Assembly (NCBI GenBank): GCA_964188305.1
Contig: OZ076896.1
Origin: Podarcis bocagei
Taxonomy: Eukaryota
Reading direction: 5' to 3' (one strand)
Length of the DNA stretch: 64,000 nucleotides
The notes below the pieces were generated by a model. It was not told where the DNA came from and did not search any database. It worked only from the letters and a program-made list of their open reading frames with translations. Positions 1 through 64,000 of the stretch are shown piece after piece (position 1 is the stretch's first letter; every line of letters begins with the position of its first letter). Position numbers and translations under genes: made by a program.

Positions 1-268
1 CCCGTTGCTCGGTCCCAGCGCCTGCCAACCTAGCAGTTCGAAAGCACCCTCGAGTGCATGTAGATAAATAGGGACCGCTTACTAGCAGGAAGGTAAACGG
101 TGTTTCCGTGTGCGGCTCTGGCTCGCCAGAGTAGCTTTGTCACGCTGGCCACGTGACCCGGAAGTGTCTGCGGACAGCGCTGGCTCCCGGCCTCTAGAGT
201 GAGATGAGCGCACAACCCTAGAGTCTGTCAAGACTGGCCTGTACAGGCAGGGGTACCTTTACCTTTTT
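1..268 (+). mobile_element. Sauria-type SINE (5' end outside window)
   Basis: AGCAGTTCGAAAGCAC core; ends in GGGGTACCTTTACCTTT tail. Confidence 0.8.
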
Positions 269-295
269 AAAATTCTGCAGGCTCTCAATACTTAC

Positions 296-470
296 ATCTA
301 AGTACTGTTTGACTATATTCCTCTTCACTTCATCTGTGAGCTTGGAATGAGCCATATCACTTCGAAGGAAGTCTAGCGTCTGTTTTGGATGGAAATGAAT
401 TCCTGCCTTCCTGTTTATTGTTTTATCGTATACTTTTGCCGATTCAGAGGGAGAGTATTTCTGAATTTTA
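296..470 (-). CDS. NIPBL: NIPBL exon 45
   Basis: KIQKYSPSESAKVYDKTINRK...VKRNIVKQYLD; 175 nt. Confidence 0.95.
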
Positions 471-966
471 CTGTTATCAAGAAAACAAAATGAATGCTTG
501 AAGTTAATAATATTTCCCCACATCCTTTGAAAGTAGAATCTATAAGCAATTCTTCTGAGTCCCTTAGGTCAAAATTCTTAGAAGAAGAGGAGTTTGGATT
601 TGATATCCTGCTTTATCACTACCCGAAGGAGTCTCAAAGCGGCTAACATTTTCCTTTCCCTTCCTCCCCCCCCCCCCACAACAAACACTCTGTGAGGTGT
701 GCATCTGAACTGTGATAATAGTTTTGCTTGCCTGAATAAAGGTTGGAGAGATGGGTTGGGTGTGCAGGAGGAAAGATCTGACTTTCGCATGGCTGGAATG
801 TAACCTATAGCAAGAGTCACATCCCTTGCTCCACCAAGTTTTGCTTCCAGCCCCACCCATCACTGCCATGCACACCCTAGAACTTGCTCGCAAAAGAATG
901 CAGCTCCCAGACTGAAAAGCTTCCCCACTCCTGAGATAAAGTAAGCAAAACATGAATGCTCCTCAC

Positions 967-1259
967 CTGTCAGAAAATCCACAGAGGTTCTTCAAATGCT
1001 GTTTTAACATCAACAGCAACAATATGCCCTGGGAAACATTTGCAAATTCAATGAGAGGAGCTGAATTGTCTGGCAAACATTTCATGACAGCATTTATATC
1101 ATTTTCTTCATCAGTATCTGAATCAGACTCTGCACGTTTTCGCAACTTTCGGGGTTTGTGAACTTCCTCCTCACTGTCGCTGTCACTTTCACTGTTACTT
1201 TCACTCTCACTCTCTTCATCAGATGATGGCTTCCTTTCTTTTTTATATTTCACCATAGA
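967..1259 (-). CDS. NIPBL: NIPBL exon 44
   Basis: SMVKYKKERKPSSDEESESE...PLIEFANVSQGILLLLMLKQHLKNLCGFSD; 293 nt. Confidence 0.95.
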
Positions 1260-2248
1260 CTGAAAGAAAATGGCAGGTAGTTTAGAAAAATAGCAAACAC
1301 CATTATCAATATATTATAAAAAGGGATTTGAAAACCGTTCTGACATGTAGTCATTCACCCGTATGAACTATCAAGAGAAATTAAGTGGTGAGATTTTGGG
1401 AAAGCAGGCTCAAAGAAACTACACACACATCTAAGCTATTAAATATTCAACTCAGAATACATTCAATGCGTCCCACAAGACGACAGGATTGCTTAACTTG
1501 ATTACCAGCAGCCCCTTACATGGTTGCAGCATTTCTTTTTTAATGTATGGGTGATCAATCTGCAGTGGGAGTGCAGGGCCCCAGCTGGTAGGCACAAGAT
1601 TTGTGGCACGTTCGGAAAACAGCAATAGGGTTCATGGATCTGGTTACAGTACACAGACATACACTCTTGTCTGGCTTTCCTAATACCATGTTTCTGCCTA
1701 GACTAGGTAGATTTGAGGCAAAGCCATCGTAAGGCAGAGGCGTAGGAAGGTCATGTGCTACCCAGTGTGGAAAATTTCTTGCCCCCCCAACACATTTATT
1801 TATTTATTTGCCTGCAAAAATTGTTTTATGTTATTTCATATTTTCTTACAAAGGAATGTGGATTCCGGGCCTCTGATAACAAGTAGGCAACTATGGACAG
1901 ATACTTAAATCTACAGGATGCATGTGTTTTGGCTTGTGTTATTTTATTTATAATTATTGTTTATTTATTTAATAAAATTTATTTTTTAAAACCTGCAAAG
2001 TGGTTTACCAAAACAAAAAACAAAACAAAAAAACCCACAGCAGTAAAATCAATAAAAATTGGCTGCGTGCAGGGGGTGAAGACAAGGCAAGGCCTAATCT
2101 ACTCAGCCTAGTCTCATTTTTTTCACATAAGACGACTTTCCAGGACCAGGAAAGCCCAGCGGAGGGTAGGGCAGTAGGGTGGTTCATAAACTTTTTTTAA
2201 AAAAAATGCCTGCTCCAAAGGTGTTATCTTACTAAACTAGGGATTATA

Positions 2249-2789
2249 CAGTGGTGCCTCGCAAGACGAAATTAATCCATTCCGCGAGTCTCTTCGTCTT
2301 GTGGTTTTTTCGTCTTGCGAAGCACGGCTATTAGCAGCTTAGCGGCTATTAATGGCTTAGCGGCTATTAACGGCTTAGCGGCTTTAAGAAAAAGCAAACA
2401 AACTCGCAAGAACTCGCAAGACGTTTCGTCTTGCAAAGCAAGCCCATAGGGAAATTCGTCTTGCGGAATGACTCAAAAAACGGAAAACTCTTTCGTCTAG
2501 CTATGCCCCGCAAAACGAATGCCTCGCAAGACGGAAAACTCGCTAGACGAAAGAGTTTTCCGTTTTGGAGGTGCTTCGCAAAACGAATCTCCTATGGGCT
2601 TGCTTCGCAAGACGAAAATGTCTTGCGAGTTCCTGCGGGGGTCCCCCCCCCTTTCTAAGCCGCTTATCAGCTGATCCGATAAGCCGCTAATAGCGCTAAT
2701 CCGTCAATGGGCTTGCTTCGCAAGACGAAAAAACCGCTAGACGAAGAGAATCACAGAACGGATTCTTTTCGTCTTGCGAGGCACCACTG
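2249..2789. mobile_element. MITE family B, inverted-dimer/composite copy
   Basis: TIR CAGTGGTGCCTCGCAAGACGAA; TA flanks; two opposed halves. Confidence 0.85.
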
Positions 2790-2936
2790 TATCTGAAATT
2801 TCATGCATATTAGTTAATATCTTGACCCTGCTCCACTGAATTGAAATTTCAGCCTTCACGACATAGGAAAACGGCCAAGTAAACAGCTATTTTTGTGGAG
2901 GAGAGAGGCAATGTTGTATAATATAATTCCACTTAC

Positions 2937-3083
2937 CTCCTTAAATGACTGGAGAAGGTTACTACCAGAAACTGATAATGTGATGTCTATATGGTGCATT
3001 ATAAAAAGTGGCTCTTCCTGGGTTTGGTAAGGAAAACAGGCTAGATTGTCTGCTATGTACAAAAGCTGATTCACCTCCGTTTT
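2937..3083 (-). CDS. NIPBL: NIPBL exon 43
   Basis: KTEVNQLLYIADNLACFPYQTQEEPLFIMHHIDITLSVSGSNLLQSFKE; 147 nt. Confidence 0.96.
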
Positions 3084-3827
3084 CTGTGGAAGTAGAAGAA
3101 AATAATAACAGACAAACACACATATACAATCATTTCTGTGCTCAATGAGCTCCATGCCACATTCTTGCTCCTTGAATACAGTATCCAGTGAGTTCCACCC
3201 AACATTTTTCTGGGGAGGGGGGATTTCCAAGTGTGACATCGCGTGTGCCGCAAGGCCCACAACCATTGCAAGACCTGGCCCCTCAAGATTGGTAGGCTCA
3301 GCCCTGTCCCAATAGATTCTTTGGGTGGGGGGTGGCTGAAGACATCTCAGCCCTATAGAGTTGGCACATTTAGACGGCATGGAGGAGATTCCGTTGTGCA
3401 AAGGCAAAGTAGTGGATTCCTACTACTTTGAATACAAACCATTATGCCTATTCCAAGTTATGAGCATGAAAAGCTCTTGCAATTGTAGCCACTGAAACAT
3501 CACAGAAGGAATGGATTCTGTCTCCTGGTGCCTCTACCCACTCCAACTATAAATACAGGGGCTGTGCCAAAAAAAACATAGAGCTCTTTTGGCATTGGAA
3601 GGAAGCTAAGATGAACCAGGAAAGCCACAAAACATTCTGGGAAGAGAGAGGGATGGGTTTCACTCCTGTCAAGGAGAAGAAGTGAAAACTCAAATCTGAC
3701 CAAGCAACTGCCTTGTTAACCCTAAGGATGGAATCCCGCATTTAGGAAAACCTATAAATATTATTGAATCAAGTTTAGCACTGTGTAGGGGGAATGCAAC
3801 TTCATTTTTGTTAGCAATTCTCCAGGC

Positions 3828-3957
3828 CAGCCTCCCCCAACCTGGTGCCCTCTAGATGATCTGAACCCCCATCAGCCCCAGCTAGCATAACCAATGGTTA
3901 AGGATGATGGGAATTGTAGTCTAAAATATCTGGAGGGCACATGATTGGGGACGGCTG
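3828..3957. mobile_element. Degenerate hAT-type palindromic MITE
   Basis: Shares the GATGATGGGAATTGTAGT core with 39808-39943; degenerate TIR and TSD. Confidence 0.6.
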
Positions 3958-4142
3958 CTCAAGACAATGAAAGAAATAAAAAAAAATGCCAAAGTTCAAC
4001 ATGTCACTACTTAATTTCTATGTAGTTATTATACTGCAACTTTTATACTATTTTCAAAACCAAATATTCTCTCCAAAGCAGATCATACTTCATCAAAAGC
4101 ACTTTTTAAAAAGAGTACAGAAAAGGTCTGCATTAGACTCAC

Positions 4143-4343
4143 AGCTGTGTCATCAAAGAGGTTGAGTAAGGAAATGAGAAAGGCTCGTCGGTGTTGTCGG
4201 TTTCCTCGGATCATGGAGTAAAGGTGTGAGCACAAAGCACTGCTGGATTCATCATGCCTAAAACCCCTCACAGGATCTTTACGGCAAGTGTTGATTGCTT
4301 GCTGCACCTGGTATGACATCTTCATACCAGCCACTGCTTTCAT
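4143..4343 (-). CDS. NIPBL: NIPBL exon 42
   Basis: MKAVAGMKMSYQVQQAIN...RRAFLISLLNLFDDTA; 201 nt. Confidence 0.96.
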
Positions 4344-4978
4344 CTGAAGTTAAAAACATTTATAAGTCTTCATTTTGCTTAGGAGAAACAGAAAGAGGTT
4401 GCCACAAAGATTTGAGCTCAAACTTATCTGTTTCAGTTTCCCCAATAGCTTTCTAGTGAACAATTTTCAAATCATTTGCTTTTTTATAGCAAACATGCAC
4501 AATTTTGACACACTGATATACATGCTGCAGTTAGGGGAATTATTTGTGTTTTTAATATTTGTAGCCTTTCTAGGCCAAGGAAGAGAAAATATATGTGCGT
4601 TTTCTAGAGCTGTTCTAGTTGAAATGCAAGCATTTTTGTTATAATGTGAATTGAGGCAGAGTTCATATCTACATTCCCAGTTTGTTAACCACAATTTAGC
4701 AAGCTAGGATTGTGCATCAGGCATCATCTCTTCCCTGTGCACAGATCTTGATAAATGTAAGCTACAGTTGGTCATTACTTCCAAAACAGGATTTAATATC
4801 AGATCAAATTGTACTAGTCAGTAAATACATTCCACCACCGTTCCCCATTTTATTAGCAGGTCTGTGACCATATAATAAATGACTGGTTTGTTGGTTGGTT
4901 CCCCATTTTGGAAGTAATTACTGAATGGCTTCACTGGAAAGGAACAAAAATAAGCACAACAAACAGAAGCATACATAC

Positions 4979-5086
4979 ATGAATAAATCCAGCATATTTT
5001 TTGTCAATCTCCACCAGCTGCTGGTCTGCTTTGTTCCTCATAGAAGGTTCTGGATCTGTGCCCATAGCTATTAAGTATGGCACACA
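4979..5086 (-). CDS. NIPBL: NIPBL exon 41
   Basis: CVPYLIAMGTDPEPSMRNKADQQLVEIDKKYAGFIH; 108 nt. Confidence 0.95.
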
Positions 5087-5607
5087 CTGAAAGACAGATA
5101 GACACTTAATGTAAAATCTTCACATATGCCTGCAGATGTCTATATTTTCCTCCTTTTATGTTGTACATGTTTGACATGCTACAAATATCCATAGCCTGCA
5201 GAGCACCATAAAAAGAGGTCTGGAAAGGCTATGCGAACACCACAGAGCTACACTGTGAAAACTGTATAATTCACTTCTTAATTTCAGTTAAGAACAGCAA
5301 AGTAGAATCAATAATACCTGAAAAAGTCACTCAAATAATAGCACAACAGTTTAAACAGGTGGTCGTTTTTGAAACTTTGAACCTTTTTTGGAGCACCTCT
5401 TAAGAGGTTACAGATTCTATGAAAGAAAACCACCAGTTCCTGTGTTATTGTCTATCAGTCTGCAAATAAACAGCTCATTAATGTATTACTGAAATCGTAA
5501 ATTAATTTGCAGATTAACATGTGCAAAAGGTTTTTGTGAATACATTTTTTATTTTACTCCAAAGCAGGTGTATATAGGATAGCAGCCCAAATTATGCAAT
5601 TGCATAC

Positions 5608-5798
5608 CTGAACTGGATGGATAAGACCCTGGTTTAATGTCAGTGCAATAACATTGAGTGCGAAATGACGGACGCTGGACTGCGTGTGAAAGAATGCCTC
5701 AAGGACCTGTTTGAGATAGAGCTGCATGATAGAGCTGCTCATCCCTGAGGAAATATCACCCATTTCTTTCAGATCTTCCTGCTTTGCTACCTTTTTCC
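5608..5798 (-). CDS. NIPBL: NIPBL exon 40
   Basis: KKVAKQEDLKEMGDISSGMSSSIMQLYLKQVLE...QGLIHPVQ; 191 nt. Confidence 0.96.
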
Positions 5799-7104
5799 CT
5801 ATGAAAAAAACAAACGAAAGGAGATGTTTTATCAACACTTTTTATCACATTATATACATGTATATGGTTTTTCATACTATATGGAACACAGGTTGGGAAC
5901 AGGCTTCCTAAGGAGGTATGTGCAATTTTTTAGTCGTACTGCTTAACTCCTTCCTAACCAAATCCCTGGTCCAACATTTGTATGCTTTGCTGGAAACACA
6001 GAAACAGCATCTCATTCTTCCCTACTAACTCATTTCATCAATATAACATCACAACATTTCAGCATGTGCCTCCTCAGTAATTGGGATGACTGAAAGGCCT
6101 CTTCAGAAATACCATCACCGCTGAAGATCAAAAGATACAGTTTAAGCCCAAGCTTGATACCTGTGTCAAAAACATGGAGGAGCATAAACTTCTTTGTTGT
6201 TTTCAGCTGCAAATGCTTAAAGTTTCATTACCTCTACAGGAGAAAAGCATTGCTTATTTCAGGATATGAAACCACACAATATCATTTCTGTTGTGGTTTA
6301 CTACAGAGGTAGAAGAAAGACTGGAAGGGGAAGTGCCTTCTAGTTTAACTATCCAGATAAGTCTTTCTTCTAAAAGAACCTGCCACCAATTCAAAGTTTG
6401 GGGGGGGGGGGAGAGAGTTTGCAGCAATTGCTCGAAAAAATCCAAGTATAGTTGAAAACTGAGCCAGAGCTCCTCAGAAGCCCCATCACTCTAGAGCAAG
6501 TAGGTGAGAAACTGGAAAACAGCAGTTACTTTTGCAACTGCCATTGACAAAGGTTCTTTGAATAATTTGCATAAGCCCCGCCTGCTGAAGCAAGTGGGAG
6601 GAGTAATCCACTCCAGGGTAGCTGCCTCCAATGATGGAGAAACTACTTTTAACAGCCATTGTTTAAGTCCTTTTCTACATATGAAAAAGGCTAAAGTGGA
6701 AGAGGAGACTGTACCACTTCATACTCCAGGTGGTAGTTGCTATGCTTTTAATGCTCCCTCTCAAGAAACCTTCTCTGAAAAGCAACACACACACAGTTCT
6801 GGCACAGCACTTTCACTGCTACGCCACTTTTCTTCTTGCAAATATGTTTTTACTTTGGGGGGTGCATTCAAAATGTGATTATACACCTTAGGTTTACTGC
6901 TTAAACTGCATTCAACCATTTCATTCTGCTGCACGTATAGATCTTTCCTAGTTTGTTATCCCATTATCTGTAAAGTTTTCAATGCACAGAAAGCTCTTTG
7001 TGAAAACATCATCAGAGATGGAACTGAAAACTAAGTTGCAGTTACTTGATATTAATTACTTCTTTAAAACGTTTACTTAAAGTGCAACAATGCTCATCAC
7101 TCAC

Positions 7105-7278
7105 ATTCTCTATCTGCCTGTTGCATCCGTGTATCTTCCTCTTGGAGGTATGTTTGGAGATTTTTTAACACCTGGATTTTTAAGTTTACTGAGCTGTTCT
7201 TATCAGAGAGTATGCTGTTGTATAATGTTTTCACTTCTTGTTCAAACATTAGACCTGGGTGTTGTATGAATGCAAACC
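7105..7278 (-). CDS. NIPBL: NIPBL exon 39
   Basis: FAFIQHPGLMFEQEVKTLYN...LQEEDTRMQQADRE; 174 nt. Confidence 0.96.
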
Positions 7279-8092
7279 CTGAAAGAAAATAAGATGATAC
7301 AATTTGGTATATCCTTTTACTGAAGCAGATTTTAAAAGAAAGTCCTGAGTGTTTATAAAAGGCCACATTCATATTTGCAGGCAACTTTATTTCAAATTCC
7401 TTTTGAAAAGATACTGTGGCACATTGTGGAATAATATTAGCTGCCTTACGACAGGACACAAAAAGTATATAGATACACAAAGTGGGTACTAGCCCATTTT
7501 AGAAGCATCATAATTTCTCTGAAGTGTAAAACTTGCTTGCATAGAACTGAACTCTTACAATGATCTATCTCAACACAGAAGCAAATTCTCATGGTGTCGA
7601 CCATTCTACATAGGGGTTCCATTCCTGGCCCTTGTGCGTGTCGGCAGAGTGCATATTATTCTGTCCTGCCCCTGTTCCGCCCCCTTCTGGATCCAAAAGG
7701 ACATCATGTCAGCACAAAATGGTCACTGCCTATATTTGAATAGCAATTGCTCTGAATCATCATAACCAAGAACTCATAATTAATCCTGAGTGTCTGTTCA
7801 GCAAATGCAAAGGTAACTTCTATTATCAAAACAACTTCAATCCAGTGCAGGTTACTTCTGGAGGCGGGACAGGAGGCATTTTCCACCAATTTCTCCTTTC
7901 CCTTGCAAATTTCCAGTTCCACCTGCCATCTACCAACTCTCTGGAGCAGATGGGGCATGTAGGAGGCTGCAGGGGAAAGCAGAAATCAGCAGAAGCTATC
8001 TTTCTTGCTTCCACCAACAGAACTTTGGTAGCAGAATTCCACTATAGGCAAATCTGTGTGCATCTAATATCACAGTATTTCGAGGTTCTTAC

Positions 8093-8183
8093 CTAGACCA
8101 ATAATGGCTTTTGTTTGTACCTCCTCATCTGAATGTTTGGTAAAATACATCAGCAGCTCAAGTACTTTATCCTTAATGTTAAC
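8093..8183 (-). CDS. NIPBL: NIPBL exon 38
   Basis: VNIKDKVLELLMYFTKHSDEEVQTKAIIGL; 91 nt. Confidence 0.95.
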
Positions 8184-8351
8184 CTATTTAAAGGGGAAAC
8201 AATGTGGATAATTCAGGGGAAAAAGCTTGGGAAAATTTTCATTCATTTAAAAAGCAATCACATAGGAAAATCTGCTCATCTAAGTTTATTTTTCCCCAAA
8301 ATGTCAGTCTATCCAAATATAGTAGTAAGCAAATAAATACTGAATGTTTAC

Positions 8352-8506
8352 CTTGCTGTTGCCTTTAAAATCTTCTTGATCAAAATCAAAATGCCGACAC
8401 AGTGCACCAACAGTGAAAAGGGATCTAAGGAGTGCTGGTTTATTTGCTGTAAGTATAGTGCTGTTTGGGTCTTCTTGATGTTGACTTTTTAATTTTGAAA
8501 GTGCAC
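8352..8506 (-). CDS. NIPBL: NIPBL exon 37
   Basis: ALSKLKSQHQEDPN...KPALLRSLFTVGALCRHFDFDQEDFKGNSK; 155 nt. Confidence 0.95.
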
Positions 8507-8605
8507 CTGCAAAAAATGAAGAATACTTGTCTTCATAGTTTCTTTTCCTATTAGATGTTTAATTAACTTTCAAATAATGAAAATTCTGCATAAAAATTTA
8601 CTTAC

Positions 8606-8699
8606 CATAGTATCTATTAAAGCAGGCCCATACAAATTTGTAATTCTGAGTGACCTTGTTTACAACAGCCCCAAGACAGCTGACACAGTGTTGCACTAC
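8606..8699 (-). CDS. NIPBL: NIPBL exon 36
   Basis: VVQHCVSCLGAVVNKVTQNYKFVWACFNRYY; 94 nt. Confidence 0.95.
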
Positions 8700-9016
8700 C
8701 TAGAAACAAAGCAGAACACATTAGATTTTGTTAGAAGTAATTTCTAAGACAATACAAAGCAGTCTGTGGAGAAATCAACATCTTGCTCTTATTTTAGCAG
8801 ATGTCAAAAGCTGAAAGCTCTGGGGCTATTATGAGAATACAATTTTATTCTAATATATTTCTAGCTTTCTTCTCTATAAGAAAACTAACATCTCTATAAG
8901 AAGACTAATGAAAATAAAGTGCAGTAAAAACCATTACAAAAATATGAAGTCAAGTCTTATTTAACATGAGTACCGTGCTAATGCAAATTGAGTTTGAAGT
9001 AGAAATTAAACCTTAC

Positions 9017-9157
9017 TGTCATGCCATATTTGATTATAAGCTTCATGAGATCTTCTTCAATAGTAGCAAGGAAAGTCTCACTCGGATGTTCCATCAGTGG
9101 CACTACTAATTCTAAAATTTTTGCAACGTTGCAGATCACCATGAAATCATTTTGACT
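9017..9157 (-). CDS. NIPBL: NIPBL exon 35
   Basis: SQNDFMVICNVAKILELVVPLMEHPSETFLATIEEDLMKLIIKYGMT; 141 nt. Confidence 0.95.
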
Positions 9158-10041
9158 CTACAGAAAAATATTGCATATGGTTAAGCTTCTTCACTCTTCT
9201 TGTGCTGTTATACTACTACATATCTGAATAAAGTGAGTAACAATCACTCCTAGTGATCAATTCCATCTGTTTACAAATACACCTTGAATGGAATATTAAA
9301 AATTATATTGCAGATAGAAAAAAACAGTTGCCAGGATGTGAGTTTAAACAGTTAGCAACTTTATTATAAATAAATAAATGTTAAACTAGCATCAGCAGGG
9401 GTTGACACGAATGGGCATATGAGAAGGGCCCATACCCCAACAGAGCTCACAGTAAAGGGTCCCTAGACCTGATGCAGTGAGGAGATAGGCTTACTGGGGG
9501 AGGGGCATGGAAACCATCTCCAAAACCTGGAGCTGAAACTGCCCTGAAGCAAACAAAAAAGCACATAAGACTAACATGTAGATATTTGTCTAATAAGGTC
9601 CCTTCTGATGTGTACACACAGTGTCTGCATGTTATCACACTTTACCCATTTGCCAAGGGAAGCATTGGAGACCATGCAAACCTATTGGGCACATAAGGTT
9701 TGAAGCTACCCTGAATTAAAGAAGAGTAATCTGCCTGAAAAGGAATGCTTTCTGAGGCACAAGAGAGGACTATCAACCTTTTTCCCAACCCGTGATCTCC
9801 AGTTTGCAAATTTAAAAGCAGCAAGATGTTTACAACTGTTTCCTATGCAGATAACCAATATAAAAATAAAGGAGTAAATCAGGGCAACCCCCGATTCCTC
9901 GGGAAATAGGTTACCTAGGTCTGGTGCCTAAAAGTCAATAGGGAAAGCCAATAACTTTTCTGTTTCCAATTTTCACTTCAAATCATGAGTTTCACATAAC
10001 ATAAGCAGAGGCAATGTGGGGAAACAGTAAGGAGTACTTAC

Positions 10042-10178
10042 ACTGCATTTAGTGGTAAGATATGGCTGCATGGTCATGGCATGTTTGACCATTAACTGGG
10101 GCCTGATTTTGCTGAATAAGAACAAAGTGGTTATGCAAGCTACCAAGCAACTTGAATTCACACCCTTATTGTCGGAAT
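10042..10178 (-). CDS. NIPBL: NIPBL exon 34
   Basis: SDNKGVNSSCLVACITTLFLFSKIRPQLMVKHAMTMQPYLTTKCS; 137 nt. Confidence 0.95.
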
Positions 10179-11280
10179 CTGAAAAATAAAGAAAAAAATG
10201 TAAGTATACATATGCACACACAAACACACTTAACTAATATTCCATTAAGATGTTCAAATATACAAAAACTGTTAGTATTATTTAGTATCATGTGCGTCCT
10301 GGATATATTATGGACAATTAAATCAACAAGCAGAATTAGAACCGAAGCTGCTTGCAATGGCCAGGTCCATGTGCTGCTTCCTGGGGAGGGGAGAACTGTG
10401 AATATCTCATTTGCCCCCCTTCACCCATCAGAGGGCACAGTGCTACCATCCTCCTCTGACTCGAGGATGAGTGCCCTACTGTACTTCAGTCTTGCAGAAG
10501 TCAATGGCTACAAAATAAGGCAAGGGCCCTTTAACAAACCAGCCAGCTCCACCAGCAAGGTGTAGATGCCTTAGGAGGAGAATGTTTCATCCAACAGTGC
10601 CCCCTTGGAGCTGTCTATTATCCTGTTCCTGTCTACTTTCTGGTTTGACATGAAACATCTGCTTCCCCTGCAACACTCAAAGCTTCCATGGGAACATTAT
10701 TTAGATGGGTTTTGATTCCACAAGTAAAGAACTATTGCAATTCAGTTTAAGACCATAAAATGTGCACTGTGTGCTTCATTTTGTAAGGGATATAGTTCTG
10801 AAGGCTGGGTCATAAGAAGCTTTCGCTCAATGTGAACAGGTCCTCCTGTGCCTGCTTTCTAGCTACACAATCACATGATCAAGTGTATTTCATTTATTGA
10901 ATTTATCTGCCACTCTTCCCCTCTAAGGGGACCAAGACAACAAACTCATCCACAACAAATTTTAAAAAGCATTCTAAAACAGTTACCATTAAAAATACCT
11001 AAAAAGTTACAGGTAAAAATATTTCATCCAGTGATCTCAGGATGGCCCTTACAGTATTCTTTAGCCACCAAATGCCTGGTATACAGGAATGTTCTCAAAT
11101 TCCTCCTGAAAGCTAACAGTGTTGGAGGCACACACCTCACTACATGAGGTTTATATAGGAACACACTTCTGCAATAATTCATACAGTCATGTGGAAGGGT
11201 AACTTGAATTCCACCTGGAGCTCTGCTACCCACAAAAAATTCTACATAGCTTATGAATGGAATGTAAATAACTGTTTTAC

Positions 11281-11389
11281 CTGCCAGAGATTCTTCATAC
11301 TTCAGAATGTGTTCAACCAAATTATCCACAAGCTGAGTACAGGCTTTCTTTACAGGCTTATATGAAGCATCTTCTTCAGATTTTAGCAA
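11281..11389 (-). CDS. NIPBL: NIPBL exon 33
   Basis: LLKSEEDASYKPVKKACTQLVDNLVEHILKYEESLA; 109 nt. Confidence 0.95.
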
Positions 11390-11791
11390 CTACAAAGATA
11401 TACAATATGGACAATGTTGATACTCATGGCTAGATTCTGAGAATATACAAGCCATCTTCATATGAAAGCATGTAAAAATAGGAAAGAACTATATTTCTGC
11501 CACACACGGGAAGCAACTGTCAATAGGCCAATAATTTACAAGCAGTGCATTGGAGCAAAAGAAAAGTGTGTGTAGTGGGGTTGGAGGAGGGTGACTTTCC
11601 TCACACCCTCCTGGCAACCCCCTCTCTGAAATGGCTTCCCCAAAAGGTCTTGCTCCCATTTCTGGAAGCAACCTCAAGAATCCACCTTCACCTTCAAACT
11701 CCCATTCCACAGCCTACCCCATTCAGTATAAACCTCAAACTGAGGGAGTTCCATTTTTAGAAAAATTTAAGTTATCTGAACAGTTACTTAC

Positions 11792-11845
11792 ATTTTGAAG
11801 AAGCTGTTCAAACCAATCATACCCTGTATCTCTACAAGCTGCAAC
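11792..11845 (-). CDS. NIPBL: NIPBL exon 32
   Basis: VAACRDTGYDWFEQLLQN; 54 nt. Confidence 0.94.
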
Positions 11846-11919
11846 CTAAGAGAAAATGAAAATTCATTTGCATGTAACTTTTCTACAGTAACATATGTGA
11901 ATATTAAAACATCAATAAG

Positions 11920-12283
11920 AAAAGGTAAAGGACTCCTGGACAGCTAAGTCCAGTCAAAGGTGACTATGGGGTGCAGCTCTCATCTCGCTTCAGGCCAAGG
12001 GAGTCAGTGTTTGTCCACAGACAGCTTTCCAGGTCATGTGGCTAGCATGACTAAACTGCTTCTGGCACAACAGAACACCGTGATGGAAGCCAGAATACAC
12101 GGAAACTCCATTTACCTTCCTGCCGCAGTGGTACCTATTTATCTACTTGCACTAGTGTGCTTTAGAACTGCTGGGCTGGCAGAAGCTGGGAGAGAGCAAC
12201 AGGAGCTCACCCTGTCATGCGGATTCGAACTGCCAACTGCGAACTGCCCAAGAGGCTCAGTGGTTTAGACCACAGCGCCACCC
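11920..12283 (-). mobile_element. Sauria-type SINE
   Basis: Reverse-complement similarity to 1-268; AAAGGTAAAGG tail; tRNA-like head (GGTGGCGCTGTGGTCTAAACC). Confidence 0.8.
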
Positions 12284-12588
12284 ACAATAGTAATATACCA
12301 AATGTAAGTTTTTTCTAACCTTATGACTATTGCTTTATGTTACTGTCGCTTCACTCTGTCTAACCTACATTATTTTTGAAGCAGGGACCTCTTTCCTATT
12401 AGGCTCTGTAAAGTGACATGCTCATTCATAGTACTAATAGGTTTCTGAATAGCATCTCAAATATTTGAAACACCATCTAAGTTCATTAATCATCAACTTA
12501 AGACCAAAGCAGACCAAATGTTTTTTGAAACAATGTCAAATAAACGTGAAATCTGCTTTATATAAATGAAAACTATAAAAATATTATA

Positions 12589-12829
12589 CAGTGGTACCTC
12601 TAGTTACAAACTTAATTTGTTTCGGAGGTCCATTCTTAACCTGAAACTGTTCTTAACCAGAGGCGTGCTTCCGCTAATGGGGCCTCTTGCTGCTGCTGCA
12701 CCACCAGCACACAATTTCCATTCTTATCCTGGGACAAAGTTCTCAACTCGAGGTAACTCTTTCAGGTTAGCGGAGTTTGTAACTTGAAGCATTTGTAAGC
12801 TGAGACGTTTGTAACTCGAGGTACCACTG
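12589..12829. mobile_element. MITE family A
   Basis: TA-CAGTGGTACCTC...GAGGTACCACTG-TA. Confidence 0.88.
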
Positions 12830-13185
12830 TACTGCAGGAGTATTGTTAAACTCTCTTGAAAATATCTGAATCCATTTAACGTTATGTTTACTTAATCAAC
12901 TTCAATCCTACATACATGCTATACCAGAATAGTTGGTTAGTTATAGGGAACCTCACTAAAGACCCAGAGTATTTTACATGTATCAAGGGAGATGTGTGCA
13001 AACTGCAACATTTGCTTGAGCGCTACAGTATGAGAACTCTCAGTCTTTAAAGAATAAACCAACACTAGGGACAGAGGATAATCACCAATCATGTCAAGGA
13101 CAATAACAAAATTAGAACACGTCAGACACAACTCAATTTATCACAATTGATACATTAGTCAATGGGAACAATAGCACTCTCATAC

Positions 13186-13284
13186 CACATCTGTAATGTT
13201 CAATATTTTCCTGGTCATTGCTTCTTTGTCATTATGGGGAGTTGGAGTAAACCACAGCTTCTGGAATGTCTCATTTACCAGTTT
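13186..13284 (-). CDS. NIPBL: NIPBL exon 31
   Basis: KLVNETFQKLWFTPTPHNDKEAMTRKILNITDV; 99 nt. Confidence 0.95.
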
Positions 13285-13786
13285 CTGGAAATAAAATGGA
13301 TAGATATTGATTAGGTAAAAGTAGTTTTCCAGAGTCTCTAAAGTACCAACAAGAGTCTAGAAAAAGCACAATCCACTAGACACACATCACTAGCAGTTCA
13401 ACTTGAATGGAAGGGAAATCAGCACCAATATAGCCTCAGTCAAGCAACCCCCACCCTGCTGAAGCAGCAACCACCCACTGCTCACAGGAGATCCAAACAC
13501 TGCTTTTGAGAAGTCCTTTAATCCCTGCTCAGTCCCGCTGTCCCGGCTGCACAATCCTGTTACTTGCTGGAAACATGGCATGCTGCTAAGGGCAGGATGT
13601 CAGCTGATGGGCATGAGGACAGGGTTTAATCCTGCCTTAGCAGCATGCCATGACTTCAGTGGATGGACAGGTGGGCCTGGTTTGAGGGAAATGACCTCAC
13701 AGGCAAAATTGGAACCCCTGCCAACCAAGATGGGCGCACAGGTCAGAGGCTGCTCACCCCTGTAGTAAGTGATTTGTTTACTGTAC

Positions 13787-13921
13787 CTTAATGCCTTCTT
13801 CATCGTTGACTCTGCGAATCATCTTCACACACATTTCTGTAATTTTGGGAAATGTTGGTTGTTCAATGCAGATATCCCTAAGAATCTTTATGACTCTTTT
13901 TCTGACACTAATACCAGTATC
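13787..13921 (-). CDS. NIPBL: NIPBL exon 30
   Basis: DTGISVRKRVIKILRDICIEQPTFPKITEMCVKMIRRVNDEEGIK; 135 nt. Confidence 0.96.
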
Positions 13922-14263
13922 CTGAAGAAGCAAAAGAAAGAAAAATTTTAATACTGGGGGAAAAATCAGCATGTTACCCATCTTACAACACATAGGGCAG
14001 CTATAATAAGCTGATTAGCAACAGATAACTAATATAATGTCTATTAAAACAAGACCACACAGTACTATGATTAATAAGCTAAAACAGTGTAAAATCCTTA
14101 CAAATGGAGAAAAAAATCTTCTTAATGCTCACTATTGCAGTTTGAGATGCTTGTCAGAAACTATGTTTCAACAGAGGTGAACAGAGGACCATCATATTTA
14201 TTTCATCATAAAGAGCTATGTAAAAATTGTACATAAAACGTTATAATTTAAAAGCAGCCATAC

Positions 14264-14410
14264 CAGTATTCGCTCAATCAGCATGTCATAATACTGTTCA
14301 GCAAGCTGTGGTCGACAAAGCACAAACCGACCAAGTAATTCCACGGCTGCTTCTCGTACACTAGTGGAATTGTCCATCAACCGTCCATGGACACCACGTT
14401 GCATGTCAAG
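14264..14410 (-). CDS. NIPBL: NIPBL exon 29
   Basis: LDMQRGVHGRLMDNSTSVREAAVELLGRF...IERIL; 147 nt. Confidence 0.96.
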
Positions 14411-14511
14411 CTATAAGCAACAAGCAAGAAAGAAACACAAAGTGAGGGAAACCATAAAAGCTGCTTGTGAGAAAAATGTGTGTATGGTTACAGAGTGTTT
14501 TCTTTGTTTAC

Positions 14512-14610
14512 CCTGGCTAGAATGCTGGGATCTACAGCAACAACCTCAGACAAACACTTCATGGCTTTTGTTCGAACAGCAATTGCATTTTCACCAAGCA
14601 CACGCAGAAT
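14512..14610 (-). CDS. NIPBL: NIPBL exon 28
   Basis: ILRVLGENAIAVRTKAMKCLSEVVAVDPSILAR; 99 nt. Confidence 0.95.
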
Positions 14611-16169
14611 CTAATAAGAAAACAAAAAAATGGCATTTTATTTGCTTTTGAAAAGTAGCATGCAATGTTTAACGAACAAAAATGAAGTGAGGAAACATGC
14701 TAGAATTGAAGTAAAATGAAAAACCAGCTACCAGAAATCTAACATAACCTCACCAAAGGGGCACTCAGTCAAACATATTAATTGCACCACCCCATTTCAC
14801 TCCATGTGAAAGGTCCACATGTTTTGCCACAATTCAGTAGCCAAGCCATTATTTAAAATATTCCCCTCCTTCAAATCCTTTAACATGTGCACACTTGCAT
14901 ATGTGGAGGACTGGGGGCAAGAGGTGCCTTACGTCTTGCTGACATTTGAAACTGGCAGAAGCAGAAAGTGTTTGCCTGCTCCAAAGCCCAGCTTATTCCA
15001 AAAGGAGACTGGGTAGGGGCACCCTGTGTCCCACTTGATTCACTTATGGGGTGGGCAGGTGCATCCATTACCTGTGACACTTCTCAAGAATGATGTGAAT
15101 TGAAGACCACTCCAGAGAATATTACGGCTGGCTGAACTGTAAGAGGGTAGGATTTTCATTGGCCATCACAGAGAAAGCACTTCCTCCTCACCAAAGATGC
15201 ATGATTTTGGGGGCAGGAAAATAGACTATCCTGTCTATACCACTGTTGGCCAGATGCAGCAGTGCATTGGAACTCACTACAGTGAGCCTTGGCTGCTTGT
15301 ATCAAATATGGTCAGGGAGAAGGTAAAGAGAACATCTAGGCCACAGCACTGAGCCTAGGTGAGGGACATTTGCTCCGGTAAGTGGATTTGTGGAGGGCCT
15401 GCCCCTTGAAATGAATGGAGGCTGTGCAATAGCAATGTTAGGTGGATTGTGCCCAGAGTGATATAAAATATGACTGCTTGCTTGTTGATATTGCCTTCTT
15501 TAAAGAGGCATCTAAGTATGTGTTTTCTTTTGATTTTTTGTGATAATTTTGGATCAAGTCCTCCATAGTAGCTATTCATTATTCTTTCTGCATTTTTAAT
15601 CCACTCTGGTCAAGAACCACAATGAAGGCCAAAAAATTAAACAAAGTAGGAGTACACTTGTACTTCTGGAGACCTAACGTGGTGACCCATTCAAACATGC
15701 TTGCATTCCTATTAAGTATTAATATAATCAAGCTATTGAATTACGACATTCATCATGGCAGTACCATGCACTGCAAGCAAACTACTAAAACTATTTTCTA
15801 ATTTGAGTTATTAGGCTGCTCTACTATGATGTGTGAATATACACTTTATGAGGTAATATCCTTAAAATTCAAGAATGCAAATAAAGAAGTATATGTAGGC
15901 AAAGGACCATTATCCTTTTAAGACACCTTTTTAACTTAAGGTTCTTGTTACAAAAATGCACAGATGAAATAAGAGTTCAAGGAGGTGTGAAATGCATGCA
16001 GGATAAAGAAAAATGTTGTGGAATTGATACATAATTATGGAAGCATGTGGTGTTACCACGACCTATTAAATACCTGCGCTTAACAATGAACAGATATTGC
16101 ACACTACCGCATAAGCGTTTGGAACCAGGAAGCCAACTGTATTTCACTAAGACTTCTGGCACAGTTTAC

Positions 16170-16272
16170 CTGTGTCAAATAAATATCGAAGCTCTGGGCA
16201 AACGGCCTCATAGAGGCCAAGTAGCGAACAATCAAGCAAGCATCTTCATAGTCCACAGTATCAGAATTCATC
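16170..16272 (-). CDS. NIPBL: NIPBL exon 27
   Basis: MNSDTVDYEDACLIVRYLASMRPFAQSFDIYLTQ; 103 nt. Confidence 0.95.
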
Positions 16273-16389
16273 CTGTAAATGAAGGGGTAGAATATTGCTT
16301 TAGCATTTGCTTATCAACAGAAGAATATGGCAATACATGAACACCAAATGTTGTTTAGTAAATAAAAATGAACTATCTGTGGAACTCAC

Positions 16390-16604
16390 CTTAATGTACT
16401 GAACTGAGAAGGTGCCGTTTTAATGATGTTGCGAAGAAATTTTTTGCGACTTTCTGCTCTGTGCATGATTTGTCCCGTTGTCTCGATTTCTTTTGCATGG
16501 TGTGTTCCTTCAGATGAATCATCATCCTTCTGAGTTTTCATTGCTTTCTCAGTCTCCATAGTAGTGTCCCGAAACCACTGTGCTATATAAAATTTCCGAG
16601 AAAA
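16390..16604 (-). CDS. NIPBL: NIPBL exon 26
   Basis: FSRKFYIAQWFRDTTMETEKAMK...PSQFSTL; 215 nt. Confidence 0.96.
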
Positions 16605-18076
16605 CTGGTGCGGCAGGAGAGAGTGTGGGAAAATAAGTCCCAAAAAGGACAATGTCAGAAAGTGTTTCATTGCTTCTACTGTTTGTTGGATATGCTTATT
16701 TAGTATATTTTTAATTGATGAAAGCTGTCTTGAGCATTTTTACAGCAACAGAAAGGAGGGATATAGATTTTCTTAAATAAATAAGACACTAGTATTTTAG
16801 AATATATTGATATAAGTTCTTGTTACTGGAAATGAAGCAGGGCATTTCCATATTCCAAGCCAACTACATTTTGAATTACATATAGCTGAATTTATCAACT
16901 GTATTTTGAGTTGCATATAGTTGAATTTACTCCAAAGTCATTTTCATGTACAAGAGTTACTTCAGTTTGCAAATACACTTTAACTCCTGGATTATTTACA
17001 CTACAAAACATGATAAAACAATTATAAACTGATTTTTAGAGTCTATGATAAATGAACGTGTTCCTCTACTGCTTATTAAATGTGACCATCATAAAAGTGT
17101 TAGGGCCTACTCTTCACCTACCCAGAGTGCCTCTGTCCATGATAATACAGAACTCCTTACATGATAGGAAGCAGAGTCAATGACAAATTGAACCTGGGGT
17201 CTTCTGAATGTAAAGCATGTGCTATGTGATGTGGCCCTTCTCCTTTATGGGGAATATACCACAGTTGTCATTGACTCTGCTTCCTATCAAGTAAGCAGTC
17301 CTGTATTATCATGGACAGAGGCATTCAAATGTGGTTCTGTCATCTCTTTCTTAGGTTATATTACAACCCCACAAACTTTAAAAAGAAAAAAAGTATTGCC
17401 AAATTGGAAAAACAAGCATTTTTATACTGAACAGTGGTTTAGTGGTAAATTTTTAGTGAAGGAGCTAGTTAGGACAGCTCCCAAACTTCCTAACACTGGG
17501 TGTGTATGAAGCAGAAAACAGTTTATAGTAAAAAGAGGCAATTTGCATGTAATACTAAAACACTGCCATGTAAAGATCAGCAGGGAAAAACACTAGAGTA
17601 ATACAATTTGCCAGTTTTTTGCCTCATATCAGAAAGCTACAAGTACATGAACTTTATAACTGTTGGTATCAATCTCTACATAACCTTTTAGATGTCCATA
17701 AATACCACCTTTCTATATGTTTAACTTGTGATGCCTGTGTATCTAACTTAGTTGCAGTTTAAAAGTTTAAAAGGCCTTTGTGCCACCTCCTCAATTGGTG
17801 TGCTAAGGAAGAAAGGCTTATGGTCTCCCAAGACAGAAGCACTCAGCTTAAAAGGGAACAAGCCAGCATATTTGCAAGGTTAGCAGAAGACCTTCCTTTC
17901 CAATGCAGAACCATAGGGTGTGTGTTGGTGTGCATGTATGTGCATTTGATTTCTTTCTGCAAACTCTGGCCATGCCCAACATGGGCATACCACCCTCAAG
18001 GGGTTGGCCTACAGTTGATGTGGCCTTCAAGACTGAAAGGGCTAAGCAGACTTTCACTTAAACAACTACAACATAC

Positions 18077-18166
18077 CACTAGTGATGCATCAGTTTCTGT
18101 ATTTTCTTCCAAATAATCTAACAGTGCCTTTTGCAGTTGCTGGATTTCATCATCCCCTCCTGAGAC
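18077..18166 (-). CDS. NIPBL: NIPBL exon 25
   Basis: VSGGDDEIQQLQKALLDYLEENTETDASLV; 90 nt. Confidence 0.95.
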
Positions 18167-18734
18167 CTGTAACACACAATATATTTTAAATAAAATTCAC
18201 ACCCTTCCCAATATCAGAGCACACTAACTTGGATTGATTTGATCTAAACACACTTTAAAGTAAACAAATTACAAAACACACCGGGAGCATCAATATGTCA
18301 CACACAACACGTTAACACACAACAAAAATAAAAGGTATCAAACAAAGTCGTCATACACACAATCAATTAGTAGCAAGTGTTTGAAACACCATCTCCCAGC
18401 AAACCTGTTGGGCTGCTCCTTCTGCAGCAAATTTTTATTTTGACATAAAATTAAATGTTGTCTCTTCCCCCTCACCCTCCACTTCCCACATCACCCCAGC
18501 TAACAGCTGGATGCTCCCAGAGGCAACTGCCACAAACTTATATTTTAAGGGTAAACTAATCAAAATGAGAGGTCAAAGGCACTCTTGATTTTTGAGAGTA
18601 ACACAAAGAAGCAGTCTCACAATGCTATTTTTCTCATTATTGTTTTGTATGGGATGTTACTCCAAATATTTTATGGACACTAATCTCTACACTGAAACCT
18701 GTCTTAAAATAATCAAAAATAGCTTCACTCAAAC

Positions 18735-18878
18735 CTGTTTTAAAATTCGGGCTATAGATCCTTGATCCATTTTGCTAGTGACTGCATCCTTCCGCAGCCG
18801 TGCTGCTACGGTACCAAGATAGTCGAGTGATGCCACCCTCAAAGCCATCTCTGTAGATTTATTACTAAATTGATGGAC
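18735..18878 (-). CDS. NIPBL: NIPBL exon 24
   Basis: VHQFSNKSTEMALRVASLDYLGTVAARLRKDAVTSKMDQGSIARILKQ; 144 nt. Confidence 0.96.
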
Positions 18879-19433
18879 CTAAGAAAATGAAAGAAAAAAA
18901 TATATAAACTTCATTTTTATTCCCCTCACATTTCAAGACAATATTGCTTGATCCTCTCCTACAATAATGGGAAGAGTTCAGTAACATTATTTAGCATTTC
19001 ACATGCCACTTCAGATCAAAAGCCATTCTCTCTCCATTTGTAAGAAAATTTCTTCTGCTTCTCATTTAGCATATATTTACAGTTGACCAACATTAACTCA
19101 TAGATACTTCAAACATAGCTTGAGTCCATTTCTGTAACCATGCTTAACACTGGTGAGACTTAACATGGAACAGTGATAATAGAGCAGGTGGGAGAAGAAT
19201 TCAAAGTCTAAAAGAAGAAATGGTAGGAAAAGGAGTGAAACTGCCTGTTCTTCATCCCTCATCCTATTTAAGGATCACTCTTACATTAAGTCTTCACCGG
19301 CTCAAAGCACATTGCACTACATGCAACATGCAGATTCAGTACAATAAGACTATTTTCACAACTTACATCAAAATAAGCAAGCCATTATTAAAAGTGAAGC
19401 AGAATTATTGCTTCAAAAATCCAAGCATCTTAC

Positions 19434-19566
19434 CAACAGTCTTCCCAATAGACTAAGTAGTAACTCCGCAGCTGGCCATTCTGGTTTGTTGACCGTGGAA
19501 AGGAGATCCTGAACAAAGTTCTCAAAGAGTGGCCTATAATCTTCTTCCCCTTGCTTGCTACCACAT
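19434..19566 (-). CDS. NIPBL: NIPBL exon 23
   Basis: CGSKQGEEDYRPLFENFVQDLLSTVNKPEWPAAELLLSLLGRLL; 133 nt. Confidence 0.96.
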
Positions 19567-20566
19567 CTGTTTGAAGAAAGCAATGAAAAGGGGAAAATAA
19601 GACATAATGAATTCACCTTTCAATCAATCCTAGATTTTTCTTTTACATTTTAAGTGAGAATTTTATGGCACTATATATAGAATCATAAATGTGGAACAAT
19701 ATAACAGTAATAACCCTGATAATCACACCTGGGAGAAGAAGTATGCCTTAACATTCTTTTGATGCCAGGTTAATGAGCACTAAATATAAAAGCACTCATA
19801 CATTTTTGCCTCCCCGGAACAAGCCCCTCCCAGTTTCACCATGGACAAGCTCATAAATGTCAAGAGTTATCCGGAAGTGAGGGAGGGACAAAGAAAAGAG
19901 AAACTATGAGGGAAGGGTTGTTTATGATGCAGAAGTGTCTGCATGTAGTCCATGATAACATATTATTGCCACTGAATGCCAGCCATTGAATCAGAGTTTT
20001 GGGTTGATTCTGAATGCCTCTGGACATTTTGAGAAGGAAAGTCCCAATGTTCCTTTCTCTGTTTGTCCAGATATCCAGGATGTGATAACTGTCCAACAAA
20101 TCTGACATTGGAGCATTTGATGATAGGGATGCTGAGGGAACTGCAGCCCTGATGGAAAGTACGATGATGATGAATGAAACAGGGATGTGTTGTGCTTTGT
20201 ATGCTAAAGGAATGCAAAACTTAATCTACTAAGCAATGGTGGAAGTAGATACTTTTTTCACCAGGGAGGGTGGAAGGAAACAAAAAGGTTATAAAATTTT
20301 CTGAACAATGATGTGTGTTAGATGTCTATTTTGAGAGCTCTGCACACAACCAATTTATGCCATAGGTCTTTGGTAGAGTGGGATAATTCCTGATATTCTC
20401 CAGGGAGAAAGAAAGAATTATAGAATTGTAGGAGCTTAATAAGGGAGGTAAGGGTAATATTTAGCATGATCCCTGCCTCTTGAGCAAGTGGAAGGAGACA
20501 AAGCCCTGCATGGACAGCAACACAGAAATAAAACTTATAACAGATGAACAGTTGAATTCTACTCAC

Positions 20567-20649
20567 TTCTTGAGAAAAATGGAAAGGAAGTTTTGTGCTG
20601 TTCTCATGGCTGTTTCATATGAGTTTGTAATGAGGACATCCTGGTCCAC
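20567..20649 (-). CDS. NIPBL: NIPBL exon 22
   Basis: VDQDVLITNSYETAMRTAQNFLSIFLK; 83 nt. Confidence 0.95.
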
Positions 20650-20788
20650 CTGAAAATGAACACAGCGCCTGCTTACTGAATGTGTGTTGTGATTTATGCA
20701 ACAGCAAGTATAATGCATATGTTTCTCAACTATGGACAAGGAGATGCAACCTTGCAATCATTTTTGAGTCTAATGAACATGAACAATA

Positions 20789-21297
20789 CCGTATTTACTT
20801 GAACCTAACGCTCACCTTTTTTGGACAAATTACACTAAAATTAAGGTGCACATTAGATTTGATGGCACATTTACCATATTGGCCTGAATATAAGCCACAC
20901 CCGAATATAAGCTGCACCTTTAGAATTGAAAAAGTAAGTAAATACCCAAATATAAGCTGCTCCCTTTCTCCCTGCTCCTGGCTGAATACTGAGCAGGGGC
21001 AGAGCTGCATTGCCAGCGGCCTTTCCCCTTCCTTGCTCTCTCCCTTCCCGGCCTTGGGGGAGAGGACGGGGGACTACGCCAAGGCGGGCGCTGTTTGCCC
21101 TGCGCTCCTGGCTGCATACCGTAAGGTTGTGAATATAAGCTGCACTTAACTTTTCATGGTCGGAATTTGGGGGGAAAGTGAGGTTTAAATTCAGGCTAAT
21201 ACAGTACATTCACCAGCAAATACTTTTTTTGGTTTCAATGTTCTGGAAATTGAGGTGCTCATTAGATTCAATGGTGCATTAGATTCGGTAAATACGC
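20789..21297. mobile_element. pogo/Tigger-like MITE (outer) containing a nested MITE
   Basis: TA-CCGTATTTAC...GTAAATACGC-TA. Confidence 0.65.
20874..21204. mobile_element. pogo/Tigger-like MITE (inner)
   Basis: TA-CCATATTGGCCTGAAT...ATTCAGGCTAATACAG-TA; subterminal AATATAAGC repeats. Confidence 0.7.
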
Positions 21298-21666
21298 TAC
21301 TTCATTATATTAAAAACAAAATATAATTCACTCAGCCAATGAACAGGGTCATCAAATAACTCAACCTCAGTTAATACAGTTAGTTGAACATTCATTTCTC
21401 ACAGTTCTTTCGGTCTATCTGCTCTGTTGCCCAGGTTCACTTTTCTTCCTCTCTGATATATTGTGTTTACTTGCTTCCTCTCTCTTCAGTGCCTTTTCAA
21501 CTTCTTCAAGTGTCACAAACTAACATTTCCCCCTTTGCTCTTTCCCCACATTCCATGCTCAACCCATCACTGGCGCAGCATTCCATGAATTCATAATGAT
21601 AACGGTAAGAACTATATGAACATATGCTAAATACATATATCTTCATAAATCTAAAGCATTTTTCAC

Positions 21667-21805
21667 CTTCTTATTTGACTCCTCTTCAGAATTAGAATCC
21701 TTCTCGCCTGATGGTAGATGCACAACACACTGAATTAGTTGTAGCACCAGTGCAGTCACCATTTGAATATACATAGGTTCACCATCAGTGTCACTGCTGT
21801 TCAGT
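21667..21805 (-). CDS. NIPBL: NIPBL exon 21
   Basis: LNSSDTDGEPMYIQMVTALVLQLIQCVVHLP...NKK; 139 nt. Confidence 0.95.
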
Positions 21806-23051
21806 CTGTTGAAAAACACAAACCTATTTTACTAATGTTAAAAATGAACCCAATGGAAAACATTAAAACCCTTGGCATTTTTTTTCAATTGGCTTCAATT
21901 ATTACAGTGATCTCAAATCTTATTCCCACAATAGAGATGTGGCTTTGCATTCAAACTAAGCAATAAGCTTCCCCCAAAGAGCAGTACATTTCTGGAACAA
22001 AAGTTGATCCAACAGAAGTGTATCACTTTACTTTGAAGCTACATGATTTAAGCCAGGGATGGGAACTTTTTTCCTCTACACCCCAGCTTGAATACAAGCA
22101 AGGTTGTAGAGGAAGACCCCTGACAAAAACAGGACTTGGAGTTGATGCTGAATTGAAGTCCCACTTTCAGCATGCATCAACTGCATGTGAAAGCTTTGGA
22201 TCAGGAACCCCAGTGGAGACTGCAGTCACCACCCATGAGTTATGACAGCAACCCACACCTTCAGAAGGGATCAGCAGCTCCCAAGTGCTATGGAACAATT
22301 GGGAGTGCACTTCAAGGCTTTTGGTTGTTCCTCTGCAGTAATGTCTTTACCTGTCCTAAACCTAATACTGGGTGTAGATACAGATTGACAGGAGGTGTAT
22401 GGCATGGGGAAAACAGCCTTGTAGGCCAAACTAGACCTGCTGGGTCTAATTTGGTCTGCAGGCGAAACTTTCCTCGTGCCTCATTTAAGCATTCCTGCCT
22501 CACACTCATACATCTCCTTCCTGCAATGTTATCCCACCCTTCCTTTATAGCATTCAAAGAGGCATGCTTTGCATGGCTTGATCCTATGCTATACCCCACC
22601 CCTCTTTTATCATCTCATCAAATCTGTGATGTAGGATGGGCTGTAATAGTAGCTGGAGCAGGTCACCCAGGGAGTTTCATGGTGGAGTGGGGATTGGAAT
22701 AGATGCTTGCCTAGTCTTAGTGCACTAAATCTCACTGGCATTTCGTTAACCAATATTCAGTTAAGCCATATTAAAAAAATAATGAAAAAGTTCAAGCAAA
22801 AAGTAGGGGATGGTAGGAGTTTTCCCTCACCTGACATTTGATGTGTTTTCTACTCTCCCAACAGCCGCAAGCCTTGTATGCAAAATCTGAAATTGCACCT
22901 TAGATTCAAATCCCAACCCTGCAGTTATGCAGACATAGTTTGGCTTAGCATGCCCCTTGAAGCAGGCAGTTAACAATAAAATGTCTTTAAAAACCCAGAC
23001 TTCTTCAAAAGATGGGAGGAGAGGGAGAGAGAAATTAGCACTGTATATTAC

Positions 23052-23152
23052 CTGAAGTTCCTCAGACTTCTTTTGCTGGTTGGTAACCTTGCAAGTGAAG
23101 TGAAAATTTCTTCTAATATCAACTGCCTATGCTTTTCATATCTTGAGAAGAC
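23052..23152 (-). CDS. NIPBL: NIPBL exon 20
   Basis: VFSRYEKHRQLILEEIFTSLARLPTSKRSLRNF; 101 nt. Confidence 0.95.
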
Positions 23153-23489
23153 CTGAAAAAAGTTAATTATGGTTATTATATGTATGTCATTTCCTGTTTA
23201 TTTTGCTGTCCAAAATACAAACTATTTTACAAACACACATACACACTTATTAAAACATAAAGTTATTTTCCTACTACCAATCAATATCTATAGCCAAGAG
23301 GTATGAATCCAGAAAAGTGGTATTAATGTAAATGTATTAAATGGTTTAAAATTATTTTGGAGAAGGTACTACTAACATTAGTTTAAGAGAGTTGAAAATA
23401 CCAACTCAAATTGTTTTCTAAGTAAACTTTCAGACCTAGTGAGGCTCACCAAGTTGTTCACACACTGAGCCATTAGGCTGGACAAATTA

Positions 23490-23897
23490 CCGTACTTTTT
23501 CATGACTAAGATGAGGTTTTTTACTCTAAAATAATGTTTAAAATCTGGGGTCGCCTTATACATGCATAGTGCAGAGGGGAGACGGGCTATTGGTTGCAGC
23601 CACGAGAAGGAGCTTGTCAGCGGTGATTTGGTGGGTGATTGGTGGCTGCGGCAAGGGCTGCTGTAGATTGGCTGTCGCTGCGGCAATTGGGCGTGCGAAT
23701 GCCGGCTTCTGTTGGCGAGCGAGCAGACGCTTTGTGGCTTTGGTGACACTTGCCATTTGTAGTGTTTGTCAGTCGGGTTAGTGATTTTTGGCATCCCCCC
23801 CAAAAAAGCTCAACAATTCCCCATTTTCTTACATTGGAGTCCCCCAAAACAGGGGCCGTCTTATACATGGGGGTGTGTTATACATGGGAAAATATGG
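23490..23897. mobile_element. pogo/Tigger-like MITE
   Basis: TA-CCGTACTTTTTCATG...CATGGGAAAATATGG-TA; GC-rich core. Confidence 0.65.
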
Positions 23898-24445
23898 TAG
23901 CTGCTTTAAAGCAGCTATCCTAATCTACATTGCTTCAAAAGAAATTAAAAATCAGCCCAATCTGTATTTGCTATAGCAATGAGATTTCTCTCTCAGAGAT
24001 ATCTTCTTGTAGGTTTTCAGCTACTCTCAGCATGCCCCAAATCAAGTTAGTGTCCCATCACAGACACATCAGACATGGTCTCAGTAACATAATTCCTTAA
24101 CCCTTTCCTACTATCAAAGTACAGTAATAGAGCTGTTTGATCGGCAGTGTTCCTTGCTTCTAACAATTAAGGTAAATAATGGCGTGAAAGATCAGTGGTG
24201 GTGTTGTTGTTATACTTTTCTCACAAACCAGCTGCAATCTGGCTTATGAGGCAAAGCTTAGTGGGAAGTAGTTCAGTGGGGAAAAGAACCTGTTGCCAGG
24301 CAAAGTTAGAAGTAAGGGCATGACCAGGACCAGATTAAGTAATTCATGAAAGCCACCCCCCACAAAAGTTCCTTAAAAAACCAACAACAACACCAGAAGT
24401 CATTCATTTCGTTACAATTAAATATTGGTTAAAAGGTGTGCTTAC

Positions 24446-24526
24446 TGCAGTGACAAGTTTGATGGCGCATAACTGAAGTTCACTGACATTTTCTACAAAA
24501 AAAGGTGTTATCCCCATTGAAGAAAC
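24446..24526 (-). CDS. NIPBL: NIPBL exon 19
   Basis: VSSMGITPFFVENVSELQLCAIKLVTA; 81 nt. Confidence 0.95.
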
Positions 24527-24959
24527 CTATTAACAGAAAAGGAAATATATACATAAATTCTCATAATACTTGATAAATGAAAATAAAATCTTTTCAACAG
24601 AAAAAGACCTCTGATCATCATCTTTTGAATTGTGTTCTCCAATTCCCATACTAGTCGCAGTAGCATACAAGAGGGATGAAAAGCACCTCAGATTTAAGAC
24701 AGAAAAACACATTTGTTTTCCTTGGGTATTTTGTAGTTATTGTTCTTCAAAGATGCATATATTTTCCATATTATATATATTTATAACTGACTGCCCAAGT
24801 TGCCTTATAAAATAATTTTAAAAATCTAGTAGCTTAAATTTAAGAAGTTTCATTATTACTGCTTGTAAAAGAAAATAAACATCCACTGGAGAAGAACTTT
24901 AGACCTGTGTGTGTGTACAGAAGGGGAAGAGAAATCTGGATAAAATGGATCAAACTTAC

Positions 24960-25111
24960 CTGAAGAATAGTGGTGTCAGTAAGAAGCTGTATCTCCAACA
25001 GTTCAGCCAAACTGCTAACAATATCACAAATTTTGTTGTATAACATCACGATTACTCTTTGCTTATGGGTAGAACACTTGGCACGCTTTGCTTTTGAGCT
25101 TAATACACCAC
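24960..25111 (-). CDS. NIPBL: NIPBL exon 18
   Basis: GVLSSKAKRAKCSTHKQRVIVMLYNKICDIV...LLTDTTILQ; 152 nt. Confidence 0.96.
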
Positions 25112-25294
25112 CTAGTAAATTTTAAAACAAGATACATTTTTTAGAAATTCAGCACAACGCAACCATATTAGATATAAAGTTTCTCCTCAACAAGTTCATA
25201 TATTTCTCTTATCTCCCAAGATGAAATACAGTGGTACCTCGGGTTACAAACACCTCAGGTTACAAACTCTACTAACCCAGAAGTAGTACCTTGG

Positions 25295-25702
25295 TGTCAG
25301 GGAACTGCCATCAGAGCATCAGGTGGTGGAGGGACTCAGGCAGGATGAAAGAGACTCAACTGCTGAAGCAGGGACCAGCAGGGGGAGGAGTGGGTCTCTG
25401 AGGGAATGCGAGCAGGAGGGAGGGCTCAGGGAGGCTTCCAGCGAAAACAGTGGGGAGGTATCGGAGTCTCCCATAGGGAGACCCATACCTCGCAGGAAAC
25501 TGTCACGCCGTGAGTCCAGGAGACGCGTTTCCGTTAAGGAACTTCTTTGTTGGAAACGCTTCCGCAGACAGCCACTGTCGGACTCTACTAGTGACTAGAG
25601 CAGACATGTCTGAGGAGCTCCGTCACACACGGAGGTTTGTGGGGGCGCACAAACTCTGAGGGAGCACGTTTTCACGCACAAGCAGCTAATCAAACCCTCA
25701 CA
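25295..25702 (+). repeat. 5' LTR
   Basis: TGTCAGGG...CCCTCACA; direct repeat of 30357-30764. Confidence 0.97.
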
Positions 25703-25704
25703 GC

Positions 25705-25715
25705 AGTCCGACAGT
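25705..25715 (+). promoter_or_regulatory. Primer-binding site (self-priming type)
   Basis: AGTCCGACAGT, 2 nt after the 5' LTR; exact complement of ACTGTCGGACT at 25574-25584; no TGG start. Confidence 0.8.
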
Positions 25716-25747
25716 CTTTGTACGCTGCCTGTGCAAGAGAAGGCATC

Positions 25748-26761
25748 ATGAGCGAACCAACCGGAACCGGAGGAGCAGGGGCTGGAGCTGGTCCAAGCTT
25801 GGAAGATAGATACCGAGCGTTGGAGGTTCAACTGGCCCTGCAGACGGCGAGGCTGGAGGAGAGAAGGGCTCAGGATGCAGACAAGAAGGGGAGAGCCACT
25901 CAATTCCCCAGAAAGGTACCAGGATTGGTGCAGAAATTTGGGGGGGACCCCAAGGACTACCATGCTTTTAGGACAGAGATGCAATATGCCCTTAATGTGC
26001 AGTTCGATGAGTTCCCTGATGAGGAATCGCGAGTTGCTTTTGTAATTGGGCATCTTGAGAAAGGGGCTAGAGACTGGGTGCGACCCCTAATGGCAACGCA
26101 CAATGACATACTAAAGGACACAATGAAGTTCTTTCGTGCAATGGATATCATGTTTTCCAGCGATATTGAGGAAGGGGTGGTGCGCAGACAGCTAATGGCT
26201 TGTAAGCAGGGGAGTCGATCTGTCCGTGAATATTGGACTGAGTTTACCATGCTGATTCACAGACTGAGTTGGGATTTATCGGCGGCACCCGTTCAAATGC
26301 TATTTGAAGAAGGTCTTTCTTCGGGGGTGAAAGACGAGCTGGCACGGAGCCCCAGGGCGGAGTCTATGGATCAGCTGACCAAATCTGCGCTGACCATAGG
26401 AGCGCGGCAGGAGGCAAGAGCCTTGGAGAGGCGGGAAGGGAGAGGGGAACGTTGGAAGGAGTTCCGCATTCCAGACATTCCTGAGCCAGCTTTCCCGCCG
26501 GCAGAGCCGATGGAAATCGGAACAGCGCGCGCGCGCGCATTTTCAAAAACCAGCGAGGGAGCTAAGAAGGAGGGAAAGGGCCCCCGGAAATGCTATCTCT
26601 GCCAACAGCCAGGCCACTTTGCCAGAGTCTGCCCCCAGAGGAAGGAATGGCAAGGGATGGTGGGAGCTGTTGAGGGGGGAGAAGAAGGGGGAGCGGAGCA
26701 GGTAAAAGCCAACGCCTGGTTGCCACAATTGGGGCACTGCAGCCAGGCCAAAGAGCAGTGA
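25748..26761 (+). CDS. gag: Gag (capsid-like domain plus CCHC zinc knuckle)
   Basis: ATG at 25748; retrotransposon Gag features (QGSRSVREYWTEF, EPMEIG); CYLCQQPGHFARVC = CX2CX4HX4C. Confidence 0.93.
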   Translation: MSEPTGTGGAGAGAGPSLEDRYRALEVQLALQTARLEERRAQDADKKGRATQFPRKVPGLVQKFGGDPKDYHAFRTEMQYALNVQFDEFPDEESRVAFVIGHLEKGARDWVRPLMATHNDILKDTMKFFRAMDIMFSSDIEEGVVRRQLMACKQGSRSVREYWTEFTMLIHRLSWDLSAAPVQMLFEEGLSSGVKDELARSPRAESMDQLTKSALTIGARQEARALERREGRGERWKEFRIPDIPEPAFPPAEPMEIGTARARAFSKTSEGAKKEGKGPRKCYLCQQPGHFARVCPQRKEWQGMVGAVEGGEEGGAEQVKANAWLPQLGHCSQAKEQ

Positions 26762-26769
26762 AAGTGCCC
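26701..26769 (+). promoter_or_regulatory. -1 ribosomal frameshift signal (slippery heptamer plus pseudoknot)
   Basis: G_GTA_AAA, 6-nt spacer, stem 1 = 26714-26723/26739-26748, stem 2 = 26732-26738/26763-26769. Confidence 0.78.
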
Positions 26770-29700
26770 GTGCCAGAAGCTCCTCGACCTGCTCTAGTGA
26801 TTGAAGTGTCGCTAGAGCTGCAGAATGGGCACCCCCTAAAAATAAAGGCGCTATTGGACTCAGGCAGCTCCTGCAATTTTATGAGCAAGGAGTTTGTTGC
26901 TGAACACCAGATACAGACCATCCCTTTAAGCAACCCCCTGCAGGTGACCACGATTGATGGCAGGGAGTTGTTGGGAGGAGGAGTCCGCTTGCAGACTGTC
27001 CCAATGATAATGAGGGTGGCAAGGCACACAGAACTGATAGCGTTTAATGTGGCCACCCTGGGAGGCGCTCCCATTATTTTGGGAATGAGCTGGCTAGCTC
27101 TACATGATCCGCTGGTTGGCTGGCATCAAAGAGTGGTGTCCTTTGGTTCAGCACATTGCCTAGAACACTGCAAAGGGGAGAAGGGTTCAGTAGGGGCCCA
27201 AGCCACCCTAGCAGGGACTGAAGTAATGGGAAAGGTGAAGGTACCACCACAGTATGCAGATCTCAGCGACGTGTTCAGCGAGAAGGAAGCTGACCAACTA
27301 CCACCTCATAGACCCTTTGATTGTCAGATCAATTTACTCCCTGGAGCACAGCTTCCCGTGGGCAAGTTGTATGCCATGTCAGACAGGGAAATGCAGGAGT
27401 TGCGAGGGTTCATTGACAAGAACCTGAAGAGAGGCTTCATCAGAGAGTCCAAAGCAGCAGGGGGGAGCCCAGTGTTCTTTGTGGACAAAAAAAATGCGGA
27501 CAAGCCGAGACTTGTATGTGATTTTAGGCGGCTGAATGCAGTGACTGAACCGGTGGCGTTCCCTATGCCCAGAATTGATGATATTTTGACCATGGTGAGG
27601 AAGGGAAAGATTTTCACAAAGCTGGATCTAAGGGGGGCGTACAACCTGATACGCATAAGGAAAGGGGATGAATGGAAAACCACCATGTTTACCCCTTTGG
27701 GGGCGTTTGAATACCTCGTTATGCCATTTGGATTACAAGCAGGCTCCGCGTGTTTTCAATCTTTTATGAACCACGTGCTGGGCCCTTTGCTCTACAAGAA
27801 TTGCGTTGCCTTTCTAGATGATGTGTTGGTGTATTCTGAGAATGAGGAGCAACATGTGAGAGACGTCAGAGAAGTGTTGAGCAGACTGCAAGCCAACAGG
27901 CTGTGGGTCAAACTGGAGAAGTGTCGGTTCCATACCAAGGAGGTGGAATTCCTGGGGTACCGCCTGTCAGACAAGGGATTGGCCATGGATCCCGGCAAGG
28001 TACAGGCAGTGCTGGAATGGAAAACACCCAAAACCAAGAAGGATGTGCAGAGGTTCCTAGGGTTTGGAAACTTTTATCGTAAGTTCATCCGCAACTTCGC
28101 CCATCTGACGGCGCCCATCACTGACTGTCTCAGCAGTAAGAAGAAGTTTGTATGGACGGCGGAGGCGGGGCGAGCGTTTGAGGAACTGAAAAGGGCCTTC
28201 GCCTCTGAAGAACAACTTCTGCATGTGGATTTACGAAAGAAGCTAAGGGTTGAAACAGACGCATCTGACAGAGCCATAGGGGCGGTGCTTCTTCTGCAGC
28301 CGGGGAAGGAGGAGTCGGAGTGGCGTCCGTGTGCCTTCTTCTCGCGGAAGCTGAACAAATCCGAGAGGAACTACACGGTGTACGACCGAGAACTGCTTGC
28401 TATTCATGAGGCGTTCCGGAGATGGAGGCATCTGCTAGTTGGTGCACAACATAAAGTGCAAGTGTGCACGGACCATAAAAATCTAGAGTACTGGAGAACG
28501 GCGCGAGTGCTCAACCAAAGGCAGTTGAGATGGGCCCAAGAGTTCTCCAAATTTAACTTTGAGATTTGTTATGTGCCAGGCCCAGAGAATGTTAGGGCGG
28601 ACGCTCTCTCACGCAAGCCTGAATATTTGGAGGGGGAGGGAGCACCCGAAGAAACCCATATCATTCCAGAGGACCGCTGGGTGTGTGGGGCGACTTTGGT
28701 GGGGCAAAGGGAATTGGTAGAGGGTACGGTGCAGGATGCATACGCCCAGGGGAAACTCAGGGATCTCAGAGGGGAGGAAGACAAACCCGGTGGTTTTGAG
28801 GAGAGAAATGGGGCATTGTATTATAAGGGAGCGTTATATATACCTGAAGGGGAATTGAGGGAGAAAGTACTCAAGCAGCTGCACGATAGCCCCACAGCAG
28901 GGCACTTTGGGCAACACAAAACCATGTGGCTGGTTACCAGGGAATTTTGGTGGCCCAAGGTCAGGGAAGATGTGCGGGAGTATGTGAGAGGGTGTGAACA
29001 ATGCCAAAGAGCCAAGGGGGAGAGGCAGGCGCCGGCTGGTTTATTAGAACCACTGCCCACACCTGAGAGACCGTGGGAAGCAGTGGCAATAGATTTCATG
29101 ACTGATCTGCCAAGGTCTAGAGGGAAAACAGCCATCATGGTTGTAGTAGACCTGTTAACTAAAATGGCCCACTTCATAGCCTGCTCACATGCGGTTACAG
29201 CAGAAGAAACCGCCAAATTGTTTGTAGAGAATGTGTTTAGGTTGCATGGCGCCCCCTTGAGGGTGGTTTCAGACCGAGGGAAACAATTTACTTCCAGGTT
29301 CTGGAGGAAGCTCATGAGCTTACTGCATGTAGAGGTTAATTTCTCGACGGCCCGTCATCCTGAAACCAACGGGCAGGCGGAAAGAGCAAATGGGGTTCTC
29401 CAACAATATTTGAGGTGTTATGTTAATGACAGAGAGAATGATTGGGTGGAGAAGCTGGCGTTGGCAGAATTTGCCTACAACAATGCAGAGAACGTGTCCA
29501 CGGGGATGAGCCCCTTTTTGGCTAATCACGGGTGCCATCCCAGAGCCTTCCCAGGGGGGGAGGGGGAGAACTGGAGCGTTCCAGCTGCAGAACAGTTCGT
29601 GGAAGAAATGGAAGCGATCCATCGCCAGCTCCAACTCAACTTAAACAGGGCTAAGGAGGAATATAAGAGGCAAGCAGACAAAAACAGAAGGGAAGGTGAA

Positions 29701-30660
29701 AGCATCAGGGTGGGGGACCAGGTGTGGCTGTCAACCCAAGGGTTGCCATTCAAAGGAGGTTGTAAGAAATTAAGACCCAAAAGGCTGGGTCCGTTTGAAG
29801 TCATACAGCAGGTCAATCCAGTGGCTTTCAGGCTCCGGTTACCGAACCACATGAAGCTGCACCCAGTTTTTCACAGGTCGTTGCTGTCACCGTATAGAGG
29901 AGACAGTGAGGGGAGGGTCACTAGGGGACCAGCAATGGAGGAGAAGGAACACAGCTACCATGTAGCGGAGATCCTCGATTCCAGGTGGAAGGGAGATCAA
30001 GTAGAGTATTTGGTAATGTGGGAAGGGGAACCGGAGTCGGAAAACACCTGGGTTAGGGCAGAGGATGTCAATGACGAGGTTTTAATAGAGACTTTTCATC
30101 AGAGGTTCCCACGTAAACCTCAGCCTGTAGCGAGGTTCCGAAGGGAATACTTTGCCACCACCGACGAGGAAGAGGAGTTGGAGGGGTTCCCAGATTCTGA
30201 AGAGGAGGAGGATTCAGCTGGCCAGGACGACGATCGATGGAGAGAATTGTTCGAGACGTCAGAAGATGAGGAAGATTCGTTTCGGGGTTTTAGCCCTTCA
30301 CCTCCCAGGGGGGAGGAATTGGGAGGGGGTGAGGGGGGCCCTGGAGGGGAGGTGGATGTCAGGGAACTGCCATCAGAGCATCAGGTGGTGGAGGGACTCA
30401 GGCAGGATGAAAGAGACTCAACTGCTGAAGCAGGGACCAGCAGGGGGAGGAGTGGGTCTCTGAGGGAATGCGAGCAGGAGGGAGGGCTCAGGGAGGCTTC
30501 CAGCGAAAACAGTGGGGAGGTATCGGAGTCTCCCATAGGGAGACCCATACCTCGCAGGAAACTGTCACGCCGTGAGTCCAGGAGACGCGTTTCCGTTAAG
30601 GAACTTCTTTGTTGGAAACGCTTCCGCAGACAGCCACTGTCGGACTCTACTAGTGACTAG
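26758..30660 (+). CDS. pol: Pol polyprotein (PR-RT-RNase H-integrase-chromodomain), -1 frame to gag, probably entered by frameshift near 26707
   Basis: LLDSGS protease; MPFGL and FLDD RT motifs; ETDASD, DHKNL, ADALSR RNase H; HHCC, D,D35E and GPF integrase motifs; chromodomain; frame open from 26674 with no stops. Confidence 0.96.
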   Translation: MKVPVPEAPRPALVIEVSLELQNGHPLKIKALLDSGSSCNFMSKEFVAEHQIQTIPLSNPLQVTTIDGRELLGGGVRLQTVPMIMRVARHTELIAFNVATLGGAPIILGMSWLALHDPLVGWHQRVVSFGSAHCLEHCKGEKGSVGAQATLAGTEVMGKVKVPPQYADLSDVFSEKEADQLPPHRPFDCQINLLPGAQLPVGKLYAMSDREMQELRGFIDKNLKRGFIRESKAAGGSPVFFVDKKNADKPRLVCDFRRLNAVTEPVAFPMPRIDDILTMVRKGKIFTKLDLRGAYNLIRIRKGDEWKTTMFTPLGAFEYLVMPFGLQAGSACFQSFMNHVLGPLLYKNCVAFLDDVLVYSENEEQHVRDVREVLSRLQANRLWVKLEKCRFHTKEVEFLGYRLSDKGLAMDPGKVQAVLEWKTPKTKKDVQRFLGFGNFYRKFIRNFAHLTAPITDCLSSKKKFVWTAEAGRAFEELKRAFASEEQLLHVDLRKKLRVETDASDRAIGAVLLLQPGKEESEWRPCAFFSRKLNKSERNYTVYDRELLAIHEAFRRWRHLLVGAQHKVQVCTDHKNLEYWRTARVLNQRQLRWAQEFSKFNFEICYVPGPENVRADALSRKPEYLEGEGAPEETHIIPEDRWVCGATLVGQRELVEGTVQDAYAQGKLRDLRGEEDKPGGFEERNGALYYKGALYIPEGELREKVLKQLHDSPTAGHFGQHKTMWLVTREFWWPKVREDVREYVRGCEQCQRAKGERQAPAGLLEPLPTPERPWEAVAIDFMTDLPRSRGKTAIMVVVDLLTKMAHFIACSHAVTAEETAKLFVENVFRLHGAPLRVVSDRGKQFTSRFWRKLMSLLHVEVNFSTARHPETNGQAERANGVLQQYLRCYVNDRENDWVEKLALAEFAYNNAENVSTGMSPFLANHGCHPRAFPGGEGENWSVPAAEQFVEEMEAIHRQLQLNLNRAKEEYKRQADKNRREGESIRVGDQVWLSTQGLPFKGGCKKLRPKRLGPFEVIQQVNPVAFRLRLPNHMKLHPVFHRSLLSPYRGDSEGRVTRGPAMEEKEHSYHVAEILDSRWKGDQVEYLVMWEGEPESENTWVRAEDVNDEVLIETFHQRFPRKPQPVARFRREYFATTDEEEELEGFPDSEEEEDSAGQDDDRWRELFETSEDEEDSFRGFSPSPPRGEELGGGEGGPGGEVDVRELPSEHQVVEGLRQDERDSTAEAGTSRGRSGSLRECEQEGGLREASSENSGEVSESPIGRPIPRRKLSRRESRRRVSVKELLCWKRFRRQPLSDSTSD
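30343..30356 (+). promoter_or_regulatory. Polypurine tract
   Basis: GGAGGGGAGGTGGA immediately before the 3' LTR TG. Confidence 0.85.
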
Positions 30661-30764
30661 AGCAGACATGTCTGAGGAGCTCCGTCACACACGGAGGTTT
30701 GTGGGGGCGCACAAACTCTGAGGGAGCACGTTTTCACGCACAAGCAGCTAATCAAACCCTCACA
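30357..30764 (+). repeat. 3' LTR
   Basis: No differences from the 5' LTR seen on visual alignment. Confidence 0.97.
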
Positions 30765-31058
30765 CTTGGGTTAAGAATTTTGCCCTAGGATGAGAACAGA
30801 ATCGCGCGTCGGCAGCGGGAGGCCCTACTAGCTAAAGTGGTACCTCAGGTTAAGAACGGTTTCAGGTTAAGAACGGACCTCCGGAACGAATTAAGTTTGT
30901 AACCAGAGGTACCACTGTATAGTCAACCAAGTTGACTATAATAAATCAAGTTGATTGTATGTATTGTATGTATGAGAGGAGAGAGACCTTCTGAAGGGAA
31001 CACTTAACGAAGCTTTTACACCATTAAGTATGCAAATTAAATTTACTCAAATCAATTA

Positions 31059-31412
31059 CAGTGGTGCCCCGCAAGACGAATGCCTCGCAAGACAGAAAAC
31101 CCACTAGACGAAAGGGTTTTCCGTTTTTGAGCTGCTTCGCAAGACAATTTTCCCTATGGGCTTGCTTTGCAAGACGAAAACATCTTGCAAGTGTTCTGAT
31201 TTTTTTCCACTCCCCCCCTTTTTCTAAGCCGCTAATAGCCTTTTAGCTGCTAATCCGCTAAGCCTTTAATAGCCGCTAAGCCTTTAATAGCCGCTAAACC
31301 GCTAATAGCGCTAATCCGCTAAGTCGCTAATAGGGTTGCTTCGCAAGACGAAAAAACCGCTAGACGAAGAGACTCGCGGAACAGATTAATTTTGTCTTGC
31401 GAGGCACCACTG
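31059..31412. mobile_element. MITE family B
   Basis: TA-CAGTGGTGCC...GGCACCACTG-TA; internal CCGCTAA and CGCAAGACGAA repeats. Confidence 0.88.
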
Positions 31413-31992
31413 TATGACAGGACACCAATTAATTTCAGACTATTCAGATCCCGACAGGATTTTCCCATAGTCAAAATTTTCAGGGAAAATGCAACTTATA
31501 CTTTAAGTTGCAGCTGGCACAGATAGCAATGGGAACCCTCTAAAGCACAAGCCAATATTTTGAAAAATACAAGAAGAGCATAATGAAAAAGAAAAGAGAC
31601 TGCTGTGATGTGCTTTGCATGGGTCTATCAACAGCTATATATTGATAGACCAGCTAGCAGCTATCAGTGTCTGCTAGCTGCAATGTCCACACAGTTGGAA
31701 GCAGTAGACTTCTCAATACCAGTTGCTGGAAACCACAGGAGGAGATAGTGGTATTGTGTTCAGATTCTGCTTGTGGGCTTCCCGTGAGCATATGATTGGT
31801 AACTTTGAGCACAGGATGCTGGACGAGATGAACCACTGGTCTGTTCCAGCAAGGCCATTCATATGTTCTTCTGGGGCTGTCCTTAAACCTAGCGTAGAAG
31901 TTTCAATTGCTCCAAAATGAGCTGCCAGGTAGTCAATCAAATTGTTTTACATTTGTCTGAGCTTCACTTATTGCCAGTCTCAATTCAAGGTA

Positions 31993-32110
31993 CAGTGGTA
32001 CCTCGGGTTAAGTACTTAATTCGTTCCAGAGGTCCGTTCTTAACCTGAAGCAACACTTTAGCTAATGGAGCCTCCCACTGCCGTGGCGTATGTAACCCGA
32101 GGTACCACTG
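31993..32110. mobile_element. MITE family A, internally deleted (118 bp)
   Basis: Same TIRs and TA flanks. Confidence 0.85.
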
Positions 32111-32529
32111 TACTGATAGTGACCTTTAAAACTCCAAGCAATCTGGGACCAGAATATCAAGTTCCCTTTCTTCCATTACACCACATATACTTGGCAGTAT
32201 TAATTTATTTTAGCCTCCCCAGCCCTCTCAGATCACTCTCTATATTTTAAAATTTGTTGTTGGCAGACACTCTGGGCACATCAGTGGTGGAATAGAAAGG
32301 TGGGGTATCAATACTTTAAACAAAATATATATCTGAGTAAAGCTGAAAAAGGCTTACTTTACATTAGAGTGGTTGGGGAAACCCAGCCATATCGGCGGGG
32401 TATAAAGAAGAAGGAGGAGGAGGAGTAGGAGGAGGAGGGAGGAGGAGATGATGTTGATTTTGGATCTGCATGTATATTCTCTACAATACTATGATTTCAA
32501 AAAGCAAGAAATATATCTGTTATACTAAC

Positions 32530-32761
32530 CACCATGAGGGTCCAATCGGTAAACAGGATCATACTGAGGATAAAGTGTGTTCTGTAAGTGAAATTTAGTG
32601 TATTGAATAACTCTTTCTATTACATCTTCAATATATACAGCTTTGGGCATGTTGGGTGATGTCATAATGTTGATAGCTGTAAGACAGGCATCTGCAGATT
32701 TTGTGACTCTCTCCATGATCAAGTCTCTCCATAATCTTTCCTCATCTTCAGTGTCGTTATT
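32530..32761 (-). CDS. NIPBL: NIPBL exon 17
   Basis: NNDTEDEERLWRDLIMERVTKSADACL...YDPVYRLDPHG; 232 nt. Confidence 0.96.
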
Positions 32762-33481
32762 CTGCAGAAAAATTCAGAGTGCTAAGTTTAAAAGAAAACA
32801 TTTTTAAAAAGCAATCAGAGAAAATAAATGTGAGCAAAATTTACGCAGCAATAGTTAATATATCAATATGAAAAAGTTTAGTGATTACTCGTATTTTAAA
32901 ACCTCCCAATAGCCAAATACAAACCAGGAATCTCTGTGATATATTTCACAATGCTACAATCTCAGAAAAACCCTTCCTGAAGTACAGTTGCAAACTTTTT
33001 CACATCTAATCAGTCAGGGCTTTTTTCTGGTTACTAAGCCTCACCCAAAATGACCCTGCAGAATGACAACAGTGAGTGAGGCTCACACTGCTCATGGAAG
33101 TATTGGAGCCTTACTCAGTATTTCTTCATCCATTGAGATAAACTCTTATAGATAAAAAAATATTTTATCTTATCTGATATAAAAAATTCTGCTCTTTTCC
33201 ATCTTCTGTTAACCAAGTAGGAAACCATGTCAGGAAGGAAGAAGCAACACAAAAACAAGAGAAAAGTCACTCTGGAAAAGTTCCTGTTCCAACTAAGGAA
33301 TCTGAATTTCCAATGCAAGTGCATTCAGCTATTTTCAGTAACAGGGAAGTAAGAGCATTACCTCCCTCTCAAAGTGGAAGGTAAAAAAGTCACTCTAAAG
33401 TCTAATTCTGTGGAATTTAGCATGATGTGGATAAGGCATTCTATAGAGGTCACAGCACTTTGCTACAGTATTCCTTTAGGC

Positions 33482-33667
33482 CAGGGGTTGTCAACCTGGT
33501 CCCTACCGCCCACAAGTGGGCATTTCAGGATTCTAGGTGGGCGGTAGGGGGTTCTACGGCACAAGCTGAATCCTCCTTCCATTGAGCACTGGTGGGCGGT
33601 TAGGACATTTTATCATCAAGAAAGATGCATTAGTGACCAGTAGGCATAAAAAGGTTGACCACCCCTG
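33482..33667. mobile_element. hAT-type non-autonomous element
   Basis: TIR CAGGGGTTGTCAACCT / AGGTTGACCACCCCTG; 8-bp TSD CTTTAGGC. Confidence 0.88.
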
Positions 33668-34872
33668 CTTTAGGCAAACCAACAGAAAGAGAAAAAATAG
33701 AATGTAGATCTTGACACAAGTCAGTCACAGAAGTCAGTTAAGAAGTCAGTTACAATAATGGAAAAAGGCCTTTGAGAACAAAAAACATGCAGATATATCA
33801 CTGATTGAGAAATATAGAGCAATATGCATGTATGTAAACTGTCCATCCCAAGCCTTCAGCTGAGTTTACATTTCAAAATAAAAATTGGACACTAGAGGGC
33901 AGGCATATGCCAACTCTAGGCTTGAGAGGTCCAGAATTCCCGTTTTCCACAGATGCATGTTTAGACTTTACACTTTCCGTGTCAAATTCAAGAAAGGTAG
34001 CCACAGTCTTCTGCTAGAGTAAATACAAATAGCCTTGGTTAGCATCTGTGATTCCCTCAGTGTGTGCATTGCTAAGTGAGCGAAAGCCTTTTGCACTGCA
34101 GCCACCAACATTAAGAAGGAAGAGTAGAAGAGGTCAGGGAGAAGGAAATGGAATGAGAGGGGTGGGGAGAAGGAAACAGATGTAAGGCAGAAAAAAGTAA
34201 CAAAATGGGATGCACAGAAGCCTGGGTAATGGGAAGAGATAGTTGGGGGGGGGTAATACACTGGGTACAGAGGGAATACAGAAAAGTATATAGACTGCAG
34301 AGATAACAGAAAGATAACAAATGGGATACAAAGGTATCTGGAAATGGGAGCAGAAAGTGGGGAGGCTAGAGAGGAGAATGCAGGTCTATGGTGGTATAAA
34401 GAAAGAAAAGTCTCAACTTGGAGAGAGATAATAAACAGCAGTATGGGACATGGAGAAATGAAAGGTCAAAAAATTAGCTAAAGAGAACACTGGCTAGTTA
34501 AAATTATAACATGATGCTTGTCTTCAGTTAACGTATCAGTGATGTCCTGTTGATAAAATATAAACAAATCATTTGTGGTTATTCGAGTTGTGCATACCTA
34601 GACTAGTGGAACCTCTATTTCAATTTAAAGAGGCTCTCTGTAGAAATGACTTCCTAGTAAGTTACTTAGACTAGATATTATTTTCTCTATGTGACATTCT
34701 CAGCTGAGGTTGGTAGCAATGTCACAGTATACTCCATGCCATTTGAACCAGCCTTATTAGGATTCCTCAAGTGCAGTCTCCAGTTCAGAAGGAGAGCTGG
34801 AGAGGCTATTTCTAGCCTCTCAATTAATGTATAAAATACATACAATGATACTAGCATCATTTAGCAACTTAC

Positions 34873-34959
34873 ATGGTTAAGAAGAGTAGAAAGCTTTGAA
34901 CCATCTTGAATATTCTTCTCCAATATGTTCAGGACTTTCACTGTTTTTTCTGTTGAAAG
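34873..34959 (-). CDS. NIPBL: NIPBL exon 16
   Basis: LSTEKTVKVLNILEKNIQDGSKLSTLLNH; 87 nt. Confidence 0.95.
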
Positions 34960-35597
34960 CTAAAAACAGAACATTTTATCTACCAATTATCCTTCATGGA
35001 TATGATCATCTCTATGTCCACCATTTGGACTTATAAACAGAGTAGTGTCTTTCATCCTCAAATTGTGTATCCTTCCTTTCACTTGCCAATTTAAAAAGTA
35101 ATGGCTCCAAATAAAATTGGAAGTAGATCCTAGTTCAGGTCAAGGTTAGGATTTGGAGGGGGGAGTGCCCAGACAGAGCTCGGACTAGACTGCAGGCAAC
35201 TCTCAAGTTACATTGTGATTATGTTCCAGATAGCGCCTAAAGCCAAAATAATGTATCGTCAAAACCCATGGGGTTCTTGAGTGGGTGGGCTTCCCAAACG
35301 GGTTTTTTTCCTGGATGCTCACCCCATTTTTACCATCTTTTTAATTTATTTTAATTTCTTAATTTGCCAAGAGCATAAAGCTGAATGTGTATAAGTTGTG
35401 AGTTACCAAAACAAATAATAAATGCTTCTACATTTAACTGACAGCACACACTTGTCTTTTACATTTTGTCCCAAATGCCCCGGAGATTAAAAGAGCTCTC
35501 AGATAACATCTCTTCCAGAAGAAAAATATTTGTTGAAGAATCCCTCTGTGAACAAAAATCTGCTGCATTCTTCATTTTTAAGGCAGCAATAACTTAC

Positions 35598-35701
35598 CCT
35601 GTCCATAATGCCCATTGCCTTAATTTTAGCAGATTCACTGCCCAATTCACTAAGCTGATGCTTTCCCAATAAAAACTCCTGAGGAATTTCATCATCATCA
35701 C
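35598..35701 (-). CDS. NIPBL: NIPBL exon 15
   Basis: DDDEIPQEFLLGKHQLSELGSESAKIKAMGIMDR; 104 nt. Confidence 0.95.
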
Positions 35702-36985
35702 CTAAAGAAGAAGAAATTAAAAGATTTCATTTTTCTTTTCAATGCAGCAGCATGACAGAGCCATTTTAAAGATAGACATCAATATCTCAAGAAAGTTATA
35801 GCTGTTGTTTTTATTTTACCTTTGTTCCTTATTTTTCCAGTTTTCAGTTCACCTTAGTTGTGTATCAGTTTGCATTTTTTTTTAAGTTCACTAATAATTT
35901 GTGTGCATTTTCATGTGCATTTCACGTAATATATACTTTTTGTATGCAAATTTGCCTAATATATGCATTTCTGTGTACACTCTCCCCAAATATATGCTTT
36001 TTTATAAGCATATTTTTGTTGCAGAAATGCATCACAGTTCATGTATCAGTTTGGGAGATGTGACTACAGAGAATGTGAGCCCAACTAATTTCTCCATCCT
36101 TCTCAACTACAGAAGTATAGGCTAGAAGACTGTCTCTCAAAACCTCACTCAGAGTTTCTCAAAATGCTCCATAGATCAGCTCCATTCAATTGGTCCATTG
36201 AAACATTGCTGAAGAATTGAGAAGTTAGGAACTTTAAATTTTTGTGATGACAGAAACTGAAGCTGTTTTGAGCAGGGCTGAATTATCAAACAGGCTAACA
36301 AGACCATAATCTAAGGTTCATGATCCAGGGGGACCCCCTATGCCATTCCATGGTTTAATATGAATGAGCAGTGTGTTGTGCATGCTGCTCAAAAGTCTTG
36401 GCTTTGATCCTTCTGTGTGACTTGAATGCTGGAAACAAATCATAAGCACTGGCATGTTGTCAAGCAAACCTTGGCTCACATTTTGTTTCCCCCCAACGAA
36501 ACACAAGTGGTACACAGAAGATGACTTAGCTATTATTCATGGTTTATTTAGTGAGAAGCAAACCACAAGCCTGAGTCTAGATGACACAACAAGCTGCTCC
36601 TGGTGCAGCCAAGAAAGCAGGAGGAGCGAAGTGGTGACTCCACCAGTACACTGCTCAATTGCATAAAACAATTAAGGTGTAAATGATGTGTAAACATAGC
36701 CAATGTCTGCAAGTACAGCAGTTAGAGATCCCTGGCAAAAGTTGGATAAAAAAAACCCTGAATTTCAGAACAAAAGTCTAAGCAACACAATCATTCCACC
36801 CTGTCTAAACAGGATTTTTTGTGCTGGTTGCAATGACTATTCCTTCTTGAATTCTCAAGCAGTGCCATGGGGAGGGGGAGTTTTAGGAAAATAGTATTCA
36901 AGTCCACTGAAGATGTCAGTCAAAAAGGCCGATATATATATATATAGCAATCTATGTATCATTTGATAGGAAAAGGATTATTTAC

Positions 36986-37075
36986 CAAATGCAGTATAAT
37001 CCATGTCTTCCAAATTGTCCAAAATATTTTCTACTGAAGCGCTGAACCTCTTGAAGGTAGACGAATCCATCATTT
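36986..37075 (-). CDS. NIPBL: NIPBL exon 14
   Basis: MMDSSTFKRFSASVENILDNLEDMDYTAF; 90 nt. Confidence 0.95.
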
Positions 37076-37180
37076 CTAATAAAAATATGAAGTATAGTAT
37101 ATTTGAGCCATGGTCAATTAATGGCAACTAACAATGACAAAGACATTAAAGGTAGGAAACAACGGTGGCAGCAACCTTAC

Positions 37181-37252
37181 CTTCTGGTGTTAGCTTTGGT
37201 TCATAAGCTTTCCTCTTCTTTTGTTTTTCTCTTTTCTTCATTTTTCTAGCCA
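37181..37252 (-). CDS. NIPBL: NIPBL exon 13
   Basis: ARKMKKREKQKKRKAYEPKLTPE; 72 nt; AAG acceptor. Confidence 0.93.
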
Positions 37253-38071
37253 CTTAAAATATAAAATAGAACATTTCCACAAATGTTTTCTTATATGGCA
37301 ATGGACAGATTGTGTTCAGACATCACAATAATCATGGTTTATAGAGATGGGAATGAGCCCAGCCTCCTCCCTGGCTCATATGCTCTCCTCTCCTCCTGCT
37401 GCATGGCTGTGAGAGGAGACAGGAAACTTTTGCTTCCGCTTTCAGTTACCTGAAGCTTAGCATTATGTCCAAACCCTAAACTGAGGTCAATCTTAATTAT
37501 GGGTTGTTGAAATAAACTAGCTTCACAGCCAAGGTTAACAGCTTCCAAGCAAACCAGGATCACAATCCAAATTTAAACCATGTTTGACTTCCAAATCCTG
37601 ACTTGTTTCAAAGCCATTAACCATAGTTCCTGGTTCACATGAATGGAAAGCTATGGACAATTGCAGCTTCTTGGTTTGTTTTGTTGCCTACATAAAAGGA
37701 GAAGCTACGCAGGGGCTATATGTAAGTACATACAGCTCATGTATTATTGCGGCTTATTAAGCCAAGATTTCATCGTGTGAGTGCAGTAATTCTTAGGTTC
37801 AGGTAGCTGTGTCACATGTAATCAATTTCAAAGACTTCCACACTCCTCCTTGGGGACATACTGGAGTAGAAGAGGAATACAAGCCAGGGGAGACTAGGCT
37901 TCTTCCTGTCACTATAAAGTATGGTTTATCATGACATTCAATATGACCAATACAACTTTAAAACTATCTGTCAATAAGTCAGGTTTTTAAGAATACTTTT
38001 TTAAAAAATTAAGCCTTAGGAAAAAATTATCACTAATGTGAGAGCAAGTTTAACAGTGGTGTGATAATTAC

Positions 38072-38275
38072 CCTCACTGAGGCTAGGAGGGGGAGAATAA
38101 TCATCTACATCTGAGTCTTCTGGACTACGATTGCGATATCGACTGCTACCAGAGCTCCTCCTTCCTTCATGATAGTGGCTACTCCTTTTATGTTCTCCAG
38201 AAGCTCGTCTGTCATGTTCTTCATATTGCCAAGCTTTATCATCCTCTCTATCCTTTTTATGCCTTTTCCGAGAAG
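38072..38275 (-). CDS. NIPBL: NIPBL exon 12
   Basis: SRKRHKKDREDDKAWQYEEHDRR...DDYSPPPSLSE; 204 nt. Confidence 0.93.
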
Positions 38276-39807
38276 CTAGAAATTAACACACTGTTATGAA
38301 TGCAAAGTCCAGTTTAAAGAAACTCAACTTATCTTCCAGCTAGGAGCAATTCACAAGCATGTTTTCACTTCTTTCTTGGTGCAGTAGTAATCATGGAGGA
38401 CAAACTGATAAAGCTCAAGTTGCTAAATTCTACTGAAAGTTTTCAAGCACAGTATTCAATATACAGAAACACAGAAGCCCATCCTTTCCTGTTTCTGCTC
38501 CCAAAAGCTTTTTCAACCTTGTATTTCTTGTCTAAGGTATTGCTGTGCTTACCTGGGCTTCATTTCTCACCTTCGATTTTTGAGTCAAGATCTGTATAAG
38601 CTATTATTATGGTTGATGTCTGACTTTCATTTGCTGTTTTCACTTCAGAAATTCCCACTGCTAAATATATAGGCTGAAGTGTGGGTTGTTTTTGTTTGTT
38701 TGTTTGAGGTAGTGCTAGTGGTAGTTTTTTTAAAAAAAAATTAAGCAGCAACATCCCAGATGTGCATGCAGAACTGACTTGTGTGCCAGCCACTTCTTTG
38801 AAACCTTGAAGCTGTTGCAGAATTCCTTTACTTACATTATTTCTCTTGCTCACTGAAACAAACATGTTCTCTCTTCTTTACCATTTTCATCCCTGGCTCC
38901 AAATATCATCAGGTGTTCAGTTTATATGTCTGATTCTCACTTTTCAGGCTCTCAAAAGTTGGAGGGGGGCCCTTAAAAATATATATATTGATGTTCCTGC
39001 CTGGACTCTACATTAATCTGACCCTCTTCTTGATAGACCTAATGTCTCTTATCCTATCAAACTTCTGCAACCTTTCTGCAACCTTTCTTCTTTTGCCTCT
39101 CCCTTAATAAGAAAATTAGTATGTTCCAGAAAAGTTTCAAAATGTAAGTTTGAATTTCCCTCCTATGCCTTTTCTCCCTCTTACTCTTTATAAAAATTGC
39201 CTATTGGTTGAAATTAGTGTTCCTTGACTGGATAAAACTGTGTATCTCTAGCTTCAGTTACTGAAAGGTATACTTTTTAGCTAAAACTTTGATTTTCATT
39301 TCAAGACCAAGGACACCATTATCTGTATTATTACTTTCAATTTTCCCCTAATTCTTTTAATTTTGTTTTAGAAATACAATTAAATTGCAAAACACTTTGT
39401 TTAGGGCCTATTCATTTTATCTTCTTGTAAATAAAGCGTATCTGTAGCACCATGAAAGTAGGACAGGAACCCAGAAGTAGGCATGTGCATGTTATTTTCC
39501 ACTCCAAAATTTTTCAAACCCTTCCACTGAACCATAAAACCTTTCTTCTGATGTTTCTTTACATTTTGTTCACTTTTTGCTCAGTTTCTAGGAAGGGAAG
39601 GAAAACATAGTAAGCCATCTTTTTCAGCCCAACTAGTTCATTAAAGGTGATTAAATTTTCTATAAAACACAACTTCCTGAAGCACCACAGATGAGTTCTC
39701 AAAATAAATTTGTTTACTGTTTAAAGAAAAAGAGCCATGTATGAGTTCCATGACTACGTTTATCTCTGTATTGTAGTGAATTCCTATTAAGTGACCTTTG
39801 TCTAAGT

Positions 39808-39943
39808 CAGGCATAGGCAAACTCAGCTCTCCAGATGTTTTGGGACTACAACTCCCATCATCCCAAGCTAACAGGACCAGTGGTCAGGGATGATGGGAGT
39901 TGTAGTCCCAAAATATCTGGAGGGCCGAGTTTGCCTATGCCTT
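39808..39943. mobile_element. hAT-type palindromic MITE
   Basis: TIR CAGGCATAGGCAAACTC; 8-bp TSD GTCTAAGT. Confidence 0.88.
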
Positions 39944-40373
39944 GTCTAAGTTATTTCCCCAAGAGTTGCCATACTACACCAGCATACCTCAACACAGCCT
40001 ACTATAGTTTCCTCAATATGTCTACAGTACCCTACACAAGAAAACCATCCAGACTTGTGAAGGAGAGCCAGTAGCTAAATTCTGTCTCAGCTCCTATTTG
40101 CTTTTATCTAAGGTACTCAAAATGTGACACTGCAGGTTACTTAGCTGTCTCCTTACTATGCTGAATCAGGAAGTGATTTACTTCAGACACTGGGTTACTC
40201 GATGAAGACCACAGAATGCTGGGAATGTGTACACCTACTTGGTCCCCCCCCCCATGTGAACTACCCTGGCCTCATCCTTGTTGATCTGGCAGGACTGATT
40301 AGGAAGACACCATAAACCATTTTTAACACAATATATCACCGTTATCAAAATGAGAAATCACCACTCTACTTAC

Positions 40374-40556
40374 TTTCAAAAGCTACTTCACTGTCATTGT
40401 CATCATCAGAACTGATTTCAGCATATTTTGGTTTTTCATTTACTGTGCTACGCTTACGTTTGTTCATTTTCACTCGTTCACAGAGAGGCATGGTAGATTC
40501 AATTTCTGCTAGGAGTTCTGGAGGTAATTCCTTTAACACTGACTGATCTATGCTAC
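40374..40556 (-). CDS. NIPBL: NIPBL exon 11
   Basis: SIDQSVLKELPPELLAEIESTMPLCERVKMNKRKRS...; 183 nt. Confidence 0.95.
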
Positions 40557-42232
40557 CTATCAATGAAGAGTACACTGTGAGTGAATAAGGTTCAAAACAA
40601 ATTAATATTTGCATGTGTTGATTAGAACTTTCACCTGTCCTTTCACACAGTATCACAATAGTTTCTAAAACTTAAAAAGTTATAGCAACTAGCAACACAC
40701 AGCATTATCAACAAAAATAACTAATTCAAACTTTAAAGTACAAATTGTTAATTAAAATATCAAATCAATCAAGAGCTCTCGTTTGCAAAAAATAAAACTT
40801 TAAAAAATCATCTCTCTCTTAGAAGCAGCCTTCTTCAGCATGACTCTTCATAAGCACAATACACAACATTATATTTGCAACCATTCATTACCCATTTCAT
40901 ATTTGCATATGTAAGCAGATTGTGCATGTAACCAGATGAAGGCAACTTTGAAAAGCTAGTTATGTTGACAAAATGCATATTTCCAACTTATAGCAGAGCA
41001 ACTTTACATGCATCTTTAGATACACTGGCATCATTTACAATAAGCATACTGTACAAACAAGTGGCAAATACATCAATAATACGGTTCAATTCAAGGACAT
41101 GCCCCCTCTTGCCCTCAGCAAAGCCTTAACACAGTGAGCTGTGTTGCAAGCAGCTGACAGTAACTGCTGAACATTGGGTGAAGGTGCCTCCCACAAGTTT
41201 CTGCTCACAAAAAGTGCTTCTCTCCAACTTTTGGTGAGCCTCCCCACCCCCATAAAGACTTTCTGGGAGTCACCTTCAAATGATGTGAGAAATGAAAAAT
41301 TTCCTACAGAAAAAGAAAGCATTGGAAAATTTTCTATTTCATATGTTCATTAAGAGCAATGATAGAATGTCAAATGCAAAGAAGGCAATAGGTAAGCTTG
41401 GCAGTTTCAAAATTTTTAACTTTGTTTACTGAATACAAGCAAAGTATGCTTGCTAAATCAGATCATTCTCTCTAGTCTCTGCTCCCCTCCTGTACTATTT
41501 ATCCACAGTGAGCTGCAACATAACCACTGTGAAAACAAGGATCTTTCTCCAGTTATGAGAAATGAGACATTACCCTTCTCTAACAGAACAAATGACTGAG
41601 GATGAGATAAAACTCACAGACACCTCTTCTCCCACTTTGACCACCTGATGCATACTTCCACCCTCTAGATTGTTCAGTTATCTAAAATGTTTAATACATC
41701 TGTCATGAAATCAGTTCATGTGCTCAAATTAAAGCCTCTGACCCAGATATTAGTTATAGATCAAGAGCTATTTAAATAAACCAGTTTTACATTAACTATC
41801 GAAGTATGCTTGTTTTACAGCTTAATTACTATTGTCTCAGGCACATCTGTGAAAGGAAATAGTTCATTTTTTGAAGTGACAATGAAATCAAGAAATAAAC
41901 CCAGCTGTAGGTCTTAAATGCAGACAATAATGACAACATTCACATATCACAGTGAGCCAGAAACCATGGTGTACCATGCACAAGCCCATTATACCTACTC
42001 TGCTCCTCCCTGCTTGTGCTGAGGAACAAAGCTTACCATGGACATGTGAATGTAGCCATTTTTTTTTTAATGCTAAAATGGGAGTTGTAGTTCCAGCATC
42101 AGTGACCGTACAGTAATTGCTCTGTTTAAGGATAGATCTCAATATTTTGCAACCAAACATAGACTGAAAGCTAGCCACTCTTCTACATTCAGCTAATGTT
42201 TACAGAAATAAAGACATATAATACACTGATGC

Positions 42233-42235
<3 letters not shown>

Positions 42236-42294
<59 letters not shown>

Positions 42295-42310
42295 GTATGT
42301 ATATATATAT
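42236..42310. repeat. (AT)n microsatellite
   Basis: Direct read. Confidence 0.95.
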
Positions 42311-43344
42311 TTGAAATTTGCATTAATTATAGTTACACGTGTGTGTGCTATGTAATAGTATCATGTTGAGCAAAAACCTTTAAAGGAAAGGATATTAATA
42401 ACTGAGAAAGGACTACCATGTGTAGAAATGTGTAAATTAGCTACAACCTGGACAAGAACAGAAATGCAAAACAAGCTGAACATGGTTAATTAGGTGTACA
42501 TGGCTGATCATCTGCTTATACTGTACAATATTTACAAAAACAAATTAATTTCCACTTTTTAGGTTGATATGCAGAATTAAACAGCACGAAATCTTCATCT
42601 GAGGCTCTTCTTTGTGTGCTTCTGTCAACTGAGCTTCAGCGGGTGGCTACAAGTGAAAGAATCTTCTTGATAGTGGCACACTTCCTCCTCAAAGAATTCC
42701 AGCCGGCGCTTACTGCAATGCCTTTTCAGCACCAAATACAGTTTTATTTTCACAAACCTACTAAATCATGATTTTTCCCCTCTTTGTTTTCTTTTATCTG
42801 TTTTGATCCAAGTATACTTTGTTGATAAAGTATTAAACAGGGAAATGATTATGTAACCATTATTTCCCGAAATCTAGGCAGATTGGAGCCTTCTGAGAAA
42901 TTCCAACTTTAGGACAAGCCTACACCTGGAAATTTTAGAGCCATGTTTGTTTCATTATACCAAGCTAATATTGGTCATACCAATATGAAATTAAAAGACA
43001 TGACTAATTTAGACCCATTAAAAGTCCACATTGGTTATACGTAGCTGGATAAAACAGATAGTATTGATTTTACTATTTTTCTGAAAGATGCAGCAGGTTA
43101 CCACCAAAGATGAAAGCTAGGAACCCTAAGAAATAACGCCCAAGTAAATATATAATAAACTCGATTCCACAACTAGGCTGAAATAAAAACATGTACTTTT
43201 CCTGTGGGGTAGAAAATCAACACTTACAATACTTTTATCTTTGTTAAACAACCTTTTTGGATAATCAAGCTATATAAGTACAATCTAATACAAAACAATC
43301 CCTAATATGTTTACCCATACTGATTTAGGAAAGTCATGGTTAGG

Positions 43345-43388
43345 AACAACAACAGCAGCAACAACAACAACAACAACAACAACAACAA
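43345..43388. repeat. (AAC)n microsatellite, interrupted by CAG units
   Basis: Direct read. Confidence 0.9.
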
Positions 43389-43472
43389 GAAAAACCCTCT
43401 CTACCAAAATTAAAATTTAGAATAAAACACACCACAATACTAAACATAATGGATAAAAACTTGAAAACTTAC

Positions 43473-44981
43473 CTTTGTTTGATCTGGATGACTTGTTTTT
43501 GTTAGGTTTAAAACAAGAGCTTTTAGATTTGTCTTCTCTATCCTTAATAATTTTTTGTACATCATCCAAAGAAAGCTTCTGCAGAACAACAACTGGTTTA
43601 GCTCCTTTATTTAGATCCTCCACAAGCCCAATCTTCTCAACTTTGTCCTTCGGTTCACCCTTAATTTCTGATTTCCTTGCTTCGTGCATGACATTACCAT
43701 CTTTATCACGTTTGATTTTTGGAATGATAAAGTGTTTCAAAGCCCCCGATCTTCCCCCCAACAAATAACTGGGAAATTCCGCTTTATTGTCTGTGTGTGC
43801 TTTGTTACTATCCATTTTGCTCTTATTACCATCTGTCCTTCGTTCATCTTTACTGTTGTGTGATTTAAAACCCGGTCTATCTGGCCTTAATTTACCAATA
43901 TCACTTTTACTTTCTTGTTTAATACGAGGGCTGTCAGGTCTTGATCTCTGATCCCCAGATGACAGCCTATCCCGGGAGTCACCAGACTCATGCCTGTGTT
44001 TTCTGTCTAGTTTTTCAGGTTTTGTGTTATCAGATTTAATGATATATTTAGAGTCATGCTCTCCCTTACTCGAAGACCTCAAATACTCAGGTCTTCTCAG
44101 CTTGGATGAATCTCCTCTGTGTCTTTCTGATTCACCCCTGTCCTCAGATTTTTGTTTAAGGTTATCATGATCCCGTCTTAGAGAGTCAGAAATTGAACGT
44201 CCATCTGTCCTCTGTTTTAATGCATCAGGCCTTTCAGATTTCACTCTGGAAGGATCAGATTTCATGTCCATTTTATATTTAGATATATCAGGCTTCTTTT
44301 CTGAAGATGATTTACCAGAATCCCGCCTGTTTTCATGTCTGTGTTTGGGGGTTTCTGGCCTGCCTTCATTCTTCTGCTTTGGAGTTTCTGGCCTGCCTTC
44401 ATTTTTCTGTTTTGGAGTATCTGGCCTCACTTCATTTTTCTGTTTTGGAGTCTCAGGTCGTTGCCTTATATCCTGTTTGCCATTATTCTGCTTGCTCTCG
44501 TTTGGTTTCACATCCACCTGTCTACTCTCATGTTTGCTCTCATGTTTAATTTCTGCCTGCTTGCTTTCAGTGTGTTTAGTTTCTATCCGTTTACTCTCAT
44601 TTTGCTGCACTTCTGCTTGTTTGTTTTCATTGTGTTGTACTTCCACCTTTACACCTTCGGAATCTGACTTTTTCCTAGGGATGTCAGGGTGGTTTTCAGA
44701 TTTTAGTTTAAGTACTCCAATAACATCCTCTTGAGGAACAAAAACAGAACCATCGTTACACTGCTTTATCTCTTCAGGCTTTTTGATGATGTCAGAGTCC
44801 TGAGTAGCAGTTGCCTGAGAGTCCGCCCGTCCTGCTTGTTGTAGATCAATACTAACCATCAAGGCTGGCCTTGACCCATTTCCTGCAGAACCTGTCTCCT
44901 GAGAAGCTGGTTTATTTCCTCCAGTAGCACCTCCAGCCTCCTGTGGATAGGAATCTTGTTTTCGTTTCTTCAAAGGCTTAT
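43473..44981 (-). CDS. NIPBL: NIPBL exon 10 (large exon with PETPKQK repeats and PxVxL motif)
   Basis: KPLKKRKQDSYPQEAGG...KPVVVLQKL...SSRSNK; 1509 nt; AG/GT. Confidence 0.97.
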
Positions 44982-45287
44982 CTGCAAATCAAAGAAAGAA
45001 TAAATTAAAAATGTTCATTTTAGTGAATATATCAAGGAAATGAAACATATGCATTTTTGTATGTTCATAGACTATGACACATAACTGGACTGCTGTAGAA
45101 AACAATATAACTTAAAATAAATTATGGAAAGCTACTGAGATTTAAAAATAAAACAGTGACACTAAATTATGTTTGAACCATCTACAGCAAGATAGAACCA
45201 ACTATACCAGCAAGAACAGGCAATAATTACATTTCATCAACATTCATTAAATAAATATTCTTTGAGGAATAAATATGATTCTGAATT

Positions 45288-45328
45288 ACATCTGTAACCT
45301 GAAGCATCTGTAACCCGAGGTACCACTG
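45288..45328. mobile_element. MITE family A terminal fragment
   Basis: TGTAACCTGAAGCATCTGTAACCCGAGGTACCACTG-TA. Confidence 0.7.
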
Positions 45329-47139
45329 TATTCGGTCTAAAAGATTTGTGGTTAGCAATGAGCTTTTACAAAATTCCTGACATCCACCAGGGGGAGCCCT
45401 GAGCTCTGCTGCCTGCCAATGCAAGAACTGCTAGGCAATGCTTATTTACAAATGTATCAGTGGGAATTGATAGGATTTGATTCCCCCCCCCCCCAACGCG
45501 GTTGAGCCAAGACTTCACCTGTTCTGGTGGTTACTTTCATTTTCTATTTTAGTTTTGTGGCTGCTTATTCCTAAACAAACAGCCCAGAATTTGGGGCAAC
45601 AAAAGGGAAGTCAACAAACAACTGTAGTAGCACCAAAGGGGGAGAGGAGGAAGCAAAGTAAAAATAAAAACAAAAACATCACCAATTCAAAAAATATACA
45701 ATAGGAAAAGCACCAGACCAAGAAAAGGCAAGTACTCAACAGAGAGCAAGGAGACTCAATCATCACCAACTGCAGGCAGGCAAAGTCAGTCTGGTGTGAG
45801 GGATCACTCCTCCCACCAGAGGCGGCAAAAGGCTTCAGTGAACCTGCCTGTTCCTTCCAGTAGGCAGTGCCATCTCCATGAGGAACACCATCCATCATTC
45901 TCTAGTAAACCCTCCCCTGCCACCAAAGTAAGGAACTTAAAAAACTAAAGGTAGCTAAACTAGGTCTCTTTAGTCCTGGCCACTGAAGCAGGGGTGGAAA
46001 AGGTGGAAGAAAACCCAATTTCTGAGAGACGGGTACCATAGCACTATAAAAGTGAAGGTGGAAAGAAAATCATTGCACAGAGAAATCCTGCCTCCTACTT
46101 GACTGAGCATAGAGCATGCCAGTGTCTGGGTGATTGGATAGTGCCAAAGAAAGAAATGACTAGTATTCAACAGTCACAAAATTCATTAATAAATCTATAG
46201 CTCTTGTACAGATTTTTAGGACTACAGAAATTATCATCCAGCAATCAGAACTCAGACCATCAGCCATGTCTTGTGGTCAGCAAGACAACCCACCTATTTT
46301 TACAGTCCTCAGGAGAACGAGTTTTGCCAAGGCAGAGTGGCTTGGGGAATCAGAAAGTAAACAGACATTATACACCTTTACACTTAAAACCTCATTATTT
46401 TTGTTCTCCTGGCATGCATTTGTTTGTATCCCTAAATACAATAATTTTAGTTGAACCAAAATTTCTCAAAAGCCTTTTTTTTCCCTGAAACAATTTGGAG
46501 ATTTCACCCAGAAAAATATGTCACTTTGAAAATTTTATCTGAATGCTCTCCACCATTTTTTGTGGTGAACACTTTTTCCTTCTACAATGCCTTCGAATGG
46601 TGTTAGGTCCAGGCAATGTAAAGAATGCAAAATGGTGGCCAGGCTGCCAACAGTTTCTTGCAACAGCAGCGGGGGGGGGGGGGATTAATGAGAAAAACAA
46701 GCTATACTACTGCTTTATAAGTTCTTACTTCGGTTGTATCAGTATCCGTTAGCTACACTGATTAGTGAGCTCTGATCCACAGGTACTATTTTTACCTGTA
46801 TGGATATTCTTAAAAAAACTACTTGGTATGCATTCCTTATTCATTATTTATTCATTATTTAATATGCAGGTTGCTCAGTATTATTTTTGTTGTCATTCAT
46901 TGTAATTAATGTCTTTAATTTCATTATCAGCTGACGAAGAGTCTAGTTCCAAACAGTTGATCCAATCCGGATATACTGTACTGCTTATTTGCTGATTGCT
47001 GTTGAATTTGTTACGTTGGAGCACCCACCACAATACTTCTTGGGCATTGAAAGGCATCCTGCCTGCAGAACTTTAGTTTATGGTTGCCATCAATTTTGAT
47101 TTTAATTAATTTTTATAATGTTTTTAGAATGTTGCACTA

Positions 47140-47200
47140 CTTTAGTGTTGTTAGCCGCCCTGAGCCCTGCTTCGGCTGGGGAGGGCAGGATATAAATAAA

Positions 47201-47250
<50 letters not shown>
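47140..47250 (+). mobile_element. LINE/SINE 3'-end fragment with (TAT)n tail
   Basis: AGCCGCCCTGAGCCCTGCTTCGGCTGGGAGGGCAGGATATAAATAAA followed by (TAT)n. Confidence 0.6.
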
Positions 47251-50200
47251 GGTGTTCCTCACCAGTAACTCTTTACATAACTGTTTGGTTATGAACTGAT
47301 ATATATTATTTGGATATTACTTGGAAATTGTAAACTCTGGATGACATTCTACTACCAATTATAATATATTTATCACATTCATTAGCCACATGTTGCGATT
47401 GTGTTTCAATAGATATAACTACATTCATAATGGCAAGCCTAATCCCATTTCTCCTCTCTCCAGAAAGATGATGAAATGCTTATTCCCCCTTTCCCATTCC
47501 CAATTTCTCTGTCCATAAATAGGATTGAGAATTACAATAGATCATTTGCATACAACTAGTTTAGATTATAAAACTACCAATAGTGGACATAAAACTGTCT
47601 TTTAAAAAATATGCATTAAATCCATCTCCTGATAAGAAAAAGAGTGAGACACTAGTAGAAGGAAATAGTTAATAGTTAAACAATTACCTCTGAACTCTGA
47701 AGGATGTAATCAGATTCTTTGACTTTTCATTGAATCAAAGATCAAAGTGACTGAAATCAGATCATATATAATCCTAGGAAATGAGATCCTTGAAGCTCAA
47801 TATTTAAAGATGGCAAACACACCACAGAAAACAGCACAACACAAAACATGGCCACTTCTTTTTTGTTCATTTACAGGTATGTGCATACTAGAATGAAATT
47901 ATGAGAAGTCTTAATTTCTTAATTTGTGGAATTTTGGATAGAATTTCCTACATACAACAGAAAACTGGAAGAAGCTTAAAACAGTGATGATGCAACTCTC
48001 TGGCTTTGTGCGTGAAAGGTGTGTGCAGACTTCAACACACACTTGGTGGATCGAACCATTCAAAAAGGTTCTGGACATATGTAGCTTTTCAGTTGTTTTA
48101 AATCAGATCTACATTTCCGTAAGTCAAACCAATTTCTTCTCCTTTCATTGGATAAGGAATCTCAGCACAGGACTTCAATCGTGGCTTGGAACTATGTTAT
48201 TCTAAATGCATGCATTTTTACACATACTGACTCACAGTCCATCAATGCCCACCTAAAACTGTCATTATTTGCTCGAGTTATGTTGCCTAGCCCACTATCT
48301 CCAGGATCTATTAAAGCATTACGGACCCCTGGATTTACCTCACTTAAAGAACAACAACCAGCCCTCCAGTTTGAGATCATCCAGAATCTCAATTTATCCT
48401 ATGTTCTGCAATTTATGAATCAGATTTTATATATTATCCATTCCTTGGGCCACATAATTAATAAAAGGTGCACTGACTCATGCATAATGTTGATGGATAG
48501 ACAAACAATTTGATGTTGATCTGTGTATTTTTAACTCAGGAATGAATTTTCAATTAACAGTATCAAACTTACAGTGGTACCTTCCAGTTCATTTTTCTCA
48601 AGCCCTCACTAGTAGACAATGTGGCAAGGCTAAAAGCTGCTATGATACAGATATAATTCAGATCTCCTGGGCTACTAGATCTTTTAAGTATATCTAACTG
48701 GGCACAAGATTTGTTCTGACTGTTAAGCTTTCCTCAACATACCTTGAAAAGCGCAACCCTCACTTTATAGTAGCAATTTTAGTTTACATATCCCAAATAT
48801 CTGGGAATGGGTTGGGGGGAGGGGAAAGCAGAATGGTGTTTTTTTTAAAAAAAAGTTTATAAAAAAGCAAAAAAAGGTAAATATGGATTTGTAATGATTA
48901 GGAAGCTGATTTCAGGATACCTTTATATTGTGTCACTAACATTAAGATGTAACACACGTTTCTGAACCAGCTGTAAGAATACATATGAAAATGATCTATA
49001 AATTTAGTAAAAGTATTAGATTTACAAGAGAAAAAAGAAACACTAAATCTGTATACAAGTAATGCCAATCAACACTTTGAAACATAATTATGCTAAACCA
49101 TTAAAACAGATTAAAGCTTCATTAAAGGGAAAATGAATTTTAGACTTTGTATCACACACTTGGTGTCTTCTGACAGCTGAAATAGTGACCTGGTATGGTA
49201 CGGGCTTCCATCACTGAAATATAGCTCTACTGTTGTAGTAGATTATGCAGGACATGGCATTCTTATCTAATGGCACAACAGTGATTGCATCAGATTATTA
49301 GGGAAAGGCACTCCCAAACTTTTCATGTTGGTGACACACTTTTTAGACATGCATAATTTTGCAACACAGTAAATCAGTTTTATTAACAAATTGGAGGTTA
49401 AACTAACCACTTTCCAGCCCCGGTAGGAGCACGGAGAGCATTCACGAGCACACCGCAGCCAACATGCTGACGTGTCACAACACACAGTTTGAAAAGTTCT
49501 GCTCTACCTGCTACCTATCCTTCCCATAGCACCATCTATTTAACATCTTCTCAATCTCACAGGGTATGGAAAGCATTCCTGTTACTATAGCATCTGATAC
49601 CTCTCTCCCACATCTGCAGCAGCTGCACGTGTGCATTGCATCCACTGTCCCAGCTCTAGGTTTAACCCAGAAGAGGGAAACATTCCTCCATTGTCCATAC
49701 TGGCAAAGACACAACAAACAAGGGCACTTCCCATGGTTTTATCAGGTGCTATAAAATTTACTGAGAGCTATCATTTCAAAGAAAAAAAGAGACAGCATGT
49801 ATGCTAATTGGACTATTTCACTGGACCAATGGAGCTAAAACAATATGTCATCTACACTGATTTCAGAAGAACTAATGTAAGTGTTTGTATTTACAAACCA
49901 TGGTATCACTGATATCTTATACCTCCTAGATATTTCAGATTTAGAAAACTGGTGGTGATGTATGTTAGCAATGCTCTGCCAAATTACTTAAGATGTCCAA
50001 TTTTAACCAATTATGGATAAAACATAACAATTGAAATTGCAGGCAACTCTTTGTCAATGGACCCTAAGATGGCTCTATGCTATTTGAAGATATCCCTGTT
50101 TGCAACTAGAACTGGTGATTAACTTATTGGTGTCAGCCTAAATATGTATCACAAGCTATTGGAAAAAAGAATTTCAAAGGTATAAGCTAGCATTCAGACA

Positions 50201-52192
50201 ACTTTTAAAATAAAGAAGGAGCCCTTTTCCTATGTCTTTTACTAGCATTGACTATCCAACAATTCAGTAGGTTTGGTTGTCTTTCCATTTCTCCATGAAG
50301 CAAATGTTGAGGAAATGCTGCCAAAATGCTTTAACAATGAAATGTAAGTAGGCTACATGGATATTCCCATACTGAACAGCAACAGCCATTTCTATTATCT
50401 CAGTGTGGAGGCAAGCAGAACACTGCAAGGTAAAATGTCAATCATGATGATTTTGCCTGCCAATAGTCTCCCCTGAGAGACTTGGCATGATCCTTCTTTT
50501 ATTGCTGCTTTGTGCACATGTCCAGCAGCATTTTTACCCTAACTGTGGATCTGCACCTGTTCAAAAGGCCAGAATAAGAGTAACTAAGTTGCTTCTGAAG
50601 AGGCAAAGTTAGCAGCCCAGATGGAGACAAAAAATTGCTTGGGGTACCAACTAGCAAAATTCTGAGGTGAGAGCAACTATTTGATCAAATTCCCCTCTCA
50701 TTCCCAAGCATGTTAAGCATCCATTCATAGAACAGAAGTGAGAATCCATATGCAGGAGCCACAGCTGTTTTCCCTCTTTTGCCTCCATATCTTCTCCCCC
50801 TTGCAAGGAGAAAGTTTGCCTTGCATTAGCCTGGAGAAGTTGGAGAGCTGTGCCTGCAGCCTTAATTGTGATGAAATTTGAGCGTTTGTTCTATTTGAGA
50901 GAAGTGCTGCCCATAAACTTTTCCTCTCTTTGCACCCGCCTCCCCACCAATGACTTGCCCAAAGTGCATGTAGTTCTACCCTCTTGGTGACAGAGCTAAA
51001 CTTGTGCCAACTTAGGAGCTGCCTATTTCATATTATCTTCTTCTCTTCCTACTCTTCCACTTCCTTCCTCAAAAAAATCCCACTTCCCCCCTAAATATAA
51101 CTCCCACTCTATCTACTAACAAAAAATCGGGGGGGGGGGGGGGGAATAGCACACTTACTTGAAACTAAGCTCAACTGAACACAAAGTTACATTTCTAAGT
51201 AAACATGCAAATAATTGCTCTCCAGGTCTGATGGCGACAAACTCTGGTGATCCGTTATCTTACTTTTATGAAATTGTTCAACCTAGTTCTAGTATGGCTT
51301 TCAATCACTAATACCTTGGTGACATTTCTGACGATATATGCATTGGATAGATATTAGATGTATCTCCTAAAATGAATTAATTTAGTTTTACAAGTAGAGT
51401 AGGTTTGCAAGTCTGTTATTTTGATAATGAAAGATGTTACTAGTTTTATTTGTGGTTAAACAAGCACAGGATTGATATTAGTTCCATTCTCTCCCTCCCT
51501 TCTTTTCTTCTTATTTCTCATCACTTGAGGTAATGAGGGGGGAGCACAAGGGAGAATTGAGCAGCATTGGATTATGATGTTTAGAAAAATAATATACTAA
51601 ATGCAATCACTGTAACAAGATCTTTGTGTGATGTTAAGTCTCTGGTGTGTAGTTCAGATGTAAATGCCTACTGATAAAGGAAGGTCACTGCAATTGTGTC
51701 CCGCTCCAGCCACATTTTTTACAGCTAGATTCACCACCAGTATGTTGTAACTGGCTCTGGCAAATATACACACACAAAAACCAGATCCTGCAAGCTGAAA
51801 GTCTGCCCACCTTAACAAATGCATTACAGGATGAATGCTGCAAAAAGTGGCTATCATCAATTACAAAGCTTTTCCCTTATCCCTTGCTCTACTCTTGAGA
51901 AGAGAAATGCAAGTTACAGTAAACAGCCCTATCCTATGTCAATCCAGTTGGGTTCAGTAGCACTTATCTCCAAGTGAGTATACACAAGATTACAACCTAA
52001 ATTGTATTCCTTTTTGGTTTAAGAGAGATTTGTCACACTACAAGTTTGTTCTCTAAATATTCAGACACCACTAATCACCAACTTTGTACTAAGAATGTGA
52101 ATTTATATGGAGATTATGGTTTATTTTCAAGGACTTCTAGGAGATAGGAAATTTGATTAAATATAAATACAGCACATACGCAACAGTTTTAC

Positions 52193-52825
52193 CTTTGTCT
52201 TGCACTTCTTTTGAAAACCGTTCCCTTTCAATAGCTGATTCCCGTTCTATCCGTTCAATTTCAGCCAATGCATCCAATTCTACTTCATCATATGGCGTGA
52301 TAGTTCCATGTTGTGAAACCTGTTGATGCGTCTGTACCAAAGGATTTTGAGGTTGTTTTGCAGAAACTGAAGTGTTCGGTTGTAAAACAGGCACTTGTTG
52401 TGCCTGAAGGAATGCTGTTTGTTCATGCTGCGGCAAACACTGAGCAGCATTTAATGGGCGATTAATATCCTGTGGAGTAACTGGTGTTTTAGAAGTCTGT
52501 CCTGGATACTGCACATTAAAGGAAATGTCCCCTTCTGACACGTTACTGTTTTCCAAACCAGAAAGCATATCATCCTGCTGGTCCATATCTGAAGATCTTA
52601 CACGAGTAAGTCTTAACGTAAGTTTAGTAGAGTCCTTAGATGGAGAGCTAATGATATCATACATTGCAGCTTTTTCAGTCTGGTCTTTTTCATCCTTGCC
52701 TAACTTCATTTTCTTTTGTTTCTTTTGCTTTCTTTCAGGAGAATCTAATAATATGTCTGGGGGAACATCTCTAGGTGATGAGTAAGGTGGAGGCTGAGAC
52801 TGAAGTATTAAAGGTGGTCTTGATC
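52193..52825 (-). CDS. NIPBL: NIPBL exon 9
   Basis: SRPPLILQSQPPPY...ELDALAEIERIERESAIERERFSKEVQDK; 633 nt; AG/GT. Confidence 0.95.
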
Positions 52826-55807
52826 CTAGAATAATAATTCAGAAAAACTGAACAGTTATGTTGGTTCACATTTCTATGAAAGCACACAAAAATAGTCTTT
52901 ATTAGTAATTTGTACTTGTACAGATATTTGCACTTACAAAATGGCAAAAACTCAGTTTAGAGGAATACTGAGGTCTGTAATATTCACTACAACCCACCTA
53001 TAATATCTGCAGTAAAAGATGCCTGTAGCTCCTAGCAATTTAGCAATCCACATCTAACATGAGAGGTACCAAGAGGTAGAAACCATTTTGGGACTGTGCT
53101 CAACCGGGGCAGGGCTTCAACTATTAAAGAATGGAGTTAATCAAAATGCATCCAAGGCCATAGGGGAGAACACAGTTTAAAGATAGCTAGCTTCTCACTA
53201 GAGTCCAGTGATCAAAGCCCAAAATAATGAGCTGTAGACAGGCAAATCGGACTGCAACTAACACACATCCATACACACATACACACATGCAGCGTCATGC
53301 AAGTTCCCTACTCTTAAGGATCTGAGAAAGGAAAATGACTCTAATAGATTAGCTGGTTTTGCCTCTTTCAGCAACTGGAACAGGCCTCTCACATGAGTCT
53401 GGCATAATTTTTACATACCAATGCATTTTCTACTTACAAACAGCTGAAAGTATTGCTTTTGCCATGTTGCCTACTGTTATTGTTTGTTAACTAACCCCCC
53501 GCCCCCAAGATTGCCCAGTTATGTGAAAGATGTTGGTAAAGTCCATTTGCCATTACATCCTATACTAATTAAAAGCATTCATTTGCACTGACACACTACC
53601 CACTACCCTCCTGTGCTATCTAAAAAGTGTCTGAAGTAACACACAAAGTTTAACATCCACAACAATTTCCTCATATAAGGTTCTTCCTCTACTTAAGTAC
53701 AGAGGTAGAAAAGGTGATTAAATTGTATGCCACTGCTGTATTTTCAGCTAGTGAAGCACAGTGATAGAGAATTTGTAGTAGTTCATGGTACTGCCAGCAA
53801 CTGAATGCTTTAACACAGTAGCAGATAGATCACATTCTGTGAAGTAACTAACAGAAGTCATATTCAAACTCAAATTACTTAGGTCCTCAGGTTTATGTAA
53901 GTAATGCAATAATGTTAAATTTAAAATAGAGTCCACATTAAAAACATGGATCTCTGCCTTTCTGTGTGTGCTTTATTCATCTTCTTTCCCTTTGCATTTT
54001 TGCAGTTATTTACTGCCATTTTTCCAGCATTTCTTCCAGCCTGTAAATTTGTGAGCCTTGATAGCATGTTTCTGCATGAGACACAATCTATTAATAGTGA
54101 TTAATCTGTAATGCCCCAAACTCTATATTCCAAAGGAATCATTTACTTCTCTAGGGCAGCACTGTTGCTGCAAAAAGGGCTTGCAGCCCCAGGCGAAAGT
54201 GTCACAGGGATTACCAACTAGCGCTGAACTTCAGGAATCACCAATCACATTCTAAATTTTGCTCTACATCTTAGGGTGTGTGTGTTTTTTAAGTACATCT
54301 GAGAAGGCTGCACAGTTAGAACATCAGATAAACACACACTATTTAATATAACAGCACTCAAAGCACTTATAAGAACTCATTCTCAGAAAGCAATTAGCTT
54401 TTTTTTTAATTAGGGATCCTTACTGCTACTTTGTGATACAATAAATCCAGCAATTGAAAAAGCTGCACAGGAATATTGAAGAATTCCTCTCCTATTATTA
54501 TTATTTTTCAATGATAAGCATCAAATAAGGATGCTTTACATACAGTTATCTTTTACCAGAAAGGGAGTTGGGCTATTTGACTCAGGTCCCATCTAACTCT
54601 GAGATGTTTTGCAATATTTATTATTTAAGTTACCAGTAGAGAATTTTGCTGAATGTTGGATGGTTATAAACAGTCTTGTCTTCTGAAGAATGCTTTTGCA
54701 GATGATTGTAGGTGGGGCTTGCAGAAATTTGGATTGCGTTGATGACCAGGCATCAACTCAAACTTACAAGTATACTCTACAGAGATGTAAGAGCCCCCTT
54801 TTCCAGATATTTCACTAGGCAGCATGATCTGTCTGATAGCGTCTATGAGTGATTTATCCTTAACCAAGCACTCTCCCATGAGCAGGGACATTTTCAATTG
54901 CTTCTCTAGCCTCATGTTCATTTGCAGCCTCAATACATCCAACAACAGGTGACTCAGCTTCTTTGGTATCAGCAACTTTCAGGTTCAGGAACAATCCAAA
55001 ACTTGCAAAGGCTCACTGCTCCATCAGTTTGCTTGCTAACAGATAATCCACTAGTCAGGTAGTAAATCTACATCACTTTGGTATTTATGCTTCTTTTCCC
55101 CAAAGTACTAATAAGTCTTCTCTTAAGATGATCCTGTGAGTCTCAGGATGGTGCTTCACCTCTATTAAGCAAATATTCTGTAGTCTCTATAGATGAAATT
55201 CACCTTCACTGTGATGTTTCCTCATCCATAAAAGTATGACAATATAGTACATATTTGGGGATCCTAAAAGTGTAAGTTTTGCCACTATATGAGGTATTTC
55301 CACTAATTGAAGAAACAAATCACTCCAGATGGCGCCTTCATTTTTCTTTTCCCCCTTTAGATGGGACTGGTCACAGTTGGAAGGGACTTTTCAAGCCCTC
55401 ACCTAGTATCCAGAAATTAATTTACAGACTTGTATATATAGAACAATGAATATCCCATGTAACAGCACACTGGAATCCAAAACATGTCAGCTTTTCTGCA
55501 TGGCAATGAATGAAATAATAAAAACTTTGTTGATTTAGTATTGAGGAGTCACTAGTCACACAAACTATTACAATATGTTTCAGTGAGTATATTGTCCAAG
55601 TACAGATGACCCCAAAACTATTATTCCATAGAGTTAAATGAGTTATTATTCTACAGTCAGTTAAATGCCTTCTCAATTATATTAGTACAAGTACTTTTTT
55701 TAATAACTTGGAAGTAAAGTATAACAAAATTTATTTAGTATTAATAACTAAGTGGTCCTCAGACAAGCCAGAAACTTCTAGGGGCAATATTTAATGTCTC
55801 CAAGTAA

Positions 55808-55842
55808 TAATTATAAGTATAATAATAATAATAATAATAATA

Positions 55843-55884
<42 letters not shown>

Positions 55885-55907
55885 TACGGCCAAAGACCAG
55901 TTCAAAA
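55808..55907 (-). mobile_element. Severely truncated retroposon end with microsatellite tail
   Basis: 12-bp direct repeat GTCTCCAAGTAA flanks (AAT)n(ATT)n plus TTACGGCCAAAGACCAG. Confidence 0.65.
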
Positions 55908-56664
55908 GTCTCCAAGTAAAAATATAAGTTCATTGAAAAGGTCCATCTTCTACTTCAAAGCGTTGATTTTCTTATTCCGTGCCTAACAACTTTTTCCAAG
56001 GCAGAATGGTTTCCACCAGTCTAGAAATTCTAGAAGATCAGCAGATTTGCAGAATACAAACCTTATGGAGATTATCAATCTAGTCAACCTTGCCTCCAAT
56101 TCAAGGCATAGCAGTTTAAATACACTTGACGATAATATGGAGCTAGAGAACGGATCATCTCTGCAACATACATGCAGCATAACAGACACTGTAAAGATCT
56201 AATTTGCAAGGTAGCGTATTATAAACTTAATGCCACTCTAGGGTTGAAACAAAATCAATAAGCATTTAAAGTTTGCTATCAGTCTCCATACACTGGTTAA
56301 CCAATTCAAACTTTCCTTAAAAAGGAAACACAAGAGCTAAAGGCCCTGGTTCCAGCTCTACCCACAGAAAATTAGTCACGCATAGCAAGTGGTGCCTCAG
56401 TGAACATCCACATCCTAGTGTGTGTATAAAAATTCATTCAGCCAGTTTGAGTGAGCCTGGATGAGCCTCTGCATAACATAAACATACAGAAGTCTGTTTC
56501 AGAATTTTCCCTGGATCAGGACAAACGGAAACATTCTTAAAGTCAAAAAATTGGTTTGTTGGCATCAACACTTTTACTTCTTTTCAAGAATGATCAGGAA
56601 TAGATCGAATTTCTGAAATAGAAATTACTTACCAGTAACGAATTATTAAAACAGAACAGAAGTA

Positions 56665-56906
56665 CAGTGGTACCTCGTGTTACGTACTTAATCCGTTCCG
56701 GAGGTCCATTCGTAACAGGAAACCGCTTGTAACATGAGGCGTGCTTTCTCTAATGGTGCCTCCCACTGCTGTCGTGCCGCCAGAGCGCAACTTCCACTCA
56801 CATCCCGGGGCAAAGGTCACAACAAGGGGCACTTACTTCCAGGTTAGCGGAGTACATAACCTGCAGCATTTGTAAGGGGGACGGTACGTAACACGAGGTA
56901 CCACTA
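56665..56906. mobile_element. MITE family A
   Basis: TIRs with 1 terminal mismatch; TA flanks. Confidence 0.85.
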
Positions 56907-56942
56907 TATTGTTGAAAGAGCCAACCAGGCGTGGATGAATGA

Positions 56943-56944
<2 letters not shown>

Positions 56945-56976
<32 letters not shown>
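56945..56976. repeat. (AC)n microsatellite
   Basis: Direct read. Confidence 0.95.
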
Positions 56977-56979
<3 letters not shown>

Positions 56980-57689
56980 TATTTTAGGGGTAAGAACTAG
57001 CCTGCCATTTTTTAAAATAATGGTATTAAAGGCATGTCTTTGGTCTAATACAGTGCAACAAAAGGGTGATATAAATTTAAACTAATATCCAAGCCTTTGA
57101 AGAAAAAAGATTGTCTGCCACCTACAAGCAAAGTAGTGGTTATCCATTCCCATTAAGCTTCTTCTAATGCCAACTGTAAAATATGATCAACATATATGGC
57201 TCCTATCATGCAAGATCTGCAAATATGTTAGGACAAATGCTAACCATTTGATTAGCTTGTGATTATTTAGGCTTTGTTTCTTCATCTAGTGTCCACCTAT
57301 TCTTGGATGTCAAATAGCAGGACATTTAATGCTGGAACTTGGTATCAAATCACAACTATTCCATTTTTCAACCACTTCTCAGTGGTTGAAACCAACAAAC
57401 TAAGGCAAAGAAAATACTTTTTAAAAGCATGGAATAAACATGCACCATTTAATAATGGGAATCGAAGGGAATGGTAGGCATCACAAAGGGTGCAGATAAT
57501 GGAGACAACTTGCATCTGGTGCTTGTATCTGCCTCTCCACAACCCCATGGCACGGTTGGGTGCTCATCCACTGTGCTCAATAGCTAAGTGGTGCTGTTGC
57601 TAAATTCTAGGTTAATGGATAATAAGACCATGCTCACACATGATCTAATTGTTGATAAAGGTGCTGACCAGGGTGTGCATTACCAAGAA

Positions 57690-58300
57690 AAAAGAATATA
57701 AGAAGAGCCTGCTGGGTCAGTTAAATGACCTATCTAGTCCAGCATTCTGTTCTCAGTGGCCAATCAGATGCCTGTGGGAACCAACAAGCAGGACCCAAGC
57801 ACAAGAGCACCATTCTCTCCTGTGGTTTCCAAAAACTAGTATTCATAACCATTACTGATGGCCATCACTAGCCATCATAGCTAGTAGCCATTGAAAGCTC
57901 TACTGACTCCCTCTTCCTGAACTTGTCAAATCCTCTTTTAAAGCCACCCAAGATGATACCCATCACTGCCTCCTGTGGGAGTTAATTCCTTCGTTTAATG
58001 GTGCAATATGTAAAGAAGTACTCTTTTTACGTTTCCTGAATCTTCCACCGTTCAGCTTCTTTGTATGTCTACAAGTTCTAGTGTTATGAGAGAGGGAGAA
58101 AAACTTTCCTCTATCCAATTTCTCCATGCCATGCATAATTTTATAAACTTCTATCATGTAACCACTCAGTCGCGTTTTCTGCAAACTATGAAGTCCCAAA
58201 ACTTGCAACCTTTCCTTATAGAGGATTTGCTCTATTCCCTTGATCATTTTGGTTGCCCTTTTCTGAATATTTTCCAACTCCACAAAATCCTTTTCGCAAT
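57690..58300 (-). mobile_element. CR1 LINE 3' fragment
   Basis: ELENIQKRATKMIKG...ERLQVLGLHSLQKTRLSGYMIEVYKIMHG resembles the CR1 ORF2 C-terminus. Confidence 0.8.
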
Positions 58301-58899
58301 AAGGTGTGAGCAGGAAAGAAGGGTGAGCCATATCTTTCCCAGTTCTGTCCCACTGTATACTCAGTGCAGCACCAACCCAGGCTAGAGAGATGGGATTACT
58401 GTGGTTCACCAAAGTTCATTCTCCCTCATCAGGAAATCTCTATACCCCAGGGCTGGACCAGACGGTCTGCATCTGACTCTGGTTCTTAGGGACACATTAG
58501 GCATGTTGTTGTTGTACCACCCACCAAGCTGCAATGACTGAGCAAGGAATCCCAGACAATAATTCTGGGTGATTTCAGCAACCATGTCAAGCCTGCAGCT
58601 GGAGCAGCTCACAATTTCATGGCCTCCATGACAGCTATCTCGGATACCCTTTACTTTGTCTTTGCTCCAAGTGGGGAGAGGGGTGGTCTAGAGTGGGTGT
58701 CTCTGTGACTCTGTTGTCATGGTCAGACCACTTCCTAGTGAAGATTAGACTTCCTAGTGAAGCTAGCAGTATCCCCACTGCAAGGGTGGGGGAGCGATTA
58801 AGATAGTCTGCCCTTTGAGACTTAGGGATCCTGATGGAAACTGTTTTGGTCATCCTGTATTTTGACTTCTGTTGGAAGAAAGGAGTGTGTGTGCCCACT

Positions 58900-60370
58900 C
58901 TCAGCTTTCAATACCACTGACCACGTTATCTTTCTGGAATGGCTGTCTGAGTTGGGGGGTAGGTGGCATCACTGTGTAGTAGTTCCAATACAACTTGGAT
59001 GATTGTTTCCAGAAGATGGTGCTTGGGGAGTGTCATCCGGTCCCATGGAGTCTTCAATATGGGGTTCCACAGAATTCAGATTAATCCCCCATGTTGTGCG
59101 ACATCTGCAGGCAATCACTGAGTGGGGTCATCTCAAGTCTTGAGTACATTATCAGCAATATGCTATTGATGCACAGCTCATCTTCTTTATATCTTCAGCT
59201 GCAGCAGTGGATATGTTGGACCAATGTCTTGCCTCATTACTAGACTGGATGAGAGCCAATAAACTGAAGCTCAATCCGGAGAAGACTGAGGCACCATTAG
59301 TGAATGGCTCCCTAGACTGGTGAATGGGAGGTAACCTGCTCTGGATAAGGTTACATTCCCTCTGAAGGAGCAGTACATAGCTTGGTGGTACTTCTAGATC
59401 CATTACTGTCACTTGAGGCTCAAGTGGTCTTGGTCATGCTGCTTCCATCAGTTTCAACAGGAGGTCCAGTTACTCCCCTATCTGGACATGGATAGTCCAA
59501 CAGCGGGTAGCACTGTGGTCTGAATCACTGAGCTTCTTGGGCTTGCCGATCGGTTGGTCGGTGGTTCAAATCCGTACAATGGGGTGAGATCCAATTGCTC
59601 TGTCCCTGCTTCTGCCAACATAGCAGTTCGAAAGCACACCAGTGCAAGTAGACAAATGCCGGCTACCTTGGCTGAAAAGAAATGAGTGCTGCACCCCATA
59701 GACACCTTTGACTGGACTTCACCGTCCAGGGGTCCTTTACCTTTTACCTTTAGTCCAACTACTGTTATATATGCTCTGGTGACCTATACATTAGATTACT
59801 ACCATGCATTATATGTGGGGCTGCCTTTGAATGCAGTTTGGAAACTGCAGCTGGTGCACAATTTAGCAACCAATTTGCTCACAAGTGCACAACAATCTGA
59901 GCCCATAAAACCAATCCTGACCCAACTTTACTTGCTCCCAATTAGTTTCCAGGCCCAATTCGAAGTGCTGGTTTTGGCCTATAAAGCTTTATGTGACTAA
60001 GGACCATCTTTCCCCATATGTACTGACATGGAACCTGTAATCATAATCTGAGGCCCTTCTTCAGGTACCCACCCATCCACCCTGATCCATGGGAGGTCCA
60101 GAGAGTGAAATCATGAGAATGGGCCGTCTCAGTAGTAGTTCCTCACTTGTGGAATGCTCTCCCCAGAGAAACTCAGTTGGTGCTATCATCACATATCTTT
60201 AGACGCCAGCCAAAAAAAAAAAAAAAAGGCATTTGGCTTTTAATTATCTATGGCTTTCTTGAATGGGTGGGATGTTTTTTTTCCAGCTTTTGAAAAACTG
60301 ACTTTCATATTTTTGGGTTTTTTTTATTCCAGTTTTAATGTATGCATTTGTTTATATATGGTAAGTCGCT
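58900..60370 (+). mobile_element. Decayed L2-like LINE (RT and C-terminal remnant); boundaries approximate
   Basis: WMRANKLKLNPEKTE-like segment and LDYYHALYVGLP...KLQLVHN...FEVLVLAYKAL. Confidence 0.7.
59502..59750 (+). mobile_element. Sauria-type SINE inserted into a LINE remnant
   Basis: ACCTTT-type tail; flanking direct repeat TAGTCCAAC (59493-59501 and 59751-59759). Confidence 0.8.
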
Positions 60371-61645
60371 TTGAGTTAACTTGGTAAAAATTGTGTCAAC
60401 GGCCCTTTGCATCTCATCATTCCACAGGGTACGGAGGGCCTCAACAGATTTGGCCTTCACTAAGAGTCAAAGCCTTTAGTGTGGGAGGCCCTGTCCTGTA
60501 AAACTGCACACCTTTAGCAGTTCAAGGAGAACCATTCCCGCCTGCCTTCAGAAGTATTCTGAAAACAGTACTGTTTAGGCAGGCTGATTTTTTCTTTTTA
60601 ATCAACCAGTATCTGTTGATATTTTAAATTATGCTTTATGTCTGTTTTTAAGATCGATTTCATCATATTTTGTGTGTTGTTATCTACCCTGCTATATTTT
60701 ATGAAAGTGCAGATCATAAATAAAAACATAAACATTATAAACACAGAATAATTTCTTTTTTAGATACTATCTAAATCTGACTGGTATTATCTAAAGACTG
60801 CCTTCTTTGTCCAGTAATAATATCTACGGTCAGCTCAATCTGCCCCTTACTAGCACTCTTAATGTACATCTTGTCACTAAACAGGTTGAAAATAAATAGG
60901 ATGAAGAACAAAACATGCTCTTGGTGTTGGATTCTCATGTTATGGAACACCCTTCTCCTTGCCTAGATTGGACGGGTGACCTTTTTATTTAGTGATGCAT
61001 TTAGCTGCCAAGGATAAAAGGAGCTTTATCTATCATCGCAAAAATTAATTAACACTGGTAGAAGGACAGCAATACTATGGGGGGGATTATAGCACTATAC
61101 ATCAACAATAGAGATAAAGGTTTTATTTAAAACAGGCAGTACTGGAGTTCTGTAACTTCAGAAAATATTAGAAAGCAGTCTGCCACACATTCAAACACAT
61201 TAATGTACATAGAAGACATATCTTTATGATGTAAAGGAAAGAAAGAGGAGTTGCATTCAACAAAAGATGTAACCAAATATTATAAATTCTTCAGGTTGTA
61301 CAGCAGCTAACTATATATCTGAGCTCAGCTAAACTATTAAGCCAACAAGTGGTCTAAACATGTTTCTTTCCCAACAATGTGACTAAAAAATTAATGGTAT
61401 CATGAAGAAGAAAGTACATAATGAACATGTACTGGCAAAAGGTACATGTTCTTAGTTTTTTGAAACTTCTAATTGGAATTGTTTTTTCAACTTTTTGGAT
61501 TTTCAGTTTCATCAGGAATTAGTGTTGACCAAGCTTGAATAACAATTTTTGAGGGCAGGAAGTAAGGTAAAGAATCCTGATATTTATTTTTTCAGTGTCC
61601 AACTCTGTGAGGCAGGCCTGCAAAACCTGTGACCCACTAAAGCCA

Positions 61646-61765
61646 GACTTGCCCAACCTGGTGCCCTGCAGATGTTATAGACTAAAACTCCCATCAACTC
61701 CAACCACTGACCACGATGATTAGAGCTGATGGGAGCTGTAGTAAAAGGCATATTGGAAAAGGCTA
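61646..61765. mobile_element. Degenerate hAT-type palindromic MITE
   Basis: CCCAACCTGGTGCCC...AACTCCCATCA...GATGGGAGCTGTAGT, similar to 3828-3957. Confidence 0.55.
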
Positions 61766-61794
61766 CATTTAAAGGATTCATTTAAAGGATTCAT

Positions 61795-62287
61795 TTACAA
61801 CTAATCCAGAACGCGGTAGCTAGACTGGTGACTGGGAGCAGCCGCAGAGACCACATAACACCGGTCTTGAAAGACCTACATTGGCTCCCAGTACGTTTCC
61901 GAGCACAATTCAAAGTGTTGGTGCTGACCTTTAAAGCCCTAAATGGCCTTGGTTCAGTATATCTGAAGGAGCGTCTCCACCCCCATCGTTCAGCCCGGAC
62001 ACTGAGGTCCAGCTTCGAGGGCCTTCTGGCAGTTCCCTCACTGCGAGAAGCCAAGTTACAGGGAACCAGGCAGAGGGCCTTCTCAGTAGTGGCGCCTTCC
62101 CTGTGGAACACCCTCCCACCAGATGTCAAAGAGAACAACAACTACCAAGCTTTTAGAAGACATCTGAAGGCAGCCCTGTTTCGGGAAGCTTTTAATGTTT
62201 GATGTATTATAGTATTTTGATATTCTTTTGGAAGCCACCCAGAGTGGCTGGGGAAGCCCAGCCAGATGGGCGGGGTATAAATAATAA

Positions 62288-62350
<63 letters not shown>
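61795..62350 (+). mobile_element. L2-like LINE 3' end, 5'-truncated, with (TAT)n tail
   Basis: LQLIQNAVARLVTG...HITPVLKDLHWLPVRFRAQFKVLVLTFKALNG; 3'UTR CCCAGAGTGGCTGGGG...GGGCGGGGTATAAAT. Confidence 0.85.
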
Positions 62351-62352
<2 letters not shown>

Positions 62353-62869
62353 GTTATAGGCATCTGACCAGGTGGCCCTCCAAGCCCTTCCCATCACTGT
62401 AAAATAAAAAGAAAAGAGGGTGGGAAGGAGGGAGGGAGGGAAAACAGATGGCTTTGCAAGCTGCATTCTGCTTGATAGGCCAAAACTCTAAGCAGTATGA
62501 GGGTTATGAAAGGTATAAACAGTTATGAATCTGAAACCTGGAGGTTTTTTTATGTAGAAGGTAATCAGGAATTTCCAGAATAAATGTGCCATATTATTTA
62601 TATTTTCTTAGAAAAAAACTATAAACTATGATACAGTGAAACAGCCTCTCTCTTGAAACACACTTTAGCCCTCCATGTGGGCAATGTGTTGAAAGACTGT
62701 CAATTTTCAAAGTGTATCAAAAGTTATTGTTGAGTTATCCTTTCATCTAACATAGTCATGTTCTTGTTAGAAATCCACAAGTTTTCTGTCCTGAACTTTC
62801 TTTATCCTGAACTTTTGGCACAGATCTAGGTTTCTTATCTACAACAGTATCAAAGAGCCATACAGTTAC

Positions 62870-62963
62870 CTTTAGGGGTTCCATCACTTCCAGCAGGAGA
62901 ACATACGGACTGTGGTGATCTCAAGGAAAACGATGCAGCGTTCCTTACTGAAGAATCACCCTC
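62870..62963 (-). CDS. NIPBL: NIPBL exon 8
   Basis: EGDSSVRNAASFSLRSPQSVCSPAGSDGTPK; 94 nt; TAG|GAG acceptor (possible NAGNAG), GT donor. Confidence 0.9.
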
Positions 62964-63110
62964 CTAGGGATCATATTAGTGGATTATTAGAAAGGAGCAA
63001 TTTTTTCAATGACTTCCAGTTTTTGCTTTTTATGAAGTTGCCACAAGAATAATTACCAGTGCAATTTCTCTATCATGCCACATATTAGCAACAACAAGGA
63101 CTTCATTTAA

Positions 63111-63352
63111 CAGTGGTACCTCTGGTTACGAGCTTAATTTGTTCCGGAGGTCTGTTCTTAACCTGAAACCGTTCTTAACCTGAGGTACCACTTTAGCTAA
63201 TGGGGGCTTCCACTGCTGCCACGCCACTGGCATGCGATTTCTGTTCTCATCCTGAGGTAAAGTTCTTAACCCAAGGTATTACTTCCGGGTTAGCGGAGTC
63301 TGTAACCTGAAGTGTTTGTAACCCAAGGTGTTTGTAACCCAAGGTACCACTG
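63111..63352. mobile_element. MITE family A
   Basis: CAGTGGTACCTC...AAGGTACCACTG-TA. Confidence 0.85.
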
Positions 63353-64000
63353 TATATGAAAATAAAAGCATTCATCATATAGTAGTACAATCGAGCTATT
63401 AAAGTTAAGAATTATGAACAAAGCATTACTAAATTTTGTGGTTCAAATCATAGGCTAAAGAGAAAAACATTTCTTAGCAAACTTAATCTCAATTGAGAAG
63501 AAAACACTCCTCCATCTCTTTCTCCAGCTTTTTTTAAGAGCTTGGAGGAAGTAGGGGAGGAAAACTAGTACTACAAGAGGACGAGGAGGGATACTCTATT
63601 TCTCTCACATCCAGGGGGATGAAACAGCTCTGGTGCACCATCAACAGTTTAGGGCTACAGTGATGCATTCTCAAAGTAAATGCAATGTGGAGCTATTTCC
63701 CTGAGACCCTGAAAACAGTTTCACATTGCATCATGCCCTCCCTGCACCCAAAAAAGCTTTCAAAATATGTGAAACATACCAGGAAGTGTGAGGAACTAAG
63801 AATTCAACAAGTTATCACACAAGCTTAAGTATTCCTTTAAAAACCATCGATCAGCAATACTAATCTCATTTTGTAGCTTACTTGACCAAAAGTAATACAG
63901 GAATGCTTTACCATAAAATATTTGTCATTCAAGTACAGTATTAAACAAAAGCACCCAAAGGCAATGTTTCTACTGCTCTCTATCATTTTCAGTGAACTAA

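What the first reader, a model, noticed from the sequence alone, without database searches (positions are those of the whole stretch)
25574..25715. tRNA-independent self-priming: PBS pairs with the element's own LTR
Seen: the sequence after the 5' LTR lacks the TGG expected for pairing with a tRNA CCA end. Instead AGTCCGACAGT (25705-25715) is the perfect 11-nt reverse complement of ACTGTCGGACT (25574-25584) inside the LTR. Known: S. pombe Tf1 primes reverse transcription with the first 11 nt of its own mRNA, and this was proposed for Tf1/sushi-group elements. Inference: transcription starts at about 25574, defining the U3/R border, and this lizard element self-primes.
Basis: partly seen in the sequence, partly recalled or inferred. 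Interest (0 to 1): 0.72.

Follow-up and report, generated by a model that had tools for sequence, protein, structure and literature searches.

The report
Self-priming lizard LTR retrotransposon
A young, complete gypsy-type jumping gene in a lizard genome very probably starts copying itself with the first 11 letters of its own RNA rather than a host tRNA; this trick is already known from yeast Tf1 and its vertebrate relatives, so it is a well-supported new example and not a new mechanism.

Summary
The window holds a complete 5,470-bp Ty3/gypsy chromodomain element (25295-30764) with identical 408-bp LTRs and a 5-bp target duplication. Two bases after the 5' LTR, AGTCCGACAGT (25705-25715) is the exact reverse complement of ACTGTCGGACT (25574-25584) inside the LTR. 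No TGG follows the LTR. A match this long arose in 16 of 20,000 shuffled LTRs.

Three diverged subfamilies recovered from public assemblies (gag 80-88% identical) each keep a perfect 11/11 complement. They do so through changes on both sides at positions 4, 7 and 10 of the 11-mer. Two distant families (pol 49% and 41% identical) have the same layout, with a canonical TATA box about 31 nt upstream of the LTR copy. This fits Tf1-type self-priming and argues against a tRNA primer.

The start site at 25574 and the RNase H cut could not be tested, because no raw RNA reads were available. The literature already describes self-priming for Tf1/sushi elements of yeast and vertebrates, so this is a new member of a known kind. 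First-stage readers noted the same idea on two other pieces of this genome (s1-349717, s1-356589).

The parts
25290..25294 (+). Target-site duplication CTTGG, left copy
   Evidence: Same 5 nt at 30765-30769 directly outside the LTRs
25295..25702 (+). 5' LTR, 408 bp, TG...CA
   Evidence: 100% identical to 30357-30764
25543..25549 (+). TATA-like position (TTCTTTG here, TTTTATG in the three related subfamilies), -31 to -25 from 25574
   Evidence: Alignment A1 and context print. This is a weak match in the window copy. Its role as a promoter element is inferred.
25574..25584 (+). Proposed self-primer: 11 nt in the LTR, proposed first 11 nt of the transcript (start of R)
   Evidence: Exact complement of 25705-25715. 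Co-varies with the PBS in relatives. CCA+1CT initiator-like context is conserved. The start site itself was not tested.
25630..25658 (+). Conserved hairpin in R-U5 (stem kept, loop free to vary) between primer and PBS
   Evidence: RNAalifold on four variants: 10 pairs, nearly invariant stem, variable loop. Also present in the single-sequence fold. Any role like the U5-IR stem-loop is inferred.
25703..25704 (+). 2-nt spacer GC between the LTR end (CA) and the PBS
   Evidence: Conserved in all family variants. This is the length expected for terminal nucleotides trimmed by integrase (inference).
25705..25715 (+). Primer-binding site, 11 nt, complementary to the element's own 25574-25584
25748..26761 (+). 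gag ORF, 337 aa (capsid-like domain, CCHC zinc knuckle)
   Evidence: Pfam Retrotrans_gag, Ty3_capsid, zf-CCHC
26758..30660 (+). pol ORF in the -1 frame relative to gag: protease, RT, RNase H, integrase, SH3_Tf2-1, chromodomain. It runs 304 nt into the 3' LTR.
   Evidence: Pfam. Closest solved relative is Ty3 Gag-Pol, 7q5b, E 3e-138. ORF list.
30343..30356 (+). Polypurine tract directly upstream of the 3' LTR
   Evidence: Read from the sequence. Function inferred.
30357..30764 (+). 3' LTR, holding the second copy of the 11-mer at 30636-30646
30765..30769 (+). Target-site duplication CTTGG, right copy

Best explanation
This is a recently inserted, structurally complete Ty3/gypsy chromodomain retrotransposon of a lacertid lizard. 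It most likely initiates reverse transcription by Tf1-type self-priming. Shown here: an 11-nt PBS lies 2 nt after the 5' LTR, it is exactly complementary to 11 nt in the LTR, and the two sites co-evolve across subfamilies. Inferred: transcription starts at or very near 25574, so the 11-mer is the 5' end of the RNA. It anneals to the PBS, in cis or on a co-packaged RNA. The element's RNase H then cuts after nt 11 (25584). The freed 3'-OH primes minus-strand strong-stop DNA across the GC spacer and R-U5 back to 25585. Also inferred, from the general retroviral scheme: plus-strand strong-stop synthesis copies the primer, so the PBS of progeny can be rewritten from the primer. That would explain why complementarity stays perfect while both sites drift at near-background rate.
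For: The 11/11 exact complement sits 2 nt after the LTR, and no TGG follows the LTR. Chance of a match this long is about 8e-4. Primer/PBS pairs in the four variants:
- window: ACTGTCGGACT / AGTCCGACAGT
- L001, L002, L005: ...GGAAT / ATTCC...
- L007: ACTTTCGGATT / AATCCGAAAGT
- L009: ACTGTCCGATT / AATCGGACAGT
All 55 cells pair. Three of the 11 pairs changed on both sides. Slid-partner controls pair at 16-38% with no both-sided change. The intervening R-U5 varies at 45 of 120 columns against 3 of 11 in each 11-mer. These relatives carry full-length gag ORFs. Independent families repeat the layout. L010 has an 11-nt complement with TATTTA at -32. L011 has a 10-nt complement 1 nt after an identical LTR pair, with TATTTAAG at -31. 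The RNA fold puts the 11-bp duplex as the closing helix of R-U5. The domain set includes SH3_Tf2-1 and a chromodomain, and relatives are named Tf2 polyprotein. The Tf1 mechanism and its extension to vertebrate Tf1/sushi elements are in PMC7175516 and PMC6317226.
Against: There is no direct RNA evidence. All runs on offer were assembled contigs, and none is on record as RNA, so the start site, the RNase H cut and expression are untested. The window copy has only a degenerate TATA-like motif at -31. No AATAAA-type signal is present in the R-U5 of this family, so the R/U5 border and 3'-end formation are unexplained. Host tRNAs were not available for a direct comparison, and the window holds no tRNA gene. 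Only four family variants were recovered. No RT phylogeny with reference Tf1 and sushi-ichi sequences was made.
Confidence: 0.85

Rival explanations
1. The 11-bp pairing is real and selected, but it serves as a long-range RNA helix, for example for packaging, dimerisation or control of gag translation. Priming would then use some other primer.
For: Covariation by itself proves pairing, not priming. The duplex closes a multi-hairpin R-U5 fold.
Against: The 3' partner sits exactly where a PBS must sit, 1-2 nt after the LTR end, in three independent families. No other candidate PBS (TGG) lies nearby. The helix length of 10-11 nt matches the Tf1 primer (PMC7175516).
Confidence: 0.07
2. The element self-primes, but the 11-mer is not the transcript's first 11 nt. 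Transcription would start further upstream in the LTR, and the primer would be a longer 5' fragment or be made by two cuts. The U3/R border would then not be at 25574.
For: The start site was not measured. The TATA-like motif of the window copy is degenerate.
Against: Relatives have TTTTATG at -31. The two distant families have canonical TATA boxes 31-32 nt upstream of their complementary sites. An initiator-like CCA+1CT is conserved at the 11-mer start. In Tf1 the primer is the first 11 bases.
Confidence: 0.12
3. A host tRNA, tRNA fragment or other cellular RNA is the primer, and the match to the LTR is incidental.
For: Host tRNAs could not be compared, and the window has no tRNA gene. Half-tRNA primers exist in some Ty1/copia lineages (PMC6317226).
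Against: No TGG follows the LTR. The PBS differs at 3 of 11 positions among close subfamilies, and every change is mirrored in the LTR. A conserved host RNA would not allow that.
Confidence: 0.03
4. The complementarity is a chance match.
For: Short inverted repeats do occur in GC-rich LTRs.
Against: 16 of 20,000 shuffles reached 11 nt. Complementarity is kept through four separate both-sided changes. Two other families repeat the layout.
Confidence: 0.01

Closest known systems
Tf1 / Tf2 of Schizosaccharomyces pombe (founding self-priming LTR retrotransposons)
   Same: The PBS next to the 5' LTR is complementary to 11 nt of the element's own R region, and there is no tRNA-type PBS. It is a Ty3/gypsy element with a chromodomain integrase and a Tf2-type SH3 domain. 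The mechanism is described in PMC7175516.
   Different: The host is a vertebrate. gag and pol are separate ORFs joined by a -1 frame change. From my own knowledge, Tf1 has a single ORF. The pol ORF overlaps U3 and the primer copy in the 3' LTR. The start site and the RNase H cut are experimentally shown for Tf1 but not tested here.
Vertebrate Tf1/sushi-group elements (sushi-ichi of pufferfish and relatives; Butler et al. 2001, cited in PMC6317226)
   Same: Vertebrate chromodomain Ty3/gypsy elements for which self-primers have been described. Fish relatives score about 41% pol identity. L011 shows the same TATA, primer, LTR end and PBS layout.
   Different: This is a lacertid-lizard family, 93% identical to Podarcis muralis proteins. 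My two paper searches found no report of self-priming in it. It lacks the AATAAA seen near the LTR 3' end of Sushi-type LTRs (PMC3601003).
Tcn1-clade chromoviruses of fungi, mosses and club-mosses (predicted self-priming)
   Same: They lack tRNA-type PBSs, and self-priming is predicted from sequence (PMC6317226; PMC7175516).
   Different: Different hosts. The relationship to this element was not examined here.
tRNA-primed Ty3/gypsy elements and retroviruses
   Same: Same overall LTR, PBS, gag-pol and PPT plan. The PBS sits at the U5 border. The closest solved structure is Ty3 Gag-Pol.
   Different: Their PBS pairs with the 3' CCA end of a host tRNA and begins with TGG. Here it pairs with the element's own LTR and co-varies with it.

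Membership tests
Tf1-type self-priming LTR retrotransposons | No tRNA-type PBS (no TGG complementary to a CCA end) after the 5' LTR | tested here: met
   The 20 nt after the LTR end at 25702 hold no TGG. The host tRNA set was not available.
Tf1-type self-priming LTR retrotransposons | A PBS adjacent to the 5' LTR is complementary to about 11 nt of the element's own LTR (R region) | tested here: met
   11/11 exact complement, 2 nt after the LTR. Chance about 8e-4.
Tf1-type self-priming LTR retrotransposons | Pairing is maintained in evolution (compensatory changes) | tested here: met
   Four variants, 100% of cells paired, 3 of 11 pairs changed on both sides, slid controls show no both-sided change.
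Tf1-type self-priming LTR retrotransposons | The complementary bases are the first bases of the mRNA (start site at the 11-mer) | not testable with these tools
   Only assembled contigs were available, none on record as RNA. Indirect support: TATA-like motif at -31 in the family, and canonical TATA at -31/-32 in L010 and L011.
Tf1-type self-priming LTR retrotransposons | RNase H cuts between nt 11 and 12 to release the primer | not testable with these tools
   This needs biochemistry. An RNase H domain is present.
Tf1-type self-priming LTR retrotransposons | Additional RNA structure between primer and PBS (a U5-IR-like stem-loop) | tested here: inconclusive
   There is a conserved hairpin at 25630-25658 with a variable loop, but little covariation because the stem hardly varies. 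The original paper was not held.
Tf1/sushi group of chromoviruses (Metaviridae) | Ty3/gypsy domain order PR-RT-RH-IN with a C-terminal chromodomain | tested here: met
   Pfam RVP_2, RVT_1, RT_RNaseH, Integrase_H2C2, rve, SH3_Tf2-1, Chromo. Ty3 Gag-Pol is the best PDB match.
Tf1/sushi group of chromoviruses (Metaviridae) | RT/IN phylogeny places the element with Tf1 and sushi-ichi | not tested
   No reference Tf1 or sushi-ichi sequences were on hand. The only support is by name: fish and fungal relatives at about 40% identity are labelled Tf2 polyprotein.
tRNA-primed LTR retrotransposons | PBS complementary to the 3' end (or a half) of a host tRNA | tested here: not met
   No TGG follows the LTR. 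The PBS varies among subfamilies and tracks the LTR. A half-tRNA match was not checked directly.

The most novel reading that the evidence does not exclude
Primer and PBS may form a self-rewriting pair. A change in the LTR 11-mer would be copied into the PBS one replication cycle later. Subfamilies would then quickly acquire private primer/PBS pairs. Those pairs could act as compatibility barriers against priming between co-packaged RNAs of different subfamilies, a built-in route to lineage splitting in a vertebrate retrotransposon. In the 3' LTR the same 11 nt also lie inside the pol ORF.
Probability: 0.2. Interest if true: 0.55.

Novelty: new member of a known kind. Interest (0 to 1): 0.3.

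Why it matters
It gives clean natural covariation evidence that Tf1-type self-priming operates in an amniote retrotransposon family. The family looks recently active: identical LTRs, open gag and pol, and many copies in several lizard data sets. It also gives annotators a precise prediction for the U3/R border. For annotation, it shows that tools which look only for tRNA-type PBSs will mis-score such elements. It does not change what is known about the mechanism.

Tried and rejected
- RNA evidence: the run search listed no run on record as RNA and no raw reads. Laying four runs gave only contigs, with no starts or ends, so nothing can be said about the start site or expression.
- More family members: the Podarcis muralis pol protein P0007 is not on record with DNA. 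The Pleurodeles locus came back without DNA. A degenerate LTR-end/PBS pattern found nothing in metagenome or viral contigs.
- L012, a distant relative in a metagenome scaffold, gave only ambiguous 9-10-nt complements and no LTR pair, so I left it out of the argument.
- L014 is a nest of several elements and was not analysed further.
- The original Levin laboratory papers and the Esnault and Levin review were not held, so I cite the mechanism through PMC7175516 and PMC6317226.
- There is no tRNA gene in the window and no Rfam family in the element.

Full report
**What is there.** The finding sits in the 5' end of a complete LTR retrotransposon at window 25295-30764 (5,470 bp).
- The LTRs (25295-25702 and 30357-30764) are 408 bp, begin TG and end CA, and are 100% identical.
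- The 5-bp duplication CTTGG flanks them.
- gag (25748-26761, 337 aa) has a retrotransposon capsid domain and a CCHC knuckle.
- pol (26758-30660, -1 frame) has protease, RT, RNase H, integrase, a Tf2-type SH3 domain and a chromodomain.
- The closest solved structure is Ty3 Gag-Pol.
- The best protein relatives are Podarcis muralis proteins (93%, 91% and 87% identical). Next comes a second Podarcis family (56%), then Anolis (45-46%), then fish and fungal proteins near 40%, several of them named Tf2 polyprotein.
- The host is therefore most likely a lacertid lizard, and the element is a chromovirus-type Ty3/gypsy element. Identical LTRs and open reading frames point to a very recent insertion.

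**The observation.** ACTGTCGGACT at 25574-25584 is the exact reverse complement of AGTCCGACAGT at 25705-25715. The only other copy in the 64-kb window is the 3' LTR copy at 30636-30646.
- The PBS starts 2 nt (GC) after the last LTR base.
- No TGG follows the LTR.
- Pairing stops at 11 bp on both sides.
- When the LTR was shuffled 20,000 times, a complement of 11 nt or more to the 20 nt after the LTR arose 16 times.
- The folded R-U5 leader uses the 11-bp duplex as its closing helix.

**The decisive test: covariation.** A gag search found three diverged subfamilies in public assemblies, at 88%, 83% and 80% identity, each with a full-length gag ORF. Their contigs include the LTR and leader, because the assemblers collapsed the two LTRs. 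In the alignment each subfamily has its own 11-mer and its own PBS, and in each the two are perfectly complementary:

| Source | LTR 11-mer | PBS |
|---|---|---|
| window | ACTGTCGGACT | AGTCCGACAGT |
| L001, L002, L005 | ACTGTCGGAAT | ATTCCGACAGT |
| L007 | ACTTTCGGATT | AATCCGAAAGT |
| L009 | ACTGTCCGATT | AATCGGACAGT |

- Counting on the alignment gives 100% of 55 cells paired and three of 11 pairs changed on both sides.
- Sliding the partner by 1-3 columns gives 16-38% paired and no both-sided change.
- The 120 nt between the two sites vary at 45 columns, and each 11-mer varies at 3 of 11. The sites are therefore not frozen; they change together.
- At least four separate paired changes are needed to explain the variants.
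- A PBS held by an invariant host tRNA could not behave like this.

**Where the RNA starts.** This could not be measured. The run search returned no run on record as RNA and only assembled contigs. Laying four runs showed that the family is abundant and diverged in several organisms, but gave no molecule ends. The indirect evidence favours 25574:
- The three related subfamilies have TTTTATG at -31 to -25. The window copy has the weaker TTCTTTG.
- The 11-mer starts in a conserved CCA+1CT context, which from my own knowledge resembles an initiator motif.
- Two unrelated families show the same plan with canonical TATA boxes.
  - In L010 (pol 49% identical) an 11-mer lies 32 nt after TATTTA. It is complementary to 11 nt that follow an ...ACA end plus a 2-nt spacer.
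  - In L011 (pol 41% identical) the LTRs are identical and 479 bp long, with TSD ACTAG. A 10-mer lies 31 nt after TATTTAAG and is complementary to the 10 nt that start 1 nt after the LTR.

**How it most likely works.** The shown parts are the pairing, its position at the U5 border, and its co-evolution. [quoted passage not shown]
- Here the cut would fall after 25584. Minus-strand strong-stop DNA would run from 25704 back to 25585.
- The GC spacer fits the two terminal nucleotides that integrases trim (inference).
- In the general retroviral scheme, plus-strand strong-stop synthesis copies the primer. A change in the LTR 11-mer could therefore be written into the PBS a cycle later. That would explain perfect pairing alongside near-background drift (inference).
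- A hairpin at 25630-25658 has a conserved stem and a freely varying loop. It may correspond to the U5-IR-like stem-loop required by Tf1, but this is not established.

**What does not fit or stays open.**
- No AATAAA-type signal lies in the R-U5 of this family, unlike L011 and the Sushi LTR model (PMC3601003). The R/U5 border and 3'-end formation are therefore unknown.
- Host tRNAs could not be compared.
- No reference-based RT tree was made.

**Comparison and novelty.** Self-primers are described for the Tf1/sushi group in yeast and vertebrates, and are predicted for the related Tcn1 clade (PMC6317226). My paper searches found no report for lizard elements. Even so, this is a new member of a known kind, not a new mechanism. 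First-stage readers noted the same idea on two other pieces of this genome. Those notes are unchecked and are not used as support.

**Verdict.** I put 0.85 on Tf1-type self-priming and about 0.65-0.7 on the start site being exactly at 25574. Interest is modest.

Noticed in passing
window 30357-30660 (and 25295-25598): The pol ORF continues through the polypurine tract and 304 nt into the 3' LTR. It ends 12 nt after the 11-mer, so the primer copy in the 3' LTR lies in coding sequence. L001 and L002 keep the same ORF end. In L007 the called ORF upstream of gag ends about 100 nt earlier, and in L009 no such ORF was called. Whether this tail is translated and functional is open.
   Followed up: partly
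window 26701-26769: gag ends at 26759-26761 and pol opens in the -1 frame with a 4-nt overlap, so a -1 frameshift is implied. The slippery site and pseudoknot proposed by another first-stage note were not examined.
   Followed up: no
window 25227-25294 and 30765-30897: The element is inserted inside a very abundant short repeat, SINE-like, with GGTACCTC...GGTTA motifs. Contig depth in these flanks is far higher than inside the element (roughly 3- to 900-fold, depending on run and flank). Many contigs end at 25227 and at 30896-30897 in all four runs.
   Followed up: partly
window 25585-25702: No AATAAA, ATTAAA or common variant is present in the R-U5 of this family (only AATCAA at 25688, and only in the window copy). 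The distant L011 has AATAAA near its LTR end.
   Followed up: partly
L012:2670-2790: A distant relative in a metagenome scaffold has TATAAATA followed about 30 nt later by AAGTGTTAA. Its 9-nt complement lies 13 nt before the gag ATG. This may be a much shorter R-U5 with the same priming logic, but no LTR pair was available.
   Followed up: no

What the first reader, a model, noticed from the sequence alone, without database searches (positions are those of the whole stretch)
30136..30291. Integrase tail carries two tandem acidic FxGF-type motifs resembling LEDGF-IBD/TND interaction motifs
Seen: right after the chromodomain, Pol reads FRREYFATTDEEEELEGF and then WRELFETSEDEEDSFRGF. Each is a short helix-like segment ending in a hydrophobic residue plus F, then an S/T-containing acidic linker (CK2-like sites), then (F/L)xGF. 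Known: this is the architecture of the IBM/TIM motifs by which JPO2/CDCA7L, IWS1, POGZ and MLL1 bind the LEDGF/p75 integrase-binding domain and related TFIIS N-terminal domains, and CK2 phosphorylation of the linker strengthens binding. Inference: this Gypsy integrase may mimic host TIMs to tether to LEDGF/HRP2 or elongation factors and integrate into transcribed gene bodies, convergent with lentiviral LEDGF use but through a different interface. The insertion in an intron of a broadly expressed gene is consistent but is a single case. I do not recall this being described for vertebrate chromoviruses.
Basis: partly seen in the sequence, partly recalled or inferred. Interest (0 to 1): 0.9.

Follow-up and report, generated by a model that had tools for sequence, protein, structure and literature searches.

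The report
Host-like LEDGF-binding motifs in retrotransposon integrase
An intact, very young lizard Gypsy retrotransposon carries, just after its integrase chromodomain, two conserved short motifs built like the peptides host proteins use to bind the chromatin reader LEDGF/HRP2. This suggests, but does not prove, a new way of steering integration into active genes.

Summary
Pol residues 1127-1144 (nt 30136-30189) and 1161-1178 (nt 30238-30291) each read aromatic helix, then an 8-9-residue acidic S/T linker, then (L/F)xGF.

They lie in a disordered integrase tail of an intact chromovirus with 408-bp LTRs that are 100% identical and a 5-bp target-site duplication. The element sits antisense in a NIPBL intron.

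- **Chance:** two such motifs arise in 5.5e-5 of composition-preserving shuffles. None occurs in 146 other chromodomain Pol fragments.
- **Conservation:** in 13 relatives, down to about 37% identity, the anchor residues are almost the only conserved tail positions (0.87 against 0.36 pairwise identity, p<1e-5). Listed variants from four other organisms are 5 synonymous and 0 non-synonymous inside the motifs.
- **Clade:** all carriers form one clade. That clade alone has lost the third aromatic-cage residue of the chromodomain.

The architecture fits the published LEDGF/HRP2-type TND-interacting motif. Binding was not tested because no TND sequence could be obtained, so the partner and the targeting role remain inference (about 0.45).

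No paper in the searchable library describes this. The scan has 17 first-reader notes mentioning LEDGF in this genome; the eight shown report the same motif pair on other pieces.

The parts
25290..25294 (+). Target-site duplication CTTGG, 5' copy
   Evidence: Read directly. The same 5 bases flank the 3' LTR at 30765-30769.
25295..25702 (+). 5' LTR (408 bp, TG...CA)
   Evidence: Exact 408-bp repeat with 30357-30764.
25748..26761 (+). gag (capsid-like region plus CCHC zinc knuckle)
   Evidence: Pfam Retrotrans_gag and zf-CCHC; translation.
26758..30660 (+). pol ORF, 1300 codons: protease, RT, RNase H, integrase (H2C2, rve, SH3_Tf2-1), chromodomain, then the tail
29956..30105 (+). Integrase chromodomain (Pol aa 1067-1116). 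The third aromatic-cage residue is replaced by Glu.
   Evidence: Pfam Chromo, E 1.5e-11. Cage comparison across 151 chromodomains. Folded in AF2 with pLDDT 80-93.
30136..30189 (+). Motif 1 (Pol aa 1127-1144): helix part FRREYF, linker ATTDEEEE (8 aa), then LEGF
   Evidence: F1127, F1132, G1143 and F1144 are near-invariant in 13 relatives. Helix predicted at aa 1125-1131 and aa 1127-1130.
30190..30237 (+). Variable acidic spacer between the motifs. It differs in length between relatives.
   Evidence: Alignments. Listed variants here are 3 synonymous and 5 non-synonymous.
30238..30291 (+). Motif 2 (Pol aa 1161-1178): helix part WRELF, linker ETSEDEEDS (9 aa), then canonical FRGF
   Evidence: W, F and F-x-G-F are invariant in all 8 relatives that cover it. 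Helix turn at aa 1163-1165.
30306..30356 (+). Purine-rich stretch and polypurine tract directly upstream of the 3' LTR. It lies inside the pol frame and encodes a G/E-rich segment.
   Evidence: Sequence read. The PPT role is inferred from position.
30357..30764 (+). 3' LTR. Its first 304 bases (30357-30660) encode the last 100 residues of Pol plus the stop codon, ending in a conserved basic stretch and an LLCWKRF motif.
   Evidence: The C-terminal motif is also present in P0001-P0005.
2859..3407 (-). ORF containing a host NIPBL exon (end of the Nipped-B_C domain)
   Evidence: Pfam PF12830, E 2.1e-9; translation.
43420..44973 (-). Large host exon with RPETPKQK repeats and a PVVVL motif, read as the big NIPBL exon
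   Evidence: Translation. The assignment rests on my own knowledge of NIPBL, not on a tool hit. The atlas gave nothing.

Best explanation
The two motifs are functional short linear motifs in the disordered C-terminal tail of the integrase of a lacertid-lizard chromovirus clade. They copy the helix, acidic linker and FxGF architecture of host TND-interacting / IBD-binding motifs.

Proposed mechanism:
- After reverse transcription, the tail of intasome-bound integrase docks its aromatic helix and FxGF into the two hydrophobic pockets of the LEDGF/HRP2 integrase-binding domain, which is a TFIIS-N-terminal-type domain.
- The acidic linker, probably phosphorylated by CK2, lies on the basic patch between the pockets.
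- LEDGF/HRP2 read H3K36me2/3 through their PWWP domain, so the intasome would be tethered to bodies of transcribed genes.
- Two motifs in tandem would give avidity, as in JPO2 and CDC7-ASK.

The clade's chromodomain has lost aromatic-cage residues. This suggests the tail motif has taken over the targeting role.

Shown: the motifs, their disorder and nascent helices, their clade-wide conservation against variable linkers, and the cage loss. Inferred: the partner, the phosphorylation, and the effect on integration sites.
For: - **Architecture.** It fits the published TIM definition with linkers of 8 and 9 residues (sequence). It parallels the DPF3a IBM and the (S/E)xFxGF consensus, and the JIL-1 DFxGFDE motif that binds the fly LEDGF-domain protein.
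- **Relatives.** Podarcis muralis and P. lilfordi proteins and two uncharacterised assemblies keep the motifs while the spacer changes length.
- **Conservation.** Alignment A3 of 13 tails shows only F1127, F1132, G1143 and F1144 near-invariant after the chromodomain, and W/F/FxGF invariant in 8 of 8 for motif 2. Anchor columns average 0.87 pairwise identity against 0.36 for other tail columns (0 of 100,000 permutations).
- **Protein-level selection.** Anchor codons differ synonymously between the window, L001 and L002. Variants listed from contigs of four other organism labels are 5 synonymous and 0 non-synonymous inside the motifs. In the flanking tail they are 5 and 8 (one-sided Fisher p about 0.03, my arithmetic).
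- **Chance controls.**
- **Structure.** AF2 gives folded SH3 and chromo domains, tail pLDDT below 50, short helices exactly at the helix parts of both motifs, and no confident intramolecular docking.
- **Single origin.** A tree built on SH3 and chromo only puts all carriers in one clade with SH-aLRT 98. None of 136 other representatives has the motif.
- **Cage loss.** The third cage residue is Y or F in 141 of 151 chromodomains, but E or T in every member of this clade.
- **Insertion site.** The insertion lies in an intron of NIPBL.
Against: - No binding data or complex model was obtained. No TND/IBD sequence could be obtained.
- Motif 1 of this copy has L, or M in one relative, instead of the first F. 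Mutating the corresponding residue abolishes binding in DPF3a.
- In lineage B the linker is S/T-rich rather than acidic.
- One P. muralis copy (P0157) has FEEF in place of FxGF in motif 1. One contig in another organism lacks motif 2 through an in-frame 120-nt deletion.
- Profile and sequence searches of PDB chains with the motif returned no IBM peptide, though HMMER is poorly suited to such short motifs.
- The gene-body location is a single case.
- All carriers form one clade, so the co-occurrence with cage loss is one evolutionary event.
- The anchors used in the permutation test were chosen from the TIM model.
Confidence: 0.45

Rival explanations
1. The motifs are real, selected short linear motifs, but they bind a different host partner that reads acidic-aromatic peptides. 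Candidates are histone H2A-H2B or H3-H4 (chaperone-like acidic tails with aromatic anchors), TFIIH p62 or Mediator-type activation-domain receptors, and FHA domains of PNKP, APLF or APTX that read CK2-phosphorylated S/T-T-D-D/E sites. The last would serve post-integration gap repair rather than targeting.
For: Conservation and disorder are equally explained. The TTD(E/D) start of the motif 1 linker is itself fairly conserved in lineage A, with column identity 0.71, and it resembles XRCC1/XRCC4-type CK2 sites (my knowledge). Acidic tails with aromatic residues are common histone binders. IWS1 combines histone binding with TIMs in one disordered region.
Against: The invariant residues are the G and both flanking aromatics of xGF plus the helix aromatics, at fixed spacing. 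The acidic or S/T residues are not invariant. Lineage B keeps F-x4-F-x8-FxGF but loses the acidic TTDE. Histone, TFIIH or FHA readers would not demand an invariant Gly.
Confidence: 0.3
2. The motifs act within the element's own machinery. The acidic-aromatic segments might fold back on the basic LTR-encoded C-terminus, the SH3 or chromo domains, or neighbouring integrase subunits. That could regulate intasome assembly, nuclear import or DNA binding.
For: The same tail ends in a conserved, strongly basic segment with an LLCWKRF motif. Charge complementarity makes an intramolecular switch plausible.
Against: AF2, with the family alignment, predicts no confident contact between the motifs and any folded part. 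The tail has pLDDT below 50. An FxGF with an invariant Gly is not needed for a purely electrostatic switch.
Confidence: 0.12
3. There is no protein-level function. The resemblance is chance in an acidic, low-complexity tail, or the conservation reflects nucleotide-level constraints near the polypurine tract or shared recent ancestry of the copies.
For: Acidic tails are low-complexity. All carriers are one clade. Most sequences come from one genus.
Against: Two motifs arise by chance in 5.5e-5 of shuffles. Relatives with only 37-41% identity over the SH3-chromodomain-tail region keep the anchors while the surrounding residues and spacer length change. Substitutions at and around the anchors are synonymous, which is the opposite of a nucleotide-level constraint.
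Confidence: 0.05

Closest known systems
Cellular IBD-binding motifs / TND-interacting motifs (JPO2, POGZ, MLL1/KMT2A, IWS1, CDC7-ASK, MED1, DPF3a; fly JIL-1)
   Same: Disordered context. A short helix with bulky hydrophobic anchors, an acidic linker containing CK2-type S/T within the 8-16-residue range, and FxGF. The tandem duplication matches JPO2 and ASK.
   Different: It sits on a retrotransposon integrase rather than a host transcription factor. Motif 1 of this copy has L at the first FxGF position. Binding is untested.
Lentiviral integrase-LEDGF/p75 tethering
   Same: The proposed outcome is the same: the intasome tethered through the LEDGF IBD to H3K36me3 gene bodies.
   Different: By established knowledge, lentiviruses bind the IBD with the folded catalytic-core dimer interface. 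Here a linear motif in a disordered tail would occupy the site used by cellular partners. It would be convergent use through another interface.
Gammaretroviral (MLV) integrase C-terminal tail binding the BET ET domain
   Same: A short peptide in the unstructured integrase C-terminus mimics host ligands of a chromatin-reader-associated domain and sets integration preference (and my knowledge).
   Different: A different motif, a different reader (BET rather than LEDGF/HRP2) and a different chromatin target (enhancers and promoters rather than gene bodies).
Yeast LTR-retrotransposon targeting peptides (Ty5 integrase-Sir4, Ty1 integrase-AC40, Ty3 integrase-TFIIIB)
   Same: Small integrase segments tether integration to a host factor (papers listed). 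The Ty5 motif is phosphorylation-dependent (my knowledge).
   Different: Unrelated sequences and partners. None of them mimics a TND ligand.
Canonical chromoviruses (for example MAGGY), whose integrase chromodomain reads methylated H3
   Same: The same element type and domain order. Chromodomain-directed targeting is cited (Gao et al. 2008).
   Different: In this clade the aromatic cage is degenerate. The third residue is E or T, the first is often lost, and W is lost in lineage B. The conserved tail motif is added.

Membership tests
LEDGF/HRP2-type TND-interacting motif (IBM/TIM) | Lies in an intrinsically disordered region | tested here: met
   AF2 pLDDT is below 50 throughout the tail, while the SH3 and chromo domains score 80-93.
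LEDGF/HRP2-type TND-interacting motif (IBM/TIM) | Obligate short alpha-helix carrying bulky hydrophobic anchor residues | tested here: met
   Helices are predicted at aa 1125-1131 and at aa 1127-1130 and 1163-1165. Confidence is low, as expected for a helix that forms on binding. Anchors F1127/F1132 and W1161/F1165 are conserved.
LEDGF/HRP2-type TND-interacting motif (IBM/TIM) | Acidic, S/T-containing linker of 8-16 residues | tested here: met
   ATTDEEEE (8 residues) and ETSEDEEDS (9 residues). Lineage B has an S/T-rich, non-acidic linker of the same length.
LEDGF/HRP2-type TND-interacting motif (IBM/TIM) | FxGF, required by all known LEDGF/HRP2 partners | tested here: met
   Motif 2 is FRGF, invariant as F-x-G-F in 8 of 8 relatives. 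Motif 1 is LEGF in this copy, which is not strictly met, but FVGF, FEGF, FQGF or FHGF in sister lineages.
LEDGF/HRP2-type TND-interacting motif (IBM/TIM) | CK2 phosphorylation of the linker raises affinity | not testable with these tools
   S/T-x-x-D/E consensus sites are present at T1134, T1135, T1167 and S1168 (read). Phosphorylation itself cannot be tested here.
LEDGF/HRP2-type TND-interacting motif (IBM/TIM) | Physical, anchor-dependent binding to a TND/IBD | not testable with these tools
PDB sequence searches with the motif were blank.
Chromovirus (Ty3/Gypsy with an integrase chromodomain) | LTRs, target-site duplication, gag, and pol in the order PR-RT-RH-IN with a C-terminal chromodomain | tested here: met
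Chromovirus (Ty3/Gypsy with an integrase chromodomain) | Intact three-residue aromatic cage for methyl-lysine (group I chromodomain) | tested here: not met
   The third cage position is E here, against Y or F in 141 of 151 related chromodomains. It is a member by descent, but probably not a canonical methyl-lysine reader.

The most novel reading that the evidence does not exclude
One clade of lizard chromoviruses gave up methyl-lysine reading by its integrase chromodomain. It evolved tandem mimics of host TND-interacting motifs instead, so that the intasome rides LEDGF/HRP2, or another TND elongation factor, into transcribed gene bodies. This would be the first retrotransposon known to use linear-motif mimicry of the LEDGF interactome. 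It would be an independent, mechanistically different convergence with lentiviruses.
Probability: 0.4. Interest if true: 0.85.

Novelty: new variant of a known kind. Interest (0 to 1): 0.72.

Why it matters
Integration-site choice by tethering integrase to a chromatin reader is a central theme of retrovirus and retrotransposon biology, and of vector design. The known cases are few: lentiviruses with LEDGF, MLV with BET, and the Ty elements.

A vertebrate LTR retrotransposon that reaches the LEDGF/HRP2 hub through the cellular-partner interface would matter for three reasons:
- It would show that this hub has been targeted at least twice, by different structural means.
- It would add a natural peptide ligand family for the IBD.
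- It would offer an evolutionary example of one targeting module, the chromodomain cage, being replaced by another.

It is directly testable with peptides and with insertion-site statistics in lacertid genomes.

Tried and rejected
**Searches that returned nothing**
- phmmer of the tail and of each motif, and hmmsearch with a 13-instance motif profile (A2), against PDB chains. No IBM or TIM peptide came back, but HMMER is weak on such short motifs.
- A scan of JGI metagenome contigs for relatives.
- Homologue searches in three length bands. They found only Podarcis proteins and three anonymous assemblies, so cross-family breadth is limited by the lack of annotated transposon proteins.
- An atlas search for the large host exon.
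- Pfam on ten more minus-strand ORFs around the insertion.

**Papers**
- The key primary papers were not held: Tesina 2015, Sharma 2018 and Cermakova 2021. Definitions were taken from the review and from two open papers.
- Literature searches linking chromoviruses or transposons to LEDGF motifs found nothing relevant.

**Not run**
- Complex prediction, because no LEDGF, HRP2 or other TND sequence was available as a session sequence or an allowed reference.

**Considered and rejected from my own knowledge**
- Gamma-ear/GAE motifs (F-G-x-F), G3BP-binding FGDF and nucleoporin FxFG. In all three the Gly is in a different position.
- B56 LxxIxE and SUMO-interaction motifs. There is no match.

**Other**
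- A nucleotide-level constraint was rejected, because the changes inside the motifs are synonymous.
- P0022, the one clade member without the motif, diverges abruptly after PADF. I read it as a frameshifted, decayed copy.
Full report
**1. What is there**

The finding lies inside a complete LTR retrotransposon on the + strand.
- Two 408-bp LTRs (25295-25702 and 30357-30764) are 100% identical.
- They start with TG and end with CA, and are flanked by a 5-bp target-site duplication, CTTGG.
- Between them lie a gag ORF with a Retrotrans_gag region and a CCHC knuckle, and a 1300-codon pol ORF.
- Pol contains protease, reverse transcriptase, RNase H, integrase (H2C2 zinc finger, rve core, Tf2-type SH3) and a chromodomain at aa 1067-1116.

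This is an intact and very young Ty3/Gypsy chromovirus. It is the only copy in the window.

The pol frame runs on through the purine-rich tract in front of the 3' LTR and for 304 bases into the LTR. The motifs lie in the unique part, between the chromodomain and that tract.

**2. The observation**

- Pol aa 1127-1144 reads FRREYFATTDEEEELEGF.
- Pol aa 1161-1178 reads WRELFETSEDEEDSFRGF.
- These are at exactly the reported coordinates.
- Each has an aromatic-rich segment, then an acidic linker of 8 or 9 residues with two S/T in CK2-type context (S/T-x-x-D/E), then (L/F)-x-G-F.

I wrote a TIM-style pattern after seeing the motif and tested it three ways:
- Composition-preserving shuffles of the 84-residue tail give at least one match in 0.9% of trials and at least two in 5.5e-5.
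- 146 other chromodomain-bearing Pol fragments (80,781 residues) give none.
- The six-frame translation of the whole window gives only these two.

**3. Relatives**

Three database searches and one exhaustive HMMER search found the following.
- Close relatives: proteins annotated from Podarcis muralis (P0001-3, P0016, P0157, P0158), one from P. lilfordi (P0156), and two anonymous assemblies (P0004 from Logan, P0005 from ENA).
- A second, more distant lineage: P0015, P0154 and P0155 from P. muralis, and P0159 from Logan.

The host is therefore very probably a lacertid lizard. That is an inference from the best hits.

A run search found the chromodomain-plus-tail stretch in runs of at least 11 coded organism labels from 12 studies.

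All relatives with an intact tail keep the motif:
- Motif 1 reads RF(R/W)xx(Y/Q/E)F, then a TTD-acidic linker, then LEGF, MEGF, FVGF or FEGF in lineage A.
- Motif 1 reads (F/Y)FDDWLF, then an S/T-rich linker of the same length, then FQGF or FHGF in lineage B.
- Motif 2 reads W-x3-F, then 9 acidic or S/T residues, then FRGF or FLGF in all eight lineage-A sequences that reach it.
- The spacer between the motifs differs in length between relatives.

In the 13-sequence alignment A3, the only near-invariant columns after the chromodomain are the four motif 1 anchors. In motif 2, W, F, F, G and F are invariant. Anchor columns average 0.87 pairwise identity against 0.36 for the other 52 tail columns (0 of 100,000 permutations).

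**4. Selection acts on the protein**

- Anchor codons differ synonymously between the window and the two relatives for which DNA is held (TTC/TTT and GGG/GGT).
- Logan contigs of four other organism labels were laid on 29900-30400. They gave 40 listed variant positions, which I classified.

| Region | Synonymous | Non-synonymous |
|---|---|---|
| Inside the two motifs | 5 | 0 |
| Inter-motif and post-motif tail | 5 | 8 |
| Chromodomain | 11 | 5 |

- The contrast between the motifs and the flanking tail gives a one-sided Fisher p of about 0.03 (my arithmetic).
- A further 28 variants were not shown by the tool.
- Loose ends of contigs read on into the P. lilfordi-like and P0003-like versions with GF and FRGF preserved.
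- One contig carries an in-frame 120-nt deletion that removes motif 2. One P. muralis protein has FEEF in motif 1. So not every copy keeps both.

**5. Structure**

AF2 was run with the family alignments.
- It folds the SH3 and chromo domains with pLDDT 80-93.
- It leaves the whole tail below 50.
- It places short helices exactly at the helix part of motif 1 (aa 1125-1131 in one model, 1127-1130 in the other) and of motif 2 (aa 1163-1165).
- It shows no confident docking of the motifs on the folded domains.

This is the expected signature of an exposed linear motif that forms a helix on binding.

**6. Clade and chromodomain**

A maximum-likelihood tree was built from the SH3 and chromodomain columns only, with the tail excluded.
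- It places lineages A and B, plus one frameshifted copy (P0022), in a single clade with SH-aLRT 98.
- None of the other 136 representatives has the motif. A single origin followed by retention is the simplest reading.

The same clade has a degenerate aromatic cage:
- The third cage residue is Y or F in 141 of 151 chromodomains, but E or T in every clade member.
- The first cage residue is lost in most members.
- Lineage B has also lost the cage tryptophan.

This is one evolutionary event, not independent replication. It does fit a hand-over of targeting from the chromodomain to the tail.

**7. Comparison with what is known**

The review of TFIIS N-terminal domains (PMC9987994) defines TND-interacting motifs as:
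- an obligate short helix anchored by F/V/L/I;
- a flexible acidic linker of 8-16 residues, rich in S/T that CK2 phosphorylates;
- an FxGF that is optional in general, but present and essential in all known partners of LEDGF and HRP2.

It also notes that several partners carry two or three motifs.

The DPF3a motif that binds the HRP2 IBD is LFGSTSESDTSTFHGF. Its consensus is (S/E)xFxGF, binding is lost on mutation of either Phe, and phosphoserine enhances binding (PMC7337902). Motif 2 here, ELF-ETSEDEEDS-FRGF, is nearly superimposable on it.

Fly JIL-1 binds the LEDGF domain of JASPer through DFxGFDE (PMC6877644). The recognition mode is therefore conserved across animals.

On these criteria motif 2 is a full match. 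Motif 1 is a match with a conservative L-for-F change in this subfamily. Membership in the functional sense, meaning binding to a TND, could not be tested.

**8. Mechanism proposed**

The mechanism is the one set out under Best explanation: the tail motifs tether the intasome, through the LEDGF/HRP2 IBD, to transcribed gene bodies.

It would be analogous in principle to the MLV integrase tail binding the BET ET domain. It would converge in outcome with lentiviruses, which bind the same domain with a folded surface instead.

I put about 0.85-0.9 on 'a conserved functional linear motif'. I put about 0.45 on the full LEDGF/HRP2 tethering model.

**9. Context of the insertion**

- A minus-strand ORF at 2859-3407 contains the end of the Nipped-B_C domain (Pfam, E 2.1e-9).
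- A 518-codon minus-strand ORF at 43420-44973 has RPETPKQK repeats and a PVVVL motif. From my own knowledge I recognise this as the large NIPBL exon.
- The element therefore sits antisense in an intron of NIPBL, a broadly expressed gene.
- This is consistent with the model but is a single case.

**10. Prior notes and literature**

- The scan holds 17 first-reader notes mentioning LEDGF in this genome. The eight that were shown describe the same motif pair on other pieces, and none was listed as followed up.
- They show that the family is multi-copy. They are not independent evidence.
- Full-text searches found no paper connecting chromovirus or other retrotransposon integrases with IBM or TIM motifs.

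**11. Limits**

- No binding test and no complex model.
- Taxon sampling is essentially one lizard family.
- The anchors and the pattern were defined from the hypothesis.

Noticed in passing
window 29956-30105 (chromodomain): The aromatic cage is degenerate in the whole motif-bearing clade. The third cage residue is E or T instead of Y or F, the first is often N, S or H, and the cage W is R in lineage B. By contrast, 141 of 151 related chromodomains keep an aromatic residue at the third position.
   Followed up: yes
window 30357-30660 (3' LTR) and the identical 25295-25598 in the 5' LTR: Pol reads 304 bases into the LTR. The LTR-encoded end has a strongly basic stretch followed by an LLCWKRF-type motif and an acidic S/T terminus. 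It is conserved in P0001-P0005 and recognisable in lineage B (P0159). AF2 gives a small helix at LLCW. The scan also noted this as s1-356630.
   Followed up: partly
window 2859-3407 (-) and 43420-44973 (-): The host gene is NIPBL on the minus strand. The element lies antisense in one of its introns.
   Followed up: partly
P0015, P0155 and P0159 tails (lineage B), about 30 residues after motif 1: A conserved SYWWD(N/E)QPE segment follows motif 1 in lineage B. The apparent second LSGF is not conserved there (CSGV in P0159). This may be a different second motif in that lineage.
   Followed up: no
window 30189-30310, in run X13: One contig of another organism joins 30189 to 30310. This is an in-frame 120-nt deletion that removes the spacer and motif 2, so some copies carry only motif 1.
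   Followed up: no
window 29900-30400, in runs X5 and X16-X20: Small libraries that the tool guesses to be RNA hold the chromodomain-tail stretch or close relatives, in two organism labels and four studies. This may mean expression, but the RNA status is only a guess.
   Followed up: no
window 26758-26761 (gag/pol junction): pol is in the -1 frame relative to gag and overlaps its stop codon. This is consistent with frameshifting. Another first-reader note covers it (s1-356592).
   Followed up: no
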